Positions 1 through 64,000 of a DNA stretch of 64,000 nucleotides are shown here, in pieces. The translations under genes were made by a program, and so were the position numbers. This DNA is from a virus, in the IMG/VR virus record IMGVR_UViG_3300032235_000437, positions 1-64,000 of that record. The stretch is one strand, 5' to 3'. The stretch's first letter is position 1; every line of letters begins with the position of its first letter. The notes under the pieces are model-generated. The model saw only the letters and a program-made list of their open reading frames with translations, had not been told where the DNA came from and searched no databases.

Positions 1-536
1 GAAAGAGATTCTTTGGGATTTACTACTAATTCCTTGATTTTAGTTGTGTTGGGTGAATACTTATGCAGAACTTTCCACAAACCCCAATCACGAATAGTAG
101 AATCGCTCTTCCAACTGTCAAGCAGCGTGGAGGAAGAATTCATCTTGTAACTACCACCGAGTGTATCATCTAGCTTAATATCGTTAGCTAAGCAATATTC
201 TAACTCTGGGTAGTTTGAGTAGGAACGGTCTCCGCCATTCCCGAAGGTAAGTTTACTACGAGGATAAAGATTTTGCACATCCTTCAACAAAGAAATAGCA
301 GTATTATCTGTATCGTCGAAACTTAATACTGAATCAACATAACGTATTGATTCTAATATTACTTTTCTAGAAGAAAAGTTTATAAAAGGCTGTCCTTTTT
401 TACGAGACAACCAGTTATCTGAATTTAGGCCGACTATTACGTGGTCATAATTTTCAAAAGCATCTTTAAACATAGCAATATGACCGTCATGTACGGGGTC
501 AAAACCGCCAGACAATATAACTATGTTATGATACAT
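1..536 (-). CDS. Cytidylyltransferase (HxGH) fused to a probable cupin/mannose-6-phosphate isomerase C-terminal domain; runs off the window start; not in ORF track
   Basis: Manual translation from ATG at 536: MYHNIVILSGGFDPVHDGHIAMFKDA...VGLNSDNWLSRKKG...GNGGDR...NSSS, then RDWGLWKVLH...KIKELVVNPKESL (type II PMI cupin start). Confidence 0.85.
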   Translation of the reverse strand, partial: MYHNIVILSGGFDPVHDGHIAMFKDAFENYDHVIVGLNSDNWLSRKKGQPFINFSSRKVILESIRYVDSVLSFDDTDNTAISLLKDVQNLYPRSKLTFGNGGDRSYSNYPELEYCLANDIKLDDTLGGSYKMNSSSTLLDSWKSDSTIRDWGLWKVLHKYSPNTTKIKELVVNPKESL

Positions 537-759
537 TTAGTGTACCAATATGCTTTGCAGCATCGTCAAAGACAAATCCTGCAGGCTCACCAAGAGCCTT
601 CCAAGAATCCATTATCTTAGTATGCTTGCAACCACGGCGACCAGCGGGGCAAGTGCACCCTCGTTTAGTAAAACGGTATAACGCAGTAGGAGCGTCTGAA
701 TCTTCAAATTTAGCGAGTTCATAGAAATAGTTACCCTTTCTCAAAAGATACTGTGCCAT
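526..759 (-). CDS. SWIM-type zinc finger protein
   Basis: CTCPAGRRGCKH (CxCx(n)CxH); RBS GAGG; upstream promoter. Confidence 0.7.
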   Translation of the reverse strand: MAQYLLRKGNYFYELAKFEDSDAPTALYRFTKRGCTCPAGRRGCKHTKIMDSWKALGEPAGFVFDDAAKHIGTLNVS

Positions 760-782
760 TTATTCCTCTATGTGTATAAGTT

Positions 783-811
783 AATATAACAAGAAAAACA
801 GCATATAGCAA
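783..811 (-). promoter_or_regulatory. sigma70-type promoter
   Basis: TTGCTA-17-TATATT with TG upstream of the -10. Confidence 0.7.
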
Positions 812-859
812 GAACTTTCTTGCATATGCTGGCGGTTTTTTGTCGTGTTTAGCGGAAAG

Positions 860-1384
860 CTACGCAACTTTATAGGTAGTAATACTAAGAGGTACTAATG
901 CACGATGGTACTCTGCCTTTAGAACTGATTGTTCTGGTAGTCTATCATTAATAAAGGTTTGTCTTAGCAACTTATAGTGCTGTTTAAATTTAGGGCCATG
1001 CGGCTTACAACGAGTATTAAATTTAGCATATTCAAAGTACTGAATAGCATGAGCTACTTCATGTGCTACAACTGCTTCTACTTTTAGTGCGGTATCTCTG
1101 GCATAGAATCCACCAATAGTTTTATCTTCATCATATGAAGGATACTCATAAAATCTATAAGCATATTTAGGATCATGATAAAGCATTGCAGTACCATACA
1201 TAGCAATATTAATACCAGGACCATTCTTGTAGATTCCGCCACGAGAGCTTCTTCTAGACCTATCCCAGTCAAGTTTAGTGTTTAGTCGAAACGTATCGTA
1301 CATATTCTTTTGTACAAAAGCCTCAAGCTTGAGCGCAAAACGCAAGGCAATGTTATTATACTGAATTTGTCGTTCACTTAGCAT
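860..1384 (-). CDS. SprT-like zinc metalloprotease
   Basis: VAHEVAHAIQ (HExxH) plus downstream PHGPKFK. Confidence 0.75.
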   Translation of the reverse strand: MLSERQIQYNNIALRFALKLEAFVQKNMYDTFRLNTKLDWDRSRRSSRGGIYKNGPGINIAMYGTAMLYHDPKYAYRFYEYPSYDEDKTIGGFYARDTALKVEAVVAHEVAHAIQYFEYAKFNTRCKPHGPKFKQHYKLLRQTFINDRLPEQSVLKAEYHRALVPLSITTYKVA

Positions 1385-1659
1385 CTACGTTTTCCCGTAC
1401 TTGGATCAGCAGCTTCTTCTTTAGATAGTACAACATAATTACCTTTGTTATACGCCTGCCCTACGATTAATGAGTCAGAACCGGAATACGCATTAGAACG
1501 TTTTGCGTACCCATTGCCTACTGTATCAGAGGTAGGAGGCATTGGACGTAGGTCTGCTCGTAGATCAGGAAGACTATACGGACTACGCTTAACTGCACGA
1601 CCTTTAACACCCATTTTCTTTAACCATTCTTCATGTTGCTGTAAAATTTGCTTTTTCAT
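1378..1659 (-). CDS. Conserved phage hypothetical protein
   Basis: Overlap-coupled ORF; GQAYNKGNYVVLS motif resembles marine myophage small proteins. Confidence 0.6.
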   Translation of the reverse strand: MKKQILQQHEEWLKKMGVKGRAVKRSPYSLPDLRADLRPMPPTSDTVGNGYAKRSNAYSGSDSLIVGQAYNKGNYVVLSKEEAADPSTGKRRC

Positions 1660-2594
1660 ATTCTTAAGTTTATATAACCTGTTAAGGGTTGAACAAAACT
1701 ACCGTCTATCTCAGGGTTAAACAACGCAATAGCAATATTTCTAGCTTCTATAGTTTTATCTAAGCTATGATCGCAGAATAACGCAAGTCGTTGGCCTTTT
1801 ACGGGACTACCCATCTCTTCAACATTATTCTGATCTAGCTGAAAATATACTAAAGACTTGAATAAAAACTTAGCAAGAGTACTATTTATGCTAAACTGCT
1901 TATTGTGTTGTCCGAATAACGCTGATATATAGAACTCATCTGGTATACTATCAGTATATACCCAACGATTAGCATTATACAAGACATGAATAGCTTCAAG
2001 TAGTCCAGTATCTCCAAGACGATCTATATCGCCCATACGTAGATGTGCTTCGATTATGTAGTCGTCTAGTGTTTCCACATTCAAACAACCAGTATAATCT
2101 GGTATATTGTTATCAACCCATGATTGCAATTTATATAGCGTATTTTTATTAGTTGGTGCTAGCTTCCAGTAGTCAAATAATCCTAGCTGTAACTTTTCAC
2201 CTATAAAGCTCACATCAAATACTATTTTACCTTTTACTACAATTAGATCCGTAGAATAATGAGTACCAAATAGATACTTAGACCAAAAGTATCCTGCAAG
2301 ATTTTTATACTGAGAATATTGCTCTGCATTGTGGCATAGAATAGCTCCTACACCACCGCCATATAAGTTAGTTATAGGTTTTATGATTATCGGATAAGTA
2401 GTGGGGTCTGTACCTATTGGGCCAGCAGGTAAGTTTTGTGATAGTGCTACTTGTAACTTATTATAAACCCAGTTATGTTTTGGGTTAGTAGTCCAAGCAA
2501 CTTCGTCTGATGTGGGTATTACAGAACCCCAGTCCGATAGGTATTTGTAGTAATTAGGCATAGCTAATTTAGGATTGTAGTTTTTCCAAGGCAT
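1656..2594 (-). CDS. ATP-grasp fold protein
   Basis: IIKPITNLYGGGVGA, YxxGTHYSTD and LNVE...IIEAHLR motifs; RBS GGAG. Confidence 0.65.
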   Translation of the reverse strand: MPWKNYNPKLAMPNYYKYLSDWGSVIPTSDEVAWTTNPKHNWVYNKLQVALSQNLPAGPIGTDPTTYPIIIKPITNLYGGGVGAILCHNAEQYSQYKNLAGYFWSKYLFGTHYSTDLIVVKGKIVFDVSFIGEKLQLGLFDYWKLAPTNKNTLYKLQSWVDNNIPDYTGCLNVETLDDYIIEAHLRMGDIDRLGDTGLLEAIHVLYNANRWVYTDSIPDEFYISALFGQHNKQFSINSTLAKFLFKSLVYFQLDQNNVEEMGSPVKGQRLALFCDHSLDKTIEARNIAIALFNPEIDGSFVQPLTGYINLRI

Positions 2595-2608
2595 TTATAC
2601 TCCATACT

Positions 2609-2637
2609 AAAAAAGGCACAGCATTATCGCTGTGCCC
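2609..2637 (-). terminator. Rho-independent terminator
   Basis: GGCACAGC-ataat-like loop-GCTGTGCC followed by T6 on the minus strand. Confidence 0.8.
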
Positions 2638-2642
2638 TCTCA

Positions 2643-2909
2643 TTAAGCCGAAAATCCCGGCTGTTTTGGGTCTTTCCACAGAGTTGTGGAAGGAACTTTG
2701 ATGAGACGTTTATTAGTCTCATTTTTATTAGGGTTCTCAATAGTAACCATAACCCGCTTACCTTTTTTGTGAGCGTGTAGCTGGTTTAGCACACGGTCTG
2801 CAGATGCTAGGTACTCAGAACGCATAGCGTTAACGATCTTTTTAGATACGTTAGAGTGAATACCAGCAGACTGTTTGCCGGAGCTTTTTGAAGATTTACC
2901 TTTAGCCAT
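2643..2909 (-). CDS. Basic conserved phage hypothetical protein
   Basis: RBS GAGG, own promoter and terminator; TIENPNKNETNKRLIKV motif. Confidence 0.7.
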   Translation of the reverse strand: MAKGKSSKSSGKQSAGIHSNVSKKIVNAMRSEYLASADRVLNQLHAHKKGKRVMVTIENPNKNETNKRLIKVPSTTLWKDPKQPGFSA

Positions 2910-2938
2910 TTTGTTTACCTCTTTAATTTCGATAATTA

Positions 2939-2967
2939 AATATAGCAGTATAAAAGCTAATAAGCAA
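2939..2967 (-). promoter_or_regulatory. sigma70-type promoter
   Basis: TTGCTT-17-TATATT. Confidence 0.7.
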
Positions 2968-2970
2968 TCT

Positions 2971-3180
2971 TTATCTCATTGTAGTTTGTGCACTGTATGC
3001 AGATATTGTAACATTTTGATACAGATCTAAAAGTACTACTATAAAGTCTGAAGAATTATATAAATACCCACAGTTTCTACAATCTGTAGATTCTGTAGGT
3101 TCTAACTTTCCTTTATAGTACCAAACTTCTTCTTCGCTAGAACATCTAGGGCAAGAACTTCTAGCTCTTAGTACACTCAT
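2971..3180 (-). CDS. Zinc-ribbon protein
   Basis: CPRC...CRNC. Confidence 0.6.
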   Translation of the reverse strand: MSVLRARSSCPRCSSEEEVWYYKGKLEPTESTDCRNCGYLYNSSDFIVVLLDLYQNVTISAYSAQTTMR

Positions 3181-3362
3181 TAGTGATACTTAAGCTCTTC
3201 TAGTATTTGCTCAATCAAAGTTGATTTGTTATGACGCTTATCTAGTTCTAGTCCTAAGGTACGAGCATAAGTCTCTAGCTGATCTTTGTCCATACGCAAT
3301 AGTTGTTCCTCTGTTAGTACAGTAGGAGCGCTGAGTAGTTTCTTAAGAAAATTAAATATCAT
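3180..3362 (-). CDS. Rho N-terminal/HeH-like small nucleic-acid-binding protein
   Basis: LLRMDKDQLETYARTLGLELDKRHNKSTLIEQI. Confidence 0.6.
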   Translation of the reverse strand: MIFNFLKKLLSAPTVLTEEQLLRMDKDQLETYARTLGLELDKRHNKSTLIEQILEELKYH

Positions 3363-3610
3363 GTTCTATGTGCCTTTACTTTGCTAGCTACGGCTTTAGG
3401 TTGTTTAACAAACTGTTTACCTTTTTTAGTGCCTTCGCGTTTTGCACGATTTGTAGCAGCTTTTTCCTCTGGTGACAGAGATTCCCAAGCTTTTTTAGGT
3501 AAATATCTGCCACGCTTAGCTCTAGGCTTATCTTGCTCACTAGCCTTAGAGTATTGCCACTCTTGTTCAGTCCACTTCTGTAAAGAACGCTGAGTTGGTT
3601 TAAGAGACAT
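3359..3610 (-). CDS. Basic protein, DUF5872-like C-terminal half
   Basis: SLQKWTEQEW...RYLPKKAWESLSPEEKAATNRAKREG...KQFVKQP. Confidence 0.7.
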   Translation of the reverse strand: MSLKPTQRSLQKWTEQEWQYSKASEQDKPRAKRGRYLPKKAWESLSPEEKAATNRAKREGTKKGKQFVKQPKAVASKVKAHRT

Positions 3611-3729
3611 TACTTTTTCTTCTTCTTAAGAATAGCTGCTTGAAGAGCCGGTGGAAGCTTTTTCTGCGACGCACTTAGAGCTTTTGATTCAGCTTTCTTA
3701 GAATCTTCTTTCATTGGTTTTTTAGCCAT
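3610..3729 (-). CDS. 39-aa Lys-rich microprotein (not in ORF track)
   Basis: MAKKPMKEDSKKAESKALSASQKKLPPALQAAILKKKKK*; RBS AGGAG; TAATG overlap with the next gene. Confidence 0.75.
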   Translation of the reverse strand: MAKKPMKEDSKKAESKALSASQKKLPPALQAAILKKKKK

Positions 3730-3740
3730 GTTATACTCCT

Positions 3741-3869
3741 TTAAAGCTTTTTAGCTTTCTTTTTTCTAGTTACAAGCAGCTTTTGATTTTTCTCTACGAC
3801 TTGCATACCAGCTTGTTCTGTTTGCTTTTTTAAAGACTTATACTTTTCAGCAAGGGTAAGTTTTTTCAT
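3741..3869 (-). CDS. 42-aa Lys-rich microprotein (not in ORF track)
   Basis: MKKLTLAEKYKSLKKQTEQAGMQVVEKNQKLLVTRKKKAKKL*; ATGA overlap with the upstream gene. Confidence 0.7.
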   Translation of the reverse strand: MKKLTLAEKYKSLKKQTEQAGMQVVEKNQKLLVTRKKKAKKL

Positions 3870-4042
3870 TTCTTATAACCGCCGCCAGCCTGCTTATATT
3901 TTACGGCTAGTAGTTGTGCTTTTCTAGCACTCCACTGACCTGGTGCTCCGCCTTTAGAACCGGCTTTTATTTGTTGAAAAATGCGTTTACGAAGAGTAGG
4001 CTTAGTATATACGCCTGCTTCGTTAACTCTAGATTCGGCCAT
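3866..4042 (-). CDS. 58-aa basic protein, DUF5872-like N-terminal half (not in ORF track)
   Basis: MAESRVNEAGVYTKPTLRKRIFQQIKAGSKGGAPGQWSARKAQLLAVKYKQAGGGYKK*; TAATG overlap. Confidence 0.8.
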   Translation of the reverse strand: MAESRVNEAGVYTKPTLRKRIFQQIKAGSKGGAPGQWSARKAQLLAVKYKQAGGGYKK

Positions 4043-4263
4043 TATGGCATACGCTTACGTTGCGCACGTGCCTTAAACATTGCGGCTGCTGCAACTCGCT
4101 GACCTGCTTCTTCGCTGCCATACTGCTCAGCGGCTTTAGAGGCTACTTTTTCAAACATTTTACCTTTTTTACCGATATCTTCACCTGCAACAGCGCGTTT
4201 AGCTAAACTGGAACGTTCTTTCTTACTTAGCATTTTCATACCAGGCTTAGTTTCTTTTACCAT
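4042..4263 (-). CDS. Small basic phage protein
   Basis: RBS AAGGAG; KAAEQYGSEEAGQRVAAAAMFK. Confidence 0.7.
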   Translation of the reverse strand: MVKETKPGMKMLSKKERSSLAKRAVAGEDIGKKGKMFEKVASKAAEQYGSEEAGQRVAAAAMFKARAQRKRMP

Positions 4264-4276
4264 TGATATTCTCCTT

Positions 4277-4312
4277 AAAACAAAATGAGAGTGTATTTAC
4301 TACACTCTCATT
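4277..4312 (-). terminator. Terminator downstream of pstS
   Basis: AATGAGAGTGTA/TACACTCTCATT stem plus T-rich tail on the minus strand. Confidence 0.7.
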
Positions 4313-4338
4313 ATACTATTTTAGTACGTTACGTCCAG
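4310..4338 (-). promoter_or_regulatory. Possible promoter for the basic-microprotein operon
   Basis: CTGGAC-17-TATAAT. Confidence 0.45.
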
Positions 4339-4353
4339 TTTTATTTTAAAACT

Positions 4354-5313
4354 TTATGGTAGTGTGTTTACTAACTCTTGTGTAGCGGCTAGTTCTGGGT
4401 CAGGTACTAGTCCGTAGCTTGCTAGAGCGCCATCTGGTCCTGCCATATCGTCGCTAACAAAGAATTCAACGTATTCTTTAAGTCCAGGAATAGTACCAAT
4501 GTGAGCGTTCTTGACGTAGAAGTATAGAGGACGGCTAACAGGATAATCTCCGGCTGCAATGCTATCTACACTAGGAAATACACCATTAATAGTAGCTACT
4601 TCAAGCTTTGCTGTGTTATTCTGATAGAAACTAAGACCAAACACACCAATTGCTGTTGGATTTGCATCAAGACGAGAAAGAGTCTCAGTATAGTCACCAT
4701 CAATATCAACAGCTACGCCATCTGTACGAACTGAATGACAAGATTTCTTTTGATCATCATCTAGTTTTTCTACTCCAAGAACTGCTTTGCATCCTTCTTC
4801 CATTACTTTTACGTCAAATACTTCACGTGTTCCATGCTTAGTACCTGGAATAAATGCTAGAATCTCAGTCGCTGGTAGTGCAGGATCAACATCACTCCAT
4901 AGTTTTGCAGTACTATCAACGTGAAGTGCACTATATAGCTGAGCAGGAGTTAAGTCATCAATATTTAGTTGGTCAATGTTAGAAGCAAATACAATTCCGT
5001 CATAGCCGATTCTGACTTCAGTGATTGGGCCAATGCTAGTTTCACAAGCAGCCCACTCTTCTTCTTTCATTTTAGAAGAAGAGTTTGCAATATCAACTGT
5101 ATTCTCTCCAACGCCTTCACATAGTTTTTTGCGTCCAGCACCTGAACCGCCACCTTCTACTACAGGACTTGGAAACTCAAAGTTTTCTCCAAAAGCTTCA
5201 GCAACAATAGTTGCATAAGGTAGAACTGTGGAAGAACCAGTTACTTGTATTTGATCTCTAGCTTGTGCAGCAGAAGCAGCGCAGATAAGCGCGATAGCGT
5301 ATACTATTTTCAT
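4354..5313 (-). CDS. pstS: Phosphate ABC transporter substrate-binding protein
   Basis: Signal peptide; GSSTVLP, GGSGAG, DIANSS, GTR and YPVSRPLYFY motifs; resembles Rhodobacteraceae PstS. Confidence 0.93.
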   Translation of the reverse strand: MKIVYAIALICAASAAQARDQIQVTGSSTVLPYATIVAEAFGENFEFPSPVVEGGGSGAGRKKLCEGVGENTVDIANSSSKMKEEEWAACETSIGPITEVRIGYDGIVFASNIDQLNIDDLTPAQLYSALHVDSTAKLWSDVDPALPATEILAFIPGTKHGTREVFDVKVMEEGCKAVLGVEKLDDDQKKSCHSVRTDGVAVDIDGDYTETLSRLDANPTAIGVFGLSFYQNNTAKLEVATINGVFPSVDSIAAGDYPVSRPLYFYVKNAHIGTIPGLKEYVEFFVSDDMAGPDGALASYGLVPDPELAATQELVNTLP

Positions 5314-5343
5314 ATAATCTCCTATTCACCATTCATGGTTTAT

Positions 5344-5383
5344 AGTATAACTATATAACATTTTTGTAACAGTTTTATGACAA
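5344..5383 (-). promoter_or_regulatory. Pho box (PhoB-dependent promoter) of pstS
   Basis: Minus strand TTGTCATaaaaCTGTTACaaaaATGTTATatagtTATACT: three 11-bp-periodic CTGTCAT-like repeats in place of a -35, then a -10. Confidence 0.85.
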
Positions 5384-5384
5384 T

Positions 5385-5416
5385 AAAAAAGCTGGGTTAT
5401 TCACCCAGCTTTTTTA
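5385..5416. terminator. Bidirectional terminator
   Basis: AAAAAAGCTGGGT-tattc-ACCCAGCTTTTTTT. Confidence 0.8.
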
Positions 5417-6476
5417 CTTTTACAATTTCCCCAGCATACTGCTCTTCTTGTTTGATAAACGAATAAAAGCTTTGCACTGCTACTTCTTTATTTTTTGCTT
5501 CAATATCAAAGTCTGCATATTCTAGCATAGGAACATGGTTAGCCATTAGCTCTTCATCCCAGAATACCTCGCTGTGAGCGTTTGGTTTCATCCAGTAATC
5601 TGTATTATCAGGGTGAAATGACTGAGACTTGTGAAATAGTGGGCGAATATCTTTCCAAGTTTTTACAGCTTCCTTAAAGAAATCTGACGTGTGCGTAATA
5701 TGTTCTACAGAGCGAACTTTACGATTTACAGTTTTCTCACCTAGCTTAACTTTTTCAGTCTCGGTCATACGATGGCAAGCATAGTGATGTGTGTCTAGCG
5801 TACAACGTGTAGGAATACGTTGTGCCAATTCGATAGTATGCTCAATATCATAGCCATTTGGCTTATCTTCATTTTCTACCGCTAGACATTGCTGAGCATA
5901 GTCTGATAGATGATGAAAATTAGTAGCAAACCGTTTGATACCGTCTTCGCGCTTGCCGCCATACAAACCTTGTAGGTGAATATTCATTACAAACTGCTTA
6001 GCTGGAATATTCATGAGTTTGCCATACAGCGCATGATATTCTAGATCTTTGATAGAATTTTCAACAACACCAGCATCATTAGAGCCTAGCACAGTAAACT
6101 GACCAGGATGAACACTTAGACGTACTTCATGTAGCTTAGCCTGCTCACCAGCACGTTCTAGAATATTTGAGATTGTACCCCAAATTTCTGCGTACCAGTC
6201 ACGAGTAAAGTCAAGAGTGTAGCAAGGAAACATCTCAGAAGAGATGCGAAAACTACGCAGATTGCGAGGTTGAGTAGGAAAATAAGTGCTTAGAATGTCT
6301 AGCAGCTTACGGCAGTTTTCAATAGCCTTAGCCTGTACTTTTTCTTTACCGCCTGCTTTTAGCGCGTATGTTTTAGTAGTTGTGCCAAAGTTATAGCGTT
6401 TTGCCAATTTGGCATCAAAAAACTGGCAACATTGAGAAATGCGCCAGTCTTGATTAGATGTGTTGTAGTATTCCAT
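5397..6476 (-). CDS. uvsE: UV damage endonuclease (UvsE/UVDE)
   Basis: FRISSEMFP, RLSVHPGQF, LAVENED, LDTHH, AHS and DIEAKNKE motifs. Confidence 0.9.
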   Translation of the reverse strand: MEYYNTSNQDWRISQCCQFFDAKLAKRYNFGTTTKTYALKAGGKEKVQAKAIENCRKLLDILSTYFPTQPRNLRSFRISSEMFPCYTLDFTRDWYAEIWGTISNILERAGEQAKLHEVRLSVHPGQFTVLGSNDAGVVENSIKDLEYHALYGKLMNIPAKQFVMNIHLQGLYGGKREDGIKRFATNFHHLSDYAQQCLAVENEDKPNGYDIEHTIELAQRIPTRCTLDTHHYACHRMTETEKVKLGEKTVNRKVRSVEHITHTSDFFKEAVKTWKDIRPLFHKSQSFHPDNTDYWMKPNAHSEVFWDEELMANHVPMLEYADFDIEAKNKEVAVQSFYSFIKQEEQYAGEIVKVKKLGE

Positions 6477-6497
6477 GTAAGCTCCATTATTTTATTT

Positions 6498-6526
6498 AAA
6501 ATAACAGATTAATAACATCATGTCAA
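6498..6526 (-). promoter_or_regulatory. sigma70-type promoter for uvsE
   Basis: TTGACA-17-TATTTT with TG extension. Confidence 0.6.
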
Positions 6527-6849
6527 TATTGAACTGGCGATGACTTACTCATATAGGCAGTAGCGCCGAAATAAAATCCAATAATTGATGCCATAGCTAG
6601 ATAGAACATGCTGATCAGGTCACCTAGAGCAGCGACTTTTTCTGGAGAAATAATAGGTGTCAGTAGTAGAAATGTGACTAACAACATACTACCCATAGCA
6701 ATCCAGCTTATACGCTTTTGTGCATCAGCCTTTTCTTCCCGAAGTTCTAGCTCTAATAATTGAGTAGCGCGGTCTTTTTCTTCTTCAGACACTTCTCCGT
6801 CTTTATTAAAGTCGTAGTCTTTGAAATTAAACTTTTTTATCAAAATCAT
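6523..6849 (-). CDS. Two-TM membrane protein with N-terminal EF-hand-like loop (holin-like)
   Basis: DFNKDGEVSEEE; two hydrophobic helices ending IIGFYFG. Confidence 0.55.
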   Translation of the reverse strand: MILIKKFNFKDYDFNKDGEVSEEEKDRATQLLELELREEKADAQKRISWIAMGSMLLVTFLLLTPIISPEKVAALGDLISMFYLAMASIIGFYFGATAYMSKSSPVQY

Positions 6850-6875
6850 GCTCTATAGCCTATGGCTTATCTTTC

Positions 6876-7619
6876 CTAGTTATCAATAAGTATTAAATCA
6901 AACGCAGCAGTTACACGAGAGTTATTAGACCTAACGGTGGTTCGTATATCTATATCACTTTTCTCTGGTATACGAAGAGGCACGCTAAATTTATATACAT
7001 ATGGGCCACCAGCGCCCTCAACCTCAAAAGAATGACCTACTCTAAAAGAACTTTGACCGAAGTATCGAACAAACATATCTCCTGTAGCGTCTCCGCTTTT
7101 TTGAATTGAGCATACACCTTGAGTTAAGTAAGCAGTTTTATCAGCTGGAATTGTGTATACTGCCATTAGGGTTTGAGCTTTACCTGCAGTAATTTTAAGA
7201 ACAGTAGTACCGCCTTTTGTAACTAGTATATCTGCTACATTAGTAGAACCATCTACTAAAAATCCCCGATTCAGTCTTTTAAAAGTTTTAGTACTATTAG
7301 TAGCCCCTGCGCTAGATACTGTTATAGTCTCTTCTTGAAACTTATAGTCTGTGTCAAGTCCTTGTATTGTTATTTGTTTATTGTTATCACTCGCATTTAC
7401 AGCACTAACACTAACAATACCCGCAGTATCCCATGCTGACCACGGATATATAGTATCGTTAACATCCCAAACAGTACCAGTAACGTTTGTACTCATTGTA
7501 GGCACAGCACCAAACTTATGATTAAAAGAGTGGTTAGCTATATGTCCGCGAGCCAGCTGTAGATAGAATTCTTCGTTTTTTCCTTGAGCAGTTGCAGATG
7601 GGTTTTGGTATAAAGTCAT
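6876..7619 (-). CDS. Conserved marine phage beta-rich protein, possibly structural
   Basis: NHKFG...QTLMAVYTIPADKTAY...PLRIPEKSDIDIR. Confidence 0.55.
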   Translation of the reverse strand: MTLYQNPSATAQGKNEEFYLQLARGHIANHSFNHKFGAVPTMSTNVTGTVWDVNDTIYPWSAWDTAGIVSVSAVNASDNNKQITIQGLDTDYKFQEETITVSSAGATNSTKTFKRLNRGFLVDGSTNVADILVTKGGTTVLKITAGKAQTLMAVYTIPADKTAYLTQGVCSIQKSGDATGDMFVRYFGQSSFRVGHSFEVEGAGGPYVYKFSVPLRIPEKSDIDIRTTVRSNNSRVTAAFDLILIDN

Positions 7620-8452
7620 TATTTTCCTTTATGAGCAAAAGATATATTTTGTTCTTGCTCTCTTGCATCTAAGTCGTATTGTTCGCGGTAGCTATTGTTA
7701 ATTGCAACTGCTTTTTCTAGTAGTGTCATTTTATCAGTAAAAGCAACTAGTGCAGCCGTGTCTTTAGGAAAACAAGCGCCACCAAAACCACGTTTACCAT
7801 CAAATCCAGGAACTCTCATATGAGTTGCTCCAATTCTAGGCTCTGAGTCTAGTGCTTTAATAATATTGTTAAAGTTAGCACCAGTATCTTGTGCTAAGTC
7901 GAACAGCTGATTGAAGAATGTTACTTTTACAGATAAGAAAGAATTAATAGCATACTTAATTAGACTAGCTTCTTCATAGGTTACATGAAAAGTTTTACAT
8001 ATCTTACAAGAGCTATGCTGACGATATATATCTTCTACTACTATAGTATCCCAGTTTAGTCCCCCAAATACATGAAAGTCTGCATTAACAAAATCTTCTA
8101 ATGCTGTTTTTTCACGTAAAAACTCAGGATTATAGACGACACCATTACATCCATGTTTTTTAATTATGTCAGGTGTAACAGTAGATTTTATAATAATCTT
8201 ATGTGTTGTTGGTCTATATTGGCTATTTAATTCGTCCATAACAGAATCTAGTATGCTAGAATCTATAGAACTGTCCACGTTCATAGGAGTAGGTACGCAA
8301 ACAAAAGTTGCATCATAATCGCTTAAAACTACATCCTTAATACTATTACCGTATTTAGGATCAACGATTGTCTTGGTTACGTGTGGGTTTGAAAATCCAT
8401 AATCAACAGCTTTTCCAACAAAACCATGACCAATTATTAGTAGCTTAAACAT
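7619..8452 (-). CDS. UDP-glucose/GDP-mannose dehydrogenase family protein (short form)
   Basis: IGHGFVG, CVPTP, IKSTVTP, YNPEFLRE, KYAINSF and catalytic GFGGACFPKD. Confidence 0.9.
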   Translation of the reverse strand: MFKLLIIGHGFVGKAVDYGFSNPHVTKTIVDPKYGNSIKDVVLSDYDATFVCVPTPMNVDSSIDSSILDSVMDELNSQYRPTTHKIIIKSTVTPDIIKKHGCNGVVYNPEFLREKTALEDFVNADFHVFGGLNWDTIVVEDIYRQHSSCKICKTFHVTYEEASLIKYAINSFLSVKVTFFNQLFDLAQDTGANFNNIIKALDSEPRIGATHMRVPGFDGKRGFGGACFPKDTAALVAFTDKMTLLEKAVAINNSYREQYDLDAREQEQNISFAHKGK

Positions 8453-8464
8453 TTATCTCTCTAT

Positions 8465-16356: not shown

Positions 16357-16974
16357 ATGAAAACATACATTTTAGGTAATAGCGGGTTTGCTAGAGAGAT
16401 ATTTGAGCAACTTTTCATTAGAAATCATAACAACAACTTTGGTGGGTTTATCATCCTGAATGGTGATAAACCTTTTGTTATTGGTAGTGACGGTTCTTAT
16501 GAATTTGAGTATCCATCAGATTCTAGCTTTGTTTTAGGCACTAGAAATAAACGCTGGAGAAAACTGTTTATAGATCATTTTAAGCAGCATTATCCACTAA
16601 GCTCTACATACTTTCCCACCTTTTGCGCAAACGACGCTCACATATCTAAAATGTCTATATTAGGTATAGGTAATGTGTTTTGCTCTTTTAGCATGACTAA
16701 TGCTAATGCAGAAGTAGGTGACTTTAATTGTTTTAATGTGTACTCTACAGTTAGTCATGACTGTGTAGTACAAGATAATAATATAATCAATCCTTATGCC
16801 GGTATTATGGGCAGTTGTACCGTAGGAAGCCATAACTTTTTAGGCACACATTCTACTATAACTCCTAAACTAACTATAGGAAACGATAATACTATAAGCG
16901 CAGGCGAGTGCTTATTTGACAACCTAACTGATAGACAGTTTTTTCAATCCGGCGTAGTATATAATAAACCATGA
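16357..16974 (+). CDS. Sugar acetyltransferase (NeuD/PglD-like, left-handed beta helix)
   Basis: ILGNSGFARE N-domain; hexapeptide repeats; VSHDC. Confidence 0.85.
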   Translation: MKTYILGNSGFAREIFEQLFIRNHNNNFGGFIILNGDKPFVIGSDGSYEFEYPSDSSFVLGTRNKRWRKLFIDHFKQHYPLSSTYFPTFCANDAHISKMSILGIGNVFCSFSMTNANAEVGDFNCFNVYSTVSHDCVVQDNNIINPYAGIMGSCTVGSHNFLGTHSTITPKLTIGNDNTISAGECLFDNLTDRQFFQSGVVYNKP

Positions 16975-17678
16975 TCATTTATTTCAGAGTTTGCGAAAAG
17001 CAACAAACTATATCTAATGTTACAAGATTTCAGCATATAAAGAAAACAGAGATGATCCGTCGCTGTTGGAAATCTCTTCAAACTAGCGTAACAAAAGAAG
17101 ATATTATATTCATTATTCACGACGCTGTTAGTGAAGACACTTTAGAGTGGTTAAAAAGCACGGCTAATACAGACAACGTAAACCTAGTAGCTGTAGAGCC
17201 ACATGAGTGGAGCTACCATCTGCACACAGTAACGCTAATTAATACTTTAGAAGAGCAGTGTGCCAAATATCCAAATGAACTACACTACATACTAGAGGAT
17301 GATTACCTTCACGTACCAAATGCTTTATCTGTGATTAAAAATACTCTAGGAAACTGGAATCATTTTGCTGTAAGTTACGATTATCCAGATAGGTATACGC
17401 TAAACCCAGAACCGTGCATGGTTATACTTGGATATGACAGGCATTGGCGCACAGTTAATAGTTCGACTATGACTATATTAGCTAAAGGCTCTACTTGGTT
17501 AAAATGGGTGCCTGAGTTAAAACAAGCTGCCCCTACTAGTAACGATCAAGTCTTTGTAAATATATTTACAAAAGAACCATGCGTAAGCCCGCTACCAGGA
17601 CTATCTAGTCATATGACAGATTACCACCTAACACCTTTAGTATCCTGGGATGATATATGGAATAATCAAGATGACTAA
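16971..17678 (+). CDS. GT-A fold glycosyltransferase
   Basis: IIHD and YILEDDYLH (DxD-like). Confidence 0.7.
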   Translation: MIIYFRVCEKQQTISNVTRFQHIKKTEMIRRCWKSLQTSVTKEDIIFIIHDAVSEDTLEWLKSTANTDNVNLVAVEPHEWSYHLHTVTLINTLEEQCAKYPNELHYILEDDYLHVPNALSVIKNTLGNWNHFAVSYDYPDRYTLNPEPCMVILGYDRHWRTVNSSTMTILAKGSTWLKWVPELKQAAPTSNDQVFVNIFTKEPCVSPLPGLSSHMTDYHLTPLVSWDDIWNNQDD

Positions 17679-18708
17679 TACTGTATTAATTACTGGTAGT
17701 GCCGGTCTTATAGGCAGCCACCTAGCTCATAGATTTATTTACATGGGCTATAAGGTCGTAGGCATTGATAATCTAATAGGCGGATACGAAAGTAATATGC
17801 CTAAAGCCAATCCTAACTTCTATTACTTTAAGGTCGATATACTTGATAATAAAGCAGTTAAGGAAGTATTTGATCACTATAATCCTGATATAGTAATACA
17901 CTGTGCTGCCCTTGCTCACGAAGGTTTAAGCGTTTTCTCTCCTAAAACTATAGTAGAGAATATATATGCAGGTACTGTTTCTGTAGCAAGCGCTGCTATC
18001 GCTACAGGTACTAAGTTATTTATAAATACTAGCTCAATGGCTAGATATGGTAATGCTCCTGCACCTTTCAAAGAAGATACTATACCTAATCCTATCGATC
18101 CTTATGGTATGGCTAAATTACATGCAGAGCAACAGCTGAACCTACTTAGTGAAATTCATGGTATGAAGGTCTTTCATGTCGTACCGCATAATGTTTGTGG
18201 CCCGCACCAGTGTTATTCAGACCCTTTTAGAAATGTAATGAGTATATTTGCTAACAGAATACTGCATGAAAAACCTGTTTATATTTATGGTGACGGTGAA
18301 CAACAACGTAGCTTTTCTCACGTAGACGATTGTGTAAGAGCTTATGTAACCTTAGTAGAAAATCACGATAGTGTAGATAATACGAGCGTATTTAATATAG
18401 GACCGGACGACGGCTCGGAAATATCTATAAAAGAACTAGCACAGGTAGTATCTAAGTATTTTAATGCACAAGCAGACATAATAAACATACCTAGCAGACC
18501 TCGCGAAGTACAAAACGCTTGGGTTAGTACTGAAAAAGCTAGACAACAACTAAACTATGTTACTTATAATACTACAGAAGACACTGTAAGAGATACTGTA
18601 CTATGGATTAAGAATAGTGCTCGTAGAGATTTTAACTATCATCTAGATTTAGAAATTATAAATGAGTCTACTCCTAAGACGTGGACAGATAAACTATTTA
18701 ATAAGTAA
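17671..18708 (+). CDS. NAD-dependent nucleotide-sugar epimerase/dehydratase
   Basis: TGSAGLIG, HCAA, YGMAK and GDGEQQRSF motifs. Confidence 0.92.
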   Translation: MTNTVLITGSAGLIGSHLAHRFIYMGYKVVGIDNLIGGYESNMPKANPNFYYFKVDILDNKAVKEVFDHYNPDIVIHCAALAHEGLSVFSPKTIVENIYAGTVSVASAAIATGTKLFINTSSMARYGNAPAPFKEDTIPNPIDPYGMAKLHAEQQLNLLSEIHGMKVFHVVPHNVCGPHQCYSDPFRNVMSIFANRILHEKPVYIYGDGEQQRSFSHVDDCVRAYVTLVENHDSVDNTSVFNIGPDDGSEISIKELAQVVSKYFNAQADIINIPSRPREVQNAWVSTEKARQQLNYVTYNTTEDTVRDTVLWIKNSARRDFNYHLDLEIINESTPKTWTDKLFNK

Positions 18709-18713
18709 GTGCA

Positions 18714-19454
18714 ATGGTAAAAATAATTACTCCATATGTAAATGAATCAGAAATCCAAAAACATAAGCAAATGTTCTGGGAGTATGATATATACTATGAA
18801 CGCGATGAGGCTGGTATCGGCTCAGACCTAATGTTTGAACGTATGTGGAATAAGTTTCCTGATGAGGATATTTTTATTCTACACGCAGACATGACTGAGT
18901 ACAGCGATGGCTGGCTAGAAGAAGTTTTAGCTTATGTAAATAAGTATCCAGAAGCAGGTATGTTTGGTTGCCTATTACTATACCCTGCAAAAGACAGCTC
19001 AGATAAATACTATGTTCAGTCTGCGGGTGGTAGATTTGTAAATGAGCAGCCAGATCACTATGGTAGTGGTTTAATACTAGAAAACGGTTCTAAGTTTAAA
19101 CAAGAACTTGAAACTGATGTTGGACAGTACAATAACGTAAGAGAAGTAGCTTGGACTACTTTTGGTGGTTGTTATCTAAGAAGAAGCTTTATTAATGCTG
19201 TTGGTGGTTTTTCACCAGACTATGAGTGGACTTATAATAGAGACGTAGATTTTTGCTTAAAAGCAAGAGAACAAGGTGAAAAAATCTATCAAATACCTGT
19301 TAGACTATTTCACCACGAATCTAGAGATAATAAATTAATAAAAGCCTACAACCCTAGCAAACTTCAGATGGAACTAAGAAATTTGCTTAGACTTAAAACC
19401 AAGTGGGCAAATACTGACTTCTATAAAACTCTGGACAAAATAATTGACAACTAG
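18714..19454 (+). CDS. Glycosyltransferase family 2-like
   Basis: LHAD, VGGFSPDY, RDVDFCLKAREQG and HHES motifs. Confidence 0.85.
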   Translation: MVKIITPYVNESEIQKHKQMFWEYDIYYERDEAGIGSDLMFERMWNKFPDEDIFILHADMTEYSDGWLEEVLAYVNKYPEAGMFGCLLLYPAKDSSDKYYVQSAGGRFVNEQPDHYGSGLILENGSKFKQELETDVGQYNNVREVAWTTFGGCYLRRSFINAVGGFSPDYEWTYNRDVDFCLKAREQGEKIYQIPVRLFHHESRDNKLIKAYNPSKLQMELRNLLRLKTKWANTDFYKTLDKIIDN

Positions 19455-19689
19455 TAAAATATATATTACTAAACAACGATTAGAACAATTGATAGCTCAA
19501 ACAATGACAGAGCATGATCAGTATCCTAAACCGATATTCTCAATTCTAGTAGCATTACTTACTATTATAATATTAGCTACTGCAGCAGTGCTAGTAGTAC
19601 TAGTATTAATAGCAGCATTACTATATTTACTTGTTAGTTGGATTGATGTTATAATCGGTAAACATATAATTAAAAGGATTTTTAAATGA
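19444..19689 (+). CDS. Small membrane protein
   Basis: ~35-residue hydrophobic stretch. Confidence 0.55.
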   Translation: MTTSKIYITKQRLEQLIAQTMTEHDQYPKPIFSILVALLTIIILATAAVLVVLVLIAALLYLLVSWIDVIIGKHIIKRIFK

Positions 19690-20408
19690 CCACAAAACTA
19701 ACAGAAGCATTTATATCTGCAGCTCTAGAGCTAGCAGATAATGGCTTATCTAAAATCAGTGAAAGAGAGCGTGAGCTATTTGGATTAAGCTCTACAAGAC
19801 TTCGTTCACTACTTAACAACTTATGTTCTAAAGAAAATACAAATTATCTAGAGCTTGGTGTATATAAAGGCGCTACTATAATCAGCGCATTATATGGTAA
19901 TCCTACGCTAAAAGCCGTTGGAGTAGACAACTATAAGTATGATGAGCGCGAGCCTAAGAAATGGGCAGCTGAAGGAACAATCTGGGAAAATATTAAAAGC
20001 CAGCTACACTCTAACATATCTCGATATCAAGACCCAGATATGGAAGTAAACGTAAATAATCTAACAATTATTGAGAATAACTTTCAAGACGTAGACTGGA
20101 CTAAGCAAAGCAAGTTCGATTTATGTTTCTTTGACATTTCACCTGCTAAAGAAGCCGACTACGAAGCGTTTTTCACTAAAGTAATACCAGCTATGAAAAC
20201 AGAGTCAGTATTAGTTTTTAGTAACTATTCTAATGATCAAAATGCTAATGATCTACAAAAAGCATTAGAAAAGTATAAGTCGCTATTTGAAGTTCAATGG
20301 AAAAAGCAAAGAATTTCTAGCGGACTAAGCGATGCTACTCAGTATTTCTCAGGTATTCTAATTGTAGGAATTAAGCGTAATCTATCAAAAACAACAGAGA
20401 GTAAGTAA
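19686..20408 (+). CDS. Class I SAM-dependent methyltransferase (Methyltransf_24-like)
   Basis: YLELGVYKGAT, VGVDN and FDLCFFD motifs. Confidence 0.8.
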   Translation: MTTKLTEAFISAALELADNGLSKISERERELFGLSSTRLRSLLNNLCSKENTNYLELGVYKGATIISALYGNPTLKAVGVDNYKYDEREPKKWAAEGTIWENIKSQLHSNISRYQDPDMEVNVNNLTIIENNFQDVDWTKQSKFDLCFFDISPAKEADYEAFFTKVIPAMKTESVLVFSNYSNDQNANDLQKALEKYKSLFEVQWKKQRISSGLSDATQYFSGILIVGIKRNLSKTTESK

Positions 20409-20410
20409 TA

Positions 20411-21241
20411 ATGATTAAAAAAAGCGTAATTAGCTTAATTAGTTATGACGCAGCTTATCTGCCTAAAAGTATAGAAAAATACTATGATTATGTAGACGAA
20501 ATCGTACTAGGTTTAGATAAAGACAGACTTTCGTGGAGTGGTAATAAGTTCTCTTTTGATGAAGGTAAACTTTGGGCTGACCTTGGAAAGATTGATGGCG
20601 ATAATAAGATTTCTATTATCGAAGAAGATTTTCACAAGTCATCTGTAGCGATAGAAAACGATAACTACGAAAGAAACTTTCTAAAAAATCATTGTACTAA
20701 TGAATGGATTGTTAGTATTGATGCAGACGAAATGTTTTTGAATGCTAAACAATTCTTTTATGACTATTGTCCTATTGTAGAAGCCTATCGTAAAACCAGA
20801 GATATTTGTTTTAACTGGGCACTACCATATAAACTAATTGATGATACTCTATTGGTTATAGTTAACGAAGATAATTCTCCTTTCTTATCTGAAAATCAAG
20901 GCTTCATGACGCATGTGAATAATACTTTTACTTATGCAAGATGGAGTAATATCAGTGCTCACGGACCTAACAGGCTAATGTCTCCAGCAATCATGTTGCA
21001 TTGGAGTATTTGTAGAAACAAAGACGATCTATATAAGAAAATTACTAATATCGGACACTCTGATATAGTAAAAACAGATCCTTTCTATAATATCTGGAAT
21101 CAAGTAACTCTAGATAATTATCACACAATGAGAAACTTTAAAACATCAGGGCTAGGAGCAATTCAGTGGCCTAAGCTACATGCTATTAAACTAGCAGATG
21201 TAGAAAACTTTTATCTACAAGGACTAGGACAAGTATACTAA
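20411..21241 (+). CDS. GT-A fold glycosyltransferase (GT2-like)
   Basis: YVDEIVL, ERNFL and WIVSIDADE motifs. Confidence 0.8.
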   Translation: MIKKSVISLISYDAAYLPKSIEKYYDYVDEIVLGLDKDRLSWSGNKFSFDEGKLWADLGKIDGDNKISIIEEDFHKSSVAIENDNYERNFLKNHCTNEWIVSIDADEMFLNAKQFFYDYCPIVEAYRKTRDICFNWALPYKLIDDTLLVIVNEDNSPFLSENQGFMTHVNNTFTYARWSNISAHGPNRLMSPAIMLHWSICRNKDDLYKKITNIGHSDIVKTDPFYNIWNQVTLDNYHTMRNFKTSGLGAIQWPKLHAIKLADVENFYLQGLGQVY

Positions 21242-22407
21242 TGAAATTAGAATTTTTAGGAAAATTTTACGATAACCACTCTTTGAGTATTGTTAATCGT
21301 AATATAGTATTAGAGCTTTATAAAAAGAATATTAAGGTAAAAATAATTGCTTTAGATTCTTATGATCCTGCTAATAATGTAGATAAGTCTCAAGTAAAGA
21401 TACTTAAAGAGTTAGAAGCTATAGAACAGGCTGAAGCAGATATTCAGGTTAGACATAGCTACCCACCTGTATGGAAATGGCCAGTAAGCGCAGATACTAA
21501 GGTAGTGTATATTCAACCGTGGGAGTTTTCAAAAGCGCCTTTTGAGTGGCAGTATAAGTTTGAACAGTTTGCAGATGCGTTAATAGTACCTAGTAACTTT
21601 TGTAAACAAGTATTTGAGATGGGCGGTCTTAATCCAGATAACTTATTTGTAGTTCCTAATGGGTATAATGAGTCTACTTTTAATACTGAAGAAGCAGAAG
21701 TTGATGTTGCTAAGTTTGGTATTGATAAAACAAAATTCAACTTTGTTTATGTAGGCAATGCTCAATGGAGAAAAGGTCTAGACTTACTACTTAATGCTTG
21801 GTCAAACATATTTGCTAAAGCAGATAACGCGCGATTGATCATTAAAGATAGTCCTGCTATCTACGGCGATACTAACATATTGAATGAAATCGTTAAGATG
21901 CAGTACAAAACACAATGTGCAGATGTAGTATATCTTGATCAGAATTTAAGTGAAAAAGATATGGCTGCTATCTATAAAGCTAGTAAGGTAATTGTACATC
22001 CTTATAGAGCCGAAGGTTTTGGTATGCACGTACAAGAAGCAATTGCTTGCGGTTGTTTCCCTATTGTATCTGGCAACGGACCTACAGACGATTTTATTCC
22101 TGACAATACAGGTATAAAACTACAAGTACATAAAAAACCAATTAATATACAAGATCCTTCTATATTTGCTCTTAAGCCAGGTGATGCTGCTACTCTTATG
22201 AGTACTCATACTTTTGCTAACGAGCCTTCTATAGAACATCTTAAAAAAGCAATGAGTGTCGTATATCATTCACATGATAAAGAAGCTATTCTTAGTAAAA
22301 CAAAAAACAATAATAATCTAAATACTTGGGAGTCTGTCGCTACTTACTATGTTAACGCCCTAACTAAAGTAGCAAGCAGACAAGCTAGACCACAAAGATA
22401 CTTATAA
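21241..22407 (+). CDS. Glycosyltransferase family 4 (GT-B)
   Basis: VVPNG, RKGLDLLL and PYRAEGFGMHVQEAIACG (EX7E). Confidence 0.9.
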   Translation: MKLEFLGKFYDNHSLSIVNRNIVLELYKKNIKVKIIALDSYDPANNVDKSQVKILKELEAIEQAEADIQVRHSYPPVWKWPVSADTKVVYIQPWEFSKAPFEWQYKFEQFADALIVPSNFCKQVFEMGGLNPDNLFVVPNGYNESTFNTEEAEVDVAKFGIDKTKFNFVYVGNAQWRKGLDLLLNAWSNIFAKADNARLIIKDSPAIYGDTNILNEIVKMQYKTQCADVVYLDQNLSEKDMAAIYKASKVIVHPYRAEGFGMHVQEAIACGCFPIVSGNGPTDDFIPDNTGIKLQVHKKPINIQDPSIFALKPGDAATLMSTHTFANEPSIEHLKKAMSVVYHSHDKEAILSKTKNNNNLNTWESVATYYVNALTKVASRQARPQRYL

Positions 22408-22677
22408 ATGAGTTCTAACTATGACTTTGGTACTGCGTTCCATAAAAATAATGGAAACGCAGTAAAAGTTACTATAAATGAGTTCAGAGACATACTATAC
22501 TTACACATAAGAGAGTATGCTATGGATGGAGATACTGGGCAGTGGTATCCAACAAAAACGGGATTTTCGTTTCAAGCAGATGAGGTAGGTTCTTTAATAC
22601 CTCTTCTGATTGAGGCAGAAGCTGTAGTAGCACAAAATTATATATATTCTACACAGCTAGAATTAGAACTGGAGTAA
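22408..22677 (+). CDS. PC4/Sub1-like ssDNA-binding protein
   Basis: VTINEFRDILYLHIREY...WYPTKTG. Confidence 0.8.
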   Translation: MSSNYDFGTAFHKNNGNAVKVTINEFRDILYLHIREYAMDGDTGQWYPTKTGFSFQADEVGSLIPLLIEAEAVVAQNYIYSTQLELELE

Positions 22678-22679
22678 CA

Positions 22680-23000
22680 ATGAGTATTAAAACGTGGAGT
22701 AATGACCAAGAAGAAGAATTGATTAGATTATATACTAAGGAAGAAATTAAAGACGTACATGAACTAGCTACGCATTTCTCTAAAGGTTATAGAAGTGTAA
22801 TCAGTAAGTTGGTGCAACTCAAGGTTTACGAAAAACCGCAATTAGACGAAGACAATAAGACACAAACTGTAAAAACTATGTTAAGAGACTTAGAAGATAT
22901 GTTAGACATAGAAATCGACGGAACTAATTTAAATAAGAAAGAAAACTTAGTTAAGTTAGTTGACGCATTAAAAATCAAACTAAATAATATAGCAGCATGA
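22680..23000 (+). CDS. HTH DNA-binding protein (D5-like repeat)
   Basis: WSNDQEEELIRLY...ELATHFSKGYRSVISKL. Confidence 0.7.
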   Translation: MSIKTWSNDQEEELIRLYTKEEIKDVHELATHFSKGYRSVISKLVQLKVYEKPQLDEDNKTQTVKTMLRDLEDMLDIEIDGTNLNKKENLVKLVDALKIKLNNIAA

Positions 23001-23563
23001 ATCAACAATCACATCACGACTTTATAACTGAATCATACGCAAAACTAAGCAAAAAACCTAAACTACTAGTAATAGGTCATGCTAGACACGGCAAGGATAC
23101 TCTGTGCGAGATTTTAAGAGATAAATACGGTTTCAGCTTCGAGAGCAGCAGTAAATTCTGCTCCAAGCACTTTATCTTTAATAAGTTAAAAGATAAATAC
23201 GGATACAGCTCAGAAGAAGAATGCTATGCTGATAGGCACAACCACAGAGCTGAGTGGTATAATGAAATATGTGCTTATAACGTACCAGACGCAGGAAAAT
23301 TGGGCTGGGAGATATTTCAAGAACATGATATTTATTGTGGTCTAAGAAATAGAAAAGAATTTCATGCAATGAGAAATCAACTAATATTTGACTTCGCTAT
23401 TTGGGTAGATAGATCAGAACATTTACCTTTAGAATCGTCAGATAGCATGAGCCTACAAGAATGGATGGCTGATTTTACTGTAGACAATAATGGATCACTT
23501 GAAGACTTAGAGTTTAATCTAGCACAGCTTATGAATACTCTAGGAAAATGCACCGCTTGGTAA
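22997..23563 (+). CDS. Deoxynucleoside monophosphate kinase-like P-loop protein
   Basis: GHARHGKDT, GLRNRKE and DNNGSLEDL motifs. Confidence 0.75.
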   Translation: MNQQSHHDFITESYAKLSKKPKLLVIGHARHGKDTLCEILRDKYGFSFESSSKFCSKHFIFNKLKDKYGYSSEEECYADRHNHRAEWYNEICAYNVPDAGKLGWEIFQEHDIYCGLRNRKEFHAMRNQLIFDFAIWVDRSEHLPLESSDSMSLQEWMADFTVDNNGSLEDLEFNLAQLMNTLGKCTAW

Positions 23564-23640
23564 GTGTTAAAGCAACTTTTAGCTTTGTTATAGCTTATCT
23601 CTGTGTTATATTTAATCTAAGCTAATTAGGAACAGCGATA

Positions 23641-25377
23641 ATGAATTACGAAGAACTAAAAAATCTAGTGAAACATCACTGTGTATTATACTATGATTAC
23701 TCTGCGCCTGAAATCTCAGACGCGGAGTTTGATAAGCTATATGACGATCTAGAAGCTGTAGAAAAAGCCCAAGGATGGGTAGCATATGATTCTCCTACAG
23801 TAAAAGTAGGCGGAGTAGCTGGTAAGGTAGAACATCCTTATAAGCTATACTCCCTACGTAAAGTATATGATATTGAAGAAGTAGATGATTTCTTTGATGT
23901 AAAAACTCCTAAAATTGACGGTGCCAATCTTACTCTTGTATACAAGCGTGGAAGGCTAGTTCTTGCTCTCACTAGAGGTAACGGTGAGTATGGTGATAAC
24001 GTAGCCCATTTGGCTGCCGGTATTACTAACATCACTAAAACTATTACTACAGACTATGATCTAGTAGTTATTAACGGTGAGTGTGTAACAGATAATACTG
24101 TAGAGAACTTTCGCAACTATGTAAGCGGTGCTCTTGGTCTAAAATCACTAGAAGAATTTAAATCTAGAGATATTAAGTTTATTGCTCACGATATGCTTGG
24201 TGTTAATATGAATTACACTAATCGTATTGCAGTACTACAAAATATGGGTTTTACCACAGTACTAGATAAAAATATTGATAGATATCCTACAGACGGCGTA
24301 GTATATAGAATCAATGACTATAAACGGTCAATGCAGCTAGGCTATACATCAAAATACCCCAAGTTTGCAGTAGCTCTAAAACCTCGCGGGGTAAATACTG
24401 TTACTACTACTTTGCAAGCTGTAGAGTGGGCAATCGGTCGTACTGGTACTGTAAACCCGACTGGTGTAATCACGCCAGTTACTATTGATGATGCTGTAAT
24501 CTCAAGGGTAACTCTACATAACCTAGGTATTATCGAAGACCATAATCTTGGAATTGGTGATACTATTGAAATCGAAAGAGCTGGCGGGGTAATCCCAAAG
24601 TTTATTCGAGTTGTAGAACATGCAGCACATGGTATTAAAATTGATAAGTCACATGCAGAAAAAGCTGTAAATACTCTTACTTACCGTGACGGTCCAAGGC
24701 TGCTAGTAAAAGATAAGTCACAAGCAAACAATGTTAAAGCACTAGAGTATTTTATCAAAACTCTAGAAATTAAAGGTCTAGGGCCAGCTAATATTGAAAA
24801 GATGGGTCTAACACACCCAAGTGAGCTATTTGAGGCCAATGATTGGTCAATCCTAGGAGTTAACGGTTCTAAGATTGAGAGTGAGCTTGAGAGAGCCAAA
24901 ACTAAGCCGTATGAGCTAGTATTAGCTGCTCTAGGTATTCCAGGAGTAGGTAAATCAGTAGCTAAACTGATTGTAACAGCCATCCCAAAGTTTGAGCATC
25001 TAGAAGAAGTTCAATATAAAGATATTAGAGGAATCGGTCCAGCTACTATTACATCTATTGTAGAGTGGTTGGAAGATAACAAAGAGTGGGTAGAACAGCT
25101 TCCACTTCAGCTTGAGCAAAATGTTCAAGTAACTGCTGTACTAAAGCAAAGTAAGAAAGTTTGTGTAACTGGTAAGCTTGATATGACCAGAACACAGATT
25201 ACTGAGACTTTGGAAAAACACGGATTTACTGTTGCAAGTTCCGTAACTAAAGACTGTTATGCCTTAATTTCTGCTGGAGATACTAGCTCGTCTAAGTATG
25301 TAAAAGCTAGAGAAATGGGCATATTGATCATAGACTACTGGGCAAGCAAAAAAGATGTATTGAGCGGTAATTTTTAA
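23641..25377 (+). CDS. ligA: NAD-dependent DNA ligase (single chain, with BRCT)
   Basis: YY...ISDAEFD, KIDG, TRGNG, GRTG, TLHN, RAGGVIP, HhH repeats and BRCT (VTGKL). Confidence 0.95.
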   Translation: MNYEELKNLVKHHCVLYYDYSAPEISDAEFDKLYDDLEAVEKAQGWVAYDSPTVKVGGVAGKVEHPYKLYSLRKVYDIEEVDDFFDVKTPKIDGANLTLVYKRGRLVLALTRGNGEYGDNVAHLAAGITNITKTITTDYDLVVINGECVTDNTVENFRNYVSGALGLKSLEEFKSRDIKFIAHDMLGVNMNYTNRIAVLQNMGFTTVLDKNIDRYPTDGVVYRINDYKRSMQLGYTSKYPKFAVALKPRGVNTVTTTLQAVEWAIGRTGTVNPTGVITPVTIDDAVISRVTLHNLGIIEDHNLGIGDTIEIERAGGVIPKFIRVVEHAAHGIKIDKSHAEKAVNTLTYRDGPRLLVKDKSQANNVKALEYFIKTLEIKGLGPANIEKMGLTHPSELFEANDWSILGVNGSKIESELERAKTKPYELVLAALGIPGVGKSVAKLIVTAIPKFEHLEEVQYKDIRGIGPATITSIVEWLEDNKEWVEQLPLQLEQNVQVTAVLKQSKKVCVTGKLDMTRTQITETLEKHGFTVASSVTKDCYALISAGDTSSSKYVKAREMGILIIDYWASKKDVLSGNF

Positions 25378-25421
25378 AAGATTTAAAAGCCACCAACAAA
25401 CCAAAATACGTCAAATTCTAG

Positions 25422-25480
25422 TTGCCTGTGATTAAAGTTTTATTTATATTATAAACATAGACAAGAGAGAGTTCTCTTGT
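25422..25480 (+). promoter_or_regulatory. sigma70 promoter and 5' leader hairpin of the D5-like gene
   Basis: TTGCCT-17-TATATT; ACAAGAGA-gagt-TCTCTTGT at 25461-25480. Confidence 0.65.
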
Positions 25481-25524
25481 AAATCTAAATTAAACAACCC
25501 CCTGAGCGAAAGGATCATTAATAC

Positions 25525-26217
25525 ATGTCAAAATTTGAATACACCGAAGAAATGGTTGCTCGTATGCACGACGTTGCAAAGAGCGAAATCACTGAAGAAT
25601 CCATTGAAGCACTTATGACTGAGTTCGACTTCCCACGTCGTTCCGTAACTGCCAAGCTACGTAAGCTAGGCTATGACGTTCCAAAGAAGCCCGGCGCTGC
25701 GCCAATCTTCTCTGCTGACGAGACTTCAGCTCTAGGTGAGTACCTAAACGACAACTCCGGCGAGTTTACTGCCGAAGAGATCGCTGCACATTTCTCTGAT
25801 GCTTGGGGCCGTGAAGTCACTGCTCGCCAAATCAATGGTAAGGCTCTATCAATGGAGCTAACTGGAAGCATCAAGCCTGCTGAAAAGAAAGCTGCTCCAC
25901 GCACTTACTCTGACGCAGAAGAGGGAACCATTGCTGATCTAGTAGAAGCTGGTAAGTTCCTAGAAGATATTGCAGAGGCTGTTGGCCGTCCTGTAAACTC
26001 CATTCGTGGTAAGCTTCTTTCAATGGGCCTAAAGGCTCCTCAGCGTGACAAGAAGGCTACTAAGTCTGACCCATACGAGGGTATCGAAGACATGCTAGAC
26101 AAGTCAGTTGAAGAAATTGCAACTGCTTTCGACAAGACAGCTCGCGGTGTTAAAACTGTGCTAACTCGTCGTGGTCTAAGCTGTGCCGACTACACTCCAA
26201 AGGCTGCTGCTGAGTAA
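25525..26217 (+). CDS. T5 D5-like DNA-binding protein/transcription regulator
   Basis: Repeated HTH units RSVTAKLRKLG, RQINGKALSM, NSIRGKLLSMG; position between ligase and helicase as in T5; highly expressed codon style. Confidence 0.85.
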   Translation: MSKFEYTEEMVARMHDVAKSEITEESIEALMTEFDFPRRSVTAKLRKLGYDVPKKPGAAPIFSADETSALGEYLNDNSGEFTAEEIAAHFSDAWGREVTARQINGKALSMELTGSIKPAEKKAAPRTYSDAEEGTIADLVEAGKFLEDIAEAVGRPVNSIRGKLLSMGLKAPQRDKKATKSDPYEGIEDMLDKSVEEIATAFDKTARGVKTVLTRRGLSCADYTPKAAAE

Positions 26218-26242
26218 TTAGCAGTTAGCATAGACTAACTCG

Positions 26243-26270
26243 AAGGACGGTGGCAACACCGTCCTTTTTT
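26243..26270 (+). terminator. Rho-independent terminator
   Basis: AAGGACGGTG-GCAA-CACCGTCCTTTTTT. Confidence 0.9.
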
Positions 26271-26283
26271 ATTGGGGATTTTT

Positions 26284-26592
26284 ATGAAAAATTATTTCGT
26301 ATTACAAGAATTATCAGATGAATCATTAGAAGCTGTATTAAGTCTTTCACCGGCTCAAAAGGCTGGTTATTTTGAGGCTATGGTTAAAACTTTTTATCCT
26401 CGTATACCAGAAAACACGGAAGAATTTGAAGAAATGGTAGCTACTTATCTTAGCAGCTTTTGTGTAGAGAAGATTTACAGATCAAATAGGTTTTTTAATG
26501 AAAAATTTACTCCAGTGTATACAGGAACAGGAATCATAAGAAATATTATCTCAGACTTATACTATTCGGACGACGAGCTGATAACTCATTAA
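26284..26592 (+). CDS. Hypothetical protein
   Basis: ATG at 26284 after GGGGA. Confidence 0.6.
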   Translation: MKNYFVLQELSDESLEAVLSLSPAQKAGYFEAMVKTFYPRIPENTEEFEEMVATYLSSFCVEKIYRSNRFFNEKFTPVYTGTGIIRNIISDLYYSDDELITH

Positions 26593-26600
26593 TATTTGAG

Positions 26601-26629
26601 TTGCATGGTTACTGTTTACTTGTTATAAT
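26601..26629 (+). promoter_or_regulatory. Strong sigma70 promoter for the replication operon
   Basis: TTGCAT-17-TATAAT with TG extension. Confidence 0.8.
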
Positions 26630-26651
26630 AAATAAACACTAGAGGTAAATT

Positions 26652-27425
26652 ATGGCTAAGGCACCAACAACCGAGATTCCAGAGGCAAAGATCAGAAACG
26701 CTATCTGGTATTTAAAAGCAGGAAAAACTAAGAAGTTTGTTTGTGAGTTCTTAGGTATTGCTTATAATACCAAAAAACTAGATTCGCTAATTGAAGAGTT
26801 TCATAAGCGTTTAGAACGAGAAGCTGAACTTAAAAAAGCTGCTAAAGTAAAAGTATTCACACAAAAAGAAAAAGAAGGTATTGCTAAACAGTACCTAGCC
26901 GGTGAAGCACAATCTGTATTAGCTAAGCAGTATTTCATTTCTCCGCAAAGAATTAAGAATATTCTTATGGAAATGAATACTCCTATTAGAGGTAGGGGTA
27001 AAAACTCAGAAGCTAAAGTAGATCACATTGTTCAAGACCTAGAAATAAAATTTAAAGCTGGAGATAAAGTATTTCTAGCTAAGTATAACTGCTTTGCTAT
27101 TGTTCATCAAGTATATGATGAGGAGTATCTTGAATACTTAGAAAATGGCAGACAGCGTTATGTTGAGTTATACCCTTTTAAGCCCGATAAACGTGGCATG
27201 GCCGGTAGATATAGTGAGCCGCAAGAAGGTGTTCACTATGAAATTTATTGGGTACTAGAAGATGGTACTGAGTTTAAACTATCCGCTATGAAATCAGTGC
27301 GGAATCGAATTATACAACAAATCGAAGAAACTGGTAGAGAGTACTATACGGTATGGAGAGACGATGGCGATAATTGTTTTCTTTATGCAATGAGAGACGA
27401 ACTTTACCCAGTTAAGGCAGGATAA
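26652..27425 (+). CDS. Conserved hypothetical protein with HTH motifs
   Basis: TKKFVCEFLGIAYNTKKL; GEAQSVLAKQYFISPQRIKNIL. Confidence 0.7.
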   Translation: MAKAPTTEIPEAKIRNAIWYLKAGKTKKFVCEFLGIAYNTKKLDSLIEEFHKRLEREAELKKAAKVKVFTQKEKEGIAKQYLAGEAQSVLAKQYFISPQRIKNILMEMNTPIRGRGKNSEAKVDHIVQDLEIKFKAGDKVFLAKYNCFAIVHQVYDEEYLEYLENGRQRYVELYPFKPDKRGMAGRYSEPQEGVHYEIYWVLEDGTEFKLSAMKSVRNRIIQQIEETGREYYTVWRDDGDNCFLYAMRDELYPVKAG

Positions 27426-28816
27426 TGGCAGTAGACTTACAAAAACTAGCTCTGCGTAGATTAATAGATACGCAGAGTAATGATCTATATTCACGACTAT
27501 TAAACCAATATTTTACAGGAATTAACGCTACTTTATACGACAAGATAAAACTGTTCTATAAAGCTAATGTTAGACTTCCTTCTACAGACGAAATTTTAGC
27601 GATCCGAAAAGATGCAGCGCTACAAGACTACCTAGAGAATCAAATTTACGCTGAAGATAACTCTTGTGAAGGTCTTCAAGACGAGTTCTTGATCGCTCAG
27701 TTACAAGATTACTATATCCGTGAAGAGACTATCTCATTCATGGATAAAATGATTGATAACCTAGACAGCTTAGAAAAAGTAGAAATTGTAGATAAACTAC
27801 AAAACCACTTGCTTCATCTTAATAAAGCCATCCCACATGATGATGAACTATACGACGTAGCAGAGCTTGACTTCTTCCCTAACGAAGAAGATTTTAAAAT
27901 CTATCCATCAGGTCTATCACATGAATTTGATAGTATCAACGGCGGCTTCGCTACTCAAGAGCTAGTTCTTCTTGGTGGTCGTCGTGGTTCTGGTAAGTCT
28001 ATTATCTCACTAAACCTAGCATTAAACCGTTTTCTTCAAGGAAATACGGTATCATTTTTTACTATTGAAATGCGGTATAAAGAAGTTTATGACCGCGTAC
28101 AATCGATCATTTCTGGAGTACCTTTCCTAGATATTTTCAGAAATCAACTAACTGATATCCAAAAACTTCAGATGGCTAGAGCTAAGTTTGATGTATTCTA
28201 TGAGAAATCAGATACGGTAACAAATCTATTAGGCGATCTTGAGAGAGAACGTGACTTTAAAAAGTTTGAGCAGCGTGTAAAAGCTGAAAAGCCTAAGCTG
28301 AAAGAGCACAGACTGTTTATGATCGACGATGAAGGCTTAACTCTGAATCGTATTGATCACTATAACAACATGTTTGCTAGTAAGTATCCTAACTATAATA
28401 TGAGTGTAGTAGACTACATCAATATTATTAAGCATGAAGATCAGAAAGACTGGAAGACACAGATTACTATTGCAGATAGTCTAAAATCCCAATCTAGAAA
28501 ATATGATCTAACTATGATTTCACCTTATCAGATCGACGCTAGCGGTGAAGCTCGTTTTGCTAAAGGTATCCTAGATAGTGCTGACAGAAGCTTTAACTTC
28601 TTTCCTCCGCCAGAGAATGAAGACAGAAGCTTGAATAATAAAGTCACAATTCATACTACTAAGATGCGTAACGGTAAACATATGAGTTTTGACGTACTAA
28701 TGGATTGGGCTTGTGTAAAAATCAATCCAAACGTATCGGAAGTGATTAATGAAAAACCACACGGTGTTGCAAAGTTTGGATCAGACAACGAAGCTCAAGG
28801 ACCTAGAGATATATAA
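27425..28816 (+). CDS. Replicative DnaB-like helicase (T5 D6-like)
   Basis: GGRRGSGKS, FTIEM, VVDY and KMRNG motifs. Confidence 0.92.
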   Translation: MAVDLQKLALRRLIDTQSNDLYSRLLNQYFTGINATLYDKIKLFYKANVRLPSTDEILAIRKDAALQDYLENQIYAEDNSCEGLQDEFLIAQLQDYYIREETISFMDKMIDNLDSLEKVEIVDKLQNHLLHLNKAIPHDDELYDVAELDFFPNEEDFKIYPSGLSHEFDSINGGFATQELVLLGGRRGSGKSIISLNLALNRFLQGNTVSFFTIEMRYKEVYDRVQSIISGVPFLDIFRNQLTDIQKLQMARAKFDVFYEKSDTVTNLLGDLERERDFKKFEQRVKAEKPKLKEHRLFMIDDEGLTLNRIDHYNNMFASKYPNYNMSVVDYINIIKHEDQKDWKTQITIADSLKSQSRKYDLTMISPYQIDASGEARFAKGILDSADRSFNFFPPPENEDRSLNNKVTIHTTKMRNGKHMSFDVLMDWACVKINPNVSEVINEKPHGVAKFGSDNEAQGPRDI

Positions 28817-29673
28817 TGGACTTAGTAGAACTATTAGATAAACGAGGTATACCGTATAAAAAAACTAATAATCCTTATGAGATTTTAGTTACTTGTACGA
28901 GTGGGCAGCACCAAGATAACAACGCTAGCTTGTCTTACAATCTAGAAAAGCATATATTTAACTGCTGGAGTTGTGGATTTAGAGGTGGTGCCACTAAATT
29001 CTTACAATCTATAGGCGAAATGGCTGTTATTGATTTTGACAGCAAGCAGCCTTATAAGATTAAGAAACTAAAAGAAAAACTCAGAGCAAAGATTGAGATT
29101 GACGATATTAAGCTGCCAGATGATAGAAAGCTATATCTAGAAGAGTTTAGAGGTATTGACGCTAATATCTATAGAGAGTTTAAAGCTTTCACTACTAATC
29201 AGATGGACTTAACAGATTATCTATGTATTCCAGTATTTCAACACGGTAAACTAAAGTTTATCGAAGGCAGGCTTTTACGTGATCTAGAAAACCAACCAAA
29301 GTACTACAGACGCCCAGCAAAAGCTGTGGTGTCTGATGTGCTATTTCCTCTAGATAAGATTAAGAATACTAACTATGTAATTCTAGTAGAAGGTATTTTT
29401 GATGCTATTAACATGTGGAAAATCGGCTATAATAACACGTTATGTGTGTTTGGCACCACCAATTTTAGTAAAAAGAAGCTAGACCTATTAGATAATATGG
29501 GTATCACTAGAGTAGATATTATGATGGATTCTGATGCTCCTGGTGTGAAGGCAGCAGAGAAAATAGCTGAAATGTTGGATTCTCGTAATATTTATGCTAG
29601 AATTATAACATTACCAAAAGGCGTTGACCCTGGCGAGTTAACTAAAGAACAAGCAGAGAGGCTATTAAAGTGA
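28816..29673 (+). CDS. DNA primase (Zn finger + TOPRIM)
   Basis: C..H.D...FNCWSCG, VEGIFD, MDSDAPG and DPG motifs. Confidence 0.92.
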   Translation: MDLVELLDKRGIPYKKTNNPYEILVTCTSGQHQDNNASLSYNLEKHIFNCWSCGFRGGATKFLQSIGEMAVIDFDSKQPYKIKKLKEKLRAKIEIDDIKLPDDRKLYLEEFRGIDANIYREFKAFTTNQMDLTDYLCIPVFQHGKLKFIEGRLLRDLENQPKYYRRPAKAVVSDVLFPLDKIKNTNYVILVEGIFDAINMWKIGYNNTLCVFGTTNFSKKKLDLLDNMGITRVDIMMDSDAPGVKAAEKIAEMLDSRNIYARIITLPKGVDPGELTKEQAERLLK

Positions 29674-31949
29674 CAGAAGTATGTTTTGTGTTCGCAAGTA
29701 CTGCGGAAAAAGAAGCAAAAAAGACTATTGATAAGTATCTTAAAAATGTTGATTATGATGTAAAATACTTATCTTCCCAACCTAAAGATAAAATTCTTAA
29801 AAAAGATGTAGACCTAGATTTAGCTGAGCTATCTGGGTATAAAATCACATGCCCGATCGGTGCAGACGCACTAAAGTATGTTGCAGGCATGACAGGTATT
29901 CAAAAGTATAACGGTGTTTTTGTAGAGAAGAAATATCTTCCTATTATGCATCCTAATATTATTTTGATCAAACCTCAGATCGAAGATGACATTAAAAAAG
30001 CTTTTAATCAAATCCCAAAGCTACTATCTGGTGAAAATCTAGGAGTAGAGATTGAAAAAGACTATTGCTTTGTAGAAACAGAGCAACAGTTTCAGAACTA
30101 TAAGCATCAATTCGAAGAAGCTCCAGTTATTGTAGCCGATATTGAGACTACTAGCGTATCGCCTTTTACTGGTATTATTCTAGGTGTTGCGCTATCTACC
30201 AGACCACATCAGGGTATTTATGTTTCTGCTGAGATTGTTCAGAAGCATAAAAATTGGTTCCATAATCTATTTAAAAGTAAAAAAGTGATCTTCCATAACG
30301 CAAAGTTCGATATGGGGTTCATGGCGCATGAGTATGGCTTTGAGTTCCCAGACTTTGAAGATACTATGTTGCTTCATTATTGCCTAGAAGAATCTGTTGG
30401 TACTCACGGTCTAAAACCTCTAGCTATGCGCTTTACTGATCTTGGTGACTATGAACGTGATCTTGATGAGTATAAGAAGACATGGGCTAGAAAAAACAAA
30501 GTTAAGCTTGAAGACTTTAACTACGGGATGTTGCCGAGCGACATTCTGGCTCCTTACGCATGTAAAGATGCCGACGCCACATTCCAGCTATTCAGCAAGT
30601 TTATGCCGCTTGTTGACAAAAGCCCTGAGTTTACTAAGCTGTACCGTAATATTCTTATTCCAGCTACTTATGCGCTGCGTAAGTTGGAGAAGAATGGCGG
30701 TCCTGTGAATAGAGCGCAGGTCGAATGGCTAGCTGAGCAGTACGAAATCGATGTGGAAGAGTGTCTTGCTGAGATTGCTAACTCAGAAGCTGTAGCTCGT
30801 TTTGAACGTATTCACGGTAAAATCTTTAACCCTAACTCAACTGCGCAGTTGAGAGAGCTATTCTTTAATATTCTAAATATTAAACCTACTAAGAAGACAG
30901 AGACTGGTGCTTGGTCTGTTGACAAAGAAGTTCTCAAAGAAATTAACCATCCGCTAGCAGAAGCTATTCTAGACCTTCGTGAGAAGTCTAAGATGGCTGG
31001 TACTTATATCTCTAATATTCGTAGAGGTATTGACTATGATGATAGGCTTCGTAGTGGTTTCAATATTCATGGTACTACTTCTGGGCGCTTGTCGTCTAGT
31101 GGTACTCTTAACTATCAGAATATTCCTAGAGATAATAAAGATATTAAAAAGCTATTCCGCGCTCGTCCTGGCTATAAGATTGTCCAGTGCGACCTTGGTA
31201 CCGCAGAAGTTTATTATGCTGCTGTACTTAGCGCAGACAAGTTCTTACAACAAGCGTTTATTGATAAGCTTGACTTCCACTCCTATGTAGCTAAACAGAT
31301 GTTTAACCTGCCCTGCGAAGTGCATGAAGTTAAGAAGCTGTACCCTAACGAGCGTCAGTACGCTAAAGCTATTACTTTCGGTATCATGTATCAAGCTGGT
31401 CCCGCTAAAATTGCTGAAACTGTTAATAAAGATGCTAAAGCTGGTGAAGAGATTAGTGTTACACAAGCTAAGCAATTCATTAATAAGTACTTTAACGAAG
31501 CTAAAGCACTAAAACGCTTTATTGACGCTTCTAACACACAGATTGAAAACTATGCGTATATCTACGCGTTTTTCGGTCGTAAGCGCAGACTACCAGAAGC
31601 CAAAGCTCCAAGCCCTGGCGTTGCTAAACATGCCATTCGGTCTGGTGTTAACTTCCTTGTTCAGTCAGTAGCTTCTGATATTAACGTTCTAGGTCTTATC
31701 GACTTAATTACGTGGGTAGAATCTAGCGGTTATGACGACGTTATTAAGCCGTTCACAGTTGTTCATGACTCTATCGTATCAGAAGTTCGTGAAGATCTTG
31801 TCCCTCTATATATTGAAAATGCGCGTAGATGCATTCAAACAGATAGAGGTCTATCTATCCCTAACTGCCCTATCAAAGTAGACTTCGAGGTTGGAGATAG
31901 CTGGGGTGAGCTAGAAGATGAAAAAAAGTATCTCGAAAAAATTTCTTAA
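29670..31949 (+). CDS. Family A DNA polymerase with 3'-5' exonuclease and N-terminal UDG-like remnant
   Basis: DIETT, HNAKFD, YACKD, TTSGRLSS, RQYAKAITFGIMY and VHDS motifs. Confidence 0.96.
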   Translation: MTEVCFVFASTAEKEAKKTIDKYLKNVDYDVKYLSSQPKDKILKKDVDLDLAELSGYKITCPIGADALKYVAGMTGIQKYNGVFVEKKYLPIMHPNIILIKPQIEDDIKKAFNQIPKLLSGENLGVEIEKDYCFVETEQQFQNYKHQFEEAPVIVADIETTSVSPFTGIILGVALSTRPHQGIYVSAEIVQKHKNWFHNLFKSKKVIFHNAKFDMGFMAHEYGFEFPDFEDTMLLHYCLEESVGTHGLKPLAMRFTDLGDYERDLDEYKKTWARKNKVKLEDFNYGMLPSDILAPYACKDADATFQLFSKFMPLVDKSPEFTKLYRNILIPATYALRKLEKNGGPVNRAQVEWLAEQYEIDVEECLAEIANSEAVARFERIHGKIFNPNSTAQLRELFFNILNIKPTKKTETGAWSVDKEVLKEINHPLAEAILDLREKSKMAGTYISNIRRGIDYDDRLRSGFNIHGTTSGRLSSSGTLNYQNIPRDNKDIKKLFRARPGYKIVQCDLGTAEVYYAAVLSADKFLQQAFIDKLDFHSYVAKQMFNLPCEVHEVKKLYPNERQYAKAITFGIMYQAGPAKIAETVNKDAKAGEEISVTQAKQFINKYFNEAKALKRFIDASNTQIENYAYIYAFFGRKRRLPEAKAPSPGVAKHAIRSGVNFLVQSVASDINVLGLIDLITWVESSGYDDVIKPFTVVHDSIVSEVREDLVPLYIENARRCIQTDRGLSIPNCPIKVDFEVGDSWGELEDEKKYLEKIS

Positions 31950-32427
31950 TATAGCTTACCCTATATTTACCACTACTACTAAGCCTTATGCTATAGAATA
32001 CTCTATAGATAAGATTTATTTCTTAAAGTCTCCAGATAGTAATAAAGAGCTAATTGATGATAAAAACTATCCTGGAGACTATTTTGCTAGGCTATTACAG
32101 ATAAATAACAGGTTCAAATTCGACCATACTTGTAAAAACCTACAAGACTTAATAATGAGTAAAGCTAAATGGGGTATGGACAGTCGAGCCATACCCCATG
32201 ATTTTTCTAAGTTAGTAGCTGTACCAGCAGAGAAACGTAAAGTAGTAAAAATTGACAATAGTTTAATTTGGGTAAGAAATATTTCTTACCCATTTGAAAT
32301 TTCGACTACAGAAAGTTTTAGTAACTCAGACGAAATTTATGCTACAATTATTCATGTTAACGGAGAATGGTTTATTAAAGATTTTTCACATGATAATGTT
32401 TTGAGTAGACCATACATTTATGTATGA
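31918..32427 (+). CDS. Conserved T5-like hypothetical protein between pol and D10
   Basis: Position; IDDKNYPGDYFARLLQI. Confidence 0.65.
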   Translation: MKKSISKKFLNIAYPIFTTTTKPYAIEYSIDKIYFLKSPDSNKELIDDKNYPGDYFARLLQINNRFKFDHTCKNLQDLIMSKAKWGMDSRAIPHDFSKLVAVPAEKRKVVKIDNSLIWVRNISYPFEISTTESFSNSDEIYATIIHVNGEWFIKDFSHDNVLSRPYIYV

Positions 32428-33710
32428 ATAAAGTAAAAGTAAATAATATAACAATAGCAGACAAGATATACATTGATAAAGAAGGTTTAGATGGATCATC
32501 TGACCTACTAGCTATGTATACTTATAATAACGGTGACGAATTTCTTTCGACTATAGAAGAGACTGAAGAGCATTTTATAGTGCCTTCTAACTCTTACCAT
32601 AAATTAGAGTGGAACTCCTTAGTTGATAATAGAAATTTCTCTCACTTAGATTATAAACTAGAGTTTAAAGGTTTACTACGTAGTGAGCAGCAAGAAGCTG
32701 TAAATAAGTTTTTTATAGGCGAAAGAGCTAGAAGCGGATTACTACAGGCGAAGCCAGGCTGGGGTAAGACATTCGCAGCCTGTAATTTAATTGCTAGAAA
32801 CAATAGTAAAACGCTTATACTAGTACACACAGTATTACTATTTGAACAATGGCTAGACGAGATTGCTCAGCAGCTACCTAATATAACCGTAGGAAAAATA
32901 GGTGATGGTTTCTTTTCGATTAGTGATGTTACTGTAGCTATTTATAAAACCGCTTATAATAACATTAATCAATTAAGAGAAGAGTTTAGTACGCTAATTG
33001 TAGACGAAGCTCATAAGTGTCCTGCAGATATGTTCTCAACTGTAGTTAATAATATTAATGCCAAGGTTAAGATAGCAATTACTGCAACTCCTAGAAGAAA
33101 AGATGGTAAACACGTTTATCTAGAAGATTTCTTTTCAACCTTCAAAGTTGTAGCGGAAGACTTAAGAGACTTAGCAATACCGTCAGTAACAGTAGTACCT
33201 ACTGACTTTAAATTTGCTATTACAGACCCTAAACGTGATTGGTCGCGTGCAGTAAATAAACTATGTGCTGATACAGATTACCAAGATTTAATAGCAAATA
33301 AAGCTATTAGCTATATAAAACAAGGTAGATGTCCCCTAATAATAGGAGATAGAGTACAGATGTTAAAAGACCTGCAAAAGAAGATACCTGATAGTATTTG
33401 CGTAATTGGTGAATCAGATAAGGCTATACGAGAAGATGCCTTAGAAAATCTAGGTAAAACTTATAAGGCAATCCTAACAACTAAGCTGTTCGATGAAGGT
33501 ATTAGTTGTCATAGGCTAGATACCCTATTTTTTACTTGCCCGAGTAACAATCCAGTACAATGGGAACAAAGAATAGGTAGAATAGAAAGATTACATCCAG
33601 AAAAGCAGTTTCCTCTAGTAGTTGATTTTTGGCTATCTGGAAAAGTTGTAGCTAGACAACAAAAAGCTAGACTATTATGGTATACAAGTCGTGGCTACCA
33701 CATTCTTTAA
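32424..33710 (+). CDS. SF2 helicase (T5 D10/UvsW-like)
   Basis: PGWGKT, DEAH, TATP and QRIGRIER motifs. Confidence 0.92.
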   Translation: MNKVKVNNITIADKIYIDKEGLDGSSDLLAMYTYNNGDEFLSTIEETEEHFIVPSNSYHKLEWNSLVDNRNFSHLDYKLEFKGLLRSEQQEAVNKFFIGERARSGLLQAKPGWGKTFAACNLIARNNSKTLILVHTVLLFEQWLDEIAQQLPNITVGKIGDGFFSISDVTVAIYKTAYNNINQLREEFSTLIVDEAHKCPADMFSTVVNNINAKVKIAITATPRRKDGKHVYLEDFFSTFKVVAEDLRDLAIPSVTVVPTDFKFAITDPKRDWSRAVNKLCADTDYQDLIANKAISYIKQGRCPLIIGDRVQMLKDLQKKIPDSICVIGESDKAIREDALENLGKTYKAILTTKLFDEGISCHRLDTLFFTCPSNNPVQWEQRIGRIERLHPEKQFPLVVDFWLSGKVVARQQKARLLWYTSRGYHIL

Positions 33711-34122
33711 TTGGTCTGAAATATGGCTATTAAGCAAAAGAGATCTATCCTCAATAATTTGTTTGACCTATGCTCAATCAAAAGAATATAATGAGATATC
33801 AGCTAGAACAATGATGGCTAGATTAAAACTAGACCATATACCGCCAGAGTTATTTCATCATAAGATATTCACACAATATAGACATACATTAGTATGTAAT
33901 TATAAAACTAAAGATCCTCAGAATTACTTTAATAATTCGTCATTTCTTTATACGCATACAACAGCTAAGCATAAAGCAGTTTATATCAAAGCTTTAGGCT
34001 TACGAAAGTTTACTTCTGATAAGAACTATATTCCGTTAAGATATTTTCCTAATGTGACCTATAATCCTTTTTTAGAGATAAACGATGATAAGATATACTT
34101 TCCACTAGAGTCCTCGATCTGA
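33691..34122 (+). CDS. Hypothetical protein
   Basis: ORF in the operon. Confidence 0.6.
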   Translation: MATTFFNWSEIWLLSKRDLSSIICLTYAQSKEYNEISARTMMARLKLDHIPPELFHHKIFTQYRHTLVCNYKTKDPQNYFNNSSFLYTHTTAKHKAVYIKALGLRKFTSDKNYIPLRYFPNVTYNPFLEINDDKIYFPLESSI

Positions 34123-34167
34123 GGAAATACACCACTAAGAACAAAGTTCATTTAAGGAGAAAACAAC

Positions 34168-34824
34168 ATGGTAGCTTGGGAAAAAGCCAAAGGCAAACAA
34201 ACCACAGGAAATCAAAACAAAAGAGATATTGAGCGTGTTACGCTAGGACAAGGTGATACAAAGCTACGTTTAGTAGGCGATGTGATGCCAAGATACTGCT
34301 ACTGGGTAGTAACAAAAGACGGTAAGAAAATGCCTGTAGAGTGCCTACAGTTTGATAGAGAAACTGAAAGCTTTAACTCTAACACAAAAGACCCATTTAA
34401 AGAACTTGACGCAGACGTATATGCTGAGAAACCACAGTTTGCTTATGTATGTAACGTAATTGATCGTAAAGACAATAAAGTCAAGCTTCTTGATCTACGC
34501 TCTACTATTTACGCACAAGTCGTAGACTACGCAACAAACCCTGAGTATGGATCGCCTGCTGACGCCGAAAACGGCTATGATCTAACTATTAAAAAAGAAA
34601 AAACTGGCCCACTACCACAAAACGTGAAGTACACAGTTATTCCTGCTCGTAGCAGCAAAGCACTATCAGACGAAGAGCGTTCACTTGAGCTTTACGATCT
34701 TTCTAAGATTTTTAAGCGTCAAACTTATGACGAACAAAAGCAGTGGCTTCTAGACAACACTACTCTATTTGCTGGAGACGCTAGCAATGAGTTTAAACCT
34801 GAAGGGGTTGATGACCTAGCATGA
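34168..34824 (+). CDS. Single-stranded DNA-binding protein (T5 D11-like)
   Basis: PRYCYW, CNVIDRKD, G.P.D..NGYD..IKKEKTGP; acidic tail; RBS AAGGAG. Confidence 0.85.
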   Translation: MVAWEKAKGKQTTGNQNKRDIERVTLGQGDTKLRLVGDVMPRYCYWVVTKDGKKMPVECLQFDRETESFNSNTKDPFKELDADVYAEKPQFAYVCNVIDRKDNKVKLLDLRSTIYAQVVDYATNPEYGSPADAENGYDLTIKKEKTGPLPQNVKYTVIPARSSKALSDEERSLELYDLSKIFKRQTYDEQKQWLLDNTTLFAGDASNEFKPEGVDDLA

Positions 34825-35642
34825 AAAAGTCTTTATCTGACCTAGCCGGTAAACCTGTAGACACTCCGTCTACGGAAGAGGCTCCTAAGACAAAGAGTTT
34901 TGGTGCTTTTAAACAGATTAACGGTACTCAAGCTGTAATTGACTTAGATGTACTTAGAAAATACAATATCTTTTTTGCCACACCTTGCTACGGCGGAATG
35001 CTAACTGATCAATTCTTTCTCAGTATGTTCAGAGTATCCCAAGTACTTATGCAACACGGTATTAACTTTAGGATTACGACTCTACGTAACGAAAGTCTAA
35101 TCTCAAGAGCCAGAAACATTCTTACTGCTATGTTTTTGGATAGTGACTGCACTCACTTAATGTTTATTGACTCTGATATTGAATTTCAACCAGAAGATAT
35201 TCTAAGAGCACTAGCTTACGATAAACCAGTTATTGCTGGTGCTTATCCTAAAAAAGCACTGCCTATTCAGTATGCAATCAACTTTAAGTTTTCTAATCCT
35301 GAAACGCGCCAGATCAGAGTAGAGAACGGCGCTGTAGAAGTACTTGATGCGTCTACAGGTTTCTTTATGATTCAAAGGCAAACTATTGAGAAGATGATTG
35401 CTGCTCACCCAGAGCTACATTATCGTAATGATTCAAATATTGATCCAAAACTCAATAAGTACTGCTATGCTCTTTTTGATACTATGATCGACCCAGATGA
35501 CAATCGTTATCTATCAGAAGACTATACTTTCTGTAGACGTTGGCAAAAGATGGGCGGAGAAATTTGGCTAGATCCTAATACCAAGCTAAATCACGTCGGT
35601 AGTTACACCTTTGAGGGTGACGTCTCTAAGATTATAGGTTAA
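34821..35642 (+). CDS. GT-A fold glycosyltransferase (phage GT2-like)
   Basis: ATPCYGG, ESLISRARN, MFIDSD and LSEDYTFCRRW motifs. Confidence 0.85.
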   Translation: MKKSLSDLAGKPVDTPSTEEAPKTKSFGAFKQINGTQAVIDLDVLRKYNIFFATPCYGGMLTDQFFLSMFRVSQVLMQHGINFRITTLRNESLISRARNILTAMFLDSDCTHLMFIDSDIEFQPEDILRALAYDKPVIAGAYPKKALPIQYAINFKFSNPETRQIRVENGAVEVLDASTGFFMIQRQTIEKMIAAHPELHYRNDSNIDPKLNKYCYALFDTMIDPDDNRYLSEDYTFCRRWQKMGGEIWLDPNTKLNHVGSYTFEGDVSKIIG

Positions 35643-35646
35643 GACG

Positions 35647-36345
35647 TTGTATAGATTCGCAGAAGAACTAGACCATAAGAATTTTAAAGACAAAAATCGA
35701 GTAGACTCTATTGATACCTACTGGGATGATGATTATGACCTAGCTGACCCAGGTGGCTGGGAACATAGACATAATCACGAGGCTAATATTATAGCTGAGG
35801 TTATAGCGCAGTTAGGTATTAAAAAAGTACTAGAACTAGGCTCAGGCCCAGGAAACTTAGCTACTAAAATTATTGATAAGACTGGGGTAGATTATACACT
35901 AGTTGATGGTGACAGCGCATTGCGTGCTCATGCCAAGAGAAACAATAAAGGTAAGTTGTTAGTAATCGATCTATTTGATTCTTTTGACACAACCAATCTT
36001 GATAGTGATTATGATCTTGTAGTAGCTAATGATTTCCTAGAACATATCAGAAATCCTAGCTTGATACTAGAAAAAGTAAGAAATGATCTGACTACAGATA
36101 CTTCTTGGTTCTTTCTATCGTCACCTAACTGGAGAATGAAACATCAGTTTTACTATCCTGGACTATTTGATTATGACAATCTTGTAAAATTCATGATACA
36201 AGAAGGCTATAAGCTACATTTTGTATTTGATTCCTGGGCAAACCACGTACCAGTACGAGTTCCAAGATTAAATAGTGAATCTTCTTTACCAGAAGGCCAT
36301 CTATTTGACTGGAACCACTATCTGCTCTTTAAAAAAGAAGTCTAA
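35647..36345 (+). CDS. Class I SAM-dependent methyltransferase
   Basis: VLELGSGPG, YDLVVANDFLEHI and SSPN motifs. Confidence 0.85.
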   Translation: MYRFAEELDHKNFKDKNRVDSIDTYWDDDYDLADPGGWEHRHNHEANIIAEVIAQLGIKKVLELGSGPGNLATKIIDKTGVDYTLVDGDSALRAHAKRNNKGKLLVIDLFDSFDTTNLDSDYDLVVANDFLEHIRNPSLILEKVRNDLTTDTSWFFLSSPNWRMKHQFYYPGLFDYDNLVKFMIQEGYKLHFVFDSWANHVPVRVPRLNSESSLPEGHLFDWNHYLLFKKEV

Positions 36346-36347
36346 GT

Positions 36348-36378
36348 AAAAAATAAGGCGGGGAGCAATCCCCGCCTT
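36348..36378 (-). terminator. Strong terminator, with the longer T tract on the minus strand
   Basis: AAGGCGGGGA-GCAA-TCCCCGCCTT; minus-strand tail TTATTTTTT. Confidence 0.85.
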
Positions 36379-36557
36379 TGAAACTCCGTTTCGGTGGTAC
36401 AAAATAATAGGCACAAGTATCCCACCAAACGATGTGTAACTCCGTTACACTATAAACGTGCTAATAACGCTACGCAAGCTATACGCATCCTGCGTAGCGT
36501 TGTTCAATAGCTGTGAAATATTGTGCGAGCTGTATTCGATCACGTATTACAACTTGT
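36348..36557 (-). ncRNA. Candidate structured antisense small RNA or origin element with GGA-triloop hairpins
   Basis: Noncoding; bounded by a leftward promoter-like sequence (36564-36593) and a terminator; three perfect hairpins with GGA loops on the minus strand. Confidence 0.45.
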
Positions 36558-36597
36558 GAATATATAATAGCATACTTTTAGAAAAGAGTCCAAGTCT

Positions 36598-37560
36598 ATG
36601 ATTAGAATTTTAAGTTCAGCTGACTGGCATGTTAATTTACACCGAAAAAAGATACCAGCTCATTGGCAGATGAGACGTTTTCAGATGCTTTTTGAGCGAC
36701 TGCTAGAGTTGGAAGATCGGTGTGATGTACATGTTATTGCAGGCGACCTATTCGATAAAGAACCAGATCCAGATGAGATCTGCTTAGTTCTTTCATATTT
36801 AAACTCTGTGCAAAAGCCAACACTAGTTATTCCAGGAAACCATGAAGCTACTTCAAAAGGCCGTACATTCTGGGAACACTTTAAGTTGGAGAATACAATT
36901 AAAAATCCACTAGTACACATCTTTACAGAAAATTCTCGATTTGAAGTGTTAGGACAAGGATTTTGTTTATTTCCATATGGCTCTGTACAGACTAATAATC
37001 TTCCGCACTATGTAGAAGATGATATACTTGTAACTCATATTCGTGGTGAAGTGCCTCCGCATATTACTGCTGAGTATGATTTTGAAAAGCTGCGTCCTTG
37101 GAAACTTGTGTTGTTAGGTGATCTACACTTTAGACATAAGTACAAAGACTATCCAGTTTACTACCCTGGTTCGCCGCTTAACACAACTTTTGATCGCGAT
37201 GATAAGCGTGAATATGGAGTTGATATTATTACGATGCGCAGCATTGACGACTATGCTGTTAACTTTGTTGATTTGAAGCTACCAAAGCTAATTCGTCGCA
37301 CAGTATCAGTCAATCAGCAGATGGTTCAAGACATCTACCATCACGTTATCTATGAAGTAACCGGATCAATTGATGAACTAGCACTAGTTAAAAAGACTGA
37401 TATGCTAGATAAAAAGATGGTAGAAAAGCCTACAACAGATGCTACTCTTGATTTAAAAGACAAGAGTTTGTATGAAGAACTTGAAATATATCTACAGTAT
37501 ATTAAGGTTTCTGACGCAGAATCAGTGTTAACCGCGTTTAAACAGTTAGGAATACAATGA
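36598..37560 (+). CDS. SbcD/Mre11-like nuclease (T5 D12)
   Basis: ADWH, AGDLFD, PGNHE, GDLH and YPGSP motifs. Confidence 0.92.
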   Translation: MIRILSSADWHVNLHRKKIPAHWQMRRFQMLFERLLELEDRCDVHVIAGDLFDKEPDPDEICLVLSYLNSVQKPTLVIPGNHEATSKGRTFWEHFKLENTIKNPLVHIFTENSRFEVLGQGFCLFPYGSVQTNNLPHYVEDDILVTHIRGEVPPHITAEYDFEKLRPWKLVLLGDLHFRHKYKDYPVYYPGSPLNTTFDRDDKREYGVDIITMRSIDDYAVNFVDLKLPKLIRRTVSVNQQMVQDIYHHVIYEVTGSIDELALVKKTDMLDKKMVEKPTTDATLDLKDKSLYEELEIYLQYIKVSDAESVLTAFKQLGIQ

Positions 37561-39386
37561 CAGAAATAGTATTAAAGCAACTTAGCTTTTCAAACATGTT
37601 TTCTTATGGAAGCGATAATAGTATTGATCTAAATCGTAACCGCATTACACAACTAACTGCTGTTAACGGATCTGGTAAGTCGTCTATTGCACTAATCCTA
37701 CAAGAACTGCTGTATAGCAAGAATGTTAAAGGCATTAAAAAAGGCGACATTATAAATCGCTATATCAAAGACAAAAACTGGAATGGCGCAATAAGCTTTA
37801 CAGTAGATGATGTAGACTATGATCTATCAGTTAAACGATCTGGAGCGTCAACAAAGGTAGAACTGCGTCAAAACGGCGTTGATATTTCAGAACACAAAGT
37901 AGTTGATACATATAAAAAGATACAAGAAATTCTTGGTCTAGATTTTGAAATATTTTCACAGATCACGTATCAATCATCTGTTGATTTGCTAGATTTTCTA
38001 AAAGCTACAGATACAAACCGTAAAAAGTTCTTAATCAATCTGTTCAATTTAGAAAAATACATTACAATTGGTGAGCGCATTAAAGCACGCAGCAGTGAAA
38101 CTGAAAAAGAACAGATTAAACTGCAAGGCGAGCTAAAGTCCATTGAAGACTTTTTAAATAATACTAGTATTCCCGAACTTATGCACTTTAAAGCTGAGAT
38201 TCAAGTAGATACTAGCACAGATGTTCGTGTAGCCGAGATTGATAACGAGCTACTAAACATTAATGCTACTTGTAAGCGTATTGACAAGAACAATATGTAC
38301 ATTAGTGAGCGTGATTCTCTTACTTTTGATCTATCAATGCGCTATCCAGAGCCGTTTGCCTATGCAAATGAGTATCAAGCTCTAAAATTTGATCTTACTA
38401 GCCTTAATAACGACATTCAGCGTATGCAAAAAGAGTGTGATGGCGTAAAGATCAACGATTCTTGCCCTGCTTGCGGACAAACAATCGATAATTCTCATTT
38501 AGTACGCATTCAACGAGAACTTCAAGACAAAATACAGACAGCTAAGCAAGCTTACACCGAAGGACTTGCAAAAGCTAAGCGTTGGAGTGAAGAATTAACC
38601 GAAGCTAACACAGCACATAAGGCTTTTAGCATCAATAAAACAGCTATTCAGCGTTTTGAAGAGTTAAGTCAGCTAATTGACAACGATTTACCTCGTAAAT
38701 ACCCTGATCATGCAGCTTTAACGCGTGAACGCAGCCAACTACAGCAGCAAATAGACGAGCGTAACAGGCTTGTTAGAGAAGTAACAGACCATAATAAGCG
38801 TGTAAGTGCTCATAATGCTAAAGTAGAGGCACTTAAAGAGCAAAAATCAGATTTTATAATTAGACAAGACAGATTAAAAACAGATATACTTAATAAGTCG
38901 TCAGAAGCAAATGCGTTAAATGTCTTGAAAAAAGCCTTTAGCACTTCTGGAATTGTAGCTTTTAAGTTAGAGAGCCTAACTAAAGAGCTAGAAACGACAA
39001 TTAATTATTATCTATCTGTACTAAGCGATGGTCAATTTCAAGTAGAGTTCTCACTAGACAAAGAGAAGCTTAATATCAATGTTATTAACAATGGTATAAG
39101 CGCTCCTATTGAAACAATGTCTGGTGGCGAATTTAGCAGAATTCAAACTTCAATACTATTAGCAATTCGTAGTCTGCTCTCCAAATTAGGCGGAAGCAGT
39201 ATAAACTTGTTGTTTCTAGATGAAATTACCGGAGTTCTGGATGATGAAGGAAAAGAAAAGCTTGTGGAGGTTCTTCAGCGTGAAGATAATCTAAATGTGT
39301 TTCTAATCTCTCATGATTTCACACACCCACTAATAGACAAAGTATCTATACAAAAAATTGATAATATTAGCTCTATACAAGGCTGA
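37557..39386 (+). CDS. SbcC/Rad50-like ATPase (T5 D13)
   Basis: NGSGKS, CPACG zinc hook, MSGGE, LFLDE and ISH motifs. Confidence 0.93.
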   Translation: MTEIVLKQLSFSNMFSYGSDNSIDLNRNRITQLTAVNGSGKSSIALILQELLYSKNVKGIKKGDIINRYIKDKNWNGAISFTVDDVDYDLSVKRSGASTKVELRQNGVDISEHKVVDTYKKIQEILGLDFEIFSQITYQSSVDLLDFLKATDTNRKKFLINLFNLEKYITIGERIKARSSETEKEQIKLQGELKSIEDFLNNTSIPELMHFKAEIQVDTSTDVRVAEIDNELLNINATCKRIDKNNMYISERDSLTFDLSMRYPEPFAYANEYQALKFDLTSLNNDIQRMQKECDGVKINDSCPACGQTIDNSHLVRIQRELQDKIQTAKQAYTEGLAKAKRWSEELTEANTAHKAFSINKTAIQRFEELSQLIDNDLPRKYPDHAALTRERSQLQQQIDERNRLVREVTDHNKRVSAHNAKVEALKEQKSDFIIRQDRLKTDILNKSSEANALNVLKKAFSTSGIVAFKLESLTKELETTINYYLSVLSDGQFQVEFSLDKEKLNINVINNGISAPIETMSGGEFSRIQTSILLAIRSLLSKLGGSSINLLFLDEITGVLDDEGKEKLVEVLQREDNLNVFLISHDFTHPLIDKVSIQKIDNISSIQG

Positions 39387-39425
39387 GGCACTAGGTAGAG
39401 ATTTTTATGCGTAAGGAGAAACAAA

Positions 39426-41549
39426 ATGCTAACAATTGGTAAACATCCAATTCTATTTCAATTCAAAAAAGACTTTAAAGAACGTCTACTAAATACCCCA
39501 GTAAATTGGGGATATGGCGGTTTATCCGCTTTCACATATTACCGCACTTATTCACGTAAGAAGCCAAACGGTAAACTAGAAACTTGGCAAGAGTGTGTTG
39601 TACGAGTTATTGAGGGCATGTTCTCAATTCTTAAAACACATGCTATTACATCAGAGCATACTTGGAATGAAAAGCGTGCTCATAAGCTAGCTGAAGAAGC
39701 TGCAGAACGTCTACTAGCATTCAAATGGACACCACCAGGTCGCGGACTATGGATGATGGGCACACCATTCGTATACGAAAAAGGCGGAGCCTGTCTAAAT
39801 AACTGCGGTTTCGTATCTACAGAAAACATTGATGCAGAAATGTCAAAGCCTTTTGCGTTTCTAATGGATATGAGCATGGTTGGTGTTGGTATCGGATTTG
39901 ATACTAAAGGAGCTGGTAAAGTAGCTGCATACGTGCCAGAAGGTGATCCAGAAGTAATCACAGTAGAAGACAGTCGTGAAGGCTGGGTTGAGTTAATTTC
40001 TTGTTTAATTGATTCTTATCTAGAAGAAGGTTCTACACCAGTCGAACCAGACACAAGCCTAGTACGTGCTTATGGAGAGCCTATTCACGGGTTTGGTGGC
40101 GTAGCTTCTGGCCCAGAACCATTAGTACAAGGCTTCTACGGTATTAAAGATATTCTAGAAAAGCGTGCGCTAAGCGAAAATCCACTACTAACTTCTGTAG
40201 ACATTACTGATATTATGAATATTATCGGTAAGATTGTAGTTGCTGGTAACGTTCGCCGTACAGCAGAAATTGCTTTCGGCGAGCCAGAAGACGAAGAATT
40301 TGCTAATATGAAGAACTGGGAACAGTTCGGAGTAGAAACAGGTTCGCTAGCACCACACGAACTAGAGCTAGTTAACACAGATGACTATAATGAGTACAAT
40401 AACAACTGGGATTCACGAGCCGCTATTGCTCGCAAGTATACTACAGAAGATTGGGCTTATAAGTTTGGCGGATGGCGCTGGGCTTCTAACAACTCTATAT
40501 TTGCTCGTGTAGGTATGGATTACACAGAAGTAGCTAAGAAAGTTGCTTCTAATGGTGAGCCTGGATTTGCTTGGTTAGAAACTATGCAAGCTTATGGTCG
40601 TATGAAAGACCCAGCTGATCACAAAGATCACCGCGTTCGTGGTGGAAATCCTTGCTTAGAGCAATCACTAGAGCCATATGAACTATGCTGCCTAGTTGAA
40701 TCTTTCCCCGCAAAGCATGACGACTACTGGGATTATCAGCGCACACTAAAATTTGCTTATCTATATGCAAAAACTGTTACCCTAGTACCAACTCACTGGA
40801 AAGAAACTAATGACGTTATTAAGCGTAACCGTCGTATTGGTACTTCTCAGAGCGGCATTCAAGAAGCTATGCTTAAGTTTGGTCGTAAAAAGTATCTAGA
40901 ACAGTTCTGTGATCAAGCATATAACTATGTTAACTACCTAGATAAGAAGTATAGTGAATGGTTAGGTGTACCACTGTCTATCAAGAAGACAAGCGTTAAG
41001 CCTAGCGGTACTGTATCACTAGTAGCAGGTGCGCTTCCGGGTATTCACTATGCTAAGGCTGAAAGCTACTATCGTTTAATTCGTGTAGCAAATACTTCTA
41101 ATCTACTACCTATTCTACGTGCTGCTAACTATCGTATTGAAGACTCTATTACAGACCCTCTCAAGACTAGTGTAGTTTATTTCCCAGTCACACACGCAGA
41201 AGGTACTATTAGTGACAAAGATGTATCTATCTGGGAACAATTTGCTAATGCTGTAGACCTACAACATTACTGGGCAGATAACCAAGTATCTATCACTATC
41301 TCATTCCAACCACATGAGAAAGATCAGATTGCTCGTGCTCTTAGCTGTTTTGACAATAAGTTAAAAGGTGTAAGCTTGCTTCCTCTATCTGATCATGGCT
41401 ATGCTCAAGCACCATATACTCAGGCTCCTAGAGAAGAAGTATTAGCTTATGCAGAGCAGCTACTACCGCTTGACTTTAGTAGCTTAACTCATGAAGGCGA
41501 AAATGCAGACGCTAATAAATTCTGTGATGGTGATGCTTGCTTGATCTAA
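39426..41549 (+). CDS. nrdJ: Class II (adenosylcobalamin-dependent) ribonucleotide reductase, monomeric type
   Basis: PPGRGLW, LNNC, GNVRRTAEI, NPCLEQ...CCL, KPSGT and C-terminal CDGDAC. Confidence 0.93.
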   Translation: MLTIGKHPILFQFKKDFKERLLNTPVNWGYGGLSAFTYYRTYSRKKPNGKLETWQECVVRVIEGMFSILKTHAITSEHTWNEKRAHKLAEEAAERLLAFKWTPPGRGLWMMGTPFVYEKGGACLNNCGFVSTENIDAEMSKPFAFLMDMSMVGVGIGFDTKGAGKVAAYVPEGDPEVITVEDSREGWVELISCLIDSYLEEGSTPVEPDTSLVRAYGEPIHGFGGVASGPEPLVQGFYGIKDILEKRALSENPLLTSVDITDIMNIIGKIVVAGNVRRTAEIAFGEPEDEEFANMKNWEQFGVETGSLAPHELELVNTDDYNEYNNNWDSRAAIARKYTTEDWAYKFGGWRWASNNSIFARVGMDYTEVAKKVASNGEPGFAWLETMQAYGRMKDPADHKDHRVRGGNPCLEQSLEPYELCCLVESFPAKHDDYWDYQRTLKFAYLYAKTVTLVPTHWKETNDVIKRNRRIGTSQSGIQEAMLKFGRKKYLEQFCDQAYNYVNYLDKKYSEWLGVPLSIKKTSVKPSGTVSLVAGALPGIHYAKAESYYRLIRVANTSNLLPILRAANYRIEDSITDPLKTSVVYFPVTHAEGTISDKDVSIWEQFANAVDLQHYWADNQVSITISFQPHEKDQIARALSCFDNKLKGVSLLPLSDHGYAQAPYTQAPREEVLAYAEQLLPLDFSSLTHEGENADANKFCDGDACLI

Positions 41550-42109
41550 GCAGCCCATGTATTAAACTGTGCAGGCTCCATAATGGAGTCTGCATAGGCT
41601 GTAGACGAACTCAAGATGAAATCAGAGAGTGGTACTATGGCGACAGTAATATTAGACAAAGAATACTAGATAGGATAAATATGAAAGTTAAATTTGTAAA
41701 AGATCACGAAAACGCGCAGCTACCAACATATGGTACAGCAGGTGCTGCTGGAGCAGATATATACAGCGTACATGAGTATGCTATTGCGCCAGGGGGTCAC
41801 GCATTAGTAGATACAGGATTAAAATGCAATATTCCTGAAGGTTTTGAACTGCAAGTACGACCACGTTCAGGATTGGCATTAAAGAATAAAATCACAGTAC
41901 TTAATAGTCCAGGTACTATTGATAGTGATTATACTGGTAAACTAGGAGTGATTTTAATGAACCACTCAGATACGATTTTTACTGTAAAGCCTGGCGACAG
42001 AATTGCACAAATAGTAGTAGCTCCTGTTGTACAAGCTAAGTTTGAATGGGCAGAAGAGACAAAAGACACAGAACGAGGTTCTGGCGGTTTCGGTTCTACA
42101 GGAGTTTGA
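41537..42109 (+). CDS. dut: dUTPase, in frame with an N-terminal DUF1289-like Cys-rich domain (internal start at 41681)
   Basis: AGAD, RPRSG, GTIDSDYTG, RIAQ and RGSGGFGSTG; upstream SPCIKLC...CIGCRRT..EI..W with no intervening stop. Confidence 0.9.
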   Translation: MLDLSSPCIKLCRLHNGVCIGCRRTQDEIREWYYGDSNIRQRILDRINMKVKFVKDHENAQLPTYGTAGAAGADIYSVHEYAIAPGGHALVDTGLKCNIPEGFELQVRPRSGLALKNKITVLNSPGTIDSDYTGKLGVILMNHSDTIFTVKPGDRIAQIVVAPVVQAKFEWAEETKDTERGSGGFGSTGV

Positions 42110-42110
42110 T

Positions 42111-42338
42111 ATGAAAGCTATTGTATGGTCAACCGCTACTTGCAGCTTTTGTAAACAAGCAAAAACACTACTAGATAAACATAATATTCCTTATGAAGAA
42201 CGCATGATTGGCTCTGAATGGACCAAAGAGCAACTTCTAGAAGAAGTACCCCACGCACGTACAGTTCCTCAAATTTTTATTGATGAAATTTACGTGGGAG
42301 GTTATACTGAATTAGTGAGTCACTTAAGCGGCTCATAA
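42111..42338 (+). CDS. Glutaredoxin
   Basis: CSFC, RTVPQIF and VGGY; start corrected to ATG 42111 (RBS AGGAG). Confidence 0.9.
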   Translation: MKAIVWSTATCSFCKQAKTLLDKHNIPYEERMIGSEWTKEQLLEEVPHARTVPQIFIDEIYVGGYTELVSHLSGS

Positions 42339-42350
42339 AAAGGAATATTA

Positions 42351-43076
42351 ATGACTAGAAATACAGCTAAACAAAAATCACGCGTAGTCACAGAGCAAGG
42401 TGCTCGTAAGATAAGAATTGATGACTTAGCTAGCTTAACTCCTCTAACAGAGAAGCAGGCTGAGACAGTAGTTGCTTATAATAAAGATAAGAATCTCTTA
42501 TTACACGGTATTGCTGGAACAGGTAAGACATTCTTGGCTACTAGCTTAGCACTAGAAGAAGTGTTAGATCCGTCTAATGATTATAAAGCTTTATATTTTG
42601 TACGGTCTATCGTACCTACAAGAGATATTGGCTTTTTAAAAGGCGACGATAAAGAAAAGATAGCTGTATATGAGGCTCCCTACAAAGCTATTTGTGGGGA
42701 GCTTTTTAATAAAACAGATTCCTATGATACTCTAAAGAATCAAGGAGCAGTTAGTTTTATAAGTACATCTTTTATTAGAGGCTTGACACTTAATGACTGT
42801 ATTATAATTGTAGACGAATTTGAGAACTTATCTTTTCACGAGTTAGATAGTATTATTACAAGAATGGGTAATAACAGTAAGATTATTTTCTGTGGAGATT
42901 ACACACAAAGTGATTTAACTAAGACTAATGAGAAGAATGGTTGTCTAGACTTCATGAAAATCTTAAAAAGCATGAATGACTTTACTTTTATTGAGTTTGG
43001 TATTGAGGATATTGTCCGAGGAAAGACTGTTAAAAATTATATTATTAACAAGTATAAGTTAGGACTACACATATAA
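42351..43076 (+). CDS. phoH: PhoH-like ATPase
   Basis: GIAGTGKT, IGFLKG, FIRGLT, DE.EN, TRMG and GD..QSDL motifs. Confidence 0.92.
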   Translation: MTRNTAKQKSRVVTEQGARKIRIDDLASLTPLTEKQAETVVAYNKDKNLLLHGIAGTGKTFLATSLALEEVLDPSNDYKALYFVRSIVPTRDIGFLKGDDKEKIAVYEAPYKAICGELFNKTDSYDTLKNQGAVSFISTSFIRGLTLNDCIIIVDEFENLSFHELDSIITRMGNNSKIIFCGDYTQSDLTKTNEKNGCLDFMKILKSMNDFTFIEFGIEDIVRGKTVKNYIINKYKLGLHI

Positions 43077-43531
43077 TGGTAAATAGAAGTAAAATTAAAG
43101 GGTCAGCCTATGAAGCAAAGATAAAAGACATACTCAATGCTACTTTCCCTAATATTCAGTTTGAGCGTGTGCCTCTAAGCGGCGCGATTGAATATTTAAA
43201 AGGCGACATATGGACACCTCACGATACGGCAGCTTGGCCGTGGTGTATAGAAGCAAAACACTATGCAGAGCTTGAGTGGAACAATCTACTAACATCGAAA
43301 ACTACTGATATACTAAATTTCTGGAAGCAAACGCTAAGAGAAGCAGAAGTAATGAAGAAGAAGCCGTTACTTATATTTCGCTGGAACCGCTCAAAAGATT
43401 TTGTAGCTTTTAGTGACGATATAGTAATAGAATCTTTTATAGAAGTAAAATCGTTTGGATATAGCTTTAAGATAGCTTTGCTAGACGATTGGCTAAAAGC
43501 CGTGAAAAGTCAAACTAGTCTTGCTAAGTAG
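43076..43531 (+). CDS. Holliday junction resolvase-like endonuclease (T5 D14)
   Basis: KGSAYE, RVPLSGA, KGDI and IEAK motifs. Confidence 0.85.
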   Translation: MVNRSKIKGSAYEAKIKDILNATFPNIQFERVPLSGAIEYLKGDIWTPHDTAAWPWCIEAKHYAELEWNNLLTSKTTDILNFWKQTLREAEVMKKKPLLIFRWNRSKDFVAFSDDIVIESFIEVKSFGYSFKIALLDDWLKAVKSQTSLAK

Positions 43532-43549
43532 TTATATTATTGTTATTAT
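43521..43549 (+). promoter_or_regulatory. sigma70 promoter
   Basis: TTGCTA-17-TATTAT with TG extension. Confidence 0.7.
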
Positions 43550-43575
43550 GAATAATGTAATAAGGAATATAACAA

Positions 43576-44418
43576 ATGACAAAATCATGGAATGATTTAG
43601 AAGACGTAAAGTCTTTCGACTATGAAGAATTTAATAATCTACTAATCCTAGACGCTAACAACGTATCTTATCGCTTTCTACAGCGTAATAACTACAACTC
43701 GTATACAGAAGAGTTTAGGCGTACAGTACAATCACTAGCTAAGTCATACAAAGCAAAGCGTACTATTGTGTGTTTTGACTTCGGTAAGTCTTACTATCGT
43801 ATGAACTTGCTTGGTGATTATAAAGGTACTCGTAAAAAGCCGGAAGAACCAGAAGAAATCAAACGCTATGAAGAGTTCTTTGATGTGCTTAATAAGCTAC
43901 CAGAAGAACTAGATGAAGAAGTATTAAAGTTTCGTGGTATTGAAGCAGACGATTTACTTACTTATCTAACTCAACAAGTATCTCCTCGTTATGAGCATAC
44001 TTGGATTGTTTCTTCCGACAAAGACTTAATTCAACTACTAGATACTAACATCTCTATTTTTAATATCTTTTCTCGTAAAGAAGTAACTATTAATACGCTA
44101 CAAGAAGATACAAGTCTAACTCCTAGCGAGTTTATGATGTCACGTATTATTGAAGGCGATAAAAGCGACAATATTATTGGCATTGAAGGTATCGGTCCTA
44201 AGCGCGCGCAAGCATTGGCTAAAGAATACAAAACTCTAGACAATTTGCTAAAAGCGCTACCAATCAAAGGTAAGTCTCAGTATATCTCTAATCTAAATGC
44301 TGGACGTGAAAGACTAATTCTAAACGAAAAACTAATTAACCTAAAACGTTACTATCAAGATGCTATTTCTGCTGGTAAAGAAGGCGATAACCCGCTCGAC
44401 ATACTTAGCGAACTATAA
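43576..44418 (+). CDS. 5'-3' exonuclease/flap endonuclease (T5 D15-like)
   Basis: YKGTR, EADD, SSDKD and GDKSDNIIGIEGIGPKRA motifs. Confidence 0.93.
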   Translation: MTKSWNDLEDVKSFDYEEFNNLLILDANNVSYRFLQRNNYNSYTEEFRRTVQSLAKSYKAKRTIVCFDFGKSYYRMNLLGDYKGTRKKPEEPEEIKRYEEFFDVLNKLPEELDEEVLKFRGIEADDLLTYLTQQVSPRYEHTWIVSSDKDLIQLLDTNISIFNIFSRKEVTINTLQEDTSLTPSEFMMSRIIEGDKSDNIIGIEGIGPKRAQALAKEYKTLDNLLKALPIKGKSQYISNLNAGRERLILNEKLINLKRYYQDAISAGKEGDNPLDILSEL

Positions 44419-44419
44419 G

Positions 44420-44451
44420 AAAAAGGCGTCAGTAGTTCTGACGCCTTTTTT
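44420..44451. terminator. Bidirectional terminator
   Basis: AAAAAGGCGTCAG-tagtt-CTGACGCCTTTTTT. Confidence 0.85.
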
Positions 44452-44610
44452 ATAAAAATAATTTTAAATAGTGTTTCTATGTAGCTTCAACATTCTAAGT
44501 TGTAAAACTATATATAAATCAATATCGTCCAGTACTTAAATTATGCTGTGCTTGGATACGTAAACGCTTTCCAGAATCTATTTTTTGGAAAATTTTTTAA
44601 GAAAGAAACT

Positions 44611-45288
44611 ATGACAAAAACATATAACGAAATTATGAACGTACGGCTTATTGGCTATACTCAGCCTGTAGAAGACCTAGAAGAAGATATTAATGATGTA
44701 CAAGAATTAATTGCCTTCTGCGCTAAAGTATCTAATCCACAACTACAAGATGATTTTTCTCGTTCAGAGCGACTATTAAACTATCTTATTAAGCATAAGC
44801 ACTGGAGTCCTTTTGAAATGGCAAGTGCTACTATGGAAGTTAGCACAACTCGTGATATTGCTCGTCAATTCTTACGTCACCGTAGCTTTAGCTTTCAAGA
44901 GTTTTCTCAGCGCTATGCTAACCCAGCAGAAATGGGTGACATGTTTGTGCTACGTGAAGCACGGCTACAAGATTTAAAAAATCGGCAAAATTCTATTGAA
45001 ATTCATGATGAAGCTCTACAAGCTGCGTGGAATGCTAAGCAGCTTAAAGCAATTGAAGCAGCGCGTAAAGCATATAACTGGGCTATCAAAAAAGGTATCG
45101 CAAAAGAACAGGCTCGCGTAGTCCTACCAGAAGGTAATACGATATCTAAACTATATGTACAAGGAACTATTCGTTCTTGGATTCATTACATCGAACTTCG
45201 TTCGGCAAATGGAACCCAACGAGAGCATATGGCTCTAGCTGTAGCTTGTGCAGAAGCGATCACAAAAATATTCCCTATGATTACATAA
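44611..45288 (+). CDS. thyX: Flavin-dependent thymidylate synthase
   Basis: HWSPFE, RHRSFSFQEFSQRY, EQARVVLP and QREH motifs; start likely 44611 or 44635. Confidence 0.93.
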   Translation: MTKTYNEIMNVRLIGYTQPVEDLEEDINDVQELIAFCAKVSNPQLQDDFSRSERLLNYLIKHKHWSPFEMASATMEVSTTRDIARQFLRHRSFSFQEFSQRYANPAEMGDMFVLREARLQDLKNRQNSIEIHDEALQAAWNAKQLKAIEAARKAYNWAIKKGIAKEQARVVLPEGNTISKLYVQGTIRSWIHYIELRSANGTQREHMALAVACAEAITKIFPMIT

Positions 45289-45289
45289 C

Positions 45290-45316
45290 AAAAAAGGGAG
45301 CCTAAGCTCCCTTTTT
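45290..45316. terminator. Bidirectional terminator at the convergence of replication and late regions
   Basis: AAAAAAGGGAGC-ctaa-GCTCCCTTTTT. Confidence 0.85.
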
Positions 45317-45403
45317 CTTCTTTGGTTTTTTGACAGAAGGCGGTTTTTTAGCCGCCTTCTTTTTTATCTTCATGCTCTGAGTAAAAGGCTCAGCAGCTAT
45401 CAT
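45302..45403 (-). CDS. 33-aa histone-H1-tail-like microprotein (not in ORF track)
   Basis: MIAAEPFTQSMKIKKKAAKKPPSVKKPKKKKGA*; ATGA overlap with the upstream gene. Confidence 0.55.
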   Translation of the reverse strand: MIAAEPFTQSMKIKKKAAKKPPSVKKPKKKKGA

Positions 45404-45597
45404 GGTTTTTCAGTACGAACACGCTGTAAAAGAGGGTTTTTCACTTCTTTTACGACTAGCTTATCACCTTCACGGTAGTATGTTTTAGTAGCAGCATCGA
45501 CTTTTGGGTCATATGCTTCACGCATACCGTAACGGTTGTCACCAATCTTTATTGTTGTACCGTTGCGGGTATCAGCACCAGAAAGTGACTTTGCCAT
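45400..45597 (-). CDS. Hypothetical small protein
   Basis: Directly coupled to the upstream ORF. Confidence 0.65.
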   Translation of the reverse strand: MAKSLSGADTRNGTTIKIGDNRYGMREAYDPKVDAATKTYYREGDKLVVKEVKNPLLQRVRTEKP

Positions 45598-45598
45598 C

Positions 45599-45934
45599 TT
45601 ACTTCATGTCCTTAATAACACGTCCGCCCATACCACGAGTTACGTCTTCGCTTGCAACAGATACTGCTCCGTTTGTAGCACCGCGATTACCCGCTTTAGT
45701 AAATGAACGGCTATGACTTACGTCACCCATCATTACTGCCCCTTGGTTAATATAGCCGTCAGCACCTTTTAGCACTTGATTTGGGCTTGCCTTACCTGCA
45801 GGACGAGAATCTTTGGAACCTTCAAAGGATGTACGTTGTGTTCCACCCATTGGAGTAGTAGGAGCTGTTTTAGCATTTTTGACAAGTTTAAGATCTTCTG
45901 TGATCCCAGTGACTTCTTTTTTAATCATTGCCAT
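45599..45934 (-). CDS. Hypothetical low-complexity basic protein
   Basis: RBS AAGGAG. Confidence 0.65.
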   Translation of the reverse strand: MAMIKKEVTGITEDLKLVKNAKTAPTTPMGGTQRTSFEGSKDSRPAGKASPNQVLKGADGYINQGAVMMGDVSHSRSFTKAGNRGATNGAVSVASEDVTRGMGGRVIKDMK

Positions 45935-45954
45935 TTTATAAAGTCTCCTTAAAA

Positions 45955-46590
45955 TTAAGAAATTAGAGCTAGTACAGTCTCTATAGTATTGCCAGTATTT
46001 GAACCGGCAGAAGTAGAAGCACGTACAGTTACAACTGGGATACCAGCTCCACCGCCAGGTGCGAAGTAAGCGTTAGCTCCAGCATTCATAGCACTCCAGT
46101 TTACGCCTACGTTAGCATTTGCTACGATAGCTTGGTCAACTGCAGATGCGTCACAATAAGTCAGCTCAACCTGACGAGTTGTTGTTGCAAAAGCTAGAGT
46201 TGCTTGATGACGAACAGCATGTTCAGCATTAGCAAAAGTACAGTTTCTAAAATGTAGTGGTGTAGATGCCCCGCCTAGTTTAGTAACGCAGGAAGAATTA
46301 GAGATAGTTACAGCGTTAGCACCTCTAAATGTAATATTTTCAAATGAGAGAGTTCCAGTTGATGTATTAGCAACAGTCATGTCACCGTTAACAACAATCT
46401 CTGCGCGATCTCCAACTCCTACTAGGGCTACGTTATTCCACACAACGTTTGTTGGTGCTGTATACGTACCAGGAAATAAGAGAATTGTGTTATCACCCTG
46501 TGCTAGAACGTCGTTTGAAATTGCTGTTAGAGAAGGAAAGTTTGCTGAACCATCTGAACCAACTCGGTAAGTATTCTTACTAGTAGTCAT
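45955..46590 (-). CDS. Short parallel beta-helix (pectin-lyase-like) protein, probably virion-associated
   Basis: GDNTILLFPGTY, LVGVG, FENITF and FRNCTF motifs; RBS AAGGAG. Confidence 0.65.
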   Translation of the reverse strand: MTTSKNTYRVGSDGSANFPSLTAISNDVLAQGDNTILLFPGTYTAPTNVVWNNVALVGVGDRAEIVVNGDMTVANTSTGTLSFENITFRGANAVTISNSSCVTKLGGASTPLHFRNCTFANAEHAVRHQATLAFATTTRQVELTYCDASAVDQAIVANANVGVNWSAMNAGANAYFAPGGGAGIPVVTVRASTSAGSNTGNTIETVLALIS

Positions 46591-46630
46591 TAGTGTCTCC
46601 TTTTTTATTAATCAATTAATGATTTAACTT

Positions 46631-46661
46631 AGTTTGACAAAATTTAGTACGATTGTCAAAA
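46631..46661 (-). promoter_or_regulatory. Promoter-like sequence within an inverted repeat
   Basis: TTGACA-17-CAAACT on the minus strand; TTTGACAA...TTGTCAAA inverted repeat. Confidence 0.45.
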
Positions 46662-46663
46662 AA

Positions 46664-46867
46664 TTATTTTTTGGTTTTATTCTTAGGTACGCCAGCCGTA
46701 CTTAGAGCTATTGCTACTGCTTGACGACGTTGTGCTTCTTTGGCGCTTATACCTAATTTTTTAGACAGAGTTTTGACACCCTTGCTGCGAGTTTTACCTG
46801 GCTTATTCATAAGCTCAGATATATTCGCAGATATAGTTTTCTCAGAGGAACCGCGCTTAAGAGGCAT
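46664..46867 (-). CDS. Small basic conserved phage protein
   Basis: MPLKRGSSEKTISANISELM...QAVAIALSTAG. Confidence 0.75.
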   Translation of the reverse strand: MPLKRGSSEKTISANISELMNKPGKTRSKGVKTLSKKLGISAKEAQRRQAVAIALSTAGVPKNKTKK

Positions 46868-47192
46868 CTCGCATCATCCTTGCTGATGGCGGTAACATAT
46901 CATCCTCAACTTCAACTTCTTCAGGAGAAGCGGCGCCATTAGTATCTACTTCTTCACTATCTTCAGTCTCTGTTTCAGACTCATGCTCTTCGTCTTCTTC
47001 AAAACCTTGATAAACAGCGTAGTCACGTAGTGAGTTGATATATGCATAGCAAATAGCTAGTTTGTTAGTCCACCAAGTAGGTAGTTCTCTTTCAGTCTCT
47101 GGTAAGCTTGTTAGTATAGTTTCTGCATCTTCTACTATAGATCTACATAGTGATAGAGATGAGACAACATCTTTATGTCCTGACTTTTTCAT
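46857..47192 (-). CDS. Hypothetical protein with acidic tail
   Basis: LPTWWTNKLA motif; E/D-rich C-terminus; RBS AGGAG. Confidence 0.65.
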   Translation of the reverse strand: MKKSGHKDVVSSLSLCRSIVEDAETILTSLPETERELPTWWTNKLAICYAYINSLRDYAVYQGFEEDEEHESETETEDSEEVDTNGAASPEEVEVEDDMLPPSARMMRDAS

Positions 47193-47217
47193 GAAATCTC
47201 CTTTATTGTGTATACTC

Positions 47218-47246
47218 AGTATAATAAAAAATATTTATATAGGCAA
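47218..47246 (-). promoter_or_regulatory. sigma70 promoter
   Basis: TTGCCT-17-TATACT. Confidence 0.7.
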
Positions 47247-47260
47247 ATACTCTTTTAAAA

Positions 47261-47698
47261 TTAAGTATATTGATAAGCTATAAAAAATCTGCTAGTACCG
47301 TTATTTATATTTGTACTTATTACAGGTGCTTTATAGATAGGTAGATGACCTAAAAATGTTATAGCAGGATGATCAAATAGGCATCTTAGATATATTATAC
47401 CGCCAGGCTTAATAACTCTCAGTACTTCACTTACTTGAGTTTTACAGATGTCTTTATCATCTGAAAAAACACCAAAACATAGTACTTTATCAAAAGTATT
47501 ATCGTCAAAAGGTAGATTACTTATATCAGAATTAATATCAGCATAGGTAGATTCTAAATCAACGCCAATTATATCAGAGTTAATAATTTTATATAGGTTC
47601 TCACCACAACCAGCGTCTAGTATTTTGCCAGACAACAGTTCAGGAATTAGTAGTCTACCAGTTTCAGGGTATCTATTTAATCTTCTAAGTATATCCAT
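47261..47698 (-). CDS. Small SAM-dependent methyltransferase (type 11)
   Basis: ILDAGCG, LPFDDNTFD and EVLRVIKPGG motifs. Confidence 0.85.
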   Translation of the reverse strand: MDILRRLNRYPETGRLLIPELLSGKILDAGCGENLYKIINSDIIGVDLESTYADINSDISNLPFDDNTFDKVLCFGVFSDDKDICKTQVSEVLRVIKPGGIIYLRCLFDHPAITFLGHLPIYKAPVISTNINNGTSRFFIAYQYT

Positions 47699-48401
47699 TA
47701 TTAAACCACTCTAAAACCTTTATGTAATCATCTTGAACATCTACAGAGATACTGTCTGATATTTCTTGATATGTGCCTATGTTTATACCTGCTACTAAAG
47801 CTCGCAGTAGCTCTACACCTTCTACTAACTCTAAGGTAGTAACTGTATGCGTATAAAACCGTCTAAGTGCTGACCTAGTAAAGCTAATTATACATAGTTG
47901 TTTTTTTAAAGGTATACTACCTCTAAAATTACTGGGACAGCTGCTTCGTGTTAGATAAAGAAGCCTATTTAGTTCTTCTACTACTTTTACTCTGTTTATA
48001 TCGTCATACTCAAGTAATTGATACGGCATAACAATATCTGTATTCAACAGTTTAGTATTATATATGAGTCTGGTTATTACTGCAGGATCAAGCATAGGCT
48101 CATCGCCTTGAATATCTACAATGATGCAGTCTTCTGGTAAGTTTAGTGATTCAGCAGCTTCTGCTATTCTATCAGTACCGTTTAAATGGCTTCCAGTCTT
48201 AACAGTAGATATACCGTAGTTGGTACATACTTCTATTATTCTATCAGAATCAGTACAAACATATACGGCATCTAACTCTGCACACTTTAAAGCTTGTTGC
48301 GCCACTTTTACTATCATAGGTACTTCGCCTATTGGTAGTAGCAACTTTTCTTTTAGCCTAGTGCTTTCAAGTCTTGCCGGTATTAAGCCATAGATCTGCA
48401 T
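47685..48401 (-). CDS. kdsB: CMP-Kdo synthetase (KdsB)-like acylneuraminate/Kdo cytidylyltransferase
   Basis: IPARLESTRL..K.L, GTDRIAEA, IQGDEP, E..ELLRAL and SVDVQDD motifs. Confidence 0.85.
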   Translation of the reverse strand: MQIYGLIPARLESTRLKEKLLLPIGEVPMIVKVAQQALKCAELDAVYVCTDSDRIIEVCTNYGISTVKTGSHLNGTDRIAEAAESLNLPEDCIIVDIQGDEPMLDPAVITRLIYNTKLLNTDIVMPYQLLEYDDINRVKVVEELNRLLYLTRSSCPSNFRGSIPLKKQLCIISFTRSALRRFYTHTVTTLELVEGVELLRALVAGINIGTYQEISDSISVDVQDDYIKVLEWFNNGYT

Positions 48402-49185
48402 ATTGTTTTCCCATTAGATTACCTTTTACACTACAGTTTTTGCAAGAGCTATTAACAGCTCTATTGCCGCGAATTAGCTCTATACGAGTATTAGTAAATT
48501 CTTCACCTATCCACACATCACTTATATCATTTATAAGTATATTACCGAATATTTTTGATTTTTTCCAGTCATTACTACATAGCAGTACATCACCAGTAGT
48601 ATCTATTACAACTCTATATGATGGAAAATAACAAGGATTTGCTACACTTTGTTCCCATAACAATCCGCCTCTATTGTTAAAACCATACTGCTCAAAGTTA
48701 TCTTCTCCGTTATCGTAATGATCACGTACATGAATGTTAGTAGAAGCTAGTTTTTGAATTTCTGGATTATTATCATAATCATTAACAATTAACCTAGTTA
48801 AGCCAGCAGTAAATAGCTGAGAAGTAGTAAATTTTTTAGATAATATAGAGTCACCATTAGTAATTAACTCAACATCAAATACTGATAGTATTTTTATGAT
48901 TTCTAATATCTTAGGGTGTAGTGTAGGCTCACTGAACCCGCTTAATATGATATAACCCTTAAAAGAGTGACTAACTAATTGTGAAACTAATGTTTGTATA
49001 GTATCTATGCTAATATGTTTATTTACATTAGGATATAGACTAGCACTATGTCTTGGACAAAAACTACAAGTTCTGTTGCATAATTCTGTAAGATTTATAT
49101 CTACGGCAGCTAATCCTGGAAGCTTATCATTTCTAATATTACCTAAAGTTTTTGTTCTAAAGGCTAAGTGTTGTTCTAAGTTCAT
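48367..49185 (-). CDS. Radical SAM protein with SPASM/twitch domain
   Basis: CNRTCSFC, SGFSEPTLH, NNRGG and PCYFP...LCSND...CKNC. Confidence 0.9.
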   Translation of the reverse strand: MNLEQHLAFRTKTLGNIRNDKLPGLAAVDINLTELCNRTCSFCPRHSASLYPNVNKHISIDTIQTLVSQLVSHSFKGYIILSGFSEPTLHPKILEIIKILSVFDVELITNGDSILSKKFTTSQLFTAGLTRLIVNDYDNNPEIQKLASTNIHVRDHYDNGEDNFEQYGFNNRGGLLWEQSVANPCYFPSYRVVIDTTGDVLLCSNDWKKSKIFGNILINDISDVWIGEEFTNTRIELIRGNRAVNSSCKNCSVKGNLMGKQYADLWLNTGKT

Positions 49186-50054
49186 AATAACTCTTTATTA
49201 ATTAACGCCATTCTGTAAGTATTATCTACTTTTCTATAACCAAACTTATCAGTTAGTTTATTGCTTTGTTTAAAAAGCACAAAGTTACCGACGCTTGGTT
49301 CAGTGTTATAGTTAGATTCTAAGTACATCTTAGTCTTAAGCATACGTCTTACTACTGCTGGAGTATCACCAATAAGCTCGCTAACTAGAGTAGGAGCTAA
49401 AGAATTGCATACAAAGTTAGATCTATATTCTTGTAGCTTAGCAGTTATAGCTACGGAAGCAAAGCAGAATCCAACGCGTAACCCAGCTAGTCCTAAGCTT
49501 TTACTAAGTGTTTTAACAATTATAACGTTATCAGGTATGTTGTGAAGCATAGAGTGCTGAGGATAAAAATCTGCGTAAGATTCATCAATTATACATAACT
49601 TATAGCGTTTACTTATTTCAGTTAATTCTAAGCTATAACCATATAGACCGCTAGGATTAGCTATATACAGCACTTCATTCGTATCGTTATGTAAACAATC
49701 TACAGAGACTGTCCTATACTTCTTTGAATATAGCGTAGCGTATATCTCCATCATTTCAAAAGTAGGAGTTACTATGCTGATATGCTTAAAAGATAGCGCC
49801 TTAAATATGCGCTCTAGTATCTCTGTGGCACCGTACCCTACAGTAGTACAGCTAATAGGCTTATTATAGTAGTCGCATATAGCTGTGTATAGCGTAAAAG
49901 TGTCTGGATAGCTGCTAATGTTAACTGTACTGGCTAATTGCTTAGCTTTATCTACTATGTACATATCGTAATGAACATTTTTTGCTAAATCTATAGCAGC
50001 ATTATTCTGCGGAGCTAAGCCTGGACGTGATACTTGTATTTCTAAGTTTATCAT
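49182..50054 (-). CDS. PLP-dependent aminotransferase/decarboxylase (class I/II, HisC/CobD-like)
   Basis: ANPSG, IDESYADF and KTLSKSLGLAGLRVG motifs. Confidence 0.85.
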   Translation of the reverse strand: MINLEIQVSRPGLAPQNNAAIDLAKNVHYDMYIVDKAKQLASTVNISSYPDTFTLYTAICDYYNKPISCTTVGYGATEILERIFKALSFKHISIVTPTFEMMEIYATLYSKKYRTVSVDCLHNDTNEVLYIANPSGLYGYSLELTEISKRYKLCIIDESYADFYPQHSMLHNIPDNVIIVKTLSKSLGLAGLRVGFCFASVAITAKLQEYRSNFVCNSLAPTLVSELIGDTPAVVRRMLKTKMYLESNYNTEPSVGNFVLFKQSNKLTDKFGYRKVDNTYRMALINKELL

Positions 50055-50661
50055 ATAGTATTATATCTCGTTCGTAATAAGAATTTACAAGCTGTTTAGT
50101 GCTAGCCGTATAAAAATAATCTATTAAATCTTTTGTAGCTGCGTTAGAAGAGCTATTTACACACTCTAAGCTACCAAGTGTCTTGTTGAAGTACTTAATG
50201 TATAGAACTTGCAACTCTTCAAACAGTGAATCGTATAAAAGCAACGTAGTGCTAGGTGCTATAAAATCTGATTGTAACAAATTCTGCCATCTATGGTCGT
50301 TAATAGTACCTCCACCTTCATATACTAAGTTACTAAATGTGCTAACAGATAACTTATGTAACCCTTGCCTGCATCTATATAAGTATAAACTTAATAACCG
50401 CTCAACAGGGTTTCTTATCACACAAAAACTATTACAATATTCAGGCACAAACCCTAAATTAACTGCTTCGCTCATAGTTATATGAGCTAAACTAGGGTCT
50501 GTGCTGCAATTACGTGTCAAAAAATTGTTTTTATATGTAGTATAGGTTATAACATCTGAATCTGTAGTTAAATCAGACTCAAGTAAGATTTTAGAGACTG
50601 CCGTACTAGCGTTTTTAGGTATTTTTATGAATGCTAGATTATAGCTACTTAAGTATATCAT
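50002..50661 (-). CDS. Sulfotransferase (family 2)
   Basis: FIKIPKNASTA (5'-PSB) and IRNPVERLLSLY (3'-PB). Confidence 0.85.
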   Translation of the reverse strand: MIYLSSYNLAFIKIPKNASTAVSKILLESDLTTDSDVITYTTYKNNFLTRNCSTDPSLAHITMSEAVNLGFVPEYCNSFCVIRNPVERLLSLYLYRCRQGLHKLSVSTFSNLVYEGGGTINDHRWQNLLQSDFIAPSTTLLLYDSLFEELQVLYIKYFNKTLGSLECVNSSSNAATKDLIDYFYTASTKQLVNSYYERDIILYDKLRNTSITSRLSSAE

Positions 50662-51221
50662 TCTGGTACGTAGTTAGTCCCATTTGGGTGACGAGTTAGC
50701 CAATGATTAACTGTAATCCTATAACTTCCAGTACTTTCAAAGCTGTGCCAAGTGATGCCATCTATAGGAGCAAAGATTACAGTTCTATTTTCGCGCCAAT
50801 CTGTAGTTTTAACATACGTTTTATCGCAATCGTACAGCAGTGTGCCTTTTGAACTACTTGGAGCTATGTATGTAACCGCAGATAACACCTTCCAAGGAGC
50901 CTCATCATGCAGTTTATACGAAAAATTACCTAAACATATACTAATATCGTAAAAGCTATATAACGAACTATACTTTCTATGGTTAGGGAACAGTTTAAGC
51001 AAGCGTTCGTCTATGTTTGCAGATTCTGCAAAAGCGGCTGTAGCTGGAAATCTACTTTTAAAATCAGGTTCTTGACTTCTTATAATAGTATGATGTGTCA
51101 AGTTAGAGATATTGGCAGATACATACCTAGTTAGCTCTAGCTTACAAGCATTATATAGTGTAGCATGAAAATAATCATCTAATTCTAAATGAGGCCAAGG
51201 ATTAGTTTGTAAAGTATTCAT
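50658..51221 (-). CDS. 2OG-Fe(II) oxygenase
   Basis: LHDE...GTLLY...TWHS...RITV (HxD/E..H..R). Confidence 0.75.
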   Translation of the reverse strand: MNTLQTNPWPHLELDDYFHATLYNACKLELTRYVSANISNLTHHTIIRSQEPDFKSRFPATAAFAESANIDERLLKLFPNHRKYSSLYSFYDISICLGNFSYKLHDEAPWKVLSAVTYIAPSSSKGTLLYDCDKTYVKTTDWRENRTVIFAPIDGITWHSFESTGSYRITVNHWLTRHPNGTNYVPE

Positions 51222-52140
51222 CTATTGTACAGTTTCTATTAAAATATTTATCAAAACGAGTGTATAAAATATCGTCAAAAGCAGTAGCCACATCTATAAT
51301 AGCAGTATTATAAAACCAAGATAGATATTGATATATGTCTTGTTGCGGTAACTTACGGAATATTACAGAATCTAGATCAGTTACGCTATTACAAAGGTTA
51401 GCTATTAAACCATAAGAATAGTCTATGTCATTTCTAAAATAGCTAACAGGCTTATCTTTAAGCAGCGCGTATAACCCAACGCCAGATTCAATAGATACTA
51501 GAGCGCTACAATGGTCTACTAGAGTATTTGTGTTAGCATCAACGCACAATTCGCTATACTTAGACTTATTAGGAATCTTATCCCATTCCTCAAACGGATC
51601 AGAACAATCTGTGGGAAAAGGGTGTGCTTTAAATATAACTCTATGTTTATTACGCTCAGCCCAAGTATTCATATAAGCAACTAGATACTGTTCAGTTCTC
51701 ATCTCATTTAAAACAACTAATACATAAGGCGTTTCAGGAACATAGCTATTAGCACTAAGTGCATACTTACTCCAGGATACACTATGTAAATAATCAATAG
51801 TACTGTAGTTGGTGTTATGAGTTAGCCAGTATGGTTTAATATCAAAGTGTCGTACCAATCGTTCTTCGGGAACCAGCTTAAAAAAACAAAATACTGGAGT
51901 TCCTTCGCCGTAACTTAAATAACGACCAACTCCAGTATTATAGTAATATACTAACTGCCCCGTAAAACTAGCAGACATGTTTTGTACGCTAGACATAAAA
52001 CATTTTATATGTTTAGCATTAATCCACTTTTCACGCTGATTATTACGCTGAATACACCAATCATAGTGATTGACTGTGCGAGTTAAATCCAAAGGCAAAG
52101 CGATATCCTTCTGACCAAACGGTATGCCATAAAGGCGCAT
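51202..52140 (-). CDS. Capsule polysaccharide biosynthesis/export-like GT-B protein (KpsS/KpsC-like)
   Basis: VIFKAHP and LVSIESGVGLYALLKDKPV motifs. Confidence 0.6.
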   Translation of the reverse strand: MRLYGIPFGQKDIALPLDLTRTVNHYDWCIQRNNQREKWINAKHIKCFMSSVQNMSASFTGQLVYYYNTGVGRYLSYGEGTPVFCFFKLVPEERLVRHFDIKPYWLTHNTNYSTIDYLHSVSWSKYALSANSYVPETPYVLVVLNEMRTEQYLVAYMNTWAERNKHRVIFKAHPFPTDCSDPFEEWDKIPNKSKYSELCVDANTNTLVDHCSALVSIESGVGLYALLKDKPVSYFRNDIDYSYGLIANLCNSVTDLDSVIFRKLPQQDIYQYLSWFYNTAIIDVATAFDDILYTRFDKYFNRNCTIDEYFTN

Positions 52141-52573
52141 TTTTATCTATTTTAAAAGTTCTAGCTGTCCAACCAATGTCATCTTCGTCGTTATAAACTA
52201 GCCCATTTTCTACACTTCTATATCTAAATATGCTACGCTTCTTAGAGTATATATAGTATGTTCTCATACCTTCTAGATTAGAGTTAGTGTGCCAAGGCAT
52301 ACTAGAATTAGGGGCGTAACAAATAGCATTTGTGCAAGTGTGCGCGCCTAACAAAGCAGTAGCTTCGGTTAACCGGCTATCATCAAGAGAACATAAATGA
52401 ACTATGTTAGCAGTAGATTTATGAGGAACGTCTGCTGAAGGTAGTGCAGTAGCTATAAAATCGTGATATTTAACATTACCAACATGCGGTAATGTACTAC
52501 CTTGTACGTAATCAGAGATTATAGTCTGTAGTATCTCAGTAACTGATAAATTAACTGTTATTTTCATTTTCAA
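52061..52573 (-). CDS. Cupin/2OG-oxygenase-like protein
   Basis: YAPNSSMPWHTN...LWHTVWS..YRFAFGF. Confidence 0.6.
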   Translation of the reverse strand: MKMKITVNLSVTEILQTIISDYVQGSTLPHVGNVKYHDFIATALPSADVPHKSTANIVHLCSLDDSRLTEATALLGAHTCTNAICYAPNSSMPWHTNSNLEGMRTYYIYSKKRSIFRYRSVENGLVYNDEDDIGWTARTFKIDKNAPLWHTVWSEGYRFAFGFNSHSQSL

Positions 52574-52787
52574 TAGCTGCTAATATTGCATCAATTTCTT
52601 CTAGTGTTAAAGTTGGAGTAGGTGTAATAGTAGGAGTGTTATCTATAAACGCTCCTTTCTCATATTTATCACCCACACTAACTGAACTATCAGCTAGCAC
52701 GTAAGTGCTGTCAGGCGGAACGAAACTATTTGTGGCTATAATAACGTTAACTACTACGTTGTTTTTGATAATTGCATATGTTTTCAT
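52551..52787 (-). CDS. Small tail-fibre assembly-type protein
   Basis: MKTYAIIKNNVVVNVII...VGDKYEKGAF follows a fibre-like gene. Confidence 0.6.
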   Translation of the reverse strand: MKTYAIIKNNVVVNVIIATNSFVPPDSTYVLADSSVSVGDKYEKGAFIDNTPTITPTPTLTLEEIDAILAAIENENNS

Positions 52788-52788
52788 A

Positions 52789-53610
52789 TTAATAAAATAC
52801 TACAACTGCTCCAGGTCTACCAGGACCTGCAGGACTACCACCAAAAGGAGAAGATGTGCCAGGTGTACCACCAGCACCAGCAGATACACTATCCGTTATG
52901 TTATATAAAGTCGCACCAGGGTAGCCATTACTAGGACTGTTAGAAAAAGTAACAGTTTGTAAAACAGGAGTTACTGTATCTAGTACTCCGTACGCATTTG
53001 CGTCTACAAAATCTATAACAGATGAGTAAAGAGTTGATTGCCCGTTTAAAAAATTTCCAGTACTGCTAGTACCTGGATTGCCCGGAGCGCCAGCACCAGC
53101 ACCCTGAAAAGTAGGAGCGGCAGAGCCATTAGTACCGCCGGTAGCTACAATACCAAAAAAAGAGCTAGTACCAGTAACACCGCCAACTACAGCAGGCATA
53201 CTATTACCAGAAACTAAGGGTATAAAGCTAGAGCCAGCACCTCCACGACCTCCAGCACCTCCCGCATTTGAATACGGAGTATCACCACCTATTGAGAATC
53301 CAGAGCCTCCTGAACCTCCACCACCTATAACAACAACTAGACCCTTAGTAACACCTGGAGGCACAGTCCAAGAACTAGTTGCGTTAATAAGCGCAAAATT
53401 AGTATATACATTATCGCCTTTTGTCAATCGAAAATTAGGATCTGTTGAGATGAATATACCGCTATCGCCATCAAAAGTAAGACCGGCTTTTATAGTAAGT
53501 AGTGAGCTAGCATCTGTAAGTTGATTAGGTAGTAGCCCTGAAGCTTGTGAGCGTGACAGGGTGTTACCGTCATTCATTTGTATACCGCTAGGATTTACAC
53601 TTATAGGCAT
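52789..53610 (-). CDS. Glycine-rich domain virion protein (fibre-associated)
   Basis: SSWTVPPGVTKGLVVVIGGGGSGG...GAVVVFY. Confidence 0.7.
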   Translation of the reverse strand: MPISVNPSGIQMNDGNTLSRSQASGLLPNQLTDASSLLTIKAGLTFDGDSGIFISTDPNFRLTKGDNVYTNFALINATSSWTVPPGVTKGLVVVIGGGGSGGSGFSIGGDTPYSNAGGAGGRGGAGSSFIPLVSGNSMPAVVGGVTGTSSFFGIVATGGTNGSAAPTFQGAGAGAPGNPGTSSTGNFLNGQSTLYSSVIDFVDANAYGVLDTVTPVLQTVTFSNSPSNGYPGATLYNITDSVSAGAGGTPGTSSPFGGSPAGPGRPGAVVVFY

Positions 53611-53969
53611 CAGAAATCCTCTGGGTTTAATCCTGCTGGCTTAACCAGTTTAAGTGCTTCTGGTGTTGCAGCAGCTTCAATACCAGGGTGAGCTGGCGCA
53701 TCACGTAGTGCTTGCTTTTGTGCAACAATAGTTGCAGTATCTGCACCTGTTTCTAGTGCTTTCATAAATTCCGCATCTAGAGCTTGTAGTTGTGGAGTTC
53801 GCGCGCGACGAATGCGCTCACGCCATAGGTTTCTAGCAGTTGGCATGTGTACTGATATAACACCAGCTTCACTATCTGCAGCCCATGCATCTCTGAATAG
53901 TCGTTCTTCTGGTAGTACGTATAGAGAGGAATCATATAGACTACCACCAATTTTAATTAATACTGACAT
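53610..53969 (-). CDS. Tail fibre assembly chaperone-like protein
   Basis: FRDAW...RERIRRARTPQLQALD.EFMKALE...KQALRDAP. Confidence 0.75.
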   Translation of the reverse strand: MSVLIKIGGSLYDSSLYVLPEERLFRDAWAADSEAGVISVHMPTARNLWRERIRRARTPQLQALDAEFMKALETGADTATIVAQKQALRDAPAHPGIEAAATPEALKLVKPAGLNPEDF

Positions 53970-53979
53970 TATTATTCCT

Positions 53980-54357
53980 TTATCTCATTAACAATACGCA
54001 TACATCTGCAGGATCTGCAGTGCTTTTACCTGTATTTGCATATATAGTATTTATACGTAAAAATGTGCTAGTTTTCCAGTTGGTTATAAGAACAGCGTTA
54101 GGACCTCCTACCCAAGCATGTTGGTTTACGTTGTCATAACCAGCACTACCGCTATAAGTATAATTTATATCACCTATAGCTGTGCTAAAAGTAAGTGTTT
54201 GATCCCCAATAGCATTATCTGTTACTGAAGAAGTAAATCCACCATTAGCTCGTATAGTAGGAACTGTTGTTAGCGGTGTATAGTTTATATAAGCACGTAA
54301 CACATATAATCCTATACCAGCAGTAGTCTGTAAATTATCAACTTTTAACGTACTCAT
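53980..54357 (-). CDS. Short tail-fibre-tip-like paralog 4
   Basis: MSTLKVDNLQ...RAYINY...SSVTDNAIGD; start corrected via ATGA overlap. Confidence 0.65.
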   Translation of the reverse strand: MSTLKVDNLQTTAGIGLYVLRAYINYTPLTTVPTIRANGGFTSSVTDNAIGDQTLTFSTAIGDINYTYSGSAGYDNVNQHAWVGGPNAVLITNWKTSTFLRINTIYANTGKSTADPADVCVLLMR

Positions 54358-54725
54358 GCGCTCATTCTCCAAGCATTTCGCCATTCACGTGTCTCAGGGA
54401 ATTGCCGTCTTTTACAAATTTTAAACCGTGGTTTATTAGCTGTTTTATCGCCCCAAACGTGTTGAGGAATATCTTTTATAATCAAATACATAATAGCTTC
54501 TTCTTCTGTGAGCGGAGGCAACTTAGGAGTATTATATATAATATCATAACGCTCATCTTCGCTTATCTCTTCTCGCAATTTAAAATGAGCACCTATCGGT
54601 AATAATTCACCGCCCTGCATAGCTTGATACATCCATTCTGGCGCAGGTATTAATACCTTAGCTGGTGCATCTGGTTCTAGAGGGTCTTCAAATAATACTA
54701 CATACTCTGTTTCAAATCTTTTCAT
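54354..54725 (-). CDS. Tail fibre assembly-associated protein
   Basis: PLTEEEAIMYLIIKDIP...P.TREWRNAWR. Confidence 0.65.
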   Translation of the reverse strand: MKRFETEYVVLFEDPLEPDAPAKVLIPAPEWMYQAMQGGELLPIGAHFKLREEISEDERYDIIYNTPKLPPLTEEEAIMYLIIKDIPQHVWGDKTANKPRFKICKRRQFPETREWRNAWRMSA

Positions 54726-55108
54726 CTTAAATACCTATTATACGATCCCATAACTCCAACATATAGTGGGTCTACATAAGCTGTTGTGTATGCTGCGAGT
54801 GTTACGCCAGATCCCACCCCAACAGCTCCTGGGTAGGCTACGTTAGCTAGCGAAGCGTTATTATCTCTTGCTATACACGAGCTACAAGCAATTTGCGTAT
54901 TACTATTACTTAGGGTTTGCAAATCTACTAATACTCTATATCTACCTACAGAAATATCTATAATACTAGAAGTTGAGTATGAGTTCGCTATTACTGGAGT
55001 ACCAGTTGATGCGTTAAAAGCACACCAAAGTTTATTTCCTTTGACTAAACCTTCAGTAAGGAAACTATTACTTTGAAAAATTAGATTAGAAACTAATAGC
55101 GTGCTCAT
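54722..55108 (-). CDS. Short tail-fibre-tip-like paralog 3
   Basis: MSTLLVSNL...KLWCAFN...SSIIDISVGRYR; start corrected to 55108. Confidence 0.65.
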   Translation of the reverse strand: MSTLLVSNLIFQSNSFLTEGLVKGNKLWCAFNASTGTPVIANSYSTSSIIDISVGRYRVLVDLQTLSNSNTQIACSSCIARDNNASLANVAYPGAVGVGSGVTLAAYTTAYVDPLYVGVMGSYNRYLR

Positions 55109-55109
55109 A

Positions 55110-55484
55110 TCAATAACCGTTACAAGAAATAATTCCTGCCGCCCATCCTGATGTGTAATAACTGGTTCTATACGCTGAGCCAGTATAAAAAGCTCCATTA
55201 TACCCGAACCCAGTAACTGTATAATCAGTTGACGTAGCGCATAGAACAGGCCTACTGTTCAGAGTTGTACTCAGCACTTTATCTGGATAAAACTCAGCTA
55301 TACCTACTTGTATATCCACAACGCTAGATAAACCAAATGAGTAACGAACTTGTGCTGGGTATGGAGAAGGGCCATACAGCGTATCATACACAACAACAGT
55401 TTTGGCATTACCTGTATAAAGGTCCGCCATAGATCTAGACTGTGTTGGTGTGCTTAATGTGTCTACACGTAAAGAAGAAGTCAT
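55110..55484 (-). CDS. Short tail-fibre-tip-like paralog 2
   Basis: MTSSLRVDTL...AKTVVVY...SFGLSSVVDIQVG. Confidence 0.65.
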   Translation of the reverse strand: MTSSLRVDTLSTPTQSRSMADLYTGNAKTVVVYDTLYGPSPYPAQVRYSFGLSSVVDIQVGIAEFYPDKVLSTTLNSRPVLCATSTDYTVTGFGYNGAFYTGSAYRTSYYTSGWAAGIISCNGY

Positions 55485-55849
55485 TAAAATACAAACCCCG
55501 ACACGTACTGAGGAGTTAACTCCGCAGCTACGCCTATTCTTATAGCTGGACCAGTACTTTCATATATAGCAGTAGTAAGATTAAAAGAGGTGCCAATAGT
55601 ATTTTGTACATGGCTTGTTCCAGCAAATCTAGCACCATTAGAGCCTGGAAGTGTTACTGACAGCAAAGAACGATATAAGCCTGTACCTATATCTTGAGTT
55701 GAAGAAATGTTAAAAGTATTATTGTTGCTAGGCACACCACTAATTACAGCTATAGTAACCCATGCCTTAGCAGACCCTGTAATTGGGTCTTCCGCTAAAC
55801 ACATTTCTGTATCTGAATAACCAATACGGTCAACGTTAACAGTACTCAT
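55484..55849 (-). CDS. Short tail-fibre-tip-like paralog 1
   Basis: MSTVNVDRI...SAKAWVTI...FNISSTQDIGTGLYR. Confidence 0.65.
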   Translation of the reverse strand: MSTVNVDRIGYSDTEMCLAEDPITGSAKAWVTIAVISGVPSNNNTFNISSTQDIGTGLYRSLLSVTLPGSNGARFAGTSHVQNTIGTSFNLTTAIYESTGPAIRIGVAAELTPQYVSGFVF

Positions 55850-56073
55850 AGGATTGTCCAAGTCTCCCCAGAACCTATTGTTACTGTAATACCGTTATCT
55901 ATAGTTATAGGACCTATGCTCATTGCATTATAGCCGTTAGGTACGGTATAACTTACCTGCACGTTACCCTTATTTAACCAAAAAGGTAGCGTAGAATCTT
56001 GCTGAACAAAACCTAAATTGTTTGCGTTCCTAGAGTCATCTATAAGACTTGTTCCGTTAAGTAAAAATGCCAT
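55846..56073 (-). CDS. Small virion/tail fibre adaptor-like protein
   Basis: YTVPNGYNAMSIGPITIDNGITVTIGSGETWTIL, a conserved phage C-terminal motif. Confidence 0.65.
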   Translation of the reverse strand: MAFLLNGTSLIDDSRNANNLGFVQQDSTLPFWLNKGNVQVSYTVPNGYNAMSIGPITIDNGITVTIGSGETWTIL

Positions 56074-56075
56074 AG

Positions 56076-57260
56076 TTACTCCTTATTAAATATCAGTCTA
56101 AACTGTTCTTTAAGTTTTGTCAACAAAGATTTATTTTTGTCTTTTTTAAGCGCCTCAACTTCTGAGTTTAGTTCTTTTAGCGCTTCAATTAATAGTCCTA
56201 CTATGTTACCGTAGGATACAGTTTTGTACTCACCTTCTGTAACAACTTCAGGTAGTATAGACTCAATTTCTTGTGCGATTACGCCAATCGACCTGCTTCC
56301 GTGAATATCAAAATAGGTTCCGCGCAGTGCTAACACTTTACTTAGTGCGTTATCAACAGTATGTACGTTACTTTTTACTCTAATATCTGATAGAGAGTTA
56401 AAGTCAGTGGCTGTAACTCTACCGCTTGAGGGGTTAAAGTATAGCTTAGTAGAAGATATAGCTGAGTTACTTACGTCGCCTGAAGTTACATCTGTGAAAG
56501 TAATATAACGTGTAGCGTTAGTAGCAGTATCGTCTGTTATATTAGTAGTACCTAAGCGAGCCCAAGCAGCACCGGTATAGACCTCTGGGGTAGCATTGGT
56601 TGTATTATATCTAAACATACCCGCGGCAGGAGCACTAGGACGTTGAACTGTAGTACCTAAAGGTAATCTAATCGCTGCGTTACTAGCAAAAATAGCATTA
56701 CCAGTTACGTGAAATTCTGCTAACGGGCTAGGAGTGTTGATACCGACGTTAGCAGTAGCTAATAGTGTAACGGCAGTTACACTTTGCCCAGAGAATGCAA
56801 CGTTATTTAATGTACCTACGCTGTAGCCTTGTGGAGCACCTACGTCAATGAAAGAACCAATAGCGTCAGTATTACTATTTCTAAAGTATAGTCGTCCAGT
56901 ATCTATAGTTCCTACTAGCTCACCTACTTCATAAGTTGTTCTATTAGCTGTAAGAGCAGCTAAGTTATTTTCTACACGATTACCAATACCAACTCTAGTA
57001 AAGTTACCGCCCACTGGTGAGCTTTTCTTGTTTACAGAGTCTGCAATGTATAGTGCTCCTGTTGTAGCACTTCGGAACAGAGTTCCGTTAGGTGTAGCTA
57101 AGCCAGCACCAGCTACAGTAAAATTAACTGTAGCGGGCGCTGCTGCGGAATAAAAACTACTTAAAATAGAACGAAAACTATCATTTTGTTGTAATCTAGC
57201 AGTGTTTAAAGAAGTACCTGCTGTTGGTTCTGTATAAGTATTAGAGTTAGTTAAAGACAT
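56076..57260 (-). CDS. Tail fibre with C-terminal intramolecular chaperone (peptidase S74)
   Basis: VGINTPSP, LPLGTTVQRP...FRYNT, SDIRVK (S-D-x-R-x-K autocleavage), GVIAQE and V.YGNIVGLLIEALKEL. Confidence 0.88.
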   Translation of the reverse strand: MSLTNSNTYTEPTAGTSLNTARLQQNDSFRSILSSFYSAAAPATVNFTVAGAGLATPNGTLFRSATTGALYIADSVNKKSSPVGGNFTRVGIGNRVENNLAALTANRTTYEVGELVGTIDTGRLYFRNSNTDAIGSFIDVGAPQGYSVGTLNNVAFSGQSVTAVTLLATANVGINTPSPLAEFHVTGNAIFASNAAIRLPLGTTVQRPSAPAAGMFRYNTTNATPEVYTGAAWARLGTTNITDDTATNATRYITFTDVTSGDVSNSAISSTKLYFNPSSGRVTATDFNSLSDIRVKSNVHTVDNALSKVLALRGTYFDIHGSRSIGVIAQEIESILPEVVTEGEYKTVSYGNIVGLLIEALKELNSEVEALKKDKNKSLLTKLKEQFRLIFNKE

Positions 57261-57262
57261 TA

Positions 57263-60200
57263 TTATACCCCGATAGCTGTGATCATTATATTAGCTGTAC
57301 TATTTGCTTGATATAGCCCAGTACCATCACTAGCGATAAGTTTAAAAGATATAGATTGATTTGATGCAGCAGTTGTTACAACAACTGATGGGTTAGCCTC
57401 AGCATCTATTTGGTTTAGTACAGCATAGCTTATAGCAGGTCTGCTTAAGAATTTTGCCGAACTTATATCAATAGTTTTAGGAGAAGCATCATATACTACA
57501 GTTGATGTAAATACTGTTTGTTCTTTATCTATACTATACCTAAATCTATCTAAAGTAAAGTCATATTCATCAGGTCTACTGTTGTTTACGATATATTTTA
57601 TTTGGAAGTATCTAAAGGTTTTAGTTCCAACTTCGTAAGGAATCCAACCATCACCTGAAGCACTAAACGCAGACACGTTAACGTTACCGTTAGCGTAGTA
57701 TGGATTTTCTATAGTTGTTCTAATATAAGTTTGAGCAGTAACTGATCCTAGAGTTCCAACATAGGTAGCAGTTCCTGGGTCGTTATACTGTAGTAAATCT
57801 ACTAGCGTATAAGCGTCATTACCAGAAGTTACGTTTGCAAAAGTGTTTCCTCCAGTAGGAATACCGTTTGCATGATAGCTAGCTCCAAGCGCAATAGCAT
57901 TAGCATTTATTAATCCTGCTATTAGCGCATATGAATTAAGATTTGCTGTATCACCATTGAATTGGCCATGGTTCCATATAGCCCAAACGTTACCGCTAGT
58001 GCTACCAGTCATCCAAGTACGATTATTAGCATCATAACGTGGTGATACTACGCTTGCATTTGAAAAACCTAGTACTCGACCTATACCGCCAAAACTAGTG
58101 TCAATTAGAACATTTGCAGCACTAGAAACATCTGTAACACCAGGTAAATAACGTTCATGTTGGTCATTATAGGTGCTCTGTATTTCCTGAGTAGCTTCGG
58201 TGTCGATATTTATCTGACCAGTAACAGCTTGACCAAAGTCACGAATTTGTGTAATATATTCAGCACTCTCAGTAGCTAATAGGTTAGTAGGAGAACCTGC
58301 AACAGTACTCCAACCACTACTAGAACCGTTAGCATTATCTACTCTACTGGTATAAGAATAGGCTATACCACTAGTATTAGAGTTTGCTCTAGACGGGAAG
58401 TTAAACTCAGTGGAGTTGTTATTAGGCAGTCCGTCAATAAAAATTTCAGAAGGGTTATCTTCGTTATAAGCAGCCACAGTTGTAGAACGTTGTGCACGAG
58501 TTGTAGTAATAACAGCACCAACAACACTGTCACTTAAGTTACCGCTAGTATCTTTTGTTCTAGCTAGGTAAGTGTAAGTACCATAGTTGTCAATTGGTAC
58601 AGACTTACGAGCAGACGGTACAGATACGGTAACTAGCGGGCTAGCAACTGTGAAGTTTTCTAGCGTAGCTGCCACTTCGCCAGGGAATCTATTGATGATA
58701 ACTTCTTTTAAGTCTAAGTCTACCAGATCTCCAGAAGATCTAGCATAGTTCCAGAAGAAGGTAATAACTTCGTTTTGTTGTCCACCAGTAAAACCTGTAA
58801 TATTTTGAGGCTTAGCTGTTTTACCTACAATACTTTTCTCTGCTACAGCGGTAACACCTCTTATGCTCTTGTTGAGCGGTGTAACTCTAATAGTTATAGC
58901 ATTATCTTCTGACACCTGACCACGGTTTACGTTGTTGATAGTAAATCTAATTTTACCATCAGCATCTACACCAGTAGCAGGAACTTTAACAGTATTGAAC
59001 GCAGTTAGAGGAATACCGCCGTCATCACTACCTACGCTATCTACAGTAGATAGTTTGTAAGATATTTCATAATCTGTAACTTCTTGGCCAACGATATGAT
59101 CAAAAGTACAAGTAATTCTAGTACTTACACCACCTGTTTGCTCACGATACAGAGATTCCTGTATTTGCAGATTCTGTACTTTTTGTATAGGTAGCTGCTC
59201 AACTAATACACTCTTAGTAACATAAGGACTAAAACGTCCTAGCGTATTTTTATTTCTAGCTTTGACAGTGGTTACGCCAAGAGGTAGCTCTGGTAGTTTT
59301 AGGTCATCTGTTAAGAAAGCCTTTTCAAAACTAGAGGATAGCTCTAATGAATATACACCGCTATTAGCTAGTGAGAATATACCAGGATAAGCCTCGGTAG
59401 AATATACTAGCGTAAAAGTATTATCTTCTACATCAGTTACTGTTCCTACAGGATTTTGAGTTATGTTAATAAACTCAAAACCAGATAGATCTAGCTGAGG
59501 AGCGCTATCTAGCGTGATAATAAATATAGAATTACTAGTTAACGCTACGTTATACCCAGCTGACGAAGTGTCATAAGTTGAGTTTACTACAGTAAAGGTA
59601 TTGCCGTAGTTAACTTCAAGTCTATCACCTATTTCAATAGTTGGTACAGTATACACATATGATTGTGCTCTAAAAGTAGTCTCACTAGGATTTTTTGTGT
59701 ATACTACGTTAGAGGCTAGCGCAGAAGTTTTATTTAAGTTAACTGTGTATAGACCGTTACTCTTTTGAATGCCGTCTACAAAGAATTTAACGTCATTTAC
59801 AGAGCGAACTTTGTTCGGTAACTCAACAGTAGTGACTGTATCAGATAAATTACCTTCTACAACTTGATCTATTTCTGTACCTTTTACATAAACACTATTA
59901 TTTGCATAGTAGTTTTTAGCTAGTACCTGATTTAAGCTTACGTAGAACGGTGGTGTAGGTAGCGCAGAGCTAAGAGTGGTAAGCCCTGCGGCAGTATCTT
60001 GTATTACAACTGTATCTGTGGATAGATTATAAGAAGTTATATCTCTAGTCATAGAGGTAATATCAGACTGATAGCCTACAAAGTTTATTATGCCTTGTAC
60101 ATTTGCTTTTTCTCTAATAGGTATATTTATTTGATCAATACCTTTAAGATTAGGTACTGTTACACCGTCATTTACTTCTAGAACGTGTTGATTAAAGTTT

Positions 60201-62917
60201 CTATCTACGCATAGTTTTAATCCCTCAAGAGTTAGAGTTATGGACCCAGGCGCAGTTACAACAGTATTACATAGCAGCTGTATATCACCAGCAGGAGTTG
60301 TGAATCCATTTTTACCTGATACTATACAGCTTAGAGTGTTATTAGCTATATTAGTAGTATCTGTTACGCCTAGAGTAAGTGGATTTTGTACGTAAACATT
60401 TGCAATAGGCACAATATTGTCTGGTCTAGCAACATAATACTCTGTTTCAAATTTTTGACCATAGCCTAGAGATTCAGTTCTATTATTTAATATACCGTCA
60501 TATACCACGCTACCATCTGCGGTAGTTCTAGAAGTTACTGCAAAAGTAAACACAGGAGAAGGTGGAGAGCTAAACGGGCTTGTGATATCTACATAAGCTG
60601 TAGGCTCATAATTAATAAAGGTATCAGAATCTATATAAACATTAGATATATACTCAATACCAGATACTATAACGTCAACTTCATTAGAGTCGCGTTTAAC
60701 TCCAGTAACTTTAAATAGCTTACCAGACTTATTAGTATAGTAGTTGTTAGGATTTTCAAACTCGCCAATAGTCCACAGATCATTTGTACGAGGTACAATA
60801 TTTTCAGTGAAACCGCTAGTTAGATTTTCTATACGTCTAGTTAAAGGATTAAATCTACTAGTTACTTGTACAGTAGCTAAGTCAAAACCAGTAGAAACAT
60901 CATCACTTGACCCTAAGCTAAACACAGAGTTGCTTAAGATATATAAATCCATCTTATCACTATCTATTTTGATAATACGAAGAGCTAGAGGGTATGTATT
61001 AGCTGTAAATACAGAGTTAGATAAGCTAGGAACGGTATAGTGCTCTAAAAATACATTGGTGTTAGTGCTAGAGGTAAGAGCAGAGTTAGCACTAATTCTA
61101 CCACCATATCCGTATGCAATACCTGTTCCGTTTGTAGCAATAGAAATAACATCGCCAGGAGCTAGAGTCAGTGCTTCTGTACTAGTAGTAAAGGTAATAT
61201 TTCTACGAAGGTATCTAGAGGCGGCAATTTGATATTGCCCAAGTCTAATAGCTTGGCTTCTTCTAGTCACACCCGTTAAATCTAGAGAAGCAATATTTTC
61301 AATTGTTTGTACTTCTCTACCGTCGTTAGCCTCAGCTAAATCTAGTCTGACAACTTCACGCTTATAATGGTTTGTAGGTTCTACGTAAGTAATATCTACA
61401 CCTGTATAGATTTCGCTCTCTCTTATACCGGATATTTGAAAAGAACCTTGTTTAATATTTGTTTCGTTGAACAACATAACAGGGAATTCTTCTGGCATAT
61501 CTACAGCTAGGCTTATCTTACCGCCAGAATACACTAACATACTGCGGAAGGTAGCAGTAATTTTATTTAGAATATCCATAGTTTTTTCTTGATCAGAAAT
61601 AGTAACATCAGTGATAAAACGACGTTCTACCACTTTACTACCTTTAGGCAGTCCTATTTGATTTTCTCTAATGGCTGTATACAGAGTTCTTGGTTTATAT
61701 CTAAAAGATCCATCAGCTACTGCGCTAACACCGATAAATTTACCAGTTTCAGAATCACAGGCATCACAGTACTGTGCTATCTGGTAAAAACGATATTTAT
61801 CAATATTTTCTTCAGGAATACCTAACCCGTAGGTTTTATTAGTTAATATATCGTATACTATCCATACAGGATTTTGAGTCCAAGAATACACAAAGGTGCC
61901 ATCCCAGCTACCTGTGTAGATTTCTGGATTAGTTGCGTATAGAATTGTGCTAGTACCTGGTCTTTGCAGTCTATAACCATAGCTTGTATAGTCTGAGTTA
62001 GATACTTCTAGTTCTCTCCAGTCTATTTCTCCTGAAGCTAGAATAGGTTGATTATAGTTAGAAGGTACTTTAACTAGCAACCCTTTTACTAAACTCGTAA
62101 AATTAGGAACACCACCAGTATGCTCATCAGTAGCTTTTAGAGCATAACCAATTAAAGCAGTTCTTGGGTATGCTTGTCTAACATACTTTATCTCATCCCA
62201 GCCAATTATCTTGATATTATCTCTAAATCTAGGAGTATCATTATCGTCACTAGTTTTTTCAATAGTAAACTTATAGCCATCTACAGATCTAGATTCAAGA
62301 GGTATTTCAGCTTTTTCACTAAACTTATATCCAGTATCTGTTTTTTCACTAACAGTCTTATCTATAATAGATATTATAGTAGTACCTATTCTGTCATATA
62401 TAGTTATTCTGTAACTTACAGAGGCTGGGTATACGTTGCCTTTAGTATCAGCAGAGTATAGCTCTTCTATCAAAAAGTTAAATCTTATAGCATCCCAGTC
62501 ACTAGCACTAGTTTCTTGCAAAGTAACTTTAGAGCTAGGAATACCGTCTAAGTTACCTTTTTTTAAGGCAACCTGAGACGCAAAGATCTGAGGTGTTACA
62601 ATTTCGTCACCAAAAATAGGTAATGGGTCTTGTGTAGGAGTACCTGTAGCTGTGATTGTTAAAAACTTATCAGTATTTTCTAGACCGTTAGAATCTAAGT
62701 TGATTAAGTCGTCTATAGCACTATCTTGAATTTGAATATCTTGAGGACCGTTAGGGTTAATACGGTATATAGGTCCTTCACCTAAAGCATTAGTTAGATA
62801 TAAAATATCAGTAGAAAATAGAGAATTAGGGCGAATTACTCCGCCTCCCTTACCGCCGCCTCCAGCCCCTTTAATTACAGGTACTTGCTGACTATTGAAT
62901 CGTACAAATTTTTTCAT
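57263..62917 (-). CDS. Central tail tip/host-specificity protein (lambda J/T5 pb3-like)
   Basis: KGAGGGGKGG, LGEGPI, YPRTAL, GSWDGTF..WTQNP.W, QYCD and GVTRRSQAIR motifs; FN3-like C-terminal domains. Confidence 0.9.
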   Translation of the reverse strand: MKKFVRFNSQQVPVIKGAGGGGKGGGVIRPNSLFSTDILYLTNALGEGPIYRINPNGPQDIQIQDSAIDDLINLDSNGLENTDKFLTITATGTPTQDPLPIFGDEIVTPQIFASQVALKKGNLDGIPSSKVTLQETSASDWDAIRFNFLIEELYSADTKGNVYPASVSYRITIYDRIGTTIISIIDKTVSEKTDTGYKFSEKAEIPLESRSVDGYKFTIEKTSDDNDTPRFRDNIKIIGWDEIKYVRQAYPRTALIGYALKATDEHTGGVPNFTSLVKGLLVKVPSNYNQPILASGEIDWRELEVSNSDYTSYGYRLQRPGTSTILYATNPEIYTGSWDGTFVYSWTQNPVWIVYDILTNKTYGLGIPEENIDKYRFYQIAQYCDACDSETGKFIGVSAVADGSFRYKPRTLYTAIRENQIGLPKGSKVVERRFITDVTISDQEKTMDILNKITATFRSMLVYSGGKISLAVDMPEEFPVMLFNETNIKQGSFQISGIRESEIYTGVDITYVEPTNHYKREVVRLDLAEANDGREVQTIENIASLDLTGVTRRSQAIRLGQYQIAASRYLRRNITFTTSTEALTLAPGDVISIATNGTGIAYGYGGRISANSALTSSTNTNVFLEHYTVPSLSNSVFTANTYPLALRIIKIDSDKMDLYILSNSVFSLGSSDDVSTGFDLATVQVTSRFNPLTRRIENLTSGFTENIVPRTNDLWTIGEFENPNNYYTNKSGKLFKVTGVKRDSNEVDVIVSGIEYISNVYIDSDTFINYEPTAYVDITSPFSSPPSPVFTFAVTSRTTADGSVVYDGILNNRTESLGYGQKFETEYYVARPDNIVPIANVYVQNPLTLGVTDTTNIANNTLSCIVSGKNGFTTPAGDIQLLCNTVVTAPGSITLTLEGLKLCVDRNFNQHVLEVNDGVTVPNLKGIDQINIPIREKANVQGIINFVGYQSDITSMTRDITSYNLSTDTVVIQDTAAGLTTLSSALPTPPFYVSLNQVLAKNYYANNSVYVKGTEIDQVVEGNLSDTVTTVELPNKVRSVNDVKFFVDGIQKSNGLYTVNLNKTSALASNVVYTKNPSETTFRAQSYVYTVPTIEIGDRLEVNYGNTFTVVNSTYDTSSAGYNVALTSNSIFIITLDSAPQLDLSGFEFINITQNPVGTVTDVEDNTFTLVYSTEAYPGIFSLANSGVYSLELSSSFEKAFLTDDLKLPELPLGVTTVKARNKNTLGRFSPYVTKSVLVEQLPIQKVQNLQIQESLYREQTGGVSTRITCTFDHIVGQEVTDYEISYKLSTVDSVGSDDGGIPLTAFNTVKVPATGVDADGKIRFTINNVNRGQVSEDNAITIRVTPLNKSIRGVTAVAEKSIVGKTAKPQNITGFTGGQQNEVITFFWNYARSSGDLVDLDLKEVIINRFPGEVAATLENFTVASPLVTVSVPSARKSVPIDNYGTYTYLARTKDTSGNLSDSVVGAVITTTRAQRSTTVAAYNEDNPSEIFIDGLPNNNSTEFNFPSRANSNTSGIAYSYTSRVDNANGSSSGWSTVAGSPTNLLATESAEYITQIRDFGQAVTGQINIDTEATQEIQSTYNDQHERYLPGVTDVSSAANVLIDTSFGGIGRVLGFSNASVVSPRYDANNRTWMTGSTSGNVWAIWNHGQFNGDTANLNSYALIAGLINANAIALGASYHANGIPTGGNTFANVTSGNDAYTLVDLLQYNDPGTATYVGTLGSVTAQTYIRTTIENPYYANGNVNVSAFSASGDGWIPYEVGTKTFRYFQIKYIVNNSRPDEYDFTLDRFRYSIDKEQTVFTSTVVYDASPKTIDISSAKFLSRPAISYAVLNQIDAEANPSVVVTTAASNQSISFKLIASDGTGLYQANSTANIMITAIGV

Positions 62918-62928
62918 ATTTTCTAACC

Positions 62929-64000
62929 TTAATAAATTACAATAACTGCGCCAGTAGTACCCGACAAGCTGCTTGGAGATCCGCCACCGCCTGGTCTATT
63001 GACTCCAGTAGCTGTCCATGTAGCTGTGACACGGTTATACTGTTGCTCACCCATAGTAACGATTTGTTGTCTAAGACTACTATAAGCAGATCCTATAAAT
63101 TTATGTCGTAGGGCTAAGAGTTTAGTTGACCATTCAGGCGTAGATACGTTGCCTGCATATACAACTGAGTTAGGCTGATTGGAAGAACCTGTGCCCGCAG
63201 TACCGGCAATACCATTTCTAGCTGGACTGAATCCCCCACCTGAGCTGGCACTAGTACCGTTAGAGCCTCCTGTAGCTCTGACTGGGAAAGAACCAAGAAT
63301 TGGTGTACCGAAAGCAGAAGTTCTAGCAGCTAGTAAACCGTTCGTACCAACAACAACAGGCATGACCTGGCCAGGAGTTACTGATATTTGTGCTATAACT
63401 AAACCACCAGCACCTCCAGCACCGCCAGCATAAGTCTGTCCCGTGCCTGGATTGGTTGCACTAGCGCCGCTAGCACCACCACCACCAGCAGCAATAACTG
63501 TTAGAGACGTTACTCCGGCAGGCACTGTAAAGTTACCAGAAGCACTGAAAATTTGTAAGCCAGTAGCTGTGTCGCCGTTATAACCAGCCAAGAACAGCGC
63601 ACGCTCTAGCTCTTGGTCTGCCGCGGCAGTAGCGGCGGTATCAAGTACCTCGCCATATACGTTTAAGTTCTGAGTTTTTCCATGACCTACGCTTAGTACA
63701 TAACCACTTATTAGCTGTCCCGCAATTCGCATCATACCATAGTTAAGAGGTACAGGAGTGCCAGACGCAGTACTGTTAGTTAGTGAGCCAAACATGTCAT
63801 TTTGTCTAGTATTTTCTTCACTAGGCTTATTAGCAAAAAGTGACGATAATAGAGCAAGACCAATATTGACTACTAAATTCTGTAAAAACCCACCCATACC
63901 GCCTAGCGTACTTGCAATAGTACCGCCGAGACCTCCAGCACCAGCAACGGTAGCACCGATAGGTGCTGCAGCGCCTGCAGCAGCCGCACCAGCAGCCATA
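62929..64000 (-). CDS. Tail assembly protein I-like (5' truncated) with an appended glycine-rich domain
   Basis: FGSLTNSTASGTPVPLNYGMMRIAGQLIS, then SGNFTVPAGVT...GGGG...GAVIVIY. Confidence 0.75.
   Translation of the reverse strand, partial: MAAGAAAAGAAAPIGATVAGAGGLGGTIASTLGGMGGFLQNLVVNIGLALLSSLFANKPSEENTRQNDMFGSLTNSTASGTPVPLNYGMMRIAGQLISGYVLSVGHGKTQNLNVYGEVLDTAATAAADQELERALFLAGYNGDTATGLQIFSASGNFTVPAGVTSLTVIAAGGGGASGASATNPGTGQTYAGGAGGAGGLVIAQISVTPGQVMPVVVGTNGLLAARTSAFGTPILGSFPVRATGGSNGTSASSGGGFSPARNGIAGTAGTGSSNQPNSVVYAGNVSTPEWSTKLLALRHKFIGSAYSSLRQQIVTMGEQQYNRVTATWTATGVNRPGGGGSPSSLSGTTGAVIVIY

Follow-up and report, generated by a model that had tools for sequence, protein, structure and literature searches.

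A conserved, backward-oriented non-coding unit with covarying triloop hairpins in the replication module of uncultured T5-like phages

The virus record IMGVR_UViG_3300032235_000437 of IMG/VR comprises 80,446 bp and is judged 71% complete, and its first 64,000 nucleotides constitute the window analyzed here. The genes around the element that we describe form a T5-type replication and recombination module. The replication part of the module encodes an NAD ligase, a D5-like regulator, a DnaB-like helicase, a primase, a family A polymerase, a D10-like helicase and a gp32-like SSB, and the remaining part a 273-aa protein without an assigned function, a SAM methyltransferase, D12/D13 (Mre11/Rad50-like) and a class II ribonucleotide reductase (RNR). 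The largest ORF of the phage record is that of the tail fibre. The plus-strand operon is tightly packed apart from a gap of 252 bp (36346-36597), which opens after the stop of the methyltransferase gene at 36345 and ends at the start of D12 at 36598, in agreement with a preliminary description of this DNA that had noted a gap of ~250 bp. Near-identical DNA was found in freshwater, riverine, wastewater and drinking-water metagenomes. All of the sequencing runs listed for a 9-kb stretch carrying the element (22/22) are DNA runs, and mapping of four of these runs on the stretch yielded strain variants only.

The gap carries a promoter and a terminator that face against the operon (Table 1). On the minus strand, the hexamer TTGGAC (36593-36588) is followed by an 18-nt spacer and by TATTAT (36569-36564), with TG ahead of the -10 hexamer, and this backward promoter abuts the ribosome-binding site of D12. 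The match alone is not significant, with 44 such sites in 16 kb against 49 expected, and it carries weight only because it is kept in relatives. The TG and a TAWTAT-type hexamer are near-invariant across homologues (L011 has TAATTT), and the -10 hexamer stands at a fixed distance from the -35-like hexamer while the sequence of the spacer drifts freely. TTGGAC is retained even when the downstream plus-strand gene is a different one (homologues L034 and L021). At the other end of the unit, the terminator stem (36355-36378) is followed on the minus side by a T tract, and the T tract on the plus side measures 3 nt. The terminators of relatives are built on three unrelated stems; as delimited, each stem is followed within 10 nt of the minus strand by 6-8 T and preceded within 10 nt by 1-5 A. 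The terminator of L011 is a minus-only one, lacking a plus-side T tract, and that of L003 fits the plus strand better. Proper plus-side T tracts are found at the plus-strand terminators elsewhere in the phage and at the terminator that T5 has at the equivalent D11/D12 junction. On the plus strand, the relatives showed no conserved promoter. Both the promoter with its TG extension and the strong minus-strand terminator had been named in the preliminary description, and both were recovered, the former as a feature kept in relatives and the latter at the top of the 16-kb scan.

Between these signals lie three perfect hairpins, H1 to H3, whose triloops read TCC on the plus strand and GGA on the minus strand. 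A count over the whole 80,446-bp record gave 149 perfect triloop hairpins with a stem of at least 5 bp, of which three have a TCC loop; all three are located within 117 bp, inside the element. The hairpins seen earlier are therefore the sole TCC-loop triloops of the record. Both strands fold much more stably than shuffled sequences, with z scores of -5.7 and, for the plus strand, -5.4. Upstream of H3 on the minus strand is a conserved block of ~34 nt in which two GCACA-like repeats stand exactly 10 nt apart. The word TACGCA is duplicated, resulting in an alternative stem of 11 bp (36466-76/36491-501) that the minimum free energy (MFE) fold lengthens to 13 bp. The element in the window has no tandem repeats.

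Table 1. Features of the backward unit, listed from its promoter to its terminator; positions are those of the window.
Feature	Position	Strand	Basis, or behaviour in relatives
-35-like hexamer TTGGAC	36588..36593	minus	Kept in 14/17 homologues, varied in L023, L011 and L010
Extended -10 (TGn + TATTAT)	36564..36572	minus	Promoter scan with TG extension; nearly invariant in relatives
Predicted transcription start	36555..36558	minus	Promoter geometry only, ~7 nt past the -10 hexamer
5' stem-loop, 7 bp with a U-G pair	36528..36554	minus	MFE fold
Conserved, apparently unpaired block (CGCACA ... CACAGCU ... AACGCUAC)	36494..36527	minus	No covarying partner
H3, 6-bp stem, GGA loop	36482..36496	minus	4/6 pairs changed on both sides in relatives
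Alternative stem of 11-13 bp competing with H3	36466..36501	minus	MFE structure in the window
H2, 7-bp stem, GGA loop	36434..36450	minus	4/7 pairs changed on both sides; loop GGA, GAA, GUA, AGA or AUA
H4, GGUGGG with CCUAUU, G-U-rich	36406..36426	minus	Pairing counts in relatives, RNA fold
H1, 5-6 bp stem, GGA loop, just before the terminator	36380..36392	minus	3 pairs changed on both sides
Intrinsic terminator, 10-bp GC-rich stem and T tract	36346..36378	minus	Top-ranked terminator-like site in a 16-kb scan

Homologues were searched for with the D12 protein and a conserved DNA pattern over IMG/VR and metagenome contigs, and the element was found in 17 distinct versions, all of them in related uncultured phages. 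The metagenome pattern scan contributed three new members together with three GC-rich chance matches, and a second, relaxed pattern run over IMG/VR brought no new member. A genome scan gave a sole match, in a Sphingomonadaceae MAG, which was rejected as chance (9.7 bits), and a distant-mode blastn search with the surrounding 2 kb matched no GenBank phage. A covariance model of the element detects a single copy in the 80,446-bp record, at 155 bits. No family of Rfam 15 reached its gathering threshold at the element, where the best local matches scored 20 bits against thresholds of 35-75. The unit is a real, conserved and previously undescribed non-coding unit. One homologue (L035, JACCDQ010113532.1) lies on a metagenome contig of 175 kb, longer than expected for this type of phage; the contig may stem from a larger relative, or represent a concatemer or an integrated copy.

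The order SSB, 273-aa gene, element, D12, D13 and RNR is constant among the relatives, and the insertions around the element vary: upstream either a methyltransferase or a multi-HTH protein of ~560 aa, and downstream either an ORF of 214-238 aa or a 121-aa protein with a T7 gp5.9-like domain. Unrelated genes stand between the element and D12 in L010, L021 and L034. Since the accessory genes differ on both flanks, the unit travels as a module of its own and not as the leader of any one gene. The 121-aa ORF (L010 2643-3008), placed between element and D12, matches the domain of the T7 RecBCD inhibitor gp5.9 (PF25708, E = 4.8e-11). The ~560-aa proteins, composed of many HTH repeats, are encoded just upstream of the element in L034 (1374-3062), L021 (5350-7041) and L023 (261-1934), and in L023 the end of the gene overlaps hairpin H1. 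A sister clade, with D12 59-62% identical, carries the replication module in identical order. There the 273-aa gene abuts D12 without a gap, and the covariance model finds no element in contigs of 38-49 kb that span the whole replication module.

Identity of the relatives to the window is 60-84% over the unit versus 45-71% at third codon positions of D12, and the unpaired ~34-nt block holds most of the invariant alignment columns. The 5' stem-loop is kept in the closest sub-lineages, with G-U pairs or single mismatches, and others have a different 5' hairpin. The number of triloop hairpins per element ranges from 3 to about 7. In L010, H1 and its flanks form a 32-nt unit present 3.1 times (2315-2413, 97% matches), which replaces H1 plus the terminator; in the same homologue the conserved block contains an additional AAC-AGA-GUU hairpin, and a further copy of the motif directly follows the -10 hexamer. 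In L005 the stem of H1 is swapped as a whole. An all-against-all column search of the alignment for long-range helices returned local hairpins only. Two further helices were rejected: the 14-bp helix of the window MFE fold (36413-27/36513-26) is not kept in relatives, and a distal helix ACGCUA/UAGCGY before H2, seen in most relatives with one double change, is degenerate in the window and was left out of the model. Micro-ORFs in the conserved block, judged by eye, are not kept in L005.

The minus-strand loops of the relatives read GGA, GAA, GUA, AGA or AUA, and the triloops are nearly always closed by C-G and flanked by AA/UU; H3 of one sub-lineage breaks this rule, with GUU or AUU. GGA is not required for the element. 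L010, L011 and L023 have no GGA loop, several other relatives have one only, and in a near-identical strain the change 36386 C>A turns the loop of H1 to GUA. The module that is kept is an AAC-(purine-N-A)-GUU hairpin.

We then compared the stems across the relatives. At H1-H3, double changes, one on each side of the stem, were counted at 11 of the 19 pairs; shuffles gave 4.4 +/- 1.3, with 0/500 reaching 11, and controls with slid registers gave at most 5. The differences among hairpins of one phage are mirrored in both arms, indicating that pairing within a strand is selected, rather than the binding of a dimeric protein to duplex DNA. The stems of H1-H3 are almost strictly Watson-Crick, and therefore do not separate RNA from single-stranded DNA; their G-U cells number 6 on the minus strand versus 2 on the plus strand. 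H4, with an RNA fold energy of -4 to -15 kcal/mol, is paired in 90% of cells on the minus strand versus 49% on the plus strand. All changes in H4 are one-sided with pairing kept, and in slid registers 47-59% of cells are paired, with one register at 83%, as compared to 90% in register. The preliminary description had proposed covariation, with G-U compensation pointing to RNA and strict Watson-Crick pairing to DNA, as the means to tell the two apart, and the outcome is divided: the stems covary and H4 is rich in G-U pairs, but H1-H3 are nearly all Watson-Crick, as would fit DNA.

Strain variants bear on individual stems. The variant 36482 T>C in H3 leaves the minus strand paired, as U-G, but creates a mismatch on the plus strand. 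The alternative stem is broken on the minus strand by 36470 C>T and in L003, and the plus strand fits 36470 C>T better. The bistable stem proposed earlier is hence real in the window, where it is the MFE structure, but it is limited to two sub-lineages and is broken on the minus strand by natural variants.

Taken together, these results suggest that the element is, on balance, probably a stand-alone minus-strand gene for a small structured RNA. The antisense non-coding unit of the preliminary description is upheld by the conserved promoter, the three unrelated minus-oriented terminators and the covarying hairpins. Pairing that favours the minus strand also speaks for an RNA, namely in H4, in the G-U pairs of the 5' stem-loop, in the U-G variant of H3 and in the small surplus of minus-strand G-U cells at H1-H3. 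A host sigma-70-type polymerase would transcribe the unit backwards from the extended -10 promoter, and the transcript, ~205 nt in length, would stop at the intrinsic terminator of the unit, immediately beyond the end of the upstream gene. It would carry, in this order, the 5' stem-loop, the ~34-nt unpaired block, H3, H2, H4 and H1. Acting in trans, it would offer several binding sites, as a multivalent platform or decoy, to a host or phage protein that recognizes these triloop hairpins, and, as a side effect, it might pair or interfere with read-through transcripts of the early operon. We infer the production of the RNA, its exact ends and any partner from the sequence. A multivalent protein-binding role is the one that we favour from the anatomy of the unit. 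More specifically, it is conceivable, though doubtful, that the RNA is a decoy whose array of AAC-(purine-N-A)-GUU hairpins titrates a hairpin-specific protein, such as a defence nuclease of the host or a translational repressor. By analogy, the variable number of hairpins, including the 32-nt unit present 3.1 times in L010, is what titrating RNAs show. The unit most likely represents a new small-RNA family of a narrow phage lineage.

Some observations run against an RNA gene. The C-GNA-G loop is the mark of DNA mini-hairpins of very high stability, whose RNA counterparts are far less stable (PMC13037366). The near-strict Watson-Crick pairing of H1-H3 counts on the same side. The motif copy after the -10 hexamer in L010 has its 5' arm upstream of the predicted start, so that this hairpin could not form in the predicted RNA. 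The support from H4 is lessened by its one-sided variation, by the ease with which G-rich and pyrimidine-rich arms pair and by the slid register that reaches 83%, and both the terminator of L003 and 36470 C>T fit the plus strand better. Searches for partners of the RNA gave the following. None of 202 translation start regions stood out by its duplex energy with the RNA (best z about -3), stretches complementary over at least 13 nt were absent from the rest of the record, and the element has no complementarity to the phage tmRNA. The gene content of the phages with the element and of the sister clade differs too much to name a partner protein, and a literature search for phage RNA sponges gave nothing specific.

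Among known RNAs, lambda OOP, of 77 nt, acts by overlapping the end of cII. Like OOP and P22 sar, the unit would specify a short RNA that has a promoter and an intrinsic terminator to itself, directed against the early operon beside the replication genes and free of an ORF. Unlike OOP, it would be ~205 nt long and lies in most relatives in an intergenic gap, and it has conserved hairpins and an unpaired block that would be needless for a purely cis-antisense RNA. A type III antitoxin-like repeat RNA was considered and rejected, since the window has no tandem repeat and the 3.1-fold 32-nt repeat of L010 has no downstream gene on that strand.

The main alternative to the RNA gene, one that we regard as unlikely, is that the element works as DNA. 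The backward promoter would open the duplex, and the displaced non-template strand, identical in sequence to the RNA, would fold into C-GNA-G mini-hairpins that stabilize an R-loop or act as signals for loading or priming, making the element a transcription-activated origin or a single-strand initiation site. Mini-hairpins of the d(C-GNA-G) type occur at N4 early promoters, G4 ori(c) and RSF1010 ssiA, and those of N4 use GGA and GAA loops (PMC13037366). The minus-strand loops of the unit obey the same rule, with the C-G closing pair and stems of 5-7 bp. The N4, G4 and RSF1010 hairpins function in single-stranded DNA, where a virion RNA polymerase or a primase reads them; in contrast to them, the hairpins of the unit are flanked by a sigma-70 promoter and a terminator, cluster at one locus and are accompanied by a G-U-rich helix. 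A search for PF00940 (T7/N4-type RNA polymerase) gave no match in the 71%-complete record, with the control search for this family also empty. The strict pairing of H1-H3, the overlap of the L010 motif copy with the predicted transcription start, the exact 10-bp distance between the GCACA-like repeats of the conserved block, which is iteron-like, and the location among replication genes would all suit a DNA element. However, the unit always ends in a strong terminator, at which a primer RNA would be released, H4 as DNA would need three G-T pairs, and an AT-rich unwinding tract is not conserved. Cumulative GC skew climbs steadily from ~12 to 44 kb without a turn at 36.4 kb, which is weak evidence as skew follows gene orientation. 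Furthermore, the sister clade has the same replication proteins in the same order and is without the element, both at this site and anywhere in its 38-49 kb contigs, and this absence suits an accessory RNA better than an essential origin. Of the origin proposed as an alternative in the preliminary description, the C-GNA-G loops thus stand, whereas the skew inflection expected with it is absent and the sister clade does without the element. The origin reading is less likely than a minus-strand RNA gene.

A promoter-terminator cassette without a functional product, serving as a transcriptional fence or damper between the SSB and D12/D13-RNR modules and as a recombination hot spot, is improbable in our view. 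The differing accessory genes on the flanks of relatives (methyltransferase, ~560-aa multi-HTH protein, ORFs of 214-238 aa, gp5.9-like protein) are what such a cassette would lead one to expect, and T5 has a terminator at the equivalent D11/D12 junction. The PeSLs of T4-type phages (PMC2839356, PMC4122927) are comparable, being compact modules of promoter and stem-loop at places where accessory genes come and go, and composite terminator/promoter motifs of this kind are tied to gene shuffling (PMC4122927). Unlike PeSLs, which are multi-copy, much shorter, dispersed repeats that point with the genes, the unit is single-copy, backward, 200 nt long and internally structured. A fence would have no need of 200 nt of conserved sequence, four covarying hairpins and a loop rule.

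It is more improbable still that the plus strand is the functional one, with the operon mRNA carrying a structured leader or processing element ahead of D12/D13. In favour of this, the two strands fold about equally well (z = -5.4 for the plus strand), two single changes give G-U pairs on the plus strand only, and, with a plus-side T tract of just 3 nt, transcription is likely to read through from the upstream gene. But H4 cannot pair on this strand (49%), the promoter and all the terminators face the other way, a conserved promoter for this strand was not seen, and unrelated genes part the element from D12 in L010, L021 and L034.

A CsrA/RsmA-type sponge titrating a GGA-binding regulator, suggested by the three GGA loops of the window and by one H3 context that reads CAGGAUG, is hardly credible: it is unsupported because GGA is not conserved, Csr/Rsm RNA families matched neither at the gathering score nor at E up to 10, the 71%-complete phage record holds no CsrA gene (the search controls matched), and triloops closed by C-G are presumably too tight for the usual A(N)GGA presentation. 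With CsrB/RsmZ the unit would share several short hairpins on one terminator-ended RNA, in a copy number that varies between relatives, but it differs in its AAC-(purine-N-A)-GUU hairpins with a 3-nt loop. The broader notion of a multivalent hairpin display survives the rejection of the CsrA sponge.

Several other features of the record were observed. The tmRNA gene of the phage, at 14.4 kb, is the sole match above threshold for Rfam 15 over the window; it is a complete, alpha-type permuted (two-piece) gene (14428-14822) scoring 105.7 bits with RF01849 and 112.5 bits with RF04321, and ARAGORN gives a tag peptide that ends in ALAA. The leader of the gp32-like SSB gene (window 34100-34167) is conserved in 10 relatives. 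Two hairpins lie in it: UCCUC/GAGGA, whose loop varies, and GAAC/GUUC, which has a variable loop of 3-4 nt and precedes the Shine-Dalgarno sequence by 8-9 nt; these hairpins could be a translational operator. The word AGAGTCC, common to the SSB leader and the element, was dismissed as it is not enriched (2 occurrences vs 3.1 expected). Hairpins of the form AAC-N3-GTT with a stem of at least 5 bp number 10 in the whole record, versus 1.85 +/- 1.5 in first-order Markov simulations. Those outside the element are at 517, 11217, 42069, 45192, 48789, 57073 and 59805 of the window and at 74476 of the record, mostly inside coding regions; five of these eight are GAAC-N3-GTTC, and CGAAC-TTC-GTTCG is identical at 11217 and 45192. 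Over the record as a whole, the plus strand has 13 GACTC and 33 GAGTC, versus ~52 expected for each, and GANTC totals 181 versus 277 expected. GANTC may be scarce because the phage avoids a GANTC-specific enzyme, with a strand bias.

Few phage-encoded small RNAs are understood. The unit described here is a compact small-RNA candidate with clear boundaries, a repeated hairpin module, natural loop swaps and a tripled hairpin, and it belongs to a family that is small so far and known from metagenomes only. We know of no mapped replication origin for T5-like phages, and a literature search for a T5 origin near D12 gave nothing specific. A finding that the unit makes an RNA displaying hairpins to a new partner would therefore be informative, and so would a finding that it is a transcription-activated start site built of DNA hairpins.
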